A stretch of 64,000 nt of DNA from positions 314,138 through 378,137 of the forward strand of contig BCGN01000004.1 of NCBI GenBank assembly GCA_001599295.1. Direction: 5' to 3'. Positions 1 to 64,000 of the stretch are shown here, one piece after another. Position numbers and translations under genes: made by a program. The stretch comes from Sporopachydermia quercuum. Lineage: Eukaryota. Within the stretch, counting starts at the first letter, position 1. Every line of letters begins with the position of its first letter. Below the pieces are notes generated by a model. That model was not told the DNA's origin. It searched no databases and saw nothing but the letters and a program-made list of their open reading frames with translations.

Positions 1-97
1 TTTGGTTTACAGCTCTAGCTGTGATAGTATGACGAAGGTATATTTGCAAATCTTTATTTATCGCTACAGCTTCCAATCTCTTGCTCAATAAACTCAT
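1..97 (-). CDS. Possible 5' end of a gene running off the left edge (MSLLSKRLEAVAINKDLQIYLRHTITARAVNQ...)
   Basis: ATG at 97-95 and an open frame to position 1 (32 codons). Faint resemblance to fungal Rtt109 N-termini, too short to assign. Confidence 0.35.
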   Translation of the reverse strand, partial: MSLLSKRLEAVAINKDLQIYLRHTITARAVNQ

Positions 98-494
98 GGA
101 TAACCTTTTTGTGCTCTTTTATTTTTTCTTGTCAATTATGTAAGAGTGCTCAATATCAGAGGTGATAAAATTCCCACTACAAACAGTATAACCCCCTTTT
201 TTGTTTCTTCCTTTTTCTAACTGAATGGCAAGAATAGTCTTGATACAAACTAGTATTCAATTCTTTTTATTACGGGATGATGATCTCTACTTACTTTATA
301 AAAATTAGAGTTATATAGTCACAAAAAGAAAATGATTGCTGAATATAATCTTCGTCCCGTGGGACTTATCCTTGAACAGTTCAACAAAGAAAGTGTTAGT
401 TAGAGCGTCTCTTCTTTCTCATTTTGCGGCATTATCTTAAGGTGATCACTGTTGTCTCTTGTGATTAATTTAGTTCACCAGTCAGAGGGATCAA

Positions 495-1994
495 TCATGA
501 ACTGGCTCTGGGTGACCTATGAAAGAGCTTTTTAACGGCCAAAGAAAAGTACCTTATTGATTCTGAAATTCCCTTCAAATTTCTTACTACCCCTTCATTT
601 TCGTTTAGCCTGCGTAATAAATATTCCCTTGTCTCCTCAACTGGTCCCCAGGGAACATATTTTATAACCATTTCACCTTTATTACTCAAGTCCATACCTA
701 TTTCATCGGCCATCCCCATTAATTGGGCAAAAACAACTTGCGAATCCAAACATGATCCCTTTCTTAGAGTTCTTCTATAATTCATCTGGTCAAGAGCGCG
801 TTTAATAGATTGCTTGTTGTGGCCTGCAATAACCAAGTGGCCCATTTCTCTGTTGGCTATTGCTTTCAAAGAAAGCTCGATAGCAGTATCATAATTATTG
901 TCTGTATCTGCCTTGGTCTTGTGTATGACTGTATCTCTGAAGGGTTCACTATCAATATATGCTCCACGAACTAACTTATACCCTACCCAGTATCTATTTT
1001 TACTAGTTATCGATTCCTGTATATCTTTGTTCAATCGTGATAAAGAATCTGTTAGATACATTTGAATTGTTCCGATCACATTTAACTTTTCGGGGCCTTC
1101 AGTATTGAATAACCTCATCATCTCTGTTTGGACGGCGTATACTCCATCCTGCAAGTCTCTCTTTTCTGCATCAAAACATATTATTATTCTTTGATGTGGA
1201 TTGTTTTCATTTATGAGCTTAACTTTCGAGCATATACTCCTGCAGACGTCTAGATAGTTTCTCCATTGCTTTTGATAGTCATCACGCTGATAATTCTTCA
1301 AAATTTCAGCAGCATTTGGAACTAATCCTGTAGGTTTCAAAGCAACGTAACTTGGAGGTTTACTTATTGAGGCGTTGTTATTATTGTGTTGCAAGCAGAT
1401 CCTTTCAATGGAATCTATAATGGTCCGAACACAATCAGCTTGTTCTATAGAACTGGTAGTTTTATTTGACCCTTCAGCATCCTCCACAGTGTAAGATATC
1501 ATCATATTTCTAAATCCTAAATTAAAAAGAAATCTGCCTTTTGTCAACACTTCACCATACGTTTCGCCTCCACAGTAAATTGGGTATACAATCCCTTTTA
1601 TGAGCCAGGCTGGTGACCGTTTCAATAAAATGATTGCTAATTTCAATAATGTCTTGGAGCTAGTAATTAAGCTCATTAAACTAAGGAGGAATAAATGCTC
1701 CTTCGTAAGTTGAGATAGATACTTTGCTCCAAATTCTGTACTTTCAGTATGAGACAAGAATGCATCTTCCTTTTGTTTCGATTGTCCTGGAAATTGTTCT
1801 TCACTTCGTGCATCTAGATGACTTTTGATGATAGAACGAGGACTAAAAGAGCTCCCAAGTGCTGGTAACGCATTATTTGATTGATGCAAAAAAGAGTTCT
1901 TATGTGAAACCATCACAAATCTAACTGGGGGTTGGCGTACGCGAATTGCATTTCCCGGTAGGTTGAATGGTCGAACTTGTCTGAGCCTATACAT
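495..1994 (-). CDS. PUT1: Proline dehydrogenase (proline oxidase), mitochondrial
   Basis: Motifs ALKPTGL, FDAE, GTIQMYL, KLVRGAY, AGHN, FAQLMGMAD, KYVPWGP, YLLRRLNEN. The ORF-track start at 2099 is TTG; the first ATG is at 1994 and is followed by an Arg-rich, presequence-like N-terminus. Confidence 0.93.
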   Translation of the reverse strand: MYRLRQVRPFNLPGNAIRVRQPPVRFVMVSHKNSFLHQSNNALPALGSSFSPRSIIKSHLDARSEEQFPGQSKQKEDAFLSHTESTEFGAKYLSQLTKEHLFLLSLMSLITSSKTLLKLAIILLKRSPAWLIKGIVYPIYCGGETYGEVLTKGRFLFNLGFRNMMISYTVEDAEGSNKTTSSIEQADCVRTIIDSIERICLQHNNNNASISKPPSYVALKPTGLVPNAAEILKNYQRDDYQKQWRNYLDVCRSICSKVKLINENNPHQRIIICFDAEKRDLQDGVYAVQTEMMRLFNTEGPEKLNVIGTIQMYLTDSLSRLNKDIQESITSKNRYWVGYKLVRGAYIDSEPFRDTVIHKTKADTDNNYDTAIELSLKAIANREMGHLVIAGHNKQSIKRALDQMNYRRTLRKGSCLDSQVVFAQLMGMADEIGMDLSNKGEMVIKYVPWGPVEETREYLLRRLNENEGVVRNLKGISESIRYFSLAVKKLFHRSPRASS

Positions 1995-4162
1995 TGAAAT
2001 GAGAAGAATGGAGCTGCACCCAGTACTAAAATCAGAGCGTCTTGAGAGAAAGTAAATATTCTCTAGAGACAATACAATAAATTGTCCAACCAGTTTCAAT
2101 TATTTATATTGATTAGTGTGATCCTGATCTATTTGATACGTCGTATGATAATCCCAATGGCAAGATGAGATAGAGGAAATGTTACGTTTATTTATACAAA
2201 GTCATTCAGCTCCAGAACACAGATAAGCTAGAAGGTTAAAGTTAGGCTTTCTTGAATTTGTATACTTTTGCAACTTTATTTACAGAACAGGTTATCTATT
2301 GTTTCTAGGGAATAACTACACAAAAAGGAAAAGTATAAAAGGCAGCAGCAATTATAATTCAATGTATGATTGAAATATAACTCCGGAAGGTAATAAACGA
2401 CTTACTTGTCGGTTTATATTATAAGTTTCATGCACTAACGGGGGAGGTTGTGAGAGATAACCCATCGTTTCATTCATCACGTCAATCATGTCAATAAGAG
2501 CAACAACAAACCCTTGTTTTATGTTGGGGAGCGACAAAGATATGATTAAGACATAAATAATAATAGTGTTTGTCTTTCTTCTCAAATAATAAAATTAAAT
2601 GCTCATAATCTAGCCAATTGTTCGAGTTTTGCGTTTTTCTTCATTCTAATGGCAATTCTCACCATGAGGTTTAATCTGACCATGAAATTAAGTTTATTTT
2701 AAAGTCTTTATTGCACCTAATGACAGGCAAAACCGAAACTCTATTTTCTACTCTTCGAGTCAATGAACCACTGAGAGTTCAATTCTTCAAAGAGAGGATT
2801 AGGATAAGTAAACTATATAGTCTACTATCAAGGTCAATAAGAAATCGTCTGAAACAATATTAATCAATAAGTACCATCTAACAAAGCCAGAATAGCTTTG
2901 GATCACCAAAGCTGTTTCGTTTCTGCCGCCTTAAATATATTGAATAGCTATCTAAGCTTGTTTGAAATAGTTTACTTTGATTACGCAACAGACCCGTCAG
3001 AAGTTCAATAGACAAATCAAATCTGATAGTCATACGATCGTAAAATGGTTATTATAAATAAATAAGCTATATTCTTATCGAACAAATTCCATTGATAAAT
3101 GTAGGGCTTTCATCATAGACGTCAAAGACATCTCGCAAGATCATATCATAAGCATGATGAGGATAACATAAATTACTCCTTTTGGGATTAAGGTTATGGC
3201 ACTAAATTTATGTTCCTCTAAGTGAAAGAGATTGCGACTCTATCTCTATCACTTCGATGAAGCGAAGATAATGGAAGACAAGATACAGGCTGAAGAATAA
3301 ATGGTACTTCGCGATATTTGAAAATAAATAAAAATGCAAAATAAATAATAGGAAAGTCGAAAGAACTACGCAGTATGGGAGCAGTCTTGTTATCTATAAT
3401 TGTTACTTGAATTGAAGATTGTTTTGGATAGAGATCGTCAGTGTCCATACTAGAGCATGCAAAAACAGAGATTATTGAATGTGGTAGTTATTTACTTGAT
3501 CTATAATACGGTAAATAACTGAGTTACTTATATGACTAGTAGGTCTTTGATTTTATTGAAATGTTTAGCTATAAAAGTGTCTGCCAATCGTTATAGCTGT
3601 TGAATGTATGCTCCCGGGATGGAGTGGAGTGTTAGAAGTAAGAAGGTCCAAGTTGGTAGTAGTATGGGACAAATTATGCCAGGTATAAGGATAGGCTCTA
3701 GCCTCAATAACTTTCATGATTTAGTTTAACATTCCGTCGATAAGATTATTTTGCGAACTTTGATAAATTTTATACACTTCTATTGCTGAAGGAAATCAAC
3801 ATCTAGATAATAGTGTCAGAATACTTGAGAGATATACCCAGAAAGCTTCAAATTAACCCAAACCTCTGGTCTCCTTTGGAAATAAGGGTTTGGAGAATTA
3901 CTAAAAGTTTGTTTTCCCTGCTATGACTTCCACAATTGCTCTATAGACTTCATGAAAGATTCTACATCTAAAAAGGTCAACAGATATAAGCTTCTATCAA
4001 GTGATGAATCAAGATCTACTCCTTTTGCAAACTTATAATGAACAGGTAACAATGAACAGATACCCACGAAATTGATCGATCATGTTTTGGATTATAGCAT
4101 AAATTAGTTATGTACAGGAGGTGCAAGGTTTATTGCCGTGTTACCAATCAGCCACAAAAGTC

Positions 4163-4700
4163 TTACTTTTTACTATCTGATTTCGTCTCATTGTCACGAG
4201 GAACTCCGCCTTTATCAAATGGAGCATCGTTCTCTGCCTCATCCAACATTTTTACAATACCTTTCTTCACGAGAGCAGCCTGAAGTCAAAAAAAAAAAAA
4301 AAAAAAAAAAAAATGTTAGTTGAAGATTTACCCTATTTCCCTGATTTTCACCGGAAGGATTCACAATTTCTAGTCATCCTTTCAACCTATGTTCCTCATT
4401 TAACATACTTTGAAGCACTCCTGATAAGCGATCCATTCACTTTCACATTCATTATTGAGCTGTAGAATATTAGTATTCGTTTTCAAGATTGCATACTGAT
4501 TCATAACACGTACCCCCTGCGATTTCAAAAACTCTATAGCAATGTGTTAGAATGATGTATACGATATATGTAAAAAATTATAGACCAGATAACAATCCAA
4601 TTTACTTACTTTCAGTGTACCAGTGGTTGAAGCAATCATCATAGACCTTCTTGGCCTCAGTACACTCAGGTGCCAGACTCGATGACATTGAATTTCCCAT
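4163..4700 (-). CDS. MDM35: Mdm35/TRIAP1 twin-CX9C mitochondrial intermembrane-space protein, 4 exons, 92 aa (absent from ORF track)
   Basis: Exons 4700-4610, 4533-4514, 4459-4409, 4279-4163, with GTAAGT/GTACGT/GTATGT donors, CTAAC/CTAAT branch sites and YAG acceptors. Spliced product MGNSMSSSLAPECTEAKKVYDDCFNHWYTEKFLKSQGLNNECESEWIAYQECFKAALVKKGIVKMLDEAENDAPF... follows the Mdm35 pattern. Confidence 0.93.
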
Positions 4701-5183
4701 ATATAACAAATAGTTCCTTCTTATCACAGTTGAGAATAAATTAGCTCAAAGCTCAAAATTCTTCAACAAAGGTTACCCCAATTCACACTCTCTTTAGGAA
4801 AGTTGAGTGTTTTAACTCGGTAATGGCGTATGTGGTTTTTCGGTGACAAACTATTCGATTCGAGAGTGTGTCTTTTTGATACTATGATAATCAAATTAGC
4901 TGGTGTTTGGTGTTACTAATATTTTTGTTTTTAATTTATGACGTAATCGATAATTTGTCTCATTTTAACAGGGTTTAGTAAAGGAGAACACGTAAATAAG
5001 TTTCAAAATGAATCTCATCAATATAAGGCTTGTTCGATCAGAGGATAGTGTTAGGTCAAAGTAGCACAAGTCTTCCCTGCCATACTGATCGTCAAGCAAA
5101 AAAATCAAGTACTTGACTAACCTAGTACTATATAATCTGGGATTCCTCATACTTTGAAGGTAAATATAAATAAACTCATTGCA

Positions 5184-5960
5184 ATGATTGAGAATAGTAT
5201 TATTGTTCCTGCTTATCACGAAAAGCTCAATATCCGACCATTGACTACGCGCTTATTTGCTGCCCTTGGAAATGGTCAAACCAAGGTTACAGAACTGATC
5301 TTTGTTGACGATAATTCGAACGATGGGTCTGTAGAAGAAGTTGAAAAGCTTCAAAAAGAAGGATATAATGTTAAGATTATTGTGAGAACAAAGGAAAGAG
5401 GTCTCAGCTCAGCTGTTTTGCACGGGTTCAGAAGTGCTGAAGGAGATTACTTGGTTTGTATGGATGCTGATTTGCAACATCCACCTGAAAGTGTTCCTGA
5501 TATGTTGAAGGCTTTACGAACCCACCCATTTGCTCTTGGAACGCGTTATGCTCCAGGTGTGGAAATGGACAAGGATTGGCCTGTATATAGAAGAGTGATA
5601 TCAACAGGTGCCCGTTTACTTGCTAAACCATTAACACCAGCTTCTGATCCAATGAGTGGATTTTTTGGACTCCAAAAGAAATATTTGGAAAAAGCCAACG
5701 ATATTAACGCTCAAGGTTTCAAAATTGCATTAGATTTGCTTGTCAAACTTCCACTGCCAAAAACAAATGCAATCGGTGAAGTTCCTTTTTCTTTCGGAGT
5801 TAGAACTGAAGGAGAATCAAAACTATCTGGTAAGGTTATGATTCAATATCTTGAACAACTGAAAGAGTTATATGTCTTTAAGTTTGGTATTCTTCCAATT
5901 GTTCTATTTATCGTTGCATTCTTGGTTATTGTTTCTTTTTTGTTGGCCTCCGTCATATAA
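5184..5960 (+). CDS. DPM1: Dolichol-phosphate mannosyltransferase (GT2) with C-terminal membrane anchor
   Basis: IIVPAYHE, VDDNSNDGS, RGLSSAV, MDADLQHPPE, SDPMSGFF, GFKIAL, GESKL and a hydrophobic C-tail. First ATG at 5184 (the track start is TTG). Confidence 0.95.
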   Translation: MIENSIIVPAYHEKLNIRPLTTRLFAALGNGQTKVTELIFVDDNSNDGSVEEVEKLQKEGYNVKIIVRTKERGLSSAVLHGFRSAEGDYLVCMDADLQHPPESVPDMLKALRTHPFALGTRYAPGVEMDKDWPVYRRVISTGARLLAKPLTPASDPMSGFFGLQKKYLEKANDINAQGFKIALDLLVKLPLPKTNAIGEVPFSFGVRTEGESKLSGKVMIQYLEQLKELYVFKFGILPIVLFIVAFLVIVSFLLASVI

Positions 5961-6732
5961 GCATGATTCAATCAAATAGGGTCAGTGTTTAAGTTATAAT
6001 AGGTTATGCTTTTTGCTTGGCTTTTTTTGTTCGTTTTTTTGAATGTATCTTCAATATTTTAACTCGTTTTTAAGCCATCTGCGTCTTGTATAACTGATCA
6101 AATCTCAACCTGCAAACCCGAAAGCGTAATTACACTATCTATGTAACCAAGACAGATATTTAGTGAGTACAATGTGACTTTTTTTTTTAAATCCTAAAGC
6201 ATAAGTAACTTGGACATTCGCAATTCTGTGATACATACGGTTACTTCTGACTGTATAAGTAGAAGACTATCAAGTCCTGACTACTTGTTCCATGGCTAAG
6301 TTTAGGCGCTAACATCTTAAAACTATTGATTACATGTGCACCCATACAACAATACATAACACACTTATTCAAGAATATTGTTAGGAATTAAAGTCTATAT
6401 ATAACGATCATTACATTCTCAATTATTCTGGATTATGAATGCTGAATACAGCAATGGATACAAAGCTCCCATTACACATTAATTGGCTGGTGTTACTGCA
6501 GAGAGCCATTTGAACCATTACTGCTTGATAGTGGTCTTGAAATTTTCTTTTATTTCCTTCAAACTGCGTTATCTACTATTAGTCCTGCTGAATCATTCAG
6601 TATGGGTTATGGAGTGAAACTGTTTTGCACGAGTCTGGCATTTCCCATCTAATAAAAGCTCTGACAAAAGATTGGGTTCCTCGATATATTACTTGCTTTC
6701 TAAGTTAACCCATATTCATGAGTGCCGGTACC

Positions 6733-8031
6733 CTACCCGACAGGATCTGTTTCATCGACAATAATCTCCTCCGGCTCTAACGCTTCTGGCTGATCAAGCC
6801 ACAAAAACCTAGCTTCGAAATATCGAGCAAGAAAAGCGAGAATAATTAATACAGGGATTTCAATCAATGGGCCAAAAGTGGCTGCTATGGCCTCTCTGCT
6901 ACCATTTCCATAGATAGCTATAGCAACAGCTAAACTCAACTCAAAATTGTTAGATGCTGCAGTGAATGTCTGTGTGACAATCTCACCATACGGGGCTGAG
7001 CAATACTTCTCAAGCCCATTAAATCTTCTTTTCCTGGAAGATTCTTCTTCAAATTTTGCACGGTTTTTTTCACAGCCACATTCTCTATAGTACGAGTCGC
7101 TTGATTCATCGTCTAACTGGATGAACCTCCTGCCATATAACCATCTCAACCCGAGAAAGGTTGCGAACCAGACCAAAACAAAATACAAAATCAGGGGGAC
7201 AAAACATCTGAAAGCTAAGCCTATTTCGTGTACGAATTCGTCACCTTTATCAATAAATAGAGCAATGATCGTGTACAACAATCCAATGAGTCCAAAGGGA
7301 GAGATTATTGGTATCAGTTTTTTGTTGTATACTCTCTTACCTAGTGTTTGAACCCCAACAAATCGAATCAAGAAACCTAGCACCATAGGAATACCTAAAA
7401 AGAATGCGATGGTCTGAGCCACGGTAGTATAAGCGTTTGAAGCACTGGTATAGTTATTTGACCCGTCGCTACCTCCCAAAATGTCACAGAACAAAATCTT
7501 ATATGGAGCAAATAAAACTAGCTGCAATATGCTGTTGATTATAACTAAAATAGAACATAGCTCTGGATCTCCTAATGCAATTTCATTCCAGATCAACACC
7601 ATAGCTATACATCTAGCAATCCCAATGAGAATTACTCCTACCCTATACTCGTCCAAGTCAAATAGGGTTAACCAGGCTAGGCCCAGCATGATGACGGGAC
7701 AAATGACCCAATTCAAAATCAAAGAGACCACAATTTTTTCTACTCTGTCTTTCCTCAGCAGCAAACTCTTGCTATGTTCCCATTCTACTTTACATAAAGG
7801 CGGGATCATCATCACAATCATTCCTATAGCTAGTGGTATTGAAACATTAATGACAACCGTCCCTTGGAAAGCTTCATGCGAGGATGGAACATAAACTGAA
7901 ATGATGATCCCAAAAGTAATAGCGCATATGATCCACAAGGGCAGAAGTTTATCCACCCAGGATAATCTGTGAAATACCTGTTTAATAGTACTGCTTTCGT
8001 TCATATTGGCTGTTGAAGTTTCTTCTATCAT
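6733..8031 (-). CDS. ARR3: Arsenite efflux transporter Acr3/Arr3
   Basis: Polytopic membrane protein with Acr3 motifs MMIPPLCKV, LNWVICP, GIARCIAMVLIW, TAASNNFELSLAVA, GPLIEIP. Confidence 0.95.
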   Translation of the reverse strand: MIEETSTANMNESSTIKQVFHRLSWVDKLLPLWIICAITFGIIISVYVPSSHEAFQGTVVINVSIPLAIGMIVMMIPPLCKVEWEHSKSLLLRKDRVEKIVVSLILNWVICPVIMLGLAWLTLFDLDEYRVGVILIGIARCIAMVLIWNEIALGDPELCSILVIINSILQLVLFAPYKILFCDILGGSDGSNNYTSASNAYTTVAQTIAFFLGIPMVLGFLIRFVGVQTLGKRVYNKKLIPIISPFGLIGLLYTIIALFIDKGDEFVHEIGLAFRCFVPLILYFVLVWFATFLGLRWLYGRRFIQLDDESSDSYYRECGCEKNRAKFEEESSRKRRFNGLEKYCSAPYGEIVTQTFTAASNNFELSLAVAIAIYGNGSREAIAATFGPLIEIPVLIILAFLARYFEARFLWLDQPEALEPEEIIVDETDPVG

Positions 8032-8396
8032 ATTGCCATTACTGTCTATTGTTCTCTGTAATCGTTCTGAGCTGTCCGAGCAAAACCAAATTATAGAACT
8101 AAGATCTCCTAAATCTCCTTCCTTACATAGTATACCAGATATATCGAATTTGAATCCTACAGCTGTATCATACTATAGCAGAAAAAAAGTTGTTGAAAGA
8201 GAATGATATTTCATAAACTTTCAGATAGAGTAGATGTTTTACCCTGTTTTATATGCAGGCACGCCAACCTAATTATATTATATTATTCTACTAACTGACA
8301 CAGACAGCACTGATGCCACTTAATCCAGTAAATGCATACTTGAAGATACTTCTTAATGGTTAAGAAAGAGCTCAGAATCCTCAGTATCAGAGCCAT

Positions 8397-8410
8397 TGAT
8401 TACGTAATCA
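8397..8410. promoter_or_regulatory. Perfect palindrome TGATTACGTAATCA, a Yap-family bZIP (Yap8/Arr1-like) element upstream of ACR3
   Basis: 14-bp perfect palindrome about 365 nt upstream of the ACR3 ATG. It has a TTACGTAA core and the TGATTA..TAATCA flanks of the S. cerevisiae Yap8 site TGATTAATAATCA. Confidence 0.65.
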
Positions 8411-8602
8411 TCAATTGTCTACTCTATTATTTTTCTTCTTCTTCAGCCAGACATTAAAAAAAGAAGTTACCGAAGGAAAAAGGCATTGTAGTGTGTTACC
8501 ACTGTTTTGATGAATTTATTTATATGTCTCCGATACCCCTTTTTGATTAGCATTCACTTCATTTAAACCTTCCATCGATACACCTAAGCAGTTAGTATTC
8601 GG

Positions 8603-9049
8603 ATGACTATTCCATTCCATACTGTTTTGCAAAGTGCGTTTAACCTGTTTCAAAATTCTATTTGGCAAGATTCTGAACTTTTTTGCTCGAAAGGACTACA
8701 TGCTGTTCGATTTAAAATGAATATTGAAGGAGAAGCCAAAGACATCGTTCTGAAACGGCTGATGACGCCGCTGAAGTTCGTTTCTGCTAAAACTCCAGAA
8801 GCTGAGTATCTGAAACCATCATCCTATACTATAGTTAAGCCTGACAATGACAATAACGATACAGGTACAAATCATGAACTAAACATGGTTGCAGAGGTTG
8901 ACTCAAAGCCCCTAGAAAAAAAAAAGAAAAAAATTCCGGCTACGAAAAGTAAAAGCGTCAATTTGGCTGATATTATCAGCTCCTATAGTAACGGTACGAA
9001 AACTAATAGGCAGAAAGAGAAAAAAGCTAAAAATACTCCAGGCAAGTAA
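8603..9049 (+). CDS. Hypothetical protein, 148 aa, with Lys-rich basic C-terminus
   Basis: ATG-initiated ORF filling the gap between ACR3 (divergent) and RTT103 (convergent); no family recognised. Confidence 0.55.
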   Translation: MTIPFHTVLQSAFNLFQNSIWQDSELFCSKGLHAVRFKMNIEGEAKDIVLKRLMTPLKFVSAKTPEAEYLKPSSYTIVKPDNDNNDTGTNHELNMVAEVDSKPLEKKKKKIPATKSKSVNLADIISSYSNGTKTNRQKEKKAKNTPGK

Positions 9050-9141
9050 AAGCGTTTTAAGAATCGTATATTATAATCACGCTATATCTATGAAGACCAT
9101 TTACACCATATATTAATGAGTCTTTGAGTGGATTTCACTTC

Positions 9142-10443
9142 TCAATTCTTGGCTAAATCGCTTAAAAATTTAGCAACCTTAGAGTCTAATTGGGAAGTTG
9201 GGTTTAATATTGGTTGACTGATTGGTTGCCGTGCCATAATATCCACTGACTTAAGTATGTCTTGAGCATTCATGTTATTTTGTATTGATTCCTCTTTCTC
9301 TGACACAGGGAACGTAGAAGGGATATACTCTTCTTCTTCTTCTTCTTCTTCTTCTGATTCTTGATTCGTCTCGTTCTTCCCTGAGGAAGTTAATGGTTGA
9401 GCGGTATCACCTTTGACTGAATTCTTATCAGATAGCTTCACTCTCTTTGATGATTGTTGATTTTCATCATCTGAGTTTTCGTCATCTGATCCTGGAGCAT
9501 ATGTTGGAAGCTCATCATCATCATCATCATCCAAAGGTTGAAATTGTACATTGTTCTCGGGCTTCAAACTTGATGCTTTTTCAGTTTCTTTTAAATCGCT
9601 GGAAACGTCTTCTCTTTCTTCTTCCTTTATCATCTCTATCAATTCTTGACAAGTTTCATCTGCCTCCATTTGTGCATCATTGATAACTAGCATGAACTTG
9701 TTCTTATCTGACTCTAGTTCTTTGAGATCTCGTTTGACTTGTTCTGTTAACTTCTGTAGTTCATCAAGAACAACTTTATGCTTTCTTATTAGTAGCTTTA
9801 GATTCTCACGAGGCGGAACTACAAGAAGTTTGATCTTCTCCATTTTCTTCAAGTATTCCTTAGGTCCTGGTATAGCAATCTCATTCTCTTTGTTTATTTT
9901 GGCTCTTTCATCTTTCAGCAACTGGACATTTGATTCCAGTAGCTTGTCTATATTGCTTATGTCGGAAAATATAGAGATAAGTTCTTTCACCTCTGGCAAA
10001 ACTTCAGGCACAATAATTGATGTACTATTTGCTTCCTTCCTATTCAATTTCTCCTCAATTGCTTTCTGGATTGCATTCAGTATTTGAGATGGGATGATTT
10101 TTCGTTGTCTCCAAACGTCTATGACTCTCGTTATTCTTGGTCTTCTTTCTTTGGGAGCTCGAACGAATGAATTGGAAAGAGCCTCGGGGACAATCTCAGT
10201 AAACGCGACTGTTAAATCTGTCTTGTTCCTTGCTTTACATTGCTGTAGTATCTCATTGACCAGATATACCAATGCAACCTGGTTATCTGGGGGAGCATTG
10301 CTAACAAATTCATTCCAGCATCTAGCTATCCTGGTGGCATATCTGTGATTGAATAAAACCCAGCCTCCAATCCTCACTATGGACTCTTGGGTTTCATCTA
10401 AACTTTGTAGTTTTTCTATAAAACTAGATTCCTTGAATGACAT
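9142..10443 (-). CDS. RTT103: RNA Pol II CTD-interacting (CID/RPR domain) termination factor
   Basis: N-terminal CID (KLQSLDETQESI, WVLFNHRYA, VYLVNEILQQ, RVIDVWRQR), then a coiled coil and an acidic tail. Confidence 0.88.
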   Translation of the reverse strand: MSFKESSFIEKLQSLDETQESIVRIGGWVLFNHRYATRIARCWNEFVSNAPPDNQVALVYLVNEILQQCKARNKTDLTVAFTEIVPEALSNSFVRAPKERRPRITRVIDVWRQRKIIPSQILNAIQKAIEEKLNRKEANSTSIIVPEVLPEVKELISIFSDISNIDKLLESNVQLLKDERAKINKENEIAIPGPKEYLKKMEKIKLLVVPPRENLKLLIRKHKVVLDELQKLTEQVKRDLKELESDKNKFMLVINDAQMEADETCQELIEMIKEEEREDVSSDLKETEKASSLKPENNVQFQPLDDDDDDELPTYAPGSDDENSDDENQQSSKRVKLSDKNSVKGDTAQPLTSSGKNETNQESEEEEEEEEEYIPSTFPVSEKEESIQNNMNAQDILKSVDIMARQPISQPILNPTSQLDSKVAKFLSDLAKN

Positions 10444-11196
10444 GGTTTTAATTGGAACCTTGTTTGAATTTCTAGCTGCTCAATTTATTTTATTGGTGAC
10501 TTTATCGTTAGCTGTACCAGTAATGTATCGCGCAAATAATAAGTAAATATGCTGTTCTTACTACCAGATAACAAGTCTAGCACAGAACGTAAGAAGCGAC
10601 TCTTTTTAATATCCTGTCGCTGAAACATGAACGCATCTCAACCTCCCAAAAAAAAAAAAAATCACTACAGACGCAATGATGGTCTCCTATATGCCTATAT
10701 TTTTAAAACCATGCACTCACTGTTCTCATTTTCTAACTAAAGCATTGGGCCTGTCATCAAAACTTGCCTTTCTTGTGAGATTCTCTAAGCTATCAGGTAA
10801 TTTCTGATCTTCAGACTTCCCTTTCTTTCTTCTTAGTTATGTACTCTTAGGGTTTTTGGGTGTCTTTGTTCTTCCACCGAATAGAGAAAGGGGAGTGGTT
10901 TGGTCATGTGATTGAGATAGATACTTGAGTATCGCATCTCTTCAGAAATTGATCGGTGTATGACGGAGATACTGAAGTGCCACGAAGTCTGTGATATGGA
11001 ACAAGTCTGTTCGATTCAGGAACAATTGTCTAGTGATAATAAGACTCAGTAATTATATTATCCCGAAATTGTACTCTTGTTGAATTTCGAGATTGATTGA
11101 GATTATTAGATTGGTCCAAGGATAATTTTCAGTACTACAATTGAGAAGCTCCTTGAATCAGTGGTCAATATTGGAGTAGAGTGAAAGATAAACAAT

Positions 11197-12060
11197 ATGG
11201 CTGATAAGTTCCCCGCTTTAGAAGAGATAGACGATGATTTTGCTGAAGCACAATCTGCACCGGCAATGGAGGAGACTGGTGAAGCTGATGACTTCTTGAA
11301 GAGAGAAAAAGAACTGTTGGGAGAGGAAGCTGGTGAGTTTGCAACTGAGGAAGATGCCAAAGTACAATCAAAGCCGGAGGATGAGATTTCCAAGTTTGAG
11401 AGTAATTTCCCTGATGTACTAATTGACGTATGTGTTCTTTATATTTTTGTTGTGATTAATCTTGTTGCTTTGCAGGATTTTTGTAGGACTTGTGTTAACG
11501 TTTTGATTGTTCTCTTTAGACCAATGAATCAGTTACATCAGAACCTGCCCCTGAACCTGTTATATTCAAAGAGGAAAGTGATGATTCAGCTATTTCCAAG
11601 GGAATTGAAGGTATTGATTTGAACGAGTCTGAAGCTATTAAGTAAGTTTAGTTTGAAATAGTCTTTCGATAGTGGTCTATCATGTGAGTGGTTATCTAAC
11701 ATTAGTTACAGAGAATGGAAGGAAAGAAGGAAGCTAGAAATTCAAAAACGAGATGAGGTATCTGCTGCAAAGAAGGCTGACATTGTGGATAATGGTAAAC
11801 AGGCACTTGATGACTTCTATGATAACTATAATAATAAAAAAGAGGCTGCTATCGAACAGACGGGAGAAGAAGAAAGGGCATTTTTGGAAGAACGGGATAA
11901 CTTTTACGGTGGAGATGATACTGCTTGGGACCGTGTTCTAAAATTGATTGATAGTAAAGAAACTGCTACTAAGACTGGTGGTAGAGATAAATCGAGATTT
12001 AGAGAAGTTTTGCTGTCATTGAAAGGTAAACCAGAAGCTCCTGGAGCAGGCGGTTATTAG
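11197..12060 (+). CDS. CLC1: Clathrin light chain, 3 exons
   Basis: Exons 11197-11427, 11520-11641, 11712-12060. Motifs MADKFPALE, DFLKREKELLG, FESNFP, IKEWKERR, DDFYDNYN, WDRVLKLI, DKSRFREVLLSLKG, APGAGGY. Confidence 0.93.
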
Positions 12061-12408
12061 ATTGGGTGACCTCTTTATGGTATAGGCTGACGATAAATAT
12101 CTGCACTATGTACATTTTTTTATATATATAAAGTAGTACAATTATATTGTAATATAATTATACTGTAAAAACAAATACTGTGGAATCAACTCATGTATGG
12201 TATGATTATTACAATACGGCACTTTGCGAATTTTGACCGAACTGGTTTTCTGAAGTTCCAATGGGATCATAAGAATGTAGACGATTGATAATTCAGTACT
12301 CATGTATTACTATACGTGTCGCATACTATAGTCGTGTTATATGGAAGGATTTGAACAACTGCAGATAGGATATATACATATGCCCGAAGTCTTGCCAGGT
12401 GAGTAATT

Positions 12409-13359
12409 TTACTCTTCCCATTTCTTATCTGTGAGAAGTTCGTATGCCTCTACATACTTGGCTTTGGTTCGTTCAACAATTTCTTCAGGCATAGCCACTC
12501 CCTCTTTTCCATCCAATCCATTGGATGTCAACCAATCTCTCAGAAACTGTTTGTCGTAAGATTCTTGGGATTTACCAATGGTGTAATTTTCTGAAGACCA
12601 GAATCTAGATGAGTCGGGGGTTAAAACTTCATCTACTAGCACGATATTGTTATCTTCATCAAGACCAAATTCGAATTTTGTGTCGGCAATAATAATACCT
12701 TTGGAAATGGCATAATCTCTGGCTTTGGAATATAGCTTGATAGCAAGTTCTTCGACTCTCCGAGCCAGCTCCTTATCTCCACCTAAAATTTCAACAGCTT
12801 TGTCGGGGTGAATATTCTCATCATGTTGACCTAGTTCTGCCTTCGTACTAGGTGTGTACAGAGGGGTAGGCAAAGCTTCAGATTCTTGTAATTCTTGATC
12901 TATTTTGATTCCGTGAATAGTCTTGCATTTCTTGTATTCTTTCCAAGCAGAACCAGTAACATATCCTCTGACGATGACTTCTAGTGGAATAAGTTTATAC
13001 TTATTTACTAAAAGTGATCTTCCTTCCAATTGAGATTTGTATGATGAGTTACTAGAAACTGATTCAGGTAGATTTTCCAGCAAAAGTTCATCATATGTTT
13101 TAGAGTCATGGTTCTCGAATTCGACAATGTGTGTTTTAGTGAAAGGAGAGAGAAACTCAAACCAAAATTGAGATAATTTAGTAAGAATTTTTCCTTTAGA
13201 GGGAATTCCATTCTCCATAATAACATCATAGGCCGAAATTCTATCAGTGGCTACGAACAACAAAGTCGAGTCATCCACTGCATAGATATCTCTGACTTTG
13301 CCTTGAGAAATCAATGGAAGCTTTCCATCTAAATTAGTGTGTGTTAATCCTTTAGACAT
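12409..13359 (-). CDS. ADE1: SAICAR synthetase
   Basis: GKVRDIY, ATDRISAYD, PLEVIVRGY, TPSTKA, IADTKFEFG, DEVLTPDSSRFW, DKQFLRDWL. Confidence 0.97.
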   Translation of the reverse strand: MSKGLTHTNLDGKLPLISQGKVRDIYAVDDSTLLFVATDRISAYDVIMENGIPSKGKILTKLSQFWFEFLSPFTKTHIVEFENHDSKTYDELLLENLPESVSSNSSYKSQLEGRSLLVNKYKLIPLEVIVRGYVTGSAWKEYKKCKTIHGIKIDQELQESEALPTPLYTPSTKAELGQHDENIHPDKAVEILGGDKELARRVEELAIKLYSKARDYAISKGIIIADTKFEFGLDEDNNIVLVDEVLTPDSSRFWSSENYTIGKSQESYDKQFLRDWLTSNGLDGKEGVAMPEEIVERTKAKYVEAYELLTDKKWEE

Positions 13360-13977
13360 TTTTTATGGTAGAACTCAATCAGACTCTAGTTTTTCTGTAT
13401 GAATCTCTGGTTATACGATTATTTGGGAACATGTAAAGTAGTTATCAAAATTGATATTAATACGTGCTACACATATAATGAAATGAACTCTCACTTATTT
13501 TTGCTTATTGACGGGAGAAAGCTTTATTCAATATTCGTTAACTTTAAGAGACGGATCCATCAGAATATGATGTTAGTTTACGTAATCATTTTAATGTTGT
13601 TTGTCTCATCCCAGGCCTTGTAATTAGGGTTACATAAAAAAACTGGCACACAGTACGATTACTCAAATGTCCATCCTCGGAAAAGGGATAACATACGTTA
13701 AGTAGATTTTACCCCACGATATATCCGCCAGTTATATATAACGCTGATTGGTACTGATCTAGAGACCAGTGAATGTTTTACGAAATCGAAACTGGACGAT
13801 TGCAAATGGATGGTGAGGTGAATAAACAAAAAGAAAAATAAACAGAATCAGAATATTCATTTGTAGACATATTTACAATAAAGATTCATAATTGAATTGA
13901 ATACAGATCGATTACCATTAACGATTAACAGACAGACAAACACTACCGTAAGTCTAATTCAACCAGCACCATCTACA

Positions 13978-15649
13978 ATGACAGAATCCGAAAAAATTGC
14001 CACAGTTTCCATCGATTTTGATGCCCTTTTGCAGTTTATCATCACCGACAAGGAATACCAGAGACTTGCACATCTTGTGAATAGCAAAACAAAGAAGAAG
14101 TTACTACCTAGTGAAACAAATTCACCACCAGATGAGGAGAAATATACCGAAGGCGCAAACAGTTCACTGCTAAAACGAGTATTTGATACTCTCACGAAAC
14201 TCGTAAGAAGCGGAACAAGGTCGTACATCATTACATATGCTGTTTTAATAACTTGCAACCTATTAAAGCTGTCAATACTAGCACTCAAAAACAAGACTTC
14301 GCTAAGGAACGTATTGGGTCTTGCAAACACTGTTGATATACAAAGTGTGGCCAAATTTGTGGCAGCACTATTTTCAATTTATCCAGTAGTAAATAATGTA
14401 TTAAAAACTCTAACCACTAGTACCGGGTCTTCAGTGTTCGAATCTAAATTAGCCAAACGACTGTTACTTGACCCAAATACTATCTCAGAAGTTATTGGAA
14501 CGGTACTAACTACAGGCATTGCTTACAGATTTACGCCCAAATCATTCCCTCAATCGTATGTTGCAGTATTCTACATATGCAATGCAGTGCAGTACTCTTT
14601 TGCTACTATTCAAAGCAGAGAAAGAGTCAAACTCCCATCATGGTTGGGATCCTGGGTGATTTTTCCCTTTGCCTTCTCTGAATTATTTTATACCTACATC
14701 TGCGACATTGAAAATTGTCCAAGCGTAAGTTTTATTTCATTTGGACTATAATACAGTTTAAAATTGCGCACTAACATACAGAAAGACATTTGAGAAATAT
14801 TTTACGAAATTGCTAGATGGGTTCTTTGAAAGCAAACCGTCATATGTCAGTAAGAACCTAGAATGGCCAACAACAACAGATTTAATTGACGCAATTAGAA
14901 AAATTCCTCTAGACTTGAACGACAAATATGCTTCATATATTGGCAAGAGAGCTTATTATCAATCCCCTAATATACCTGCTATTGAACCTGTTTTGAGAAT
15001 ATCGAACCCTGCACATAAGAACTATTTCACAGCTCTTGCTCATCCAACGAAAGAATCCAACGAAATCTCATTCTTGAAGTTTATCGTGCGGAAAAATGTG
15101 ACGTTGTTAAAGTACTTTTTACCATTTTACTTAGCTCTAGCCACATGGAAAAGATACAAGAGCAAGAAAGACGTATCTGAAGCCAGCGATAGTAACGCTG
15201 CGACAGCTGTTACAGTCAAAGAAACGATCAGAAATTCGTTCAAAAAGGCCATTAGAACCTCTTTATTTTTATCAGTACTTGGAGGTACGGCTATAAACTC
15301 CACAGTAAATATCCCAAATGTTGTATCATCTAAAGTTCTTCCTAAAGCACGATATCGAATTATTGGACTTTTGGCAGGAGCTTCGTCCTTGATATTGGGA
15401 AACCACACTGCATTATATTTATATGCCTTGCGTTATGCCGTCTTGGCGGCCTGGAGTGAGATAGGAAAGTCAAAGAGAAACTTAGGAATTCTCAATCGCA
15501 GTAAATATAGGGATTCTTATCTTCTGGCCTTCGCATATGGGATACTAGCATATCTAAAGGCTACTGGTAACCAAGGCCAAATCAAGAGCAAAGCAACCAT
15601 GAGAATTTTGAATTTGATACAACGAGGTAATGCATTCTCATTTGAGTGA
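13978..15649 (+). CDS. TMEM135/PMP52-like (probably peroxisomal) membrane protein, 2 exons
   Basis: Exons 13978-14724 and 14786-15649, joined by GTAAGT...CACTAAC...AAG. Multiple hydrophobic segments; PSWLGSWVIFPFAFSELFYTY, WPT and AHP motifs resemble fungal TMEM135-family proteins. Confidence 0.65.
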
Positions 15650-15870
15650 AATTGTCACATTTTTTGATAGATAAGTAAATTGTGGGTATAAGTTGAGCAT
15701 TTGATGTGTAATATGTTTCTATTTCTTGATGAATGAATCACTTTTTGGTATAATGTTGAACTTCAGAATGTAGACAATATGCCACACTTAATTACAGGAT
15801 TGATTTACTGTTGATTTCTAGTCACCTAAGATTGAACTAGTAAAGACACAATGTAGTAACAGAACCGTCA

Positions 15871-16530
15871 TTATTCTATGATACCAGCTTCTGTGTTCAA
15901 GATACCGGGGACAATACTCGAATCAGCTGGTGGAAACAAATATAAATAGGGTCCACCTGGTATAGCCTCGTCACTATCAATCAATGTAGATCTATCAAGT
16001 ATTTTAACACATCTAGTAAGTTCGGAAAGGGAGGGCTTGCATTTTATCACAAAATGATTAGATTCCAATTCATCTGCAATTTCTAGTTGATGGTTATCCA
16101 TTAATTGGTCATTTGTCACCACTAATAGCTTATTTCCTTTTCGCAAGGAATCTAAAATAGACCCTGTTCCTGCGTGAGATACTACCAAGTCACAGCTTTC
16201 TAATATATTTCCTAGTTCAAACGAAAAATTAAATCCCTTTATTATCAACTTATCTCTGTAAGTAAATTCGAACTCTCTCAGTTTCATTGACGTCTCATTC
16301 TTATTCATAGTTTTCTCCTCGAACTCAACATCATTTGTCAGACTTAGAACAAGCTCTTTAGCTAGATCCCACCCGAGATCTTCAACCCCAAACTGTATCA
16401 AATAATTAGTGATATTCAAATGTATAAGTACGTCTATAAACTCCCGACTTAAGCTGATTTCAACAAGGGAGCGAAATGTAGTTGTAGCTCCTGTAGTTAC
16501 TAGCAGTGTCTTTCTGTTTGCGGGTTTCAT
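15871..16530 (-). CDS. ALG13: UDP-GlcNAc transferase catalytic subunit
   Basis: LVTTGAT..F, IQFG, DLVVSHAGTGSILD, VTNDQLMDNHQLEIA. First ATG at 16530 (the track start is GTG). Confidence 0.92.
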   Translation of the reverse strand: MKPANRKTLLVTTGATTTFRSLVEISLSREFIDVLIHLNITNYLIQFGVEDLGWDLAKELVLSLTNDVEFEEKTMNKNETSMKLREFEFTYRDKLIIKGFNFSFELGNILESCDLVVSHAGTGSILDSLRKGNKLLVVTNDQLMDNHQLEIADELESNHFVIKCKPSLSELTRCVKILDRSTLIDSDEAIPGGPYLYLFPPADSSIVPGILNTEAGIIE

Positions 16531-16777
16531 TTCACTATCGACAACCTTCCTCAGTAACCAAGTTAGGATGTCAGGATCACTTTTTTTTCCTTTCCAGTCT
16601 GTAATGAATACTAAAAACTGACAATTTTGAGTACCACTTTCAATCAATTCCACTCATACATGAAGAAGAGCTGATAGAAAAGTATATCTAACACTCGTCG
16701 CATCATAAATGAGTTCAATTGTAAGCTACAAATCATTGTTAATTCCCCATTCATTTTTCAGTTTGCAACACTATGAA

Positions 16778-16870
16778 TTTCCATATAGGGTAAGGTAAAT
16801 CATATGACCAAATTATATAAAACAGGCAGTTTACTTAATCAATAACCACTAAAACAGATTTATGTAAACA
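16778..16870 (+). promoter_or_regulatory. Mcm1 site with adjacent forkhead-like site, plus a second forkhead site, upstream of KIN3
   Basis: TTTCC-ATATAG-GGTAA-GGTAAAT at 16778-16800, TATATAAA at about 16814, GTAAACA at 16864-16870. Confidence 0.55.
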
Positions 16871-17440
16871 GTTATCTGGATTGGGTAATGATGAATTATT
16901 TCCTGAATGACCGGCAGATAGAAGATAGAATGCTCCGCTCCGTACGAGAGAAGTAAGTAGTAGAAACTGAAATATGTATGGACTAGAGTGGAAGTAGTAG
17001 CGATATGAGTAAATCAAAGCTTGGGTAAGATACTCAAAGATCGAGGACCTTGAAGATCAAAGTAAGATATGGAATTACGATAGTGGATTTAAGAAGGGGA
17101 ATAGGGAATAATAATAATTCATCGAGAAGGAGAACAGAAATAGTGTCAGAGTGATGCTTGTGGATATATGAAGATTGGTCAAGCAAGAATTACTTAAGAT
17201 AAAACTGAAGTTTAGATGTTCGCTTATTGGAAGAAGGATTTCATTCAACTAGAAGCAAGACACTGGAAATTAAGTCAGATCTGAAGCTCGATAGCTGAGT
17301 TTATCAAACTTGCTTAGTTCGATCATTCAAGTGGAACTGCCATAACTCGCACTCTCTTCTTGTTAAAGGGGATAGAACAGAGAGTACTAACATCAAATTT
17401 ACTCAAATATCAGCAAACCTAATCATTTTCATAACGACTT

Positions 17441-19432
17441 ATGGGACGACTAAAGTCAACAACTACAACAGTGATATACAACAAATCAAGCAAGATGAGC
17501 TCAATAGAGAACGACTATGAAGTACTAGAACTGATAGGACGAGGTTCCTTCGGAAACGTCAGAAAAGTACGTAGAATATCAGATGGGAAGATAATGGTTA
17601 GAAAAGAAATAAACTATCTTTCGATGAACCCCAAACAAAGATCACAACTTAACGCTGAGTTCTCAATACTGAGAGAGCTGAAACATCCTAATATTGTACA
17701 ATACTATCACCACGAATTAATACAAAATGACCACACTGTACACCTATATATGGAGTACTGCGAAGGTGGTGATCTGGCAGGTGTCATAAAGGAATGCAAG
17801 AAAACTGGAACTTACGTTCCTGAAGAATTAGTGTGGCGAGTATTCACTCAAACCCTTTTAGCCCTTCACAAGTGTCACTATGGCGTAGATGCTGCACCTG
17901 TAGACAATCTATTTCAAATTGGGGAACTCACAAATGAAGAGCCTATCGGATACAACTCTTCAGTGACAGTGATTCATAGAGATATAAAGCCAGACAATGT
18001 ATTTCTATTAAAGAACAATTATGTCAAGCTTGGCGATTTTGGTCTGGCAAAAGTACTAGAAAGTGAGAACGATTTTGCTACCACGTACGTGGGTACACCT
18101 TATTACATGAGTCCAGAAGTACTAATGGATGAACCATATACACCTCTATCAGATATATGGTCACTGGGATGTGTGATGTATGAGCTATGTGCTTTGCATC
18201 CGCCATTTCTTGCAAAAACACATTTACAACTTTCCAATCGCATCAAACAAGGAACTTACGACCCAATCCCGAATCACTACTCTCAAATGCTAAGAATGAC
18301 GATTGATGCATGCATCACTATAGAGCCATCACACAGACCTTCAAGTGCATCATTGCTACAGTCTAATCCTATGAAAATGGTCAGAATGGATATGCGCCTG
18401 ATGGAAAAAGAACAATATCTCATTGAATTAGAAGATCGACTGAGAATGGAAGACGCTGGAATCAGAGAAAGAGAGGCTACCGTAAATGCTCATTTAAATG
18501 AGCTTGGGGCAAGAGAAATGGCTCTGAACAAAAAATTCGAGGAGCTCAGCAGTGTGTATGAATCTGAGTACCAGTATCTTGTCGAACAGGAAGTTCAAAA
18601 TAGACTGAGGGTTATCCTTCAGCAACAAGAGCTTGAGCAAAGTGAACACCATTTTTCGAATTCAGTACATACCGAGAATACAAGTCTTCAAGTAGTGGAC
18701 TCTACAGAGGATTACGAACAAAGGCAGAAAGATTCCATAGCTCTGACACCATATGTGAACAAAAGATTAGGTGGAAGATTTCCTGGACTCAATTCACCTT
18801 GTGATATAAGTATGTCAATGACACCTTCTCCTAAATTATTGCGCGGACCAAGAACAAATCCCGAGCTAAAGACTCCATCTACAGATTTGAGAACACCGCT
18901 GAGAGTGATTCCTTCAGACATATCTAGTCTGAACAGTATAAAAGGTCGTACATGTTTTGGAATTACAACAGTCCATGATCCATTAGATGGGACTGAAATT
19001 TCAATATCAAACACAGATTTGGGGACATATATAACAGCATCAACACCCATGAAGAATCCCGCTAGCCCCTCAAAATCATTATCAAGAAGAGTGAAGAACT
19101 ACTCAAAATCTCAAGACCAAGTAAGAAGTCAAAGTTCGTTGTCAAGCTATAACGATGTAAAAACACCAGGAATGAACACAGAATCGAAAAGATTACACTC
19201 AAATACTGATATCATGTCTAGTCCTGGATTTGGATACGGATTGGGGGCAGCAGCTGCTAAGGCTAAAATTCTACAACTTAGTACCAATAGCCCTGTGACA
19301 CCAATGTTGAAAGTCCTACAACCTCGTGAAGCTTTAGTTTCCGATTCAACGAACATGAGAGGACCAGTTGAATATAATGAAAACCAAACGCAAAGACCAT
19401 ATTTACCTGACTGGCAGCCATCATACAACTAA
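17441..19432 (+). CDS. KIN3: NIMA-family Ser/Thr protein kinase
   Basis: IGRGSFG, VRKEI, MEYCEGGDL, HRDIKPDN, DFGLAK, YVGTPYYMSPE, DIWSLGC, then a coiled coil and an S/T-P-rich tail. The true start may be the second Met at 17495. Confidence 0.92.
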   Translation: MGRLKSTTTTVIYNKSSKMSSIENDYEVLELIGRGSFGNVRKVRRISDGKIMVRKEINYLSMNPKQRSQLNAEFSILRELKHPNIVQYYHHELIQNDHTVHLYMEYCEGGDLAGVIKECKKTGTYVPEELVWRVFTQTLLALHKCHYGVDAAPVDNLFQIGELTNEEPIGYNSSVTVIHRDIKPDNVFLLKNNYVKLGDFGLAKVLESENDFATTYVGTPYYMSPEVLMDEPYTPLSDIWSLGCVMYELCALHPPFLAKTHLQLSNRIKQGTYDPIPNHYSQMLRMTIDACITIEPSHRPSSASLLQSNPMKMVRMDMRLMEKEQYLIELEDRLRMEDAGIREREATVNAHLNELGAREMALNKKFEELSSVYESEYQYLVEQEVQNRLRVILQQQELEQSEHHFSNSVHTENTSLQVVDSTEDYEQRQKDSIALTPYVNKRLGGRFPGLNSPCDISMSMTPSPKLLRGPRTNPELKTPSTDLRTPLRVIPSDISSLNSIKGRTCFGITTVHDPLDGTEISISNTDLGTYITASTPMKNPASPSKSLSRRVKNYSKSQDQVRSQSSLSSYNDVKTPGMNTESKRLHSNTDIMSSPGFGYGLGAAAAKAKILQLSTNSPVTPMLKVLQPREALVSDSTNMRGPVEYNENQTQRPYLPDWQPSYN

Positions 19433-19605
19433 CAAGATTCCGAAGAAAACGAAATGAAAAGAAATCTATAATACACTGCTTGTCACTTTTCAGCCGACAA
19501 AAATAATGAATATGTACCATAAATAATAATTCCCAATATATTTCTTCTTATCAACACACATATATATACAAGAACGATTGATTATTGATATTCAACTCCT
19601 AAATA

Positions 19606-20065
19606 TTACCAAGAACCCTTTTGAACACCAGGGAGATCTCCTTCGAGAGCTTGCATACGGAATTGATACTAGAAATAATTGTTAGTAGAAGTTCAATCTA
19701 ATCTGACGATATGTAACATAAACAAGTGAAAAGGAAATCAGTTCATCAATACGTACTCTTCCTAGCCTGAACTTTTTCAAAACAGTGTTAGCAGTTCCTG
19801 AGGAAACACATCTGTTTTTGATATGCGTGAATCTAGTAAATGTTGGCATCTTGGCTAATTGAATTTGAGCTTCAAGACGAGCGGTGATTGGTAGCTTTGG
19901 ATTTCGCGAGATAAATCTCAAGGCCACTTGGGTCAACTCAGTTTCTGCAAACTTTTGTCTTCGAAAACTGTCTCTGATGACTTTATTGTTGATGAAAGTC
20001 CTTGGAATTTGGACTCCCTTACTGTAGGAGATTCCCTTGATGTTTTTTGTGAAAAGGTTCTTCAT
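19606..20065 (-). CDS. MRP2: Mitochondrial ribosomal protein uS14m, 2 exons
   Basis: Exons 20065-19757 and 19668-19606 (GTACGT...TACTAAC...TAG). Product has RD..RR..F, IKNRCV and ends GRYQFRMQALEGDLPGVQKGSW. Confidence 0.92.
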
Positions 20066-20843
20066 TTTGTGTACACAGCTATGGCCCTTTGTCGAATTTA
20101 CGCAAGTGTTCAATACTCCCAACAAGATGGAAAACCAACGATGTACATTCAAAAAATTCAATTATTTCCCAAGGTTCTCCTAGATCTTATCCTTTGAGTA
20201 ATATCCAACAATTTCATGAATCAGTTGTACCGTCAACTTACCCATTATTCATCAAATATTTCCATGGCACTGGTAATATAATAGAGGTACCATACATAAA
20301 TCCACTATTCTTATCACACTGCTTCTAAGACTGTTTCACAATGGCCGATGTAAGGTTGAAGCTGAAATGTACTGAGGTTTACACATACCGTATTTCGGGC
20401 ATGAATATTTCAGAACTAAATGCGAAGGAAGCGAGACGTGAGATGGCATAGCATGGACAGGCATCCGATTATGCCTGCGTCCAGGACCCTTGAACCGAAA
20501 GTTATAATTGATGTCATCTTTCACTATTTGATTGAAGAAAAATCAGAATATACATCGGTTGAGATTAGATATAATTTGGTGGGAGTATGTGGTTTTAGAG
20601 AAACGTATGTATGGTATAGAGCACTTAGAATTCTTGTGGAGTAACCATTCACATGCTCTTACTTATTCAACTGAGCTAGAAGGTTTCTCAAAGGAGAACC
20701 AAATGAAGCACGTGAGTTCCTATAAATCGAATTGTTGTCTTGCCGTGAAGAGAAGCATAATTCTTATCTACATAGTTGGCCATTAAGAACTCGAAATAAA
20801 GTACAGAAACAAATACTGGTAATGAATTTTTTTTATGATTTAA

Positions 20844-21857
20844 ATGAAAGGATTTTTGGCAATGGGAAGAGCTAGAAGAGGAGGTAATGCGGTCTACGCC
20901 GTTGCTAATGGCAGACAATTGGGGTTATTCAAATCATGGGAAGAATGTCGAGACCAAGTTCATGGATTTACAGGAGCTAAATACAAGAAGTTCGTGACGC
21001 AGTTTGATGCTATAAACTTTCTCAGACAACATGGCCTTGATGAAAAAGGAAGGCTGTTGCCCCAAATTTTACACGTGCCAGAGAATTTTCCAGGAGATAG
21101 CGGGAACAGTGATAGTGTGGAAATGAAACTTGATGCCTATGAACTCAAAAATGGTAATTTGTCTATGGGTCAATCTTATGAAAATTCATTTGCTATTGAG
21201 AAAAAACTGGGAGATAATTCTGGTAGCAATACAAAGTATGACGTACCAACGATTACCAATAGAGAAGCAGAGACTACTGATGAATTACTATACAAAAAAG
21301 TGTATACTGATGGTGCATGTAAATCCAATGGAACCACTAAGGCTGTTGCTGGATATGGAGTGTATTTTGGGCCTTCTGATAAGAGAAATATCAGTAAGCC
21401 GTTAGAAGGATCAGAACAAACGAACCAACGGGCAGAACTAACGGCTATCCTACGGGCGTTAGAGGTGATCTTGAAGGAAATAGCAGATAATGACGGTGAT
21501 TTTGATATAGTTTACACTGTAATGACAGATTCACAATACTCTATCAATTGCCTAACGAAATGGTGGAAAAACTGGGTGAAATGTGACTGGACAAAACCTG
21601 ACGGACAGCCTGTGAAGAATTCTGATCTTATAAAACCAGCATTGCTATTGATCGATAGGATAAATGATTACTACAAAAAGAAAGACGAATCTCTTTTATT
21701 ATCAATAGAGTATGTTGTTGGTCATTCTGGCGATGCAGGAAATGACAATGCAGATCGTCTGGCTAATGAAGGATGTGATAATTCACCTAAACTGTTGAAT
21801 TATGCTAGTAAAAGTAGCAGGTATACCTCTGGAAAAGACAATTACAAGCCATATTAA
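20844..21857 (+). CDS. RNH1: Ribonuclease H1
   Basis: N-terminal hybrid-binding domain (YAVANGRQLGLFKSWEEC...GAKYKKF) plus RNase H catalytic motifs VYTDGAC, QTNQRAEL, TDSQY, GHSG..GNDNADRLA. Confidence 0.94.
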   Translation: MKGFLAMGRARRGGNAVYAVANGRQLGLFKSWEECRDQVHGFTGAKYKKFVTQFDAINFLRQHGLDEKGRLLPQILHVPENFPGDSGNSDSVEMKLDAYELKNGNLSMGQSYENSFAIEKKLGDNSGSNTKYDVPTITNREAETTDELLYKKVYTDGACKSNGTTKAVAGYGVYFGPSDKRNISKPLEGSEQTNQRAELTAILRALEVILKEIADNDGDFDIVYTVMTDSQYSINCLTKWWKNWVKCDWTKPDGQPVKNSDLIKPALLLIDRINDYYKKKDESLLLSIEYVVGHSGDAGNDNADRLANEGCDNSPKLLNYASKSSRYTSGKDNYKPY

Positions 21858-22208
21858 TTAATTGGTCAATCTCTGATAGTATTTCATAACGCAGTACGAG
21901 CAGAATTATATGTTGTTAGCTTTGTCTAGTATAAGCTAGTTCGTCAATAATCTTCGGATCATAAACCTCAGGGCGATTGAAAGAACAGAGATGATACTGG
22001 TTATCATATATTTAATACCATACCGTAGCTTACATATACGCTGGTAGCATTATCAATATTATATTACAATCTGTAAGACACATAAATAAGCAATTTAATA
22101 AACGCTGTTAGATGAACAAAAAATATATATAATAGTAATTAATCCAGAATATATCTAGAAACAAAAAGAGATAGGCCTATTAATGAATTACAGCCAAAAT
22201 AAACTCCA

Positions 22209-22280
22209 AGCTCCACACGGGACTCGAACCCGCAGTCTTCGGCTTAGGAGGCCGATGCCTTACCTTTTGGCCAATGGAGC
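22209..22280 (-). tRNA. tRNA-Arg (anticodon CCU), intronless
   Basis: GCTCCATTGGCCAAAAGGTAAGGCATCGGCCTCCTAAGCCGAAGACTGCGGGTTCGAGTCCCGTGTGGAGCT folds as a cloverleaf: acceptor GCTCCAT/GTGGAGC, anticodon arm TCGGC-CTCCTAA-GCCGA, T-loop GTTCGAG, downstream T-run. Confidence 0.95.
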
Positions 22281-22588
22281 AAATTTCTCAATTGCTCATA
22301 CTTTTGACTATTTAAGATAATCAAATGGATAAGCCCATTTCCTGTCTCAATACCCATACTTCTTTTTGACGGTACGTTTTATTCCCTTCTGCTTTCATTT
22401 CTCACCTATCTATCCACTATGATTATTAGGGTATTCTACCATGACTTAATGCTCATTCAGTTATGATCCTGTTTGTGTGAAAGGACTATATCATTTTAGT
22501 TTCATCATAATCAAAGGTTTTGCGAGCAGTTGATGCACACCTTTGCTTACCGGTTATAACTCATAGTGACAGAACACAACATCCTACA

Positions 22589-23180
22589 ATGGAGCACGAC
22601 AGAGAAACCTCCATACCAAGAGATGTTCGTCTGATTCATTTGATATTTATGCAGTTAGGCATAGATTCGTTTCAAGAACATGTTCCATTGCAGATTATGG
22701 ATTTTGCTCACAGTAAGTGTGATTGATTAGAATATCAGTGCTTCAAGCTGACTTCTTACTACTAGCGACATTGGCTCTTACTTTTTTTTTTGCCTTGTTG
22801 CACACATATATTTTCTACTCCATCACTCAACTCAGTACGTATACTAACTAACCAATCCTTCAATAGGGTACACTCATAGTATACTAGCTGATGCTATATC
22901 TTATAATGAACATCGAAATAATACGTCACATTCTCATACAAATCCTCCTTTGAATTTGGAGGACGTGAGATTGGCAATTGCTGCAAGGACCAACTATCAA
23001 TTTACTCCTGCTCCACCAAAGGAACTATTAATGGAAGTTGCAAGTGAGAGAAATAAGAGACCTTTACCACCTGTGATTCCTGGCTGGGGAACTAGATTAC
23101 CACCAGAGAAGTATTGTTTGACTGCTAGAGAATACAATGTAGATGAGGAGTTGGAAGAAATGCAAGGAGACGAAGAATAA
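22589..23180 (+). CDS. TAF9: TFIID/SAGA subunit Taf9, 2 exons
   Basis: Exons 22589-22712 and 22867-23180 (GTAAGT...TACTAAC...TAG). Motifs PRDVRLIHLI, QIMDFAHRYT, EDVRLAI, PPKELL, RNKRPLP, RLPPEKYCLT. Confidence 0.94.
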
Positions 23181-23782
23181 CGGATCTGAAAATAGTAAAA
23201 GAAAGGAAAGGAAGGAAGTAGATATAATTATGAGAATTGGATAATGTCAGAGTGGTATGTTTGATTGCCCAAGGGAGACTCCCTCCCTTTCTGGAGTTGT
23301 CCTGGTAAGGAACCTGTAACCTGATAAGACCTTGTATATTATGGTGTTTTAGACATTATGAAATAATAGATTTATTCATACTAAATTATCATGTTAGTAT
23401 GTCTTGAGAAGTATGTCTAGCACAGTATAAAAAGGCGTTATGTATTATTTCCTTCGAAATGTTATGATCTCGACCCCCATTTGCTCTGTTGAGAGCAAAC
23501 CATTGCTATCCAAATAGTTGCGAGAATGAGAATCCCCTTTCTAAACGATGCCAAGAAGGCAATAGCACCGATAAATGAATCCATCTACTACAAGTTTCTC
23601 ACCTATTTGCAGATATAAAAATTAGCTTTCTATTACTGATGTTACCTTAGTGGACCTAATATGTGAATAAATGAGTGGTAGCGAAGTGTCCAGAGTCTGC
23701 AAAGAATGCTCACCGAGTACCCCGGTTATCATAGGAAAACATTGTCGTTTCACGGGGCGTCTCAAGTCTCTCTTGTGCGCAC

Positions 23783-24589
23783 TCATTCCTGCGTCGACTC
23801 CTCAATATGCAGAGCGAACCCGCGGGCACCAGGCGATTCCAGACCAGGTTTCAGTTCCATCGTCGGGATCTTGTAGTCGCCGCCGTTCTGTTTCCGGTAT
23901 GGTATCGGGGCCACTGTTGTCAGCGTGTGCATACGTTCGCGGAGTTGTTCAGCAACGACCTCGAAGCTTGCTTCGTCCATTCGATCTGCCTTGTAGGCCA
24001 CAAAAGGGGGAAGGACTGTGAAGCCGGGATAGAAAAGCATGCCGTGATTGATGGGAAACAGCAGATCTTCAATCCTACCGTTGACACCGCGCTCGGAGTA
24101 ATGCTCGGGCCAGCCACCGGCAGTGACAATCAGCATTGCGCGCTTGCCCGTCATTTCGCCCTCGCCGTACCGGTCGCCCCAGCGACTATTGCTGTGTTCA
24201 CCGATGCCATATGCAAACCCACAGGCATAGACACGATCAATCCAGCCTTTGAGTATCGCGGGCATGGAAAACCACCATAACGGGAACTGGAGGATCACCA
24301 CATCGGCCCAGCGGAGCTTGTCCTGCTCGACCTTGACATCCTCCGTGAGGCCGTTCTCCGCGAATTCTTTTGACGATGCGGAGCCAACAAGCAGTCGTTC
24401 CTCGGAAGATACATGCGGAAAGTCGTCCCGGTCGACGGTCGCTTTCCAGTTCATGGTATAGACATCGGACACCTTGACATTATGTCCTTGTGCCTGCAGT
24501 TCTGCAATGGCGACATCGAGTAAAGCACCATTGAGAGAGTGTCTTTCGGGATGGGCAAAGACTATCAGGACATTCATCGTGGAGGTCAT
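23783..24589 (-). CDS. NAD(P)H:quinone oxidoreductase, flavodoxin-like fold (NQO1/MdaB/KefF-related); GC-rich, probably horizontally acquired
   Basis: VLIVFAHPE..SLN, VSDVY.MNW, EQDKLRWAD, QFPLWWFSMPAILKGWIDRV, GKRAMLIVTAGG. Candidate ATGs at 24589 and 24577; intronless; composition differs sharply from neighbours. Confidence 0.92.
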   Translation of the reverse strand: MTSTMNVLIVFAHPERHSLNGALLDVAIAELQAQGHNVKVSDVYTMNWKATVDRDDFPHVSSEERLLVGSASSKEFAENGLTEDVKVEQDKLRWADVVILQFPLWWFSMPAILKGWIDRVYACGFAYGIGEHSNSRWGDRYGEGEMTGKRAMLIVTAGGWPEHYSERGVNGRIEDLLFPINHGMLFYPGFTVLPPFVAYKADRMDEASFEVVAEQLRERMHTLTTVAPIPYRKQNGGDYKIPTMELKPGLESPGARGFALHIEESTQE

Positions 24590-25061
24590 CCTGTCCTGGT
24601 TTATACGAAGAAAAAAATCAGGGAAATTCAAAACAAAGTGTTCAACTACGCCGTTTGAGCTATGCACTATGCTGTTGGCAACAGAAGTCTATAATGTATA
24701 TCGCTTTCTGATTTGTTTTGAGGATTCTCCTTCTGAGTTTCGCTACAAGTCAAAGCATAACCATTTAGGAGCTGGCTGAAATCCTGACACTATATATAGA
24801 CCAATATACTTCTAGAATATATATCAATATCGCAGGTTTAACATAGCTACTGATATAAGTATAAACATATATGCCTAATTTTCAATCCTCTTACTATTGC
24901 AGCAATGCCGTTTGGAATCTGCTGGATCACGTTACTCCAGAGCTACATATGAAGCAGGAACAGTTATTATTAAGTTTCATGGTGACATGAGATTGTGTAC
25001 TATTGTTGAATAACTTCTACTTGGAATGGAGTACTATCAATATCAACAAAAATGACATCCA

Positions 25062-25340
25062 TTAGTAAGCAGAATGAATGCGTCATAGAATGGCTGAAAC
25101 ACTAGCATCGCGTATAGGAATACCGGGGCTGTACCAACTAGTTAAGGATTGCTACATATATGGCAAGGTAGACTAACAGAAAGCTCACTATTCCTGAATG
25201 ACCAATGATTATTTGATTTGGTCTGTTTAGACTATAATTACATCGAGCAATGGGTTACTAATCGAAACCTCGTTCACCGTACAGATAACCATCTCAAGCA
25301 TACCACTAGGCAAACACTTATAGTTGATTAGGTAATCATC
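25062..25340. promoter_or_regulatory. Cluster of Yap-type bZIP elements upstream of the quinone reductase gene
   Basis: TTAGTAA at 25062-25068 (context ATTAGTAAGC), TTACTAA at 25255-25261, TTGATTAGGTAATCATC at 25324-25340. Confidence 0.5.
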
Positions 25341-25427
25341 CTTCACTATATTGATATTATTGTATTTTATTGTTGCATTATAATACCATAATGTATGGAG
25401 TTGATTATATTGGTTAATATAATGGCG

Positions 25428-25459
25428 TTACAATTACAATTACTATTACTATTACTATT
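25428..25459. repeat. Imperfect hexanucleotide microsatellite (TTACAA)2(TTACTA)3
   Basis: Read directly from the sequence. Confidence 0.75.
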
Positions 25460-26358
25460 GTCAGTAAATTCCTCATTAAAGGACAGTACTTCTTTATTCC
25501 TTCAAATTCTACCGATATTTTATAACTTCCTTCTCACTCACTTTTCTACCGAATCTTACAATTTCTGCTCCAATGATGAAATCAAAGAACAAGTAAAGAA
25601 AAAAAGCAACTTTTGTCTGAACATTCAGAAGCAACTAATGAAAATCAATTAAATTCATGGAAAATAATTATTAAGAATGACAATAATATATACTCAGGTT
25701 TCATGAATCGTCTCTGTCACATGTATTAATGCTATTCAGTTATTGTCTACTAAGCATGAACTATTGGATCATTGACATTTGAACCGATAGTTATTTTTCA
25801 TTATTCTCTTGAAAACCCTTCGGACGACGTTTCGATCAGCTTTCTTTCATTAATAGATTAGTTTGGCTGGATGGAAGTGAAAAGAATAATTCATTAAACA
25901 AAAAACTTGTAATGATGAATGTATGAATAAATAAATACCGGCTGTAACCATTGTTGCCGCATGGAATAATGATGATACTGGTGTTCTCCCTTCCAAACTT
26001 TGTGGAGTACTAATTTATGTCGTTCTTGATAAATCATATAGCTCAGACAATCATATCATACCTCCCAACAATCATTTGAATAAATCATTCAATTTATTAT
26101 ACAATTCTCCTGCATAATTTAATAATACAATACATAACATAAGATAATAATTAACATACCAGATAACAAGCAATATTAATATTAGATGCGGAGCTCTAGA
26201 GCTGACTTCTGATATCTTAAACTCGACTTTTATTCCTCCATCCTTTAATTTCCGTCTACTTAATCTTCGATTCACCCATAGCTCATATCACATTACTTTA
26301 ACTAAGTTAAGTGGATATTGCATTGCAACTCATGTGTATACATTAGTTGTCAGCCTTA

Positions 26359-29300
26359 TTAAATAAACACTGGCTCTGAAGATAATGAAGCTTCATGATA
26401 CCGTACTTTCCAGTCTTCAATCTCCTTTTCTAAATTCAACACTTTGTCATACATATCACGTTTCTCTCTTTCTAAACGTTTAACATCAACTTCCAATTGC
26501 GTTTCCGAAGAGTTCAAGCCTTCGATTTGGCCAATCAGTTGTTGGATTTTTTCCTGTTGTTTCTTTGTCAATTGGGCCAATTCAACTGCATCTTTGCTTT
26601 TCAAGCGAGCTAAATCCTCAGCTTGTTTCAACTGTAAGTTCAGTTGTTTCACTACCGAATCCCCTTTCAGCCTCTCGGTTTCTAATTCCTGAATTTGGAT
26701 TTCCAGCTCGCTTACTTTACCCATTCGAGTCTCGTTGCCGGTTTCCAGTTTCTGCTCCAGATCTTTCGCATGCAATTCGAATGCCTTGCATTTATTACGA
26801 ATATCCTCCAATTCTGCCTCGGCAATACATTTATCTGTCTCCAGCTCAAAATTCAGCTTTTTCGTTTCATCGAGCTGCTGCTTCGTTGTTGAAAGATACT
26901 TTGCTGCTTCTAAAAGCTTGATTTTGATTTCATCATAGTCCAATTTCTTAGTAGCAAGTCTTGTTTCCATCTCAGTTAGTTTCTGCTTACAAGAATCCAA
27001 TTCTGATGTTAATACTTTACTCTGGTTTTCATGTTTGTTTGATAGTTCATTCAACTGTCGTTCTAGATTTATTTTTGCTTCGAGGAAATTATCTCGTTCA
27101 TCAGAAACGTTTTTCAGGGTTTCTTTTAGATTAGTAACATTGCCTTGTAGTTTGAGAGCTTCAGTTTGCTTTTCCTCAAGCAGTCGCTGATCTTTCACGC
27201 CGCCAATTTTCAGGCTTGATACTTCTTTCTTGAGTTCTGTTTCCTGTTGTTTAAGCTGTTCAATCAATTTATAATGAGACGCTTGGATTTCTTTCATTTT
27301 AACGACTTCTTCAGTGTATCGTTCGAGTTCCTGTTTACAAGCTTGAAGTTGCTCCTCTTTTTTCAATGCCATTCCACGTTGCTGATCTATCTGCTCTTTT
27401 AGCGATTGCATAGTTGAATTCGTAGACACTTGGAGATCAACAGATCTCGCGTTCTCAGATTGGACCTGTCCTTTAAGGAAATCTCGTTCTTGTTGTAACT
27501 GGGACACAGTATACTGTTGATCGTGCAGCTCCTGTTGTACTGTTCGTAGTTCCTGGCTGAGAGTTAGCAGCTCGGCTTCTTTATCTTTACGCTGGGCTTC
27601 CGATTCGTGATAATCTGACTGAAGGTCTTTCAGTTGATTTTTGAACAGCTTTTCCGTTTTTTGAGTCTTGAGAATAGCTAGTTCTGCTGCTTCTAGGCGA
27701 GAGTAGAAGTCAGCTGCTCGTTCTTTGTATAGCTTGGTTGTTATTTCCAGTTCTTCATTCTTCGATTTCAAGGCTTCCAATTGGACCAATAAATCATTGG
27801 TTTTACTAGGAGAAGACATCTTTCTAGGAGAAGATGGGATAGTAGTGAAAGAGGATGAAATAGTAGAAGATTTTCTGGACAGTATTTCCTGTTGTTGCTT
27901 CCGACTTGTTCTCGTAGGACTGTTATTAGGAGAACTTCCTGGTTTTATTGCAAGCTTTCTTTCTGCTAGTATATGTTCACGAATATTGCTCTTCATTGTA
28001 TTGTTGTTATCAGTATTGGTACCGTCATCACGAACATCCCACGAGAGTGTTCTTGTTGACTTGGATCTCTGATTCTGGTTGCTAACAAATGACGAGGGAA
28101 TAGAAGAAGCAATAAACTGTTGGAATTGCTTTTCTAGCTTTTCATATTTTTGTTTATACGTTTGGGCTGTTTGCTCATCACTAGAGACATTAGTAAAAGA
28201 AGAATTGCTGCTATTACTCATGCTTCGATTTAACTGAATAGTCAACTCTTTCAGCTTTTGTTCTAACTGCAGGTTTCTTGTTCTCAGCTCTTCGTTCTCT
28301 TTACCAAAGCTTTCTTTTCTATTGCTATCCACATCTGGCGTTGTATTCTGCATGTTATCATATAGATGCTTGTCGGTAAGTATATGATTTGCCTTATGGG
28401 AATTATTCGCTAAGACAGTGGAGGTTTCATTCTTCTGCTTTTCATTTTCCTTGTCTAATTCAGCTTCTAAATCAATGACCTCTCTCTGCAATATTTCCAC
28501 TTTTTCTTCCAGTTGCTTTCTCTTCTTTTCATGTTCTACTGGTATTTTCTGAAGTTGAACGTTTAATGCATCTATATCTTGCTTCAGGTTGGCAATCAAC
28601 TCATCCCTGAAACTTAATTCAGCTTGGAGCTGTTTCCGCAATGATCTGATCTCAGCTTCAGCCTGCTTCAGCTTTCCTTGAGCCAACTGCTCGTTCTGCT
28701 CCTGTTTCGCACGATGATTCTCTTTCTGCTGCAGCTCTTCAACTTGATGTTTTAATTTGGACTCTTGTTCTGCTTTGTCTTTGATAACTGCAGCTTTCTG
28801 CTCTAGCAAAACATAGTTTTCATCTTTAAGCCTTTGCAATACATTACTTACTTCCGAATACTGCTGTTGTAGCTCTTTTACTTCGTTGTTCAAGGCAGTA
28901 CAGTTTTCAGTTTCAGCCTTCAGTTTCTTCCGCAGCTCTGTTTCAGTATCAAGCTGTCGTTGGAACATGGCTTCTTTATCAGCAAGTAGTCCTTCTTCAG
29001 AAATCAGTTTCTGATTGAGCTTATGAACCTCCATTTCTTTCTTTTTATGTTCTAGTTTAAGTTTTTCCTGGTGGTCCTGTAGATTAGCTAGGCGCTTTTC
29101 TAGCTTCTTCACTTGCATAGAAGTAGCCAATGAGCCATTGGCTCTATTGGAGTGCACCAATGGTTTTAGTTTCACATATAGAGACCACCATTTGTTGTTT
29201 TCTAGCTGCTTATACTTTTCTATGCTTTCGGCTATTGTTTTCACGGCATATACTTTCCTGAGCTTAGTTTTAATGACCTTTCGGGCTAAATAACCTCTGA

Positions 29301-31809
29301 CAAGATACTGGAACTTCTGAACGCTTTCAGTGATCATTTGGTCTCTGACTGCTTCTAAATCTGCTAAAACACCATTTTTGAAAAATAGTTTGGTTAAACC
29401 TATCATGTATAAAGATTGGTCTAAATCTAGAGACTTCAGGATGATCTCACAGGCTTTACGAGACTCTATGTAGCCTCTTGGAAGGTTGGCCGTCAAACAA
29501 CCATAACGTGCTTTGAATACTGAGAAAGGAACTCTGTTAGGGAACCCAGTTCTAGCGATACGAATACCTTCTAGGACACCATTGCATCTCAATTGGTCTA
29601 AAATGAGCAGATTGACAAACTTCTTAGGCCTTTTATCTCTATTAGGGACAATACAACGAACAAAATAAGGTGTAGTTTCGTTCAGCTGGGTCATAAGTGC
29701 GCTCAATTCTTCTTTATGCCTTTGAGCAACCGTTCTTAATGTGGGTCTCCGTTTTGCCGAATAGAGAAAATTATTGTTCGATGTGTGCTTGGTATTATTT
29801 CCGGCTTGGTTGCGAAATTCAACAGGCTCATCATTTCCGAAAAGTCGCCGAACAAACTTATTATTACTTCCGGAAATTATCCCAAGTAGATTTTCACTTA
29901 AACTGTCCTTATTTCTCTCTATCCATCCTTCTGTTGAATATTCTACTTTCCCGGCATAATGAACAACTGTGAATCCTTGTGTGAATTTATTAGCTTGAAA
30001 TTTATTGTTTCTTCCTTCCCATAGTTGACTTAGTTTGTTAGCAAAGGAGTCATCATTTCCGTTAGGTACAACACATTCTTCATCTAAACAGGAAAAGATA
30101 CCAACTGGAGAATTCTTTTCAATCAAATCGATTGTAGGCTGTAAGTCGTTTCCGAAATCTATATACTTCCATTCAATGTTTTCCTTTGCGTATTCTTCTT
30201 GTTCTAGAACAAACACGTGATGATTGAAGAACTGTTGAAGCTTTTCGTTAGTGTAATTAATGCACAATTGTTCAAAGCTATTTGTTTGAAAGATTTCAAA
30301 TCCTGCAATGTCCAAAACACCTATAAACGTTACTGATTCTTGGCTTCTTACTAAGTTATCATTAATTATTTCAACAAGAACTCTGAACAGTCTTTCGTAA
30401 AGTGCTTTTGCTAAAGCGTCTACAGCTACTCTTGCTTGAACTGCGGTTCTTTGCTGATTCACCCATTCTTTGCCTGCTTTCACTTTTGGATGTAAAATAG
30501 CTTTCTGAAGTACATCAACGGATTCAATACCCAAAACATGACAAGCCTTCTCCAAGTCTGATGCATCTTCGATTCTAGCTTGGCCCTGTCCCTGCGATTG
30601 CGATTGAGCACTCTGAGTTCCCAATCTATTGCCTATGATTTTAGTATTCCCTAGATGGAGTATACCCGCTAACACTTTGAATATATTGGCTTGATCCTGA
30701 GACGAAAAGTTCATCAGATTGAAAGCTTTGAATAGTTTCTGAAACTCCTTTTTATCGTCTACTCCTTGAATCTTAAAATTGCCGTTCTGCAAGTACTGGA
30801 AGCGTGATAGTGTCTTGAGACCTTCATCTTCTCCCAGAAGAAGGTCTTGACGTGTAGCTTGATCAATTCCAGCGAGCATTTGATAGAATATATGATAATT
30901 ACGTTCTCCATTGTTCTGGACAATAACTCTTGATTTCTCGAGCAAATACCAATCAATAGTAGCACCAGATATTTTTCCCACTGAGGAAAACTCCAAGCGG
31001 ATAAATTTACCAAATCGCGAAGAGTTATTGTTTTTAACGGTTTGAGCATTTCCAAAGGCTTCTATAATAGGGTTCGCTTGTAGGATCTGGGTTTCAAGGC
31101 TTGTATCTTCCGTAGAACTGCTAGTAATACTAGTTAAGTATTGAATAACTTTTTTCGTGTTTTCTGTTTTACCTGCACCAGATTCACCAGTGATTAGAAT
31201 TGATTGGTTGTCTTTGTTCTTTACCATAGTTCTATACGTTAGATCAGTTAGAGCAAAAATATGGGGCTCTGTTTCTTCTTTCTTGCTGTTTCTATACATT
31301 TGGATAGTTTCTTCGTTATATATGTTAAGCTTGGTGTAAGGATTGACCGCTACTAAGAATATGCCCGAGTAGGTATATATTAGATCATCCTGGTACCTTG
31401 TGAATAGATTGTGGAGTACTGATGGTTCATTTAGATATGTCAACTCTGCCATATCTCTTGCATTTTTGAACTTTGGAGGATTCACTTTGTTTAATGTGAG
31501 CATATCAACGTATTTTTCCTGAAAACAATGTTAGTATTCTATAGATCTATAAGCAGCCCCATTGGAATTCCTAGTACTGAGTTCAAGTAGAACCTTCGTA
31601 TGTTAAAAATGAAATTCCATATGGTTACTTACTTTACTGTTTTCGCATCTTACTAATGCCTTCTGAATTTCTTTATTATCCGAATCGTAGATTTGATTAC
31701 TGTTTGGATCCTTTACTAGGTACCCTTTGGTGAATTGGCCATTGGGCTCAGAAACCCAAACCCATTCATGAGTAGCAAATTCTGCTGCTCCACTGTCATC
31801 AGACTGCAT
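26359..31809 (-). CDS. MYO1: Type II myosin heavy chain, 2 exons, about 1778 aa
   Basis: Exons 31809-31633 and 31518-26359 (GTAAGT...TACTAAC...CAG). Motor motifs GESGAGKT, NNSSRFGK, LDIAGFE, QLRCNGVLEGIRI, an IQ region and a long coiled-coil tail. Confidence 0.94.
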
Positions 31810-33836
31810 TTTATTCTGTAAATCAAGCAAGCAAAGGTTGGACAGTTGATGTGTCAATAATATCTATAATGTTGATTGAATACTAATAATAATACAATGA
31901 TAAAACTGACGATTACTGGATCATGGTAACTGGCTTAGTTCTCTTTAGTATGAAAACTTGTTTACAGTCAACCTTCGTTCCCTGTTATCAATTCCGCTAA
32001 TTCATTAGTTCAATAGTCCAATAAACTGATAAGGCAAACTTGATACCAGCATTAACTACCAGATAGTAATAGTCCAGTAGTAGTTAATAGGAAGAAACCT
32101 TCCTCGTTGATTTCGTGATAGGAAAGAGCTGTTTACTTTCTTCCGGAAACAGTAATAGTTGTTGATTAGACCAGAAGGATGTTTTCCGATTATTTCATCA
32201 TTAACAATGCATAGTAATCTCTAGAATTGCCCTCGTATTCTAGAGAAGAATGTTGTTGACTGATGTCATAAATCCTCGAGGCACTAAGAAGTATTAGTCC
32301 GACTCGATGGTCTCTCTATTGGTTTTCGTGGAATGACGAAGAAGTTATTTCACGGGTATAAATTGTTCTATACATTTACTGGGACAGCAAGATTTTGAGA
32401 CTTTTTCAATATATCATTTGATCGTCGGAAATCCAAGTTGGCATACTGTAGAACCAATCTACCCTATCAGAAATGGCATTTACAGTTAAGGTTGATCAAC
32501 GAAGAAGTACCTGCAGACATGGTAAAACTTTATCTTTCAAGTTAGAGAAGCTAGCTAAGAACGATTCTGATTTGTTAATTATATTATAGTACTAGAGTAA
32601 TATAATGTATATCTATAAGCTTGATTCAGGTGAAAATATATGGGAAAAATAATTGTTTTCTTCTCTTGAAGTTGTCAATTATGAAATTGCCCTAACGGTT
32701 GAGGGTAAGGAGAAAGATAAAGTTCCTGCAAGTTCTCTGTAGTTATATGCAAGCGGAATTATTAGTTCTCAGGTATCCACCAAATAATCAGATTCAACAA
32801 ATTCATATTTCAAACCTTTATTCTGGTTAAGTTTTAATATTCCTATCCTCCAAGTTATCCGTTCAAAATAATGGCTTCCCTAAAATCCAAGAAAACACCA
32901 TCCACAGCCTTTAAGTCTTTCAGTATCAATCTCCCTCTCATACATAGGTCTACGTTAACCTGCAAAATCTCCAAACCCTATTCCCTAAATTCATCTTTTC
33001 TTCCTGCAAACCCCATTTCTTACTTCTTATTGCCCATTCTGATATACCTTTTTTCTCTTAAAAATTTCATAAAATGTAAATGAGATTAGCAATCAAATAA
33101 TAATATCTATCTACATAAATTTTCTCTCTTTCTCGTAAGTTTTTGATCTTCATTTTTGTACTCGTTTCCATACTGATTCTCTACTACTCATGCCTCTTAT
33201 TGCCATTACTAGCATATGCATGAAATAATCATTCTGAAAAGGCTATGGAGGCATTGCTATTAAGCGCTCTTGATTGATATCGTAGAGTAGAAACGGAGAC
33301 ATAGAACTAACAAAAAGAAGACTTCTTTACAAGGCTTCATAGGATTTTGAAGAGAGTAGAGTTATCATTATTTATATCAAATAACTGAGAATATAACCTG
33401 TCAGGAAGACAATAGGTAGAGAGAAGTGTTTCGTGGGTAAAGGACAGAAAATAGAATCTGTATTTGGTAGAATTAATTGGAAGCGAATTAAATAGCTGAA
33501 GAAGAGAAGGAATTATAAGTGGAAGTACATTACTCTGAGCATATAGTTTACGATTGAAAGAGACGGCAGCAAGCTTTATTATAACAGCTTTTTTAAATCT
33601 TTAAAAAGAGTTGTAGGTATACCTATTGAGACTGTGGTTGGTGAGTCTGATGCGAATAAGCAATCAGTGATTACAGAAGGTCCACTACAAGAAAGACTGA
33701 CATTTGTCGCACAAACGATAATCAGAAACTACGATTTGTCCCCAACAAGAAAATTATTCGCATATCAGCAACGACTGTTATCATTATCAAGAACAGTACT
33801 TACGATATAAAATAATAATCAACACAATTCTATACA

Positions 33837-34409
33837 ATGGGTAAAGCAGCTTCAAAACTCTCCAAAGATGATATTCAAAATCTCAAACAAATGACCTATT
33901 TCGATAGAAAAGAGCTACAACAATGGTACAAAGGTTTTTTGAAAGACTGTCCATCTGGTGAATTGTCAAAAGAAGATTTCCAACGTATATATAAGCAGTT
34001 CTTCCCGTTTGGAGACCCAACTGCGTTCAGCAACTACGTTTTCAATGTGTTTGACAGTGACCATAACGGATCAATCGACTTCAAAGAATTCATAGTTGCT
34101 CTTAGTATCACGTCAAGAGGATCATTAGAAGAAAAACTTACATGGGCTTTCCAACTATATGATTTGAACAGTGATGGTAAGATAACATACGATGAGATGT
34201 TAGCGATAGTGACAGCTATATATAAGATGATTGGATCAATGGTTCAGATGCCAGAAAACGAATCAACGCCTAGTAAAAGAGTTGACAAGATCTTTGGTAG
34301 TATGGATAAAGATAAGAATGGTGAATTGACCTTTGAAGAGTTTAGAGAAGGTGCTAAGGTTGATCCTACCATTATATCAGCACTCAACTTATATGATGGT
34401 TTAGTTTAG
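33837..34409 (+). CDS. FRQ1: Frequenin / neuronal calcium sensor-1 homologue
   Basis: Myristoylation-type start [23 protein letters not shown]-hands, C-terminal ALNLYDGLV. Confidence 0.97.
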
Positions 34410-34700
34410 TAGAATCTAACAAGGAGAACTTGATGGTATTTATAGGTATTTTATAGTATAACGCGTCGTGTTAATATTTCATACGTATCGTATCTTTTGC
34501 ATTACTATTCTAGCAGCGATTATGCTGCATTGCTTTGACTATACTACTAGTTTTGATATAATTTATTGTATGTACAAGAATAGAATTACAGTTAAATGAA
34601 TAATGTAATAATTTATAGATGGNATTTATTGTCATAAACATATCTGCAATCTATTCCAAATTTCAGTAAATACACAACAGAAGAAAAGATACTATTATTC

Positions 34701-35414
34701 TCAAATTCGTTCTGCTGTCCAAATAGCCAGACGACAAATAGCCTTCACACCTTCAACGATTGGCCAATAGGGAACAGCTTCTTCAGCATCATTTTCAACG
34801 GCGGTATTTAAATGTTCCAATTCATCGTCACGAAAGCTCCTTACTGTGTTTCTTATTTCTTCTAACTCTGGTGACGTTTCAGGAGATGATTCATCAATTC
34901 TCAATCCATTGAATTCATTCATCAAAACTCTCAATTGTGTATTATAGTGCCCTCCAATAACGGTTTCAACTGCAACTGTACACGCCATAGCGGCTTCTTT
35001 ACCTATTAATGCAGTTGATACTCCAATAGCGTAGGCTCCTACTTTCCATGCTGGTGTCAGTAAACTTGGCCTCACTCTATGCTTCACTTGAAGCTTGTTA
35101 AACGTGCTTCTATGATGAATCTCTTGATCCCACATATGCTGTAGAGTATCTCTCAGACCTGGCTCTGGTGAGTGTTTCAAAACAGCAAATTGTCCTGCAT
35201 AGATTAAATCTGCTCCAAGTTCACCAGCTTGATCAACTCTGATGACCCTATCAAGATATGCCTTTTGGGCCGCTGACAACGGTTTATAATTCGTGTGATT
35301 TGGCTTCGTCGATGTCGTGCTATTGTTTCTGATTGCTTTAGCTGTTGATTGTGTCGCTGTGCCAGCTAATCGCATAGCTGCTCTGAGCTTTTGCATAGAT
35401 CCAATTGAAGCCAT
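34701..35414 (-). CDS. COQ7: 5-demethoxyubiquinone hydroxylase (di-iron)
   Basis: IRVDQAGELGA, QEIHH, AMACTVAVETVIGGHY, FRDDELEH, AIWTAERI; basic presequence. Confidence 0.96.
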   Translation of the reverse strand: MASIGSMQKLRAAMRLAGTATQSTAKAIRNNSTTSTKPNHTNYKPLSAAQKAYLDRVIRVDQAGELGADLIYAGQFAVLKHSPEPGLRDTLQHMWDQEIHHRSTFNKLQVKHRVRPSLLTPAWKVGAYAIGVSTALIGKEAAMACTVAVETVIGGHYNTQLRVLMNEFNGLRIDESSPETSPELEEIRNTVRSFRDDELEHLNTAVENDAEEAVPYWPIVEGVKAICRLAIWTAERI

Positions 35415-35812
35415 ACTGCGTTGATTTACGAGAATGCAGTAGTAGCACTCAACAATAGAAATAGGATAGGTTTAGTGTCCTGTGCTGTGTTACAGACCTC
35501 AATCAGGAGATATTTCCAGTAATATAAAGTCTATGGGTTACATAAAAACAATTGACTCAATTCTGTCTATTTGACTTCAATATTCTAATCAAATATAGTC
35601 CCCAGTGCCATTATTATCATCGGCGATGACATACGCTTAAATGAAACAAACCACGCTTTCTTCACAGATAAATGTAGGTTGAATGGTATAAAATGGCCTA
35701 ATTATGTGATTACTGCTTACATCATCATCAAAAAACTATTACTCATGTTCGCTAAACATAATAGCGGAAATAACCCAGATACATAATTCTACCTAAAGTT
35801 TCCGTTATATTG

Positions 35813-35841
35813 CAAGTTCCTCAAGTTCCTCAAGTTCCTCA
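35813..35841. repeat. Tandem repeat (CAAGTTCCT)x3
   Basis: Three exact 9-mers at 35813, 35822 and 35831 in the COQ7/lipase divergent intergenic region. Confidence 0.85.
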
Positions 35842-36427
35842 TCACCTCATCAGTTTCTTTTTGAGCCATGACTGCGCACCAATTTCAGTTGGGCTCTTTT
35901 TATAGTTTTAAGTTCATCTTATTGAGTCTTGTTTCCAGATCAGTTAAATCAAAACCACTTCTAGATCTCGTTAATTTGAAGCCATACACAGATTTCACAA
36001 GCAGTTTTGTGGAGAGAAATCACATTCAGATGAAATTAGTATTATTGTAGATTAAAGGTTGAAGGGTATGTAAGTGGCAGTTTGGTTTGACCGTAGATAA
36101 AATATTCGATAGGAGATGATTTGATAAAGGAATAGACTTATTGCTAGCCGGAAGAAAAAAAGTGAAATACTGAGCAAAAGAAAGGGTTCATATAAAGATA
36201 TAAAAAATCAGCGTTGTTATCAGGGTGAGCAAAGAGTTTCTACTGTGAAAACATTTGAATGCACTTTGCCTTCTTTGCTTTTTGATAGTGCTAAATAGTA
36301 TGTTTTGATAGAGGTTGGCACATGTACCGTAGATCATGCTTGATAAAGAACAATCATATTTAATAAGAGATTTTGAAGATTATGAGATTATAACCCAGTA
36401 TTGTACATGAAGCTAAAATAGACAAAC

Positions 36428-37799
36428 ATGGATTCAACTGAGGAGAATCAGAATAAACCTTCTGAGCCTGAAAGCTGGATATTGAAGCAAACTCAACACT
36501 TTGGCATCAGCTTGATTACTTTCTTGATAATGAGTTTGATAGTCATACTATACAACAAACCTTTATTAGGCCAAAATTTAATCCCTCATGATACATTGGT
36601 GGCTTCAAAGTTTGACATTATGAAGGCCAGACCTCATGTTTCTATGAATCAGTATGACCAGCTAAAGGAATTTGCTCATTTGATCAGTATCGCGTAAGTA
36701 TTATTGAAATTGTGAGGATAAAGAAGGATTCAATGATAATATATCAGCAGAAATCTGAAATTTGATGGCTGTATATCTAACATTGAAACTTATCTACAAT
36801 ATAGTTACTGTGTCTCATCTTTCAGCAGCATTGGACCAGAATTCCAATGTAATATATGTGGAGAATATTCGGACATTCAGCTTGTTGATCAATGGACTAG
36901 TGACATTGTAACGTCACCAGATCTGTATGTGTCAGGCTATCTCGCTGTTGATCATCATAAGCAAAGAATAATTCTTATTCTCAGAGGTAGCAGATCTGTC
37001 CCTGATACATTAGTTGATGTCGATACAACAATGGTTAAATACAATGCAATTGGAGAAGACTCTATAAAGAAAATCAGCCATACAAATACTGAGATCTTCT
37101 GTGCAAATTGTTATGTTCATAAAGGATTTTTCACAGCTTACTACAACACTTTGAATAAGATCCAAACATCATTAGACGCTTCTATTTTCAAATATCCTTC
37201 TTATAGATTATACATCGGAGGTCATTCATTAGGAGGAGCAGTTGCTTTATTACTAGGGTTGGATTACACTATAATGTATGGCACGGAGGAAAACAAACCG
37301 CTGATAGTAACAATGGGTCAACCGATAGTTGGTAATACTGAATTTTCCAATTGGGCTAATGACGTACTTGATTCATCAGATGGTCAAACCAATGAGCGTT
37401 CTTTCTTTAGAGTAACTCACAAGGGAGACATTATTCCTGATGTTCCATTCTGGAGAAGGTACTATCCTATGGCAGTAAGTAAATGGAATCAAATGTATAT
37501 ACACAAGAATTTTGTGTCGCATCTTTACTGCAGTTAATTTGCAACATTGATCATGTTGAAATATTAACAAGCCTTTTTAGGGAGAAATATTCATTAATGA
37601 GTCTGAGCCTAATCCTCAAATTGAAAATGTATTAATATGCTCAGGTTCATATGATCCGTTATGCAGTGCTCAGTACGGCATAAAAAAAAAAGTCATGAAA
37701 GGTATTAAATCTGAGAGAGAAGTTGCTAATGAGAAGACCATGAATGGTCATTTGATATATTTTGAGCGAATAGGAACTTGTGGTTTTGGAATATCGTGA
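36428..37799 (+). CDS. Class 3 (triacylglycerol) lipase with N-terminal membrane anchor, 3 exons
   Basis: Exons 36428-36693, 36805-37474, 37581-37799. Motifs IAYCV, RGSRS, VHKGF, GHSLGG nucleophile elbow, RVTHKGDIIP (Asp) and GHLIYF (His, only in the reconstructed third exon). Confidence 0.88.
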
Positions 37800-37918
37800 T
37801 GAAAGAAGATATTACCGAGCAGCAGTTGGCTAATAATAGTTCCCTTCTATAGCGCTACTGTTATTCGATTCACAGAAAAAAAAAAAATTGCCTCTACCTA
37901 TGCAACAGAAACTTGATA

Positions 37919-40762
37919 TCATTTCCTTCTACGGAACCTAAACCGTCCCTCGTCCTCACTCTCTTCAGAGCTTTCAGTTAGCCGGGCATCACGTTTTACA
38001 GTCTGCTTTGAGTTCTGGTTGTTGTTGTTTCCACCATGACATGCGTCTTTATCTTCACGGGTAGCATCATTATCGTCGTCAGTTTCATTCTCGTCAGAAA
38101 GCTGTGAGTCATTCGAAACAAACAGCTTGTTACCACGTTTTTTACTGCTGCTATTCATTTTCCTGCTAATATTTCCAACTCCAGTATCAAGAGCTCCCGA
38201 AACTGCTGGAGTACTAGGAGTCACAGGGGAAGATACATCTCTGCGTGTGAACCTGAACAACGCCGAACGTTCCATCAACCGTTTCTCTTGTAACGCTTCT
38301 TCCTTCTGTCTCTTTTTCAAAGCTTTCAATTGATGCAAATTCATCGATTTACTTCTACCAGCACCAGCCATTGCTCTGCCAGCAGCTCTCTCTCGTGCAG
38401 TCAATCCAATATTCTGTTTTCTGACTGTGCCCATGAGCAAATCCATATCACTTGCATTCATCTCTCTCTCCCGTGGGACTCCCATCTCCGAATCTACATC
38501 CATATTTTCTGCGGATTGGTTGGGTTGAAATTCAACTAGCGGGACATAGTTCTTAGCCATAGAGCTCACTGGAGATTTTCGGTGGAACTTTTTGAAGTTT
38601 TTCCTTCCTCGCCAATCAGAGTTCCACTTTGCTTCTTGTTTGTCCAACAGTTGTGCTGTTTTATCTGTGACAATTCTTCCTTTACTATCAATCTGGAACA
38701 TTAGATTCATCCTTTCTATTGGTATATTGAGTAGCTTTACCGGTGCAGTATCAAGAGTAGAGTTCCCTTGGGTTTCGTCATCGTCAACGTGTGAATCATT
38801 ATGTGAATTGTGTGGGTTAATATTTGAATTGGAATCAAATGTGTTGTGTTGTTCAGCATACGTGTTTCTGTGGTTAGATACACTATTAGCTCCATTAATC
38901 CTGTTAATACTATTATCATTGATATTACCATTCTTATTATTATTATCGGAATCAATAACATCATGTCCAATCTGGTACTCAATACTTTTATATTGCTGTA
39001 ATTTCTTGTCTTTAATAAGCTCTTCAATTGTTTTCTGGCTTTCCTGTGCAGAATCCGTAGGCTCCACAGGATCTAACGAGAGAACGATTGGTTGATTCTG
39101 CTTGTCATTTTTTCCTTTATCTCCACTCTTACCCGGCTGTATATTAAAACTTTCCAATGTGGTTTGTTGTAATTCTTCCTGTTTCACTGATATTGCGTCT
39201 GACTGTCTCGATGGTTCTGGCAATGCTTGTTTACAGGAAACAGGAGAATCAACCATGTTGAACAAAGGACTCTTGATAGCTACAACTTTTCTTCTTTTCT
39301 TAGCAGGTTTTTCACCGGTTCCTGTAGTATCTTTTCCCTCCAGTTTATCCAGATGGTCATTATCATTGATGCCGTTTGTCATTTCATCAGCTTTGGAGTT
39401 CAAGCTTGTCTTACCGTGGAAACCAAAGAAGTCTTTCACGTCCATTGCCCTTATTCTTTTCTTTGAACCTTTTGACTTTGACTGAGAATTTTGTTGTGAA
39501 GAAGATTGTGATTGGGACAGAGAATCCATTTGGCGCTGTGATTTCAAATGCTCGCTAGTTCCGAAATCGCTATCACCATTTTTTTTATTCCCTGGATAAG
39601 AAGACAAAATCTCTTCAGGATCAGGAAAAGACTTAGGAACATTATTCATAAACACTTTGACATTCATACCCTTCACAACTTCATACAGAGAACTCAGTTT
39701 AAACAGTTCGACTCCCAAAAGCGATTCCACCTGCTGTAAAACTTCTATCGACTGGCTTAATGCCTTTCCTGGTAATAAATTAAGCCCAGCGCCAGAATAT
39801 CCTTCAGGTGCCAATAATATAACCTGAGTACCTTTAGACCGTATGAAAGTAATTAGATCAACCACTAATTCATATTTTATTGAGTTGAAATCCCCTTTTG
39901 CAAGTGCTATTCGACTCTGCAGCTTATCATGCAAATTATATTCATAAAATAAAGCACCAGCATTTTGAATAGCACCTGATAGCAATACCTTTTTAGCCCT
40001 ATTTCTGTTGTCTATTCTGTCTATATTAATTACAATAAATGAGTATCCTTTTAGACACTTTCGTCGATTATTATCAGGCTCCAATATTGACTCAAGCAAG
40101 AATTGATTATAATCAGGGTATCTTTCAGGAAATTTACTACTTAAACTGCTACTTTCACTCTCATAATTACTTTCATAAGTATAGTATTCCAATAATCGTT
40201 GGAACAGCTTCCCACTAACAATAGGAATCATACTAGTCAATGCATATAATATTTCTTCCAATCCCTGTTCATTTCTAATTCCATTTTCCTGTACCACTAG
40301 ACAATTGGTCCATTTAGTGAAATGATCCAACACTTTGATCCCAATAACATTTGACAGCTGATTTATAACCGATCTCTCACTTTCTATCCCATCTTTATCA
40401 TATGCTACCACTATTCTCTTGTACTCCAATATATAATGTGCATCCCTATCACCAAAACATAAAGCAAACTTATCACGATTTGCCGCAGTAAAAGTAATTG
40501 AGTTCTCCATCAAATTTCCATTTTGAATTGTGATATTGCTCTTCGGTTTCGTTTTCTCTATCGTCAAGCTAGGCCTTTCTTTTTCATTATCTATCCACTG
40601 TGGTAGTAATTCACCTATTGTTAATACAGCATGTTTTCTAGACGTTCCTTTCATTTCAGAGCTTACTAGGATATCACTGCTTTTATCTCTGCCTAGTGTA
40701 TACTTTCTATTGGCCTGCAGCCACTTCGTACGGTTTGTACGTTTATCTTTTAATAGCCACAT
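37919..40762 (-). CDS. XRS2: Nbs1/Xrs2 subunit of the MRN/MRX complex
   Basis: N-terminal FHA (YTLGR..SRKHA), BRCT-like region, Mre11-binding motif KNFKKFHR, and a C-terminal acidic patch plus FRF Tel1/ATM-binding motif. Confidence 0.85.
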   Translation of the reverse strand: MWLLKDKRTNRTKWLQANRKYTLGRDKSSDILVSSEMKGTSRKHAVLTIGELLPQWIDNEKERPSLTIEKTKPKSNITIQNGNLMENSITFTAANRDKFALCFGDRDAHYILEYKRIVVAYDKDGIESERSVINQLSNVIGIKVLDHFTKWTNCLVVQENGIRNEQGLEEILYALTSMIPIVSGKLFQRLLEYYTYESNYESESSSLSSKFPERYPDYNQFLLESILEPDNNRRKCLKGYSFIVINIDRIDNRNRAKKVLLSGAIQNAGALFYEYNLHDKLQSRIALAKGDFNSIKYELVVDLITFIRSKGTQVILLAPEGYSGAGLNLLPGKALSQSIEVLQQVESLLGVELFKLSSLYEVVKGMNVKVFMNNVPKSFPDPEEILSSYPGNKKNGDSDFGTSEHLKSQRQMDSLSQSQSSSQQNSQSKSKGSKKRIRAMDVKDFFGFHGKTSLNSKADEMTNGINDNDHLDKLEGKDTTGTGEKPAKKRRKVVAIKSPLFNMVDSPVSCKQALPEPSRQSDAISVKQEELQQTTLESFNIQPGKSGDKGKNDKQNQPIVLSLDPVEPTDSAQESQKTIEELIKDKKLQQYKSIEYQIGHDVIDSDNNNKNGNINDNSINRINGANSVSNHRNTYAEQHNTFDSNSNINPHNSHNDSHVDDDETQGNSTLDTAPVKLLNIPIERMNLMFQIDSKGRIVTDKTAQLLDKQEAKWNSDWRGRKNFKKFHRKSPVSSMAKNYVPLVEFQPNQSAENMDVDSEMGVPREREMNASDMDLLMGTVRKQNIGLTARERAAGRAMAGAGRSKSMNLHQLKALKKRQKEEALQEKRLMERSALFRFTRRDVSSPVTPSTPAVSGALDTGVGNISRKMNSSSKKRGNKLFVSNDSQLSDENETDDDNDATREDKDACHGGNNNNQNSKQTVKRDARLTESSEESEDEGRFRFRRRK

Positions 40763-41422
40763 TGTAATCTGTTGAGAGTGCTTACATTTTGGTGCAGCAC
40801 GCGAGAGATAACCTAAGATTGAAAAGATATGATGAGAAGAGCATCAGAGGAGTACGGATAACTGGTAGAACAGACACAAATGAAGTCTATTGATGAATCC
40901 CCAAAGGCTTACCGATAGATAAAACAGATTCTTATACGATTCGGTTGGAGCTATGCATAGTAGATAATAACGGTGGAAGATAGACTTACATAATGAAGAA
41001 TAACAGCTCAAAAATGAGCTCGTTGGCATAATGAAACATTGTCTGGTACTAAGGGGAAAAGTGAGAATGATGTAGTTGAGTATAGTACTAATTTATTTTT
41101 ACATGCTACCATCTTTCCGGACAACTAAGCTGATGACTATCAAGGTTAAATGGTTATAATTAAAGATCAAATCTTCGGAGAAATTTAAACAATAAACAGG
41201 AGCTTGATAACTAATGGTAAATGGGAGTTTCTTTTTAAAAATTATTATTGTTGTTAATACCGAAGTCATGAAAATCAAGGATAGCTGGATACTGGATGTG
41301 CTTTGCATCATGCATAGTCATTTGACAACTGTACATTTTTTTCAATCTATAATACATTCATTACATATATTACATATATACTTACAGTGGTAATACCACT
41401 GAATATACCGCAAAGGGCGAAA

Positions 41423-42120
41423 TCACCTTCCTGGGCTTTTGCTTCTATTTCTATCATCAAACCGTGAGCTCATCTCAGCTGCTCTATCATCTTCATGGCG
41501 CCTAGCTCTATTATTGAGTCTTGGTGATTCAACAAAACAAAAGTCACATTCTAATTCTTGACCTAGGAACTCCAAGCCTGAAGCTCCCTCAACTGCTCTT
41601 GTAGCTTCTGCTTGTGTCTTATATTCAATCAAGGCATATCCCTGTAAATAGTTAGTATCTAGTTAGCGATATCCGGAGAATGTATTAGCATTTTATGATA
41701 TCCCAATACTAATCATAGATCATATAATGTATCCACTTACCTTAACATAACCTGTTCTACCATCTAGATTCAATTTTATGTTCACCACTTCTCCAAACTC
41801 TTCAAAAAGCTCTGTCAGGTCCTCTTCTGTGGCTTCTTCATGCACATTGGCTATAATAATAATCCAGCCCTCAATAGCTATTCCATTTGGTTAGTACCTA
41901 ACAAATGCCCCATTCATTCTGCGATTGATTTACAGATCATTGAGACCCCAACGGAGCAACTTACATCTCGTCGCTGGGACTTTATCCTGTGTTAATGGCA
42001 CTAAAGTGTCCCACTGCGCGTTGGGCTTGGTAGCTATTGGACAGCAGTTAATATGGATGTACAATTAGGTAGTGCAATGGATTGTCCTTTCTTTAACATA
42101 CATTCTGAGTCGATTTCCAT
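41423..42120 (-). CDS. RBM8A: Exon-junction complex RRM protein Y14/RBM8A, 4 exons, 147 aa
   Basis: Exons 42120-42102, 42033-41965, 41877-41741, 41641-41423. Spliced product contains [45 protein letters not shown] and an RS-like tail (RSKSPGR). Confidence 0.92.
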
Positions 42121-42229
42121 CGCAAAAGCTGTCTTAACGCAGTAAAGTATGCTGAGTTAGCTGCTCAGTGAAATTTATGTATGAAATGCCGATATCACAC
42201 CTATTCACACACAAATACCTTTCAACGAG

Positions 42230-42249
42230 AAACCAAACCAAACCAAACC
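42230..42249. repeat. Pentanucleotide microsatellite (AAACC)4
   Basis: Read directly from the sequence. Confidence 0.8.
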
Positions 42250-42911
42250 TGTCGCGAAGTCTTAAATGATGATTACAAAAGCTCCATATGAAGATTCGAG
42301 TCTTGAGGGGTATATGCGAGACTGAAAAATTCAGGATGAGAAGTTTGGAAATTTAACTGGTTACGCAATATCCAGTTATAGTGGAAGAACCGCGACATTT
42401 ATTTGACAAATATAGGCTTATATCACCTTAAAGTGGTTTGAATAAACATAAAGAGTTTACCTTAGAGTCGATCCATTGATTTTTGATTTTGATTTCCTCC
42501 ACTTTCATTCTATGCCATCACTTCTCTTATATATTATCTCTTATATCCCCATATCCCCAGCTTATCCCATCATCTCCTTTCCAACTTCACGTCTCACTTC
42601 AAGACTTCTAATCTTCTGTGTGGGGAGGCATAATGTTAAGCGTACTTCAAAACATTCATTATTTATTTATTTTATTATGTGCAATTTCAATTCTCTTTTT
42701 TCCTCCCTTCCTTCCTTTCATCATATCTCATCATTTCTGCTTTAGTTCTTATATTATTGCTTCTCGTTTCCTATTCTACTGCGATTTGGAGCTACGGCAA
42801 CATTCCTCCGAATCTTGCGTTCAAACAACATCTTTCCCTTCTTCCTTACACATCTATGTATGACCATCAACCTCACTTTTCCTCTATATTCATCTATCCG
42901 CTATATACACT

Positions 42912-44072
42912 ATGAAGTACCCTTCTAATAAGTCGGCTGGTTCGATTCTACGGAAGGCGATAGAAGTTAATGAAAATCATACAGACAGGAACATTCTGAC
43001 TTTATCTCAGGCAGAAAAACTGCTAGGGAATAAGCAGGAGATGGACGAAAGACCCAAAAGGAAGTACACTCCTTCAGTGCCTCCACCAGCTACAGATTTT
43101 CTACCTTCCATTGTAAAGAACTATTGGAGATGGAAACCTGGATTGCTAATAAACAGGGAAAACATTCTACGAACGTACGACAGCCAATCAGAAGAAGTAG
43201 AACAATTCAGAGCTAGTATTTCGCAGGAGCTACTTAATAATCCATATGCTCGAATGTTTGCTGCCCCTGTTAGAGAGTCCAAACCAATAAAATTCATGGT
43301 GCCACGAGGACTGTTGATCAAAGGAGGAATAATCAGAAAAGAGGAAAATAAAAAGAATGATTCTGAAGCAAAGGCATCGGAGGAAGTCATTTCAAAGGAA
43401 AAAGTAAAGCCAACAGAAGATGCAAAAGCAATAACAGAATCTTCAGACATAAGATTCAAACTCAGCGGTACAAGTGAGATCACAGATTCTATTTGGTATC
43501 TTTTGCTCCCTAGGCCTTTCCATATTAAAGGTGGTGCAGCCTATTTGCTTTTCTCTAAACACTTGATATCGATATTGGACGCATTACCTGATAAATGGAT
43601 CGGCTGTTTTCCGAAAAATGTTCTGAGTGACTCGTTTATATCTGTGAAGAATATTCAAGTTAAAAAGGACAATGTGAAGTTTGTTAATGATACAATGTTA
43701 GACTTTTTGACAGAAGAAAGAGAAAAAGTTCAGTGGGCAAAAGATGATTATAAGGTGGAATTCATTAATACTATAGATGGTCAATCAAATGCTACATCAA
43801 CAACAGAAATGACAAAAAACATGAGAAATAGAATATACATTACTATCACAGCGTCCGATTCACCATTTATATCTTATAAATGGAAGCAAACCCTGCAATC
43901 AAATATCTACCAAATTTCAACGGCATTTCTTGAATCCAATCCTAGACTGAGGAGTTTATTATCAGAATTTGGTTTTAAAGCTGAGAATCAAATAATCTGT
44001 TTTCATAGCAGTGAATCAAACGTAGATTTTCTTACTCATTTACTGAGGTATTGCATATTTCATTGTTCTTGA
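42912..44072 (+). CDS. Probable mitochondrial protein, Rrg8-like (tentative)
   Basis: 386-aa ATG-initiated ORF. NNPYARMFAAPVRE...VPRGLLI resembles the conserved block of fungal Rrg8-type proteins; nothing else recognised. The CDS is likely real; the product name is uncertain. Confidence 0.6.
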   Translation: MKYPSNKSAGSILRKAIEVNENHTDRNILTLSQAEKLLGNKQEMDERPKRKYTPSVPPPATDFLPSIVKNYWRWKPGLLINRENILRTYDSQSEEVEQFRASISQELLNNPYARMFAAPVRESKPIKFMVPRGLLIKGGIIRKEENKKNDSEAKASEEVISKEKVKPTEDAKAITESSDIRFKLSGTSEITDSIWYLLLPRPFHIKGGAAYLLFSKHLISILDALPDKWIGCFPKNVLSDSFISVKNIQVKKDNVKFVNDTMLDFLTEEREKVQWAKDDYKVEFINTIDGQSNATSTTEMTKNMRNRIYITITASDSPFISYKWKQTLQSNIYQISTAFLESNPRLRSLLSEFGFKAENQIICFHSSESNVDFLTHLLRYCIFHCS

Positions 44073-44743
44073 TATAAGAAAGGAAATGAGTTGAGATAGC
44101 GAGCGGCCAAATAGCAACTCATTCAAAGAAACACAAGTATTTGACATGGAACTTCATTTGGTTCTATGGTTCTACGGCTGATATCACTTTTCATGATAAA
44201 TAAGCTGTTTACTCCAAGTTAACAAACAATCGAATCAAACAGCGACAAACGCCAACAAATAATAATAGCACATTAATTTCAACTCTCAGAACAAACCAAG
44301 GTATGAAATTATTGAAATATAAAGCAAAATCCGCTGCACACAGCAAGAAAACGGTTTCTACTCATAACTAACTGTGCGGTGTAAGTGTTGAATTTTTATG
44401 GTCATTATTCTCATGATTAATATTATGCTTGACCATAAACATACACGGCACGTGAGCTCTTATTCTGATTTCAAGATCAAATATGAAACCAAGCAACCAT
44501 ATATTCGGTCTTATACTCTGAAAATCGGTAAAGGTAAAATAGGATCACCATCATAAGGACCTCACAGCTGTTTTCTCAGAGTTATATTTTCATATAATAT
44601 TGCTACCATATGTATTAGTTTACTATATGGAGAACTAGGACTCTGGAAAGGAACTCTACAAATCTCAATCATGCATATTTTGTATATTATAGTTTATTCA
44701 TCAATTAATTACCCTAGTGAATATAGCACCTTAAATTAATTCA

Positions 44744-47700
44744 TCAAACTGTTGATTTCATCTTGACATTCAATCCCAATGGTAATCCATACACTATTGG
44801 AGCAGCTCCATTCAAATAATCCAACCGACAAACATCACGAGATGTTTTAACAGCTTCACATATATTCATTCTATTATTTCCTTCTTCTTCTTCAATGCTC
44901 AATCCCCATTTATCAAACATCGACATAGTAAACTTATCTATATCTTTATCAGTAACATTCCACATATTCACAACTAACAAAGGACATCCAGCTGTCATAT
45001 AAGCCATTGGCAATCCCCAGGGTTCGAATCTTCCCATGAGCTTTAGTTCTCCTGAACTACAGCCTATCAGTACTGTAGATGCACATTTAGACAGCGTTTT
45101 TATGGTACTGGATCTAATAAACTGATTGCCTCCTCCATGGCCTATGTATACCACCAGTGATTTGTTATTCAATGCTTCTTCAAAGGCCTTTTCGCTTGGC
45201 TTGGTACTAATGAATCCTTGCCAGGTTTCCAGCTTGTCGAAAACCGGTTTGAATGTCTTTTCAGAGTTTGGAAGATCTCCTTCAGGATTGAGAATAAATG
45301 CACCTGAAGAAGTATCTATTCTATTAAGAGTAAGGGTATTAGCGGTTGTAGATCCATGATAGTTATTGGATTCCCAATGTGTTAATAATAGCGTTTTTAG
45401 TATACTTAGAGAAGGAACTCTAGATACTGAGAAGTTTCTTAAGCTTGGTAAAGATTCCCATGGGAACATTTGACAGTGCTTGCTTGTTATCAGTACTGTA
45501 TGATCAATAGACATAGAACCAGTAACACTACAAGTCCTATAGTAAACATTAATAGCCTCTTCGACTTCCACATACATTTGATCAACATCTATTTCATCAT
45601 ATGCGTTTTCCTCACCATGGAATTGCAGGATGTCAATGACAAAATATATCAAATCTTCTAAATGCTCATTTTTACTATCCGGTCGTTGTGCCCCTAATCC
45701 AATAAACAGTTTGAGAACATTAGTATCTATTTCTAATGAACTAATTGAAGTATCGGCATTTCTATTTCTAGGCTTGCGATCTCTCTTTCTAGACGGTAAA
45801 TGTCTATTGAGAATTATTAGAAAAGACTTTCTGAACTGCTGGAATAACAGGGCATCAACTCTTTGCTGAGAAAATATTCCTTTGAACCCTCCAAGCCAGC
45901 AATCATCAGCTTTTGCCAACAGGGTTTTCATTCTTTGGTTTAATTCAAAGCGTGACGCCCACCACTGCTTGGTACTTTCTCGAGAGGATTTGCCGGAGTT
46001 TTCTCTGGCAAATTTCAAGGTTTTGTCGCTTTCAGCAATGATATTCTGCAGTTCTTTTAACCCATCGTTGAAAAGGAATGCTGCTTCATCAGCGTCTCTG
46101 CTGTTGTGTCTATTAAGAGGCAGTCTCACTGTTACAGCTAGTTCTTTGTTTTCGTGTCTGGTGAGAATAAGGGCGCTAGAATCAGGACAGATATCTATGG
46201 AGACTACTATCCACGTTTCAGGAAGCTCTTTAATAGTTTGAACCTGAGTAGAATAGGTTTCACTAACAGTATCGATAACACTTGAATGTGATTCAGGGTT
46301 GATTGGATTATTCAATATATCATCAAACGAAGGATCCAAAGGCCATACAACATTTTTAGCAGCAGAATTGATTCTACTAGCAGTTTCCATTGCTTTTTCA
46401 CTATGTAATTCTTTATCGAAACGTAATGAAATGTTTCTTGGAATCTCCATAAAATTGACCAGTTCTTGCTGTAGATTTCTGCTTTTACCAGCATTAAGAG
46501 ACACTGCTGATAATGTACAGGAAAGATATCTAAAAAGATTGCAAATTTCTTCTATTTCATGGAGGAAACAATGGAATGAGCTGTTGCAAGTTGATTGTAG
46601 ATGTGCTTTTGTTTTCAGTAACTTGGTGATTATATTTTTTGTTTTCGATGGTTCTGTCAGGGGAGAGTTCGCTATAGGACTAGAATTACTACTGTTTTTC
46701 ACAGTGATACATTTAGTACTCCGATTGTTGATACTAGTGATAGTACCAGTTGCAGTAATAATAGGCTTATTATTGCTTTCAGCAGCTAGATTAGCAACAG
46801 CAATTCTAGTGCTACTACTAACGGCAGACTTAATGTTCTCATCCTTAATAGCTCTATTTATACTGCTAATTGTCATTCTACCAGTAATTGTCATGATATT
46901 CCCATCACTAGAATCACTATAGCTATAGTCTCGGTTATTGAGTTTCTGGTTTTCACTTTCATTATCGTTTCCGGTTTTGTCATTCAGGAGGTTATTACTG
47001 CTATTGTTTCCACTCTCTCCAATTGACGGGATGGAAATAACAGAGTCTTCTAAAACGGAGAAAACGGGATCGTTTTCAAGCTGATGATTAGCAAGAAACA
47101 CCTCACTTCTGGCTTTACAATAGCTCCATATTACTCCAGTTCTGTTGTTCGTTTGTATAGTGCTAGTAGTGGTAGTGCTTGCACAATTACTCATATTGAT
47201 AGACTGTTGAATGAAGTTGTAGATTTTAGATACTTCTGATAACATCAAAGTATTCGTTGGAAGATGAAGAAGACACTCAATAAGCAGAGTTGCAATAACA
47301 GGAGAATTATTTGATAAGTTGAACAGAATAGCATTAGTACCAGCATCATTACAGGTGTTGATCCTATCATTACACCTATCACTAGCCATATACTCATAAT
47401 TCTCATTGTTTCCATACAACGACAGCTCTTTTAATCCTTTATTGATACTTCCAGTTTCTAATTCAATGCATAATTCATGTAGCTGATTGATTTTCTTTGC
47501 TACCAAGCTGGTATCGCCACTTTCAATAGCTATTAGTATATTGGCCCTTAGAATAACAGCAGAGTAAAAAGCAATCACCATTGGAATTTCAGTAGAAACA
47601 AGGATTTTCGGCTGTTTGTTCGAAATGTCTGCTACTTCTATCAATAATGTAGAACCAATTGTTAGATCCCCGCTTTGGATGTAAAACAAAGCTACTGCTG

Positions 47701-50700
47701 AAAGGTATCGACAGGTATCACGTAATGAAAGCGCAGTTTTATTACCATCATCATAATTATTCGTGCACATCTCCCTCAGTTGTTTAGCATAATATTCGCC
47801 TTCTTTGCCCAAACCGACAGAAGCAAACAACAAACGACATTGATTGATTGATTCAGCTAGAACAACAAATAAACTATTCATGATATTGACATGCCAAGTA
47901 TATGACAACCGCTTTAACGACGAAAGCTTTGACAGAATGCTTTTAGATAGTTTGATCGCGTTTTTAAGTAGGATGTTTGCTTCTATGGGCTTTCCTTGTT
48001 GCAGTAGAACCTGTGATTTGTTGTATGTTGCCATTGTATAGAAAACAAGCATAGAATGGTAATTGAGAGAAGTAGTAGCAGTGTTAGTATTAGAATTGGG
48101 ATTAGTACCAATGGTAGCAACAATATCATTATCAAAGCACCTTATTTTCAACCTATTCAGTAACACAACTACTTCATCAGCAAATTTACTCCCTGATGCA
48201 AATCTCAGATCACGCGTATGCTCATTCAGTACTAGTAGAAATAAGCTACTATTGTATACTTTCCAGTCACGATTCTCTTCCAATTGCCTCAGCAAACCTG
48301 ATAAAGTGTCCAGCTCTGCTTCAAGATTAGCTACTTCCCCTAGTTGGTAGTATAGCGTGAACAGTTGAAATGAGAGTGTTAATTGGATGTTAAGCTTTAG
48401 CTCTGGCGAAATTGAATTTCTTGCAAACTGGTGTTGAAGAGTTTCCTTGGTATTTCTGGAGCTTGGTTTTCTTGTTGATTGCCTTTGTCTTGCCGGCCGA
48501 TCTTTTTGTAGCATTCTGCTATTACTTTGGCCATAGTTCTTGCCGGTAGTATCCAGCTGTATCAACCAGTCAGATGTCTCTTTTACCAGTAAACAGTTCA
48601 GCAAGAACAGCTTATGGTAATTGAGACTGCTGAATACGTTTGAAATATTTGAGAAAACAGATAAAATATTGATGGTAGTAGTTAGCTGATGTGCTCTATG
48701 GTCTTTGAGCTCTTTGTATGCTCTTAGATACTTAATGAGGTATCGAACCGATAGTAGAATATGTTGTAAGGTGTTATCGTTATTTCTCGTAGATAAAACC
48801 CAGTAAGCTTGAGATAAGGCAAAGAATGAACAATTAGTTTTTGCAATTGGTTCAAGAGTTTGTATGAGATCCGTGAGATGTTTGAACAGGTCTAATTGTT
48901 CAATAGTAGTGCTATCACTATTGCTATTACTATTCTCACCAATTGGCTTATCAAACTGCCATTGCCACCTCTCGATAATATCTGTAAATGCAACAACCAG
49001 TAAACAGTACATATTTTCATTCTCATTGACCGCTCTATCACTAGCGGTGCTGCAACTTACTTGAAGACCATTTCTCTCAGTTCTCTCAACAACATACATG
49101 ATAATATCAGCAAGCATTAGTTTGATAATCTGATGATTAGTGATTCCCTTGTTTGATCCCAGTAATATTTTGGTAATAATAATAATTATATATAGCCTGA
49201 TGGTAAAGCTACTAATGTTGTCGTCACTAGAGCTCCCAGAACTAAAAATTTCCGTACTATCATTCTGGGTACTGTTTCCATCATCAAAGAGGCGTCTGAA
49301 CTCATTTCTCAACAACTCAGTCCATTTGGACTCTTTACTCATTCTATCAACACAATTTGATAATAATAACATAATATTATACAACTTTCCGTCTTTGTCA
49401 AAAACTGTGGTGATTGGCTTCTCATCTTCATAATTTGTCTCCCTGTTGGCAAACAAATACTCCACATAACTGAAAACACACCTAATTGCTTTGCAATAAT
49501 CTTCCATTTCATATAAAGCAAAAATAAGTTTCTCCCACTTCAATTCTACTGTCGATTTGTCTTTGGAATTGAATAAATGAACAGCACATGGGAATTTTTG
49601 ATGAATAGATAATCCAATTTCCCATAGTAGTCTTGTAATAGTACCGTTAATCTTTCTGTAGGATAGCCCGATCGAATAGGAAATGTTAGCTAAATTGTTA
49701 GCTCTTTTCAGTATTGATTGAACTGCTTCTGACATATATGTCACTGGTACGTCTGAAACGTATTTCCTATGCATTTGTCCTAAAGATTTGGCCATATAAT
49801 CAACAATGCAACACAACGTATGAATATGCTGTTGGGATGACAGTTGGAAAGAAGCCAATACTGTTGCAATAGCATCAAATAATGATAGAAGTTCTTTTAA
49901 ATGCAAAATGCAAGGTGAATTGTTAACTCCGTCTTGAGATGCTGAAAATGATGATGATGACACATTTGGACCACACGCTAATAGAACGTTCAACAAGAAC
50001 GACAAAAGTTCACCATCTTTGTTAAGACAGTCAATATTATTAGTAGTAGCATTAGCTTTACTGGTTCCCTTCAATTCTTTATAAATGATTGAGGCAATTC
50101 TCATTAAAACTGTTTTCTCGTTAATTAATTCGCCATTGGTGACATTGATATAATGGCTGGCTTCATTGAATATAGCCATTAGTTCATTTATAGTAGTAGC
50201 CGTGTTAATAGCGATAATAAGTTCTCTATTTCTGCTAGTACTCGAATGCTTTCCACTATTGTCAATGGTATTCGAATGACTACTTGTTTCGTCGGCGCAG
50301 TTGCAGTTGCTATTGGTAATGGTATTGATATCACCATTGTTACTTTTGTTCTCATCATGATTGTCATTCTCATTATATATTCTATCGTCACCGTTTCCAT
50401 CTTTCTGTTGATTATCCATCGTAGTAATGATGATATTCTCCCATTCAAATCCTTTTTCATCGACATATAATCTATTGCTTATCTCCTGTAAATACCGCAC
50501 TGTTTCATAAACTACTGTTGAGCTTTTCATGTTGTTCAAAGCTTTATTGTGCATGAACAACAGTCTAATGCTTTTAATGCAAAGTAATAAAATGCCCCTT
50601 GAGCTGCCATCAACCATTTCTTCACAATTATGGTCATTAGCTTGCAGCTCTGTCACACATTCCTGTACATAACGTCGAATGGCAGTTAAACTGTTAATAA

Positions 50701-51847
50701 AGAAACCATTATCACCCACTTTCATCGTACATTGACATAGTTTCAGCAATAGAGCATCAAATGGTGATGCTTTCTTCTGCTCTATTAATGCAAGAGTCCT
50801 AATAAACAAATCCGTTCTGGTTTCTTGCTCTGAAATTGGTAGATAGTTTAGGAGGTTTAAAGGTGAACAATCGCTATTTAATTGAGTAGTGAATGCTTTG
50901 AAAATATCAGCAGTATTGAGAGGAGGCGTTTTGATTTGTTTGTTGTTAGTTGACTGATCTGTTAATTGCAGAAGAAATAGTTGAGCTGTAATTAGAAGGT
51001 TTACTAGAGAATAAGATGGAGCAGTTTGAGTTCTATTATAGGTGGTAGGGCTACTGATTGATTGACCTTTTGATGGTGAGCAGTTTTCATCACCATTCCA
51101 CTTGTTGTCTTCTTTTTTGTGCGTCATCAATAGCATATCTTGAGAATTTTCGGAAGCGTCAATATGTTTGCCGCTATCACACCATTCATAAAGTAGGATT
51201 TCTGTATAATCAACAACAGTAATATCAACAGCACCTTCAGCACCTTTAGCACTCTTAGGATTACCGTTTAGAATTTCTACCTCAGTTTCTCGTTTTCCGT
51301 TTATACTGCCTCCTAATAGAAGCAATAGTCTTCTAAGTCTTGTATGGAGAATCCATAGCTGCTGGAGAGCAAACTTCGTGAGCTTCAGCTCTATTGACAG
51401 TAAAACCAGCTTAGAATACTTCCGCAGAATATCGACCTCAACTATTCCTGCCTCTACTCGTAGTGCAGTGAGAATCCTTAATGCTAGTAAACATAACGAA
51501 AGTGTTGATTGTAGAGTAGTTAGTTTTTCGTTATCACCAGCTAATTTAACCGACTGTAAAGTTTTCAGAGTCTGAAATGCTGATTCGATGGTTAAATCAC
51601 ACAGCTCAACAACACGTTGACATTTCGAGTGGGTATTGTGTTTCCTCAAAGGTGACTGGTTCTGACTTCCAACGGGTGAATTTCGAGCCTGAGATAAGGG
51701 ATCAAACGGTTTTCTTTTCCTTGCTGAGACCAATGTTGACTGAATACTTCTAAATATTCGTAGTTCATCACGGAGATTTGTTTCCCATTGCTTGAAATTG
51801 GTTTGATCCCATGCTATGAAATCGTTTGGAATAACCGCAGATTTCAT
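44744..51847 (-). CDS. ESP1: Separase (peptidase C50), about 2367 aa
   Basis: C-terminal catalytic domain: RLPLNRH, WW..R..L, FPWESLP, SRVPSL, ILNPEGDL, YIGHGGG, LIGCSSG, MWNVTDKDID, GAAPIVYGLP. First ATG at 51847 (the track start is TTG). Confidence 0.94.
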   Translation of the reverse strand: MKSAVIPNDFIAWDQTNFKQWETNLRDELRIFRSIQSTLVSARKRKPFDPLSQARNSPVGSQNQSPLRKHNTHSKCQRVVELCDLTIESAFQTLKTLQSVKLAGDNEKLTTLQSTLSLCLLALRILTALRVEAGIVEVDILRKYSKLVLLSIELKLTKFALQQLWILHTRLRRLLLLLGGSINGKRETEVEILNGNPKSAKGAEGAVDITVVDYTEILLYEWCDSGKHIDASENSQDMLLMTHKKEDNKWNGDENCSPSKGQSISSPTTYNRTQTAPSYSLVNLLITAQLFLLQLTDQSTNNKQIKTPPLNTADIFKAFTTQLNSDCSPLNLLNYLPISEQETRTDLFIRTLALIEQKKASPFDALLLKLCQCTMKVGDNGFFINSLTAIRRYVQECVTELQANDHNCEEMVDGSSRGILLLCIKSIRLLFMHNKALNNMKSSTVVYETVRYLQEISNRLYVDEKGFEWENIIITTMDNQQKDGNGDDRIYNENDNHDENKSNNGDINTITNSNCNCADETSSHSNTIDNSGKHSSTSRNRELIIAINTATTINELMAIFNEASHYINVTNGELINEKTVLMRIASIIYKELKGTSKANATTNNIDCLNKDGELLSFLLNVLLACGPNVSSSSFSASQDGVNNSPCILHLKELLSLFDAIATVLASFQLSSQQHIHTLCCIVDYMAKSLGQMHRKYVSDVPVTYMSEAVQSILKRANNLANISYSIGLSYRKINGTITRLLWEIGLSIHQKFPCAVHLFNSKDKSTVELKWEKLIFALYEMEDYCKAIRCVFSYVEYLFANRETNYEDEKPITTVFDKDGKLYNIMLLLSNCVDRMSKESKWTELLRNEFRRLFDDGNSTQNDSTEIFSSGSSSDDNISSFTIRLYIIIIITKILLGSNKGITNHQIIKLMLADIIMYVVERTERNGLQVSCSTASDRAVNENENMYCLLVVAFTDIIERWQWQFDKPIGENSNSNSDSTTIEQLDLFKHLTDLIQTLEPIAKTNCSFFALSQAYWVLSTRNNDNTLQHILLSVRYLIKYLRAYKELKDHRAHQLTTTINILSVFSNISNVFSSLNYHKLFLLNCLLVKETSDWLIQLDTTGKNYGQSNSRMLQKDRPARQRQSTRKPSSRNTKETLQHQFARNSISPELKLNIQLTLSFQLFTLYYQLGEVANLEAELDTLSGLLRQLEENRDWKVYNSSLFLLVLNEHTRDLRFASGSKFADEVVVLLNRLKIRCFDNDIVATIGTNPNSNTNTATTSLNYHSMLVFYTMATYNKSQVLLQQGKPIEANILLKNAIKLSKSILSKLSSLKRLSYTWHVNIMNSLFVVLAESINQCRLLFASVGLGKEGEYYAKQLREMCTNNYDDGNKTALSLRDTCRYLSAVALFYIQSGDLTIGSTLLIEVADISNKQPKILVSTEIPMVIAFYSAVILRANILIAIESGDTSLVAKKINQLHELCIELETGSINKGLKELSLYGNNENYEYMASDRCNDRINTCNDAGTNAILFNLSNNSPVIATLLIECLLHLPTNTLMLSEVSKIYNFIQQSINMSNCASTTTTSTIQTNNRTGVIWSYCKARSEVFLANHQLENDPVFSVLEDSVISIPSIGESGNNSSNNLLNDKTGNDNESENQKLNNRDYSYSDSSDGNIMTITGRMTISSINRAIKDENIKSAVSSSTRIAVANLAAESNNKPIITATGTITSINNRSTKCITVKNSSNSSPIANSPLTEPSKTKNIITKLLKTKAHLQSTCNSSFHCFLHEIEEICNLFRYLSCTLSAVSLNAGKSRNLQQELVNFMEIPRNISLRFDKELHSEKAMETASRINSAAKNVVWPLDPSFDDILNNPINPESHSSVIDTVSETYSTQVQTIKELPETWIVVSIDICPDSSALILTRHENKELAVTVRLPLNRHNSRDADEAAFLFNDGLKELQNIIAESDKTLKFARENSGKSSRESTKQWWASRFELNQRMKTLLAKADDCWLGGFKGIFSQQRVDALLFQQFRKSFLIILNRHLPSRKRDRKPRNRNADTSISSLEIDTNVLKLFIGLGAQRPDSKNEHLEDLIYFVIDILQFHGEENAYDEIDVDQMYVEVEEAINVYYRTCSVTGSMSIDHTVLITSKHCQMFPWESLPSLRNFSVSRVPSLSILKTLLLTHWESNNYHGSTTANTLTLNRIDTSSGAFILNPEGDLPNSEKTFKPVFDKLETWQGFISTKPSEKAFEEALNNKSLVVYIGHGGGNQFIRSSTIKTLSKCASTVLIGCSSGELKLMGRFEPWGLPMAYMTAGCPLLVVNMWNVTDKDIDKFTMSMFDKWGLSIEEEEGNNRMNICEAVKTSRDVCRLDYLNGAAPIVYGLPLGLNVKMKSTV

Positions 51848-52361
51848 TGTAAGTTCACTTTTCTTAAACTCATTGTAGTTAGATGCAAAAAATGTAAGGT
51901 GTGTAAATCCAATAGATAACAATGAATGATGCAATTATGTTGATCGTATTGTTCTGTGAATGGTACGGTATTGGATCGTTTCGTGCAGAGTATATGAATT
52001 ATAGATCCATAGATGATTGAATGATATGATGCTGAAAGTTGACTATGCTAATTGTATGCAAATGATAATAATGCTAATTCAGACTATACATATGTATATC
52101 CTTTGTTTGTTTAAGCGTGTTACTTAGGTTGTAGTCTGATAAGATAAATAGATATTTATCACTACGAAAGGAATACGAAAGAAGGAAAGGAAAGATGTAT
52201 GGTGATACAGTTGCGTTATGATGATGTATTTACTTCTGGGCTCAAATAGGAACCTATAATGGGTTTGAAGGTCGTATTTGATTTGATGTATTATGAGGGG
52301 TTATGGGACAACTTATTGTGGGTAGGGGGAGAGACCAGACGGGATAGTGAAGATGACAATG

Positions 52362-52406
52362 ATTGATAGTGAAGTGATGATGATAGTGATGATGATAGTG
52401 ATAGTA
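52362..52406. repeat. Imperfect GAT/AGT trinucleotide-type microsatellite
   Basis: GATAGTGAAGTGATGATGATAGTGATGATGATAGTGATAGT upstream of ESP1. Confidence 0.65.
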
Positions 52407-53780
52407 AGAAATAAATAGTTTAGAGGGTAAATAGCAATGCAACTGAGTGAAACTGAAAATAATTATGGGACAATTTTAAATATTGGAGGCTAAAAGCTGG
52501 AATAATGTGGAGGTTGAGTTGGCAGAGGAGGGAAAAGCAGATGGAGTATCTGGAGACTAGATATTATTTTGGAAGTGGTTTAAATATGGGCATACAATAA
52601 TGTGAAAGGCATAGTATCGTATGAATGGATAGTAAAGTATACAACTTCAAAGGCACTAACTTTTACTATAAAGATGTTATGAGATCCATTTTACCATTTG
52701 TTTTGAATTAAGTTTGATAGTACCCTTTAAAGAAATAATTGTACAATCTGATTAGGAAAGTGAGGCTGCAGATCTAAATTTCGGAGACGATGAAAGGAAA
52801 TCAATACTAACTTTCGTAACACCCTGTAATGGGACTAAATTTTAATTACTACAGAAAATTCTACGGAAATATGATTGAAAACAATTCAGGACGAGACCGT
52901 TTATTTCAATCTTATAATCAGTAAATCTGGTGATTTAGTACTTTGATAGTATAATTGTAAGCCGACACCAGGGCTGACGTTCTGTAGCAGTCTGACTTTT
53001 TATTGGACAGTATGTATATCTTCACTTGCTTATCCACTATCAGCATATCTCATTTGCATCAGAATATAGGTATTGGAATACACATACATAGGAGCAAATG
53101 AAGCGCGATAAGTAATGACACTTCAGACGTATATATTCTCAGTTTTAGTCGATGATTTAACTCACAATGTACCAACTCTTTGCATACTCAAGTGAATATT
53201 CCACCGCAAATCAAGAAGTGGCGTACAACATAAGTGACACAACCTGAGCATATTATTCATAATAAGAAACCACCACATAACATAAATAGTAATAGTCAAG
53301 AGTTCTGCCCTCCGATAATCAATTCCAATGATCAAATATTCTCGTTGTTATGTTTCAGCTTATCAGAATTAGAACTGCTGCTTTTCGTGAAACATTGAGA
53401 TTCCATCAAGAACATCCACCAGTAAGTACTTGAATGGTATAGAGAATGTATATTTCAAACATCTCTACTCGATATTTGGTGCTGACTATTTTTACTTCAG
53501 CTAAGTCTCACAAAGGGAGCAAACTCACATTTTTGCAAAGAGCTGCGAAGAATTACCTGTAGTGCTTACTATCATCAGCCGAACGATCGCTACTTGATAT
53601 TTGAAAAGAAAACAACGATGACCTAAAACCAAGTATATAGAGAACAACCTTATATGAAGTCACAATCAATATCAGTTGTTTCATAGTTGTTCATTAAAAT
53701 AAGAAAGTATCAGCGTCATTAATATATACAACAACAACTACGGTAATAACTATTCTTTGAACAGTTCAATAGATCGCATA

Positions 53781-54944
53781 CTACCTAACATTCAATTCAG
53801 ATAACAGTATAGCTTTCAGCTCATCAACAGCAAAATTGCCTCTCAGCTTTTTCAACTTCACAATTAATTCAGTAACTACACCTTGATCATCATCAACTAA
53901 TGACCAATTGGTGCTTGCTGTAGGTGAATCAAAATCATCAATAGATGTCCATTGATAGACATCTGACGGTAGATCCTCGTCAACAGGATACTGAGCAAAC
54001 CTCAATTGTTCACAAGCTTCAATTATACCAGTCTTTGACGAGCAAGACAAGATGACAAAGCTATTAGAACACGAGTGCATCCTTAGCTGTTGACACATCA
54101 AAACTAATATACAATTGGTGCACTTCTCAATAAAAACTGGTCCAGGGATATGTGTTCTGACAAACACAACTGAATTTTTCAAACCAGATAGCTTCAGAGA
54201 CGCTAGTTGATGATCTGTAAGATCAATAAAAGACCTGTCAACCTTTTGTATATAAGCTGTTCTTGCTGATACTTTCGTGGATGATGACGAACTGAGCTTC
54301 CAGTAGCCTGAAGAAAGATCAGTTAATGTGGATCTAATGAGATTTGATTCAGTGACTGACTCATTGGAATTGTTGTTAATAGTTGTAGCAATAGCATCAG
54401 CAGAAGATTCAACAATGCTATTATGAACAGCTTTGCTACTAAACTCATTCAATGCTGCAGTTGTATCATTCTTGTTTCCTGCTTTCACTTTCACTCTCAG
54501 TTTACGAGAGAATGAGAAGCTACTCGTAGGTTTGACTGTCTCTAATTTTGATCTCAATGCGTCAATTAGCTAAAATATCACGTTAGAATTCAAACCAGAA
54601 AGCATTGTTAATAGCTGACCCTATGTTTAGTTGGTGATGAAATATTCAAGTTGGCACTTTCCATACATTCTGATATGACTGTAGGTCATGGTTACTTATG
54701 TCTTGATTGAAATCTCTGCATTTTTGTTCTAATGCATTGATTTCTTTTGACATTGTAGGAAAATCCTTTTTTGTTGCATTATTTATTTTCTGTTCAATTT
54801 CTGTTCGCTATTAGTTAGTATTTGTAGATAGATCATATAAGAATATCTATCTTAGACACCGGGTCTAAGGGCGTCTAGAAGAAGTATTCACTTACCCCGA
54901 GTTTCAGATAAGAACCAGTTATAAAATTCACGAGCGTCTACCAT
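53781..54944 (-). CDS. CIN2: Tubulin-binding cofactor C (Cin2/TBCC), 3 exons, 323 aa
   Basis: Exons 54944-54896, 54800-54667, 54569-53781 (donors GTAAGT, GTATGG). N-terminal MVDAREFYNWF...HDLQSYQ; C-terminal TBCC domain with CQQLRMH, IIEAC, WTSIDDF, NW. Confidence 0.85.
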
Positions 54945-55450
54945 TTTGATTACTGTATGAGAGCATACTGTTGCAGCAACTCTGAGATATCTTTGCTAGT
55001 GGTAATGTAAATTAAATAATAAGATCCTATGAGACGTCGAAGCAGGAGGTTACTTAACAGGAATTGATGAGGTGCACCGCAACGGGATGAATAATCGAGT
55101 TGCCTGTAGGGTTTCGCATGATGAGCACTTTTTTTCTATTGCAAGTACTTTTTGCGGAAGCAAGTACTGAATTCTTGGAGGTGACTTTTCATAATAGGAA
55201 AGATATTTCTGTTTAAAATCACGTGATCTAATGCGGGATTTGCATCAAGCTCTCTCTGCCGCAAATTCAAATCTACTTTTTGACATTCAATAAAGTAACC
55301 TATCATCTATCATCAACACCTTTTGTATACTTAATTACACAGTAAAAAAATAAAACGAACAAAAGATTACATAACAAAGATTGGTTTAAAAACCAATCAT
55401 TTACACATTCATCAATGCTTATCAATTTGATTCCACATGATCTTCTCTCC

Positions 55451-57517
55451 TTATTTAGCGGGATCACTCAATCCAGCACCAGCTACAACATCAGTTGGTC
55501 TGGTCAAGAATGGCTTGATAGAATCCTCAAAATATGGAGCATTGTAGTTCTGAGGAGGATTGAGAGCATTAACTTGATCAAAGTATGCATTGTATATATC
55601 ACCATCGTATCTACCCAAAGGAGAATTGATGTAATAATCAGACAAGTTGAATGCATCAGTGTATCCAATAACATTCTTTCTTACTGTAGCACATAGGTCA
55701 GTTACTAGGAACCTAACAGTATCGATTTCAGCAGAAGTAAAATAACCAGATTGTAAGAATAATCCAGCATCATTTTCAATTGAATGTAAACCAAATAGTA
55801 AGAACAAGTCTCCGAGAGCTGATTTAATAGATGAATCATAACGAGAAGTTTCAGATTGAATAGATTCGTAGAACGCATTAACCATGAAGTATCTAGTGTG
55901 GATTCTAGCACACAAGTATCTTTGTTGAGATAGCTTTTCAAATGCTTGCTCAGCAGTCAAGCCTTGTTTCTGAGTTAAGTCTAAGAATTGACCAACGGTC
56001 TTCTTGATAATAGATCTAGAAAGGTATTTCCAGCTCTTGAGAATTATACTAACAGACTTGACATCTTTAGCTCCCTTTTCAGAACCATCATCTTTTTCAG
56101 CGAGATATTGTAAAGCTTTTCCGACTGGTTTGCCATTGAGGACCTTCAATCCATTTTGAATCAAAGCTCTACCAGTAGATAAAGTCAAAACATTGTTATC
56201 ACCTTCCCAAGTGCATTGAACAACCCAATCATTGTAACCTTGACCAAAACCAGAGTATCCAGAGTATCCATGGCCACCACAAGCTTGTCGACATTCGTCA
56301 ATGATTGAAGAAGTGGCCCAAGTATTGAAAGCTTTCAAGCCGGCAGAAGTTGCAAACAAGTCCTTTAAGTCAGTAATGGTTTGATTTAGTTCTTTGGAGT
56401 TCTTTTGGTCAACAGTTCTAACCTTAGCAACTGTTTGTTCGTATTCTTGGGACAATTGGTGAGAGGCAGCTCTCATAGCATAAACATGAGCCAAAGAAGG
56501 AAGCAAACGACGTTGATGTAAGGGATAATCAATAATCTTGTTTTCCTCTTCTTCAGCAGACGATGAGAATTGTCTTCTAACAGTGGCATATCTTAGCGCA
56601 ATAGTCAAGAACTTGCTACCCCACAAATATGAATCGTAGACCATTCCGACACGGCCACCAATCAAGGCACCATAACCCAATTGATTGAGAGGAGGCTCAA
56701 TAACATCGCCTTCTCTTGTGACTTTAGCAAATCTCATAAGCATATATGAACGAGGGATTCTCACATTAGTAAATTGGATCCAGCCATTATCAATTCCATC
56801 ACGACCCATCTTTTTACCGATATCACCAAGAGCAATGCCGGCTTTTAATGTGTGATCGTGGCTATTTCTTAAAGGAACAATAAAATTCTTCACACCATAA
56901 TCTTTTCCTTTGACAATGAGTCTTGCAACAACACAGCAATGGTTAGCTGAATGAGCAGCACCACCGATCCACCATTTGGTGGCACCAATATGAGGAGTAT
57001 TGATAACAAATTCATCAGACTTTTCGTCAAAAACAGCTGTAGTTTCTAAACCTGCAACATTAGAACCATGAGCTAATTCAGTCATACCAAAGCATCCGTA
57101 GAATCCCTTCAAAGTGTTAGCACCTCTACTATTCCAATACTCCAATTGATCATCGGTACCACTTCCAACAATAGAAGAATAGAATAAACCAAAGTGAACA
57201 CCTAATCTGGTATATACATTGGGATCAATAAGGCCGACAAATCCATAGATTGACTTGAAATCAATTGTTCCTTTATTTTCCATAGAAGAAATCCATTTGG
57301 CAATTCTTTGAATGGTTTGCTTTCTCAATTCTTCCTTTGTTAGGTCATAGAATCTTTCATTACGGAAAATAGGGTCTCTTTCAAACTCAAGCATAAGATC
57401 TTCAATAAACTCAGTTTTCTCTTTTCCACCGGATAGATAGTATGTTAAATCTCTGACATTGAAAGAAGTTTGAGCTCTTTCTAGAGCCATTGACTCTTTC
57501 ACTTTTAATGCTGACAT
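55451..57517 (-). CDS. POX1: Peroxisomal acyl-CoA oxidase
   Basis: GVHFGLF, GCFGMTELAHGSNV, ATKWWIGGAAHSA, GKKMGRDGIDNG, RRQF, CRQACGGHGY, CTWEGDNNVL. Confidence 0.96.
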   Translation of the reverse strand: MSALKVKESMALERAQTSFNVRDLTYYLSGGKEKTEFIEDLMLEFERDPIFRNERFYDLTKEELRKQTIQRIAKWISSMENKGTIDFKSIYGFVGLIDPNVYTRLGVHFGLFYSSIVGSGTDDQLEYWNSRGANTLKGFYGCFGMTELAHGSNVAGLETTAVFDEKSDEFVINTPHIGATKWWIGGAAHSANHCCVVARLIVKGKDYGVKNFIVPLRNSHDHTLKAGIALGDIGKKMGRDGIDNGWIQFTNVRIPRSYMLMRFAKVTREGDVIEPPLNQLGYGALIGGRVGMVYDSYLWGSKFLTIALRYATVRRQFSSSAEEEENKIIDYPLHQRRLLPSLAHVYAMRAASHQLSQEYEQTVAKVRTVDQKNSKELNQTITDLKDLFATSAGLKAFNTWATSSIIDECRQACGGHGYSGYSGFGQGYNDWVVQCTWEGDNNVLTLSTGRALIQNGLKVLNGKPVGKALQYLAEKDDGSEKGAKDVKSVSIILKSWKYLSRSIIKKTVGQFLDLTQKQGLTAEQAFEKLSQQRYLCARIHTRYFMVNAFYESIQSETSRYDSSIKSALGDLFLLFGLHSIENDAGLFLQSGYFTSAEIDTVRFLVTDLCATVRKNVIGYTDAFNLSDYYINSPLGRYDGDIYNAYFDQVNALNPPQNYNAPYFEDSIKPFLTRPTDVVAGAGLSDPAK

Positions 57518-57952
57518 TTTATTTTAGTTGGTGGACTTTGATTTGTATATTTAGTATCTATCTATATCGTGTTTCTATGCTACAACTGAATGCAAACCAG
57601 AATTTAGCTGAGAAGCCTTTGTGAGTGAAATTCCAGAAATGATGACAAATCTGACGACAAGTGAGTTCCTTAACAAATCAATGATATACTTAGGATTCTC
57701 TATACTGGAAGCTGAAGTTTCGCATTGACCAGACTTCCTAGTTGATTGTGAATAAGCTTGAGTATTAGAGAGATATATAAGATAAACAACTGCTTATAAG
57801 CACCTCCCAACTTTGTGTTGCTAACTAAAAATTATAAATAGGAATTATAACTAACTACTTATAAATTAGATCTTAGTTTTTTCTTCCTTTTTTCTTAGTT
57901 CTCTTTTCTTGTAATGTTCCAATAGTCAGTATTTATATAGGTTTTTTGTATG

Positions 57953-58918
57953 CCGAGGAGGAAGAGAAGGTCACTTCCTTATTGAGGAAAATATGGGGAA
58001 GAGCTGACATGGAATGACATCTGAATTGTCAAGGTCTAAACCTTGACAGTTCAGATGCTAGTTTAGCTTAAGGTTTGGCGAAAAATGTAGGGGCATATAG
58101 TGAGAAGAAATGGTTTGGATGCTTTGAGTANNACAATAAAAGATAATAGATAATACCAAGGAAAAAATTTACAAATAATGGTTTACTTTGAATTATTTAT
58201 TGAGAGGTTCAGAAAGGGGATAATTTCATAGAACTCTTAGAATTATGAGGACTCTTTTAGCGTTTATACTATTAATGATGTATAATGAAAAGCTAACTGC
58301 GGGTTGTAAGACACTAGATGAGTATGCAAGACAAATGCATGTCTGGAAGATATGTCTCTCTGTTTTCCAGTAACATACAATGAATGCCTGAAAAGCTTAT
58401 TTAATATATGGAGTATTATGATCTATATTGCAATGTGCGTAACGTATGGCAAGATATAAAACAAGAACGATTCTAAAGGCGAATCAGCAGCCAGATAATA
58501 TTTCAAATATAATAAAAGCTATTTTACAGATTTAAGATACATACCTTTATCCTTTGTTCAGAATTTTCATCGTACGAAGTTTGAACGAGAGAGTAATTAA
58601 TTTCTACCTCCCGAGGATGATTGAAGAAACTGTAACAAACTGTTGAATTATTTTCATGACAAGAACACACCTAGAGGATTTACTGTTAGTTTTTTGTTCG
58701 AAATTTCGATGAAACCTCCATTTAAAATAATGTACCATATGAAATAATTATCAATTAAAATCGTCTGATTGTTTTCGTTTTAGATATTTACGTTCAAGAA
58801 TCAAAATTGATAGCTTATCGTAATAGATGTGGCCGTGGAGTTTAGTTTTTGTGACATTTCCATCCGTTTTCCCCACATGCAATTATGAGCAGATAATATT
58901 CATGACTAACTACCGAGG
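57953..58918 (-). promoter_or_regulatory. Three CCTCGG/CCGAGG fatty-acid-response motifs upstream of POX1
   Basis: CCGAGG at 57953-57958, 58611-58616 and 58913-58918, all in the same orientation. Minus-strand TATATAAATA at about 57930-57939, just gene-proximal of the first site. Confidence 0.65.
58018..58057. repeat. Inverted repeat with 18-bp arms, 1 mismatch and a 4-nt spacer
   Basis: CATCTGAATTGTCAAGGT-CTAA-ACCTTGACAGTTCAGATG. Confidence 0.9.
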
Positions 58919-59589
58919 CAGGAGAAGTATTGTCCGACAACACTTCAGAGGCTTGAGATGTTGAAGTGAGATGTCAAGTTATAAATAGATTGGAAGATTA
59001 TGTCATCATTTAAAATGAATAGGAAGTTAGGAGATAGTGACGATATGAGCGAATACAAAGAGTTTGCGCAAATACGAGTATCAAAAATATATTTAATCAA
59101 CATTGCGATAGATGAATTCAGTAGGACAGTTATGGGAAACTCATTCCAATGATACATAAAAAAAATTGAGAGTTAGAAAATATTGAGTCCTACCAGGTAC
59201 ACAAAAGAGTATGGTCTTATACTTTGAATAGGTAGATACAAGAGATAATCACTTGATCTGAATATGAATTTTTAAATCATTTTATTGATATAAATAACTT
59301 GTTTACAATTCCTCTGGAGTAAATGGATTGTTTGTAACCGTTGAGGTGTAACAGGGTACCGCAGCCAATGGTACTATCAAACTCGTACCAATAAGCACCA
59401 ACTATAACTCTTTTCCCGTTTACCGCTTTTGATCATCAACAAACTCCTCACAAGCTGATATCTCTCGTGTTACCATAATGCTTAATTTCTTAATTATTTA
59501 GCCATCATCTATTCTACTTATCGTCTTCACACTTTCCCAGGACAAATTATCCAGTATTCAGAGCTATCACAGTTTTAACCATATTTAAT

Positions 59590-59962
59590 CTAACCAGTCC
59601 ACTTCACAGGATTCTTCTTATATCTTCCCCAGGGTGGGACATATAGTACAAGTGAAAACACGAAAACTGCTAAAAAAGCCAAAACGACATTGTCTATATC
59701 ATCAGTCAATAGACCATATCCAAATGATATCACTCCTCCAGTAACAAGCACCAGTGTTGATTCTGCTTCAGCCTTTTGTTGTCCCTTGAAATCCTTGAAG
59801 TTTTGTGTTAGTTAACATATAATAACCCAAACCGTCCTCAGAGAATGTCCTCAGATTACTATCTCCCTAACGGTTCCTAAAAGCCACGCATCGAGCTATC
59901 TTACAGAAATTATTCATAGCACTTACTATAGGACCTTCAAGTATATTCTTAACAAAATCCAT
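59590..59962 (-). CDS. SPC1: Signal peptidase complex subunit 1 (SPC12), 2 exons, 79 aa (absent from ORF track)
   Basis: Exons 59962-59927 and 59793-59590 (GTAAGT...AACTAAC...AAG). Product MDFVKNILEGPIDFKGQQKAE...two TM segments...VPPWGRYKKNPVKWTG. Confidence 0.9.
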
Positions 59963-60253
59963 ATTGCAACGTTCAAATTGACTGCTTCAAATGAAAAAGT
60001 CCTAGCCTATGAATCAAGCTATACCATTATCCCAGCAGTATAAACTGATCTCCAGAGTGATTGAAGTTGTTCCTTCTATTGAACCAACATTCCAGTATAT
60101 AAGCCATCAATACACACTGATGCCAACTAACAATTGTATGCATGCCTTTTGTTTGTCCCATTTCAGATATTTCCACAAGANTTAGAAATGAAGTCTGTGC
60201 ATAAATCTACAAAGTGAGATACAAAGTATTGCACGTGATCCTTGTATAGTTAA

Positions 60254-60264
60254 GAAAATTTTTT
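60254..60264 (+). promoter_or_regulatory. RRPE-like element upstream of NMD3
   Basis: GAAAATTTTTT about 375 nt upstream of a ribosome-biogenesis gene. The motif is AT-rich, so chance occurrence is possible. Confidence 0.4.
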
Positions 60265-60633
60265 ACTTTCTTAGTAAGGAAATGCTCAGTTTGTTCAGTA
60301 GAATGAAGACACTTGACATGTTTCTGATATCTAAGCGGTGAATGGTTAATTTACTCTCTTCTGACAGTAAATAGAACAACACAGGTATTTGATGTTACAT
60401 TTTTGTATACTTAGAAAGTAATAGTTGTATAGAGTAGCAATTATTTATTCTACTTGGTGTACTACACATACGGTTTAGTATCTATCACTTTCTGTCATTA
60501 AATTCGATACATCGGTCAATCACTGTACAACCAGTCAGATAGAGTTGAAGTAAATAAACTATAAGAATACTTGATATTTTCCTCAGAAATATATTCACCA
60601 GATTACGGGAGCATAAAGATATATATTCACAAA

Positions 60634-62229
60634 ATGTCAGGTCATCCAACATACTCAGCAATGGATCCAGCCATGATAGCGGCGGGGGCCAAACCAGCTA
60701 CGGTCCTATGTTGTAACTGTGGTGTACCTATGGATGGTTCAACAGGACTGGTTATGTGCTATGATTGTATTGCCTTGAAGGTTGACATCACAGAAGGAAT
60801 TCCTAGAGAGGCTAATTTATCATTTTGCAGAAATTGTGAAAGATTTCTTCAACCACCTTCTCAGTGGGTGAAAGCTGAACCAGAATCAAGAGAATTACTT
60901 GCATTATGTCTAAGGAAACTAAAAGGTTTGAGTAAAGTGAGATTAGTTGATGCCAGCTTTATCTGGACAGAGCCACATTCCAGAAGAATCAAGGTGAAAG
61001 TTACAGTTCAGGGTGAAGCCATGCAAAATGCAATCGTTCAGCAATCATTTGAAATTGAATATGTTGTGATAGCTACTCAATGTCCTGATTGCGCCAAATC
61101 TTTTACTGCAAATACTTGGAGGGCAAATGTTCAAGTAAGACAAAAAGTCCCACATAAGAGAACCTTCCTGTACCTTGAACAAGTCATTTTGAAATACAAT
61201 GCACATACTTTAACTGTGTCGATTCAAGAATCAAAAGATGGCTTAGATTTCTTTTACGGTCAGAAGAATCATGCGGTGAAAATGCTCGACTTTTTATCCT
61301 CAGTTGTTCCTATCAAGTTCAAAAGATCAGAGGAATTGATTTCAATCGATACACACACATCTTCAAGATCATATAAGTTCACTTACTCTGTTGAGATTGC
61401 ACCTATCTGTAAGGATGATTTGGTGATCTTACCAAAAAAATTAGCAAGGCAAATGGGTAGTATTTCACAATTAGTTCTTTGCTCCAAGATTTCTAACTCT
61501 ATTCATTTCATTGATCCTACTACGTTACAAACTGCAGATCTCAATGCTCAAGTGTTTTGGAGATCACCTTTCAGTTCTCTCTCTGACGCTTCACAATTGA
61601 TTGAATTCATTATTCTTGATGTCGAACCTGTTGGAGTGACCAAAGGAAAGTATGCTTTGGCTGATATTACATGTGCCAGAGCTGCTGATATGGGGGTAAA
61701 TGACCAAGAATATTACATCTGTTCGCATCTTGGGGGTATCTTACATCCTGGAGACTCTGCTATGGGTTATTTTACCACCAACACTAATTTCAATTCCGAT
61801 TTATGGGAAGAGGTTGCTAAGGACAATAACGCTCCAGAAGTCATTTTGGTAAAGAAACATTACGAACGTAAAGGAGGCAAGAGTAAGAAGAGAAATTGGA
61901 GACTTAAGAGAATGGCAAAGGAGCATAAGGACATTGTTGCTTCAGCTCATGGTAATGATAACTCAAGATCAGCTAGGCAAGATATAGAAAGAGCCGAAAG
62001 AGACTATGAATTGTTTTTACAAGAATTGGAAGAGGATGCTGACCTTAGACAAGCTGTTAACTTGTATAAAAGTAAGGAACCTGTTGCTGTTGCCGAAGAT
62101 GAAATGGATGAAGATGATGACGAAGAAGGACCTGTAATTGCTATCGATGAACTGCTAGATGAGTTAGATGATATGACTTTAGACGAACAAGCTCCCCATC
62201 CAGGTGATATTGTTGATGGTGAGAATTGA
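60634..62229 (+). CDS. NMD3: 60S ribosomal export adaptor
   Basis: Cys pairs CCNCG, CYDC, CRNC, CPDC; FIWTEPHSRRIK, QVRQKVPHKRTF; acidic tail with NES-like IDELLDELDDMTL. First ATG at 60634. Confidence 0.96.
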   Translation: MSGHPTYSAMDPAMIAAGAKPATVLCCNCGVPMDGSTGLVMCYDCIALKVDITEGIPREANLSFCRNCERFLQPPSQWVKAEPESRELLALCLRKLKGLSKVRLVDASFIWTEPHSRRIKVKVTVQGEAMQNAIVQQSFEIEYVVIATQCPDCAKSFTANTWRANVQVRQKVPHKRTFLYLEQVILKYNAHTLTVSIQESKDGLDFFYGQKNHAVKMLDFLSSVVPIKFKRSEELISIDTHTSSRSYKFTYSVEIAPICKDDLVILPKKLARQMGSISQLVLCSKISNSIHFIDPTTLQTADLNAQVFWRSPFSSLSDASQLIEFIILDVEPVGVTKGKYALADITCARAADMGVNDQEYYICSHLGGILHPGDSAMGYFTTNTNFNSDLWEEVAKDNNAPEVILVKKHYERKGGKSKKRNWRLKRMAKEHKDIVASAHGNDNSRSARQDIERAERDYELFLQELEEDADLRQAVNLYKSKEPVAVAEDEMDEDDDEEGPVIAIDELLDELDDMTLDEQAPHPGDIVDGEN

Positions 62230-62565
62230 TTTTTCTCGTGTATTTCTAGTTTATAACAAGCATTGTTCGTTTATGATTGAATTTCATGTTCAGTGATACT
62301 TTTCTTTTAGGTGTATATTCGGAGCAGACATTATGGGAACATATATAATTCAGTTAATATATTTAAACACAAATATAGCTGAGAACTTGTTAGTTTTTCA
62401 GAAGATTTAAATAATGCAGTGACTTTGTGATAATAAGCACCATGGATTGGTCAATCTACAACATGAATTTCTTACATAGTTGGAGCATTATATTATTCTT
62501 TTAAAGAACTTTCTCTGGAGTCTTCTCGCTCTCCGTTTCGGATCTTCAGGTAAAGCTCATCTCTT

Positions 62566-62622
62566 TCCGATCGGATCAGAAAGTCATTTCTAAGTTGAGA
62601 CCTGATGCCTGATCCGATCGGA
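62566..62622. repeat. Perfect 14-bp inverted repeat with 29-nt spacer
   Basis: TCCGATCGGATCAG (62566-62579) and CTGATCCGATCGGA (62609-62622); each arm contains the palindrome TCCGATCGGA. Confidence 0.9.
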
Positions 62623-63556
62623 GAAAATAGTGGAGTATTAGTTTCGGTAAATGTACGGAAGGTCTTCAATGGGGTTGACACACAAGAATGGGAGGAATAT
62701 ACAATGAACCACTCACTATTCACTGAAAGATCGAGGAAATTATTTATAAATTCAAAAAGAAGACTGAATGATTTCACTTGGGAAATTTCACATATCCATT
62801 CATCAATTTTATTCTCTTACTTCTATCAGTTCGAATTCATTACCAGTCTTCAATCCTTGATTTGACATTACATAAACTCCCTAGATCAGTTGTACGGATA
62901 CAAGACGTAACCATCATTTCCTCATCATGCATGGCCTGGCCACCAACCAGAGATAGATATACTACATACCACTGGCTCTAAGGGCTTTTTCTAAATACAC
63001 TTAATTAATGGAAACTTTTATACAAATCTGCCATTTCAAAACCGTAATGAATTCTTATTTGTTATCGTTTCCATCATACATCACTTCAAGTCTCATCTTC
63101 CAGAGAAAGCCGACCCCGATCTCTTTCGTACAGAATCCCCTCTAGAAACAAAGTTCACCCAAAAACTCGGGGAAGCTTCAACGTTACTATGCAAAAGGCT
63201 ATTAACTGTAGCTAAAGGCAAATGAATAGCAAAGAGTGGATGAAAAAAAGGGAATGAAATAATAAACTAGTAAGCTAGTAAATCAATTGTAAAAAGGAGA
63301 AAGTATAAATATGATTGAATTGCTGATATTTGGATATGTCAAGAGTGGCATTCTTCATGAAAATGCTTCATGAATCCATATCTCAAAACATTTAGCTATC
63401 ATAGCAAGAGAGATAAAACCCAAGACAAGTAGTATTTACCATTACGGATGCAAACTAAATAATCCTGCTAAAAAGGTTATAAACTGAAGTAAATCCTGCT
63501 TGGTGTTTGAAGAAAATAAACTTAAGTGATATTATCAAGGAAAAGGTAGACAAATC

Positions 63557-64000
63557 ATGCTCTCATCATTAAATTTTGCTCTTCGAACTAGATTCAAAGG
63601 AGAATTTATCAGAACATCCAGTAGAGCTGTTGTTGCTAATCAAAGAAAGAATTTCAGTAATTCAGGTATAATGACCTCAGCTGCTATTATGAATGATAAT
63701 GTTCGTCCTGAACCTGATCGGGTTCTTAAGGACATTGCTGATTATATTCATAATTATAAAATTGACTCCGATCTAGCATTTGAGACAGCTAGATTGTGTT
63801 TCCTGGACACTTTAGGATGTGGATTAGAAGGTATGAAGCATAAACAATGCTCAGATTTACTTGGACCCATTGTGCCAGGAACCGTTGTGCCTAATGGTGC
63901 CAAGGTTCCAGGAACTCCATATCAATTGGATCCTGTTTTAGCTGCATTCAATAATACTGCAACTTTCAGATGGTTGGATTTCAATGATTGTTGGTTAGCT
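63557..64000 (+). CDS. PDH1: 2-methylcitrate dehydratase (PrpD/MmgE family), mitochondrial; 5' part only, runs off the right edge
   Basis: ATG at 63557, Arg-rich presequence, then RPEPDRVLKDIADY, TARLCFLDTLGCG, LGPIVPGT, GAKVPGT, DPVLAAF, RWLDFNDCWLA. Confidence 0.93.
   Translation, partial: MLSSLNFALRTRFKGEFIRTSSRAVVANQRKNFSNSGIMTSAAIMNDNVRPEPDRVLKDIADYIHNYKIDSDLAFETARLCFLDTLGCGLEGMKHKQCSDLLGPIVPGTVVPNGAKVPGTPYQLDPVLAAFNNTATFRWLDFNDCWLA

Follow-up and report, generated by a model that had tools for sequence, protein, structure and literature searches.

We found that this yeast carries a gene for an NQO-like reductase that is a real, young bacteria-to-yeast transfer from acetic acid bacteria. 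The gene lies in a 64-kb stretch of DNA, called the window here, which covers 314–378 kb of contig C4 in an assembly of 16.4 Mb and 15 contigs. The bacterial origin of the gene and its true integration into the chromosome are practically certain. The explanation that best fits our observations as a whole, an acetic-acid-bacterial insertion that gave the host a working two-electron reductase, is in our judgment a probable one. A horizontal acquisition had been proposed in an earlier note on this DNA, made from the sequence alone, and is now supported by composition, best hits, trees, unsaturated silent sites, and contiguity in two assemblies.

The acquired reading frame (Table 1) is open throughout, with no internal stop and no intron required, and contains two in-frame ATGs, one at 24589, which adds MTST to the N-terminus, and one at 24577, which is the bacterial start position. 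Its GC content is 0.550, its GC3s 0.606 and its CpG o/e 1.06, as against 0.355–0.422, 0.259–0.378 and 0.38–0.72 in the 18 other window ORFs that served as host baseline (19 of the 26 window ORFs were scored, and 7 antisense or intron-run ORFs omitted). Over the whole 64 kb, GC peaks at 0.558 in the 800-bp segment at 23751; the other segments average 0.364 (sd 0.022) and reach at most 0.438. These values confirm the intact, intronless, GC-rich ORF in an AT-rich background that the earlier note had described. Its proposed check of GC3 and codon usage, run here against the 18 window ORFs, gave GC3s of 0.61 versus 0.26–0.38, and the Arg codon bias was evident (CGN in 13 of 15 codons versus 154 of 515 in the other ORFs). 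Of the codons it had listed as frequent, GGC makes up 13 of 23 Gly, GTC 13 of 21 Val and CCG 4 of 14 Pro codons, and GCG only 3 of 21 Ala codons. Two antisense ORFs overlie the gene, at 23807–24280 (+, 157 aa) and 23671–24021 (+, 116 aa); since comparable frames occur over bacterial homologs too (e.g. L119), they seem to be by-products of GC-rich codon use.

Table 1. Features of the window around the acquired gene (positions are those of the window)
Feature	Position	Strand	Basis and remarks
tRNA-Arg(CCT)	22209..22280	-	1.5 kb from the insert
TAF9	22589..23180	+	exon 2 matches PF02291; exon limits taken from the sequence
GC/CpG-rich island, likely inserted DNA, ~0.93 kb	23672..24599		change-point
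Post-stop stretch, ~110 bp, GC 0.48, CpG-rich	23672..23782	-	change-point
Acquired reductase ORF	23783..24589	-	268 aa, 807 bp; ORF call and homology
TATA-box-like site TATATATA	24791..24798	-	candidate read from the sequence, ~200 bp 5' of the first ATG, within AT-rich DNA of host type
Yap1-type site TTAGTAA	25062..25068		~475 bp 5' of the ATG; weak hint
Yap1-type site TTACTAA	25255..25261		~670 bp upstream of the ATG; weak hint
NUMT-type insert, 93 bp	25912..26004	-	12 differences from a 1.5-kb contig at ~30-fold nuclear depth in X1 and X2
Myosin heavy chain, MYO1-like, main ORF	26359..31503	-	PF00063 Myosin_head; 1714 aa

Among the top 120 homologs of the acquired protein, 29 carried an organism name (27 bacteria, two yeasts and no mould), and the first eight of those named were Acetobacteraceae. 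The best of the 120, P0002, is 83% identical to the acquired protein and is its sister. When 15 hits without an organism name of their own were looked up by cluster, five (P0005, P0008, P0010, P0020, P0021) led to acetic acid bacteria, and P0023 and P0027 were likewise resolved to this group. Bacterial CDSs found in genome searches reached 82% identity in amino acids and 78% in nucleotides, with a range of 77–82% in amino acids for Acetobacteraceae, and dS from the acquired gene to L119 and L090 was about 1.1. The homology search and ML tree called for by the earlier note placed the protein inside a bacterial clade: in a tree of 40 rows it fell within a starred clade of 13 (97/93), made up of two yeasts, eight named acetic acid bacteria, one bacterial metagenome locus and two rows without organism name. 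An earlier protein tree of 41 rows recovered an acetic-acid-bacterial clade with the acquired protein (93/87; all protein trees were LG+G4), and a DNA tree of 19 rows placed the gene in a clade of 11 (99/98). Silent sites were compared by a test that needs no tree model (172 CDSs computed, 39 printed). At fourfold sites, 58 of 109 are identical to L119, as against 40.7 in within-family shuffles (p 0.0005); sharing was found at p < 0.03 for 10 of the 11 closest CDSs, and at p < 0.05 for just 2 of 15 sampled distant rows. The silent sites shared with acetic acid bacteria are still unsaturated, a signal that a vertically inherited fungal gene could not have retained. Sequence comparison thus makes a donor among the Acetobacteraceae very likely, although the earlier note had considered the donor undeterminable from this sequence; the trees and silent sites name it. 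Nor did the suggested affinity to filamentous ascomycetes hold, the sole named mould homolog, from Alternaria atra, being 52% identical.

Within the donor group the Flavodoxin_2 gene is patchy, occurring in 26 of 401 genomes of the family at E 1e-80 and in 8 of 57 genomes at the level of the genus at E 1e-120, and members from Gluconobacter, Acetobacter and Asaia fall in one 90% cluster. This patchy presence and the cluster across three genera suggest that the gene is mobile among acetic acid bacteria. All Flavodoxin_2 clusters returned by an atlas search were bacterial-dominated. A plasmid vehicle was considered and rejected: no Acetobacteraceae plasmid occurred among the best 30 of 530 records, the best identity was 70%, and DNA matches were confined to the CDS.

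The earlier note had taken the subfamily to be atypical of core yeast genomes, but members were found in five other yeasts, in three other tree positions: Brettanomyces naardenensis (74% identical), Lachancea mirantina (70%), Saccharomyces uvarum (58%), Tetrapisispora phaffii (51%) and Kazachstania africana. For part of these fungal homologs, 8 of 150 representatives were looked up. Four changes are needed to explain the six yeast rows of the 40-row tree, at least three of them forced by starred branches, and of 200 bootstrap trees 0% unite these rows. L. mirantina groups with Zymomonas and a row without organism name (99/95), B. naardenensis pairs with the bacterial metagenome locus (87/95, and 95/93 in the 41-row tree), and the trio of S. 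uvarum, T. phaffii and K. africana falls outside (91/86), with long-branch warnings. AU tests of grouping the acquired protein with other fungal rows gave p values of 0.067 for seven fungal rows, 0.066 for six yeast rows, 0.073 for the Saccharomycetaceae trio, 0.116 for Lachancea and 0.434 for Brettanomyces; the log-likelihood drop was 29–46 for four of these five constraints and 3.7 for the Brettanomyces pair. Earlier AU tests of fungal grouping had given p 0.072, 0.25 and 0.30. Repeated capture is the best tree and on these sequences our best reading, though not a proven one, as the AU tests leave a single fungal clade unrejected (p 0.066–0.43). P0303 is the sister row of L. mirantina (99/80), and P0369 and P0371 have long branches; any of the three could be a further eukaryotic copy.

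We put forward, as a serious but tentative proposal, that the subfamily is a repeat capture target of budding yeasts from bacteria of sugar-rich habitats, with at least three and perhaps four acquisitions, of which the gene described here would be a rewired young copy. Acetic acid bacteria would then be the source for this yeast and B. naardenensis, a Zymomonas-like donor that for L. mirantina, and the copy that S. uvarum, K. africana and T. phaffii carry would be older. LysR control would have been exchanged for a host promoter, possibly one driven by Yap1, in a host in which no Lot6 was found.

The placement of the host bears on whether its copy and that of B. naardenensis go back to one event. 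Host NMD3 is 67–76% identical to its best 120 hits, which are spread over many yeast groups. In a one-gene tree of 38 rows (37 of the 120 hits used), its branch is long, has no starred sister and falls outside the Pichiales, Serinales, Wickerhamomyces and Saccharomycetaceae clades that were sampled. One bacterial acquisition common to the host and B. naardenensis, followed by yeast-to-yeast transfer, would fit the position of both copies in one starred acetic-acid-bacterial clade, and their pairing was not rejected (AU p 0.25 and 0.43). However, the two yeast copies are 74% identical to each other, versus 82% and 80% to bacterial or unnamed neighbors, and they share one exclusive residue when set against 15 relatives, at the ragged C-terminal end. 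The Brettanomyces copy shares three residues with the bacterial locus beside which it stands in both protein trees, a locus with LysR and IS neighbors, and the host falls outside the Pichiales clade. A shared acquisition is on balance unlikely, yet credible enough to be kept in view beside separate captures. The NMD3 alignment also shows that CTG is read as Leu in the host (3 of 3 sites), so that the 10 CTG codons of the acquired gene are read as in the donor; a genetic-code barrier (CUG as Ser or Ala) is ruled out.

Yeast HGT has been surveyed before, reportedly across 332 yeasts by Shen et al. in 2018 (Cell). Roach and Borneman (2020) listed a flavodoxin family protein of B. naardenensis, g1784 (K08071), with an Alien Index of 74 and Gluconobacter as closest hit, among 12 HGT orthogroups (PMC7052964, Table 6); g1784 is probably the same gene as DEKNAAC101549 (P0018). 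In Lachancea, 24 HGT families, 11 of them bacterial, were described by Vakirlis et al. (2016; PMC4937564). Our literature search found no paper on repeated capture of the Flavodoxin_2 NQO-like subfamily, and one supplement file of PMC10025432 gave no match; Shen et al. or the supplement of Vakirlis et al. may list these genes.

The acquired protein matched PF02525 (Flavodoxin_2) with 180.1 bits against a cut-off of 27, over residues 5–218 and positions 1–196 of the 198 in the model. WG[DE]RYGEG is present in 105 and YR.QN..DY in 118 of 125 aligned homologs, in agreement with the Flavodoxin_2-type subfamily, with WGDRYGEG insert and YR.QN tail, recognized in the earlier note. Among solved structures, sequence scores were highest for 4GI5 (342 bits), followed by NQO2 (158) and NQO1 (126–137). 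An AlphaFold2 model built with a 104-row alignment had a pLDDT of 87 (a single-sequence fold, at 39, was unusable), and Foldseek matched it to 4GI5 (TM 0.84) and NQO2 (TM 0.79). The flavin-site motifs are intact in the alignment with human NQO2, namely the H13/S18/N20 loop, P103–F107, T156/G158/G159 and Y164, where the NQO2 residues are those that we take to bind FAD; H13, S18, P103, W105, W106, G158, G159 and Y164 are invariant in the 104 rows. The protein is not NQO2 (K08071) proper with its His-His-Cys metal site, the aligned residues being H182, F186 and Y231. A stretch of 37 C-terminal residues extends past the end of the NQO2 alignment; it sits where NQO1 presumably has its NAD(P)H-binding tail, to which it shows no sequence alignment. 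We likewise assume the metal-ligand roles in NQO2, with His-His-Cys and a short C-terminus; a literature search turned up no paper on these ligands.

On the strength of the model, the acquired protein belongs to the NQO1/NQO2-fold reductases. By analogy with these enzymes, it would bind FAD, act as a homodimer and follow a ping-pong mechanism with quinone as substrate, and we lean towards quinones as its main substrate. Quinone and xenobiotic detoxification would be its role, judging from the family. A working enzyme could instead prefer an azo or nitro compound or some other electrophile or, like NQO2, take its electrons from a different nicotinamide than NAD(P)H. Flavodoxin_2 also includes azoreductases, MdaB and KefF, and every NCBIfam equivalog cut-off was missed (KefF 99.8 vs 210 bits, KefG 74.6 vs 240, PRK09739 91 vs 162, AzoR 22.4 vs 188). 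The nearest structure, 4GI5, is labelled just 'putative' quinone reductase with no assay found, and NQO2 scores above NQO1. The top-ranked fold and sequence matches, however, are all quinone reductases, and the C-terminal extension lies at the place of the NQO1 tail, with which it does not align in sequence. We consider such a change of substrate or donor rather improbable, and continue with a quinone reductase as the preferred reading.

The host has flavodoxin-like reductases of its own. A search of its assembly with PF03358 returned three matches, the acquired gene and two adjacent, divergent loci on C8 (L199 and L200, G000:C8:446448-449007), both flavodoxin-like. L200 is a clear Pst2/WrbA homolog, and L199 contains no ATG-started ORF of 150 aa inside the locus. 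No Lot6-like gene was found by PF03358, with all three candidates accounted for, a count that is a lower bound. As a cytosolic flavin reductase, the acquired enzyme would, as expected from its family, use NAD(P)H for the two-electron reduction of quinones or related electrophiles without semiquinone redox cycling, and would supplement the host enzymes of WrbA/Pst2 type.

The silent sites of the gene give some indication of how long it has resided in the yeast. The nine bacterial CDSs nearest to it have GC3s of 0.56–0.78, and its own value lies within these bounds, which indicates nearly no drift to host codon use. Polarized silent changes ran from GC to AT at 24 of 93 sites and from AT to GC at 6 of 26, compared with 32 of 98 and 11 of 30 in the bacterial control L124; no AT pull beyond the bacterial controls was seen. 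Given the donor-like GC3s and this lack of AT pull, the dS of about 1.1 probably built up for the most part in a donor lineage outside those sampled, and the residence time in yeast would be short. The earlier description of a relatively recent, incompletely ameliorated gene fits in its first part, while 'incompletely' understates the case, GC3s being still in the bacterial range. In a two-ratio codon model of 12 CDSs, omega was 0.164 on the query branch versus 0.083 in the background (p 0.037) and below 1 at p 1e-4; on three bacterial control branches it was not raised. Private residues avoid highly conserved columns (5 of 25 versus 14.1 expected, p 1e-4), and one of the changes, L43V, alters a column in which 93 of 93 distant homologs have Leu. 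These patterns suggest a purifying but relaxed constraint; the branch mixes donor and yeast time, and purifying selection on it is no proof of selection in yeast. Relaxed yet purifying selection was likewise reported for Wickerhamiella xenologues (PMC13376923). Judged from its sequence, the gene is probably still functional.

The insertion could be real and recent and the gene nevertheless an unexpressed passenger, too young to have decayed. The absence of a measurable GC3s shift to the host and silent changes like those of bacterial controls agree with this, as does the doubled omega, which by our arithmetic would result from a short spell of neutrality over about 9% of the branch. The gene has lost its bacterial promoter and shares its intergenic region with a dead NUMT. 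Against this stand the intact 807-bp frame, private changes that shun conserved columns as strongly as in bacteria, open frames of the family kept in five other yeasts and, weakly, a TATA-like and two Yap1-type sites upstream. The heptamers follow the Yap1-type consensus. Such sites number 13 in the window versus 15.6 expected, which is no enrichment, and the upstream pair is a post hoc hint. A short (TTACTA)n-like repeat, with matches elsewhere in the runs, occupies 25428–25461 of the same upstream intergenic region. In S. cerevisiae, PST2 is induced by Yap1 (PMC3166172). As both the omega and the private-residue results mix donor and yeast time, they are compatible with a young silent passenger, which we nevertheless judge a minor possibility next to a functional gene.

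Vertical descent of an ancient fungal gene lost in most yeasts would accommodate the homologs in several Saccharomycetaceae and Alternaria and the AU p of 0.067 for a single fungal clade, but it is extremely improbable in view of 82% identity to bacteria versus 51–58% to the S. uvarum, T. phaffii and Alternaria proteins (when conserved NMD3 itself has just 67–76% to its best 120 hits), donor-like GC3s, and unsaturated silent sites in common with acetic acid bacteria, which come close to refuting it.

The surroundings of the gene are those of a yeast chromosome. The neighbors form an ordinary budding-yeast set (RNase H1, tRNA-Arg, TAF9, myosin, an EF-hand protein and COQ7), and the position between TAF9 and MYO1 given in the earlier note agrees with the PF02291 and PF00063 matches. 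TAF9 has one spliceosomal intron (22713–22866) and is convergent with the acquired gene; the myosin ORF, presumably of type II from its coiled-coil tail, ends 1.77 kb upstream. The ADE1-like gene near a KIN3-like gene (12409–19432) and RNH1 near TAF9 (20844–23180) presumably resemble S. cerevisiae neighborhoods. Two further ORFs, 13978–14751 (+, 257 aa) and 8603–9049 (+, 148 aa), had no Pfam match, and the former may be an exon of a longer gene. All sampled words of 22400–26400 were present in three runs from two studies. The region 20500–28500 lies in a single 106.6-kb contig of each of two assemblies, X1 (2023) and X2 (2016), at flat depth and with 0 differences, gaps or joints. Both are contigs, not raw reads, and possible sources of the window DNA, and hence represent no second strain. 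Two other runs covered 3 of 30 (X4) and 2 of 30 (X5) bins of the stretch: X4 gave the tRNA, short TAF9 matches and a 251-bp contig (depth 2.6) identical to TAF9 exon 2, and X5 two short matches. Both junctions, for which the earlier note had suggested a check by long reads or PCR, lie inside one contig in each of these two assemblies. A chimera is unlikely, since it would have to recur base for base in two libraries. A bacterial contaminant misjoined into the assembly, conceivable with contigs from possible sources of the window DNA, is accordingly extremely improbable: identical junctions were seen in two libraries and two studies at the depth of the 106-kb contig, the ORF edges show no joints or loose ends, the LysR neighbor was not found in the assembly, and no bacterial gene above 78% nucleotide identity was found. 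A protein search of the 16.4-Mb assembly found no second copy of the acquired gene.

Change-point analysis placed the island edges at 23672 (range 23667–23712) and 24599 (range 24556–24610), so that the island takes in the CDS plus about 10 bases before and about 110 bases after it. The downstream stretch is possibly a donor-derived 3' flank, and no bacterial flank match outside the CDS appeared in 114 bacterial loci (three chance hits of 15–21 nt) or in plasmids. Insertion by a transposon or IS was rejected as a route, as the 20 largest families of direct repeats and the 25 longest inverted pairs contained neither terminal inverted repeats nor a target-site duplication at the island edges. 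All 7 of the 7 bacterial loci that were inspected (Pfam run on one) have a divergent LysR-type ORF head to head with the reductase; this donor regulator was not found in the host assembly. The NUMT upstream matches PF00361 at E 7e-4, below the curated cut-off, as a fragment of a complex I membrane subunit, which we take to carry a nad5-like motif. A search of the host's own genome with it matched 25912–26004 alone, and the mitochondrial genome therefore seems absent from the assembly.

The following course of events emerges. About 0.93 kb of DNA from an Acetobacter/Komagataeibacter/Brytella-type lineage was inserted into the TAF9–MYO1 intergenic region; in the donors the gene and a divergent LysR regulator make up a two-gene module. 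What moved would have been the reductase CDS, a few upstream bases and perhaps the ~110 downstream bases, and nothing more. With regulator and bacterial promoter left behind, the acquired gene would depend on a host promoter. Most likely, free DNA would have been joined in at a double-strand break, the route also assumed for the NUMT 1.3 kb away. Break-mediated capture and tRNA neighbors have been discussed for yeast HGT genes by Rolland et al. (2009; PMC2715888).

Single-gene transfers from bacteria to yeasts are well documented and the B. naardenensis case is already listed, so the event alone is unsurprising. What is added here is a clean mid-chromosome case with sharp bounds, a nearly unameliorated gene, a nameable donor group and a lost regulator, together with a pointer to several separate entries of the same enzyme into yeasts. 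If repeated capture is true, quinone or electrophile stress would be a recurring selective pressure in niches of yeasts and acetic acid bacteria, and the genes, being of different ages, would form a natural time series of the domestication of a foreign enzyme. They also make up a small, cheap set for testing promoter and codon adaptation following transfer.

Known systems resemble the acquired gene to different degrees. The native yeast enzymes Pst2/Ycp4/Rfs1 (WrbA type) and Lot6 are also flavodoxin-like two-electron quinone reductases (PMC3166172), but belong to another family (WrbA TIGR01755, PF03358) than the acquired Flavodoxin_2 enzyme. Human NQO2 (1QR2) and NQO1 (1D4A) have the same fold (TM 0.77–0.80) at 40% and 32–34% identity, and their N-terminal H-P loop, QFPLWWF and TAGG motifs align with the acquired protein; the latter has an 8-residue insert, and two of the three NQO2 metal ligands are replaced in it (F186, Y231). 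The putative quinone reductase of Klebsiella pneumoniae (4GI5) is similar in its 58% identity over the full length, the WGDRYGEG insert, the C-terminal tail and a TM of 0.84; it was a structural-genomics target, for which our literature search found no functional paper. B. naardenensis g1784 is of the same subfamily and donor group, is likewise a case of a single yeast species and is 74% identical, yet it belongs to another yeast lineage with another bacterial tree neighbor, and its independence is likely, though not shown statistically. Another counterpart is the LysR-linked NAD(P)H-dependent oxidoreductase of Acetobacteraceae (e.g. Acetobacter aceti P0128, Brytella acorum P0124, A. syzygii P0131), which has the same length, motifs and codon style, 77–82% amino acid and up to 78% nucleotide identity. 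In contrast to it, the yeast copy stands without the divergent LysR gene and the bacterial promoter, and carries a 4-residue N-terminal extension and 25 private residues.
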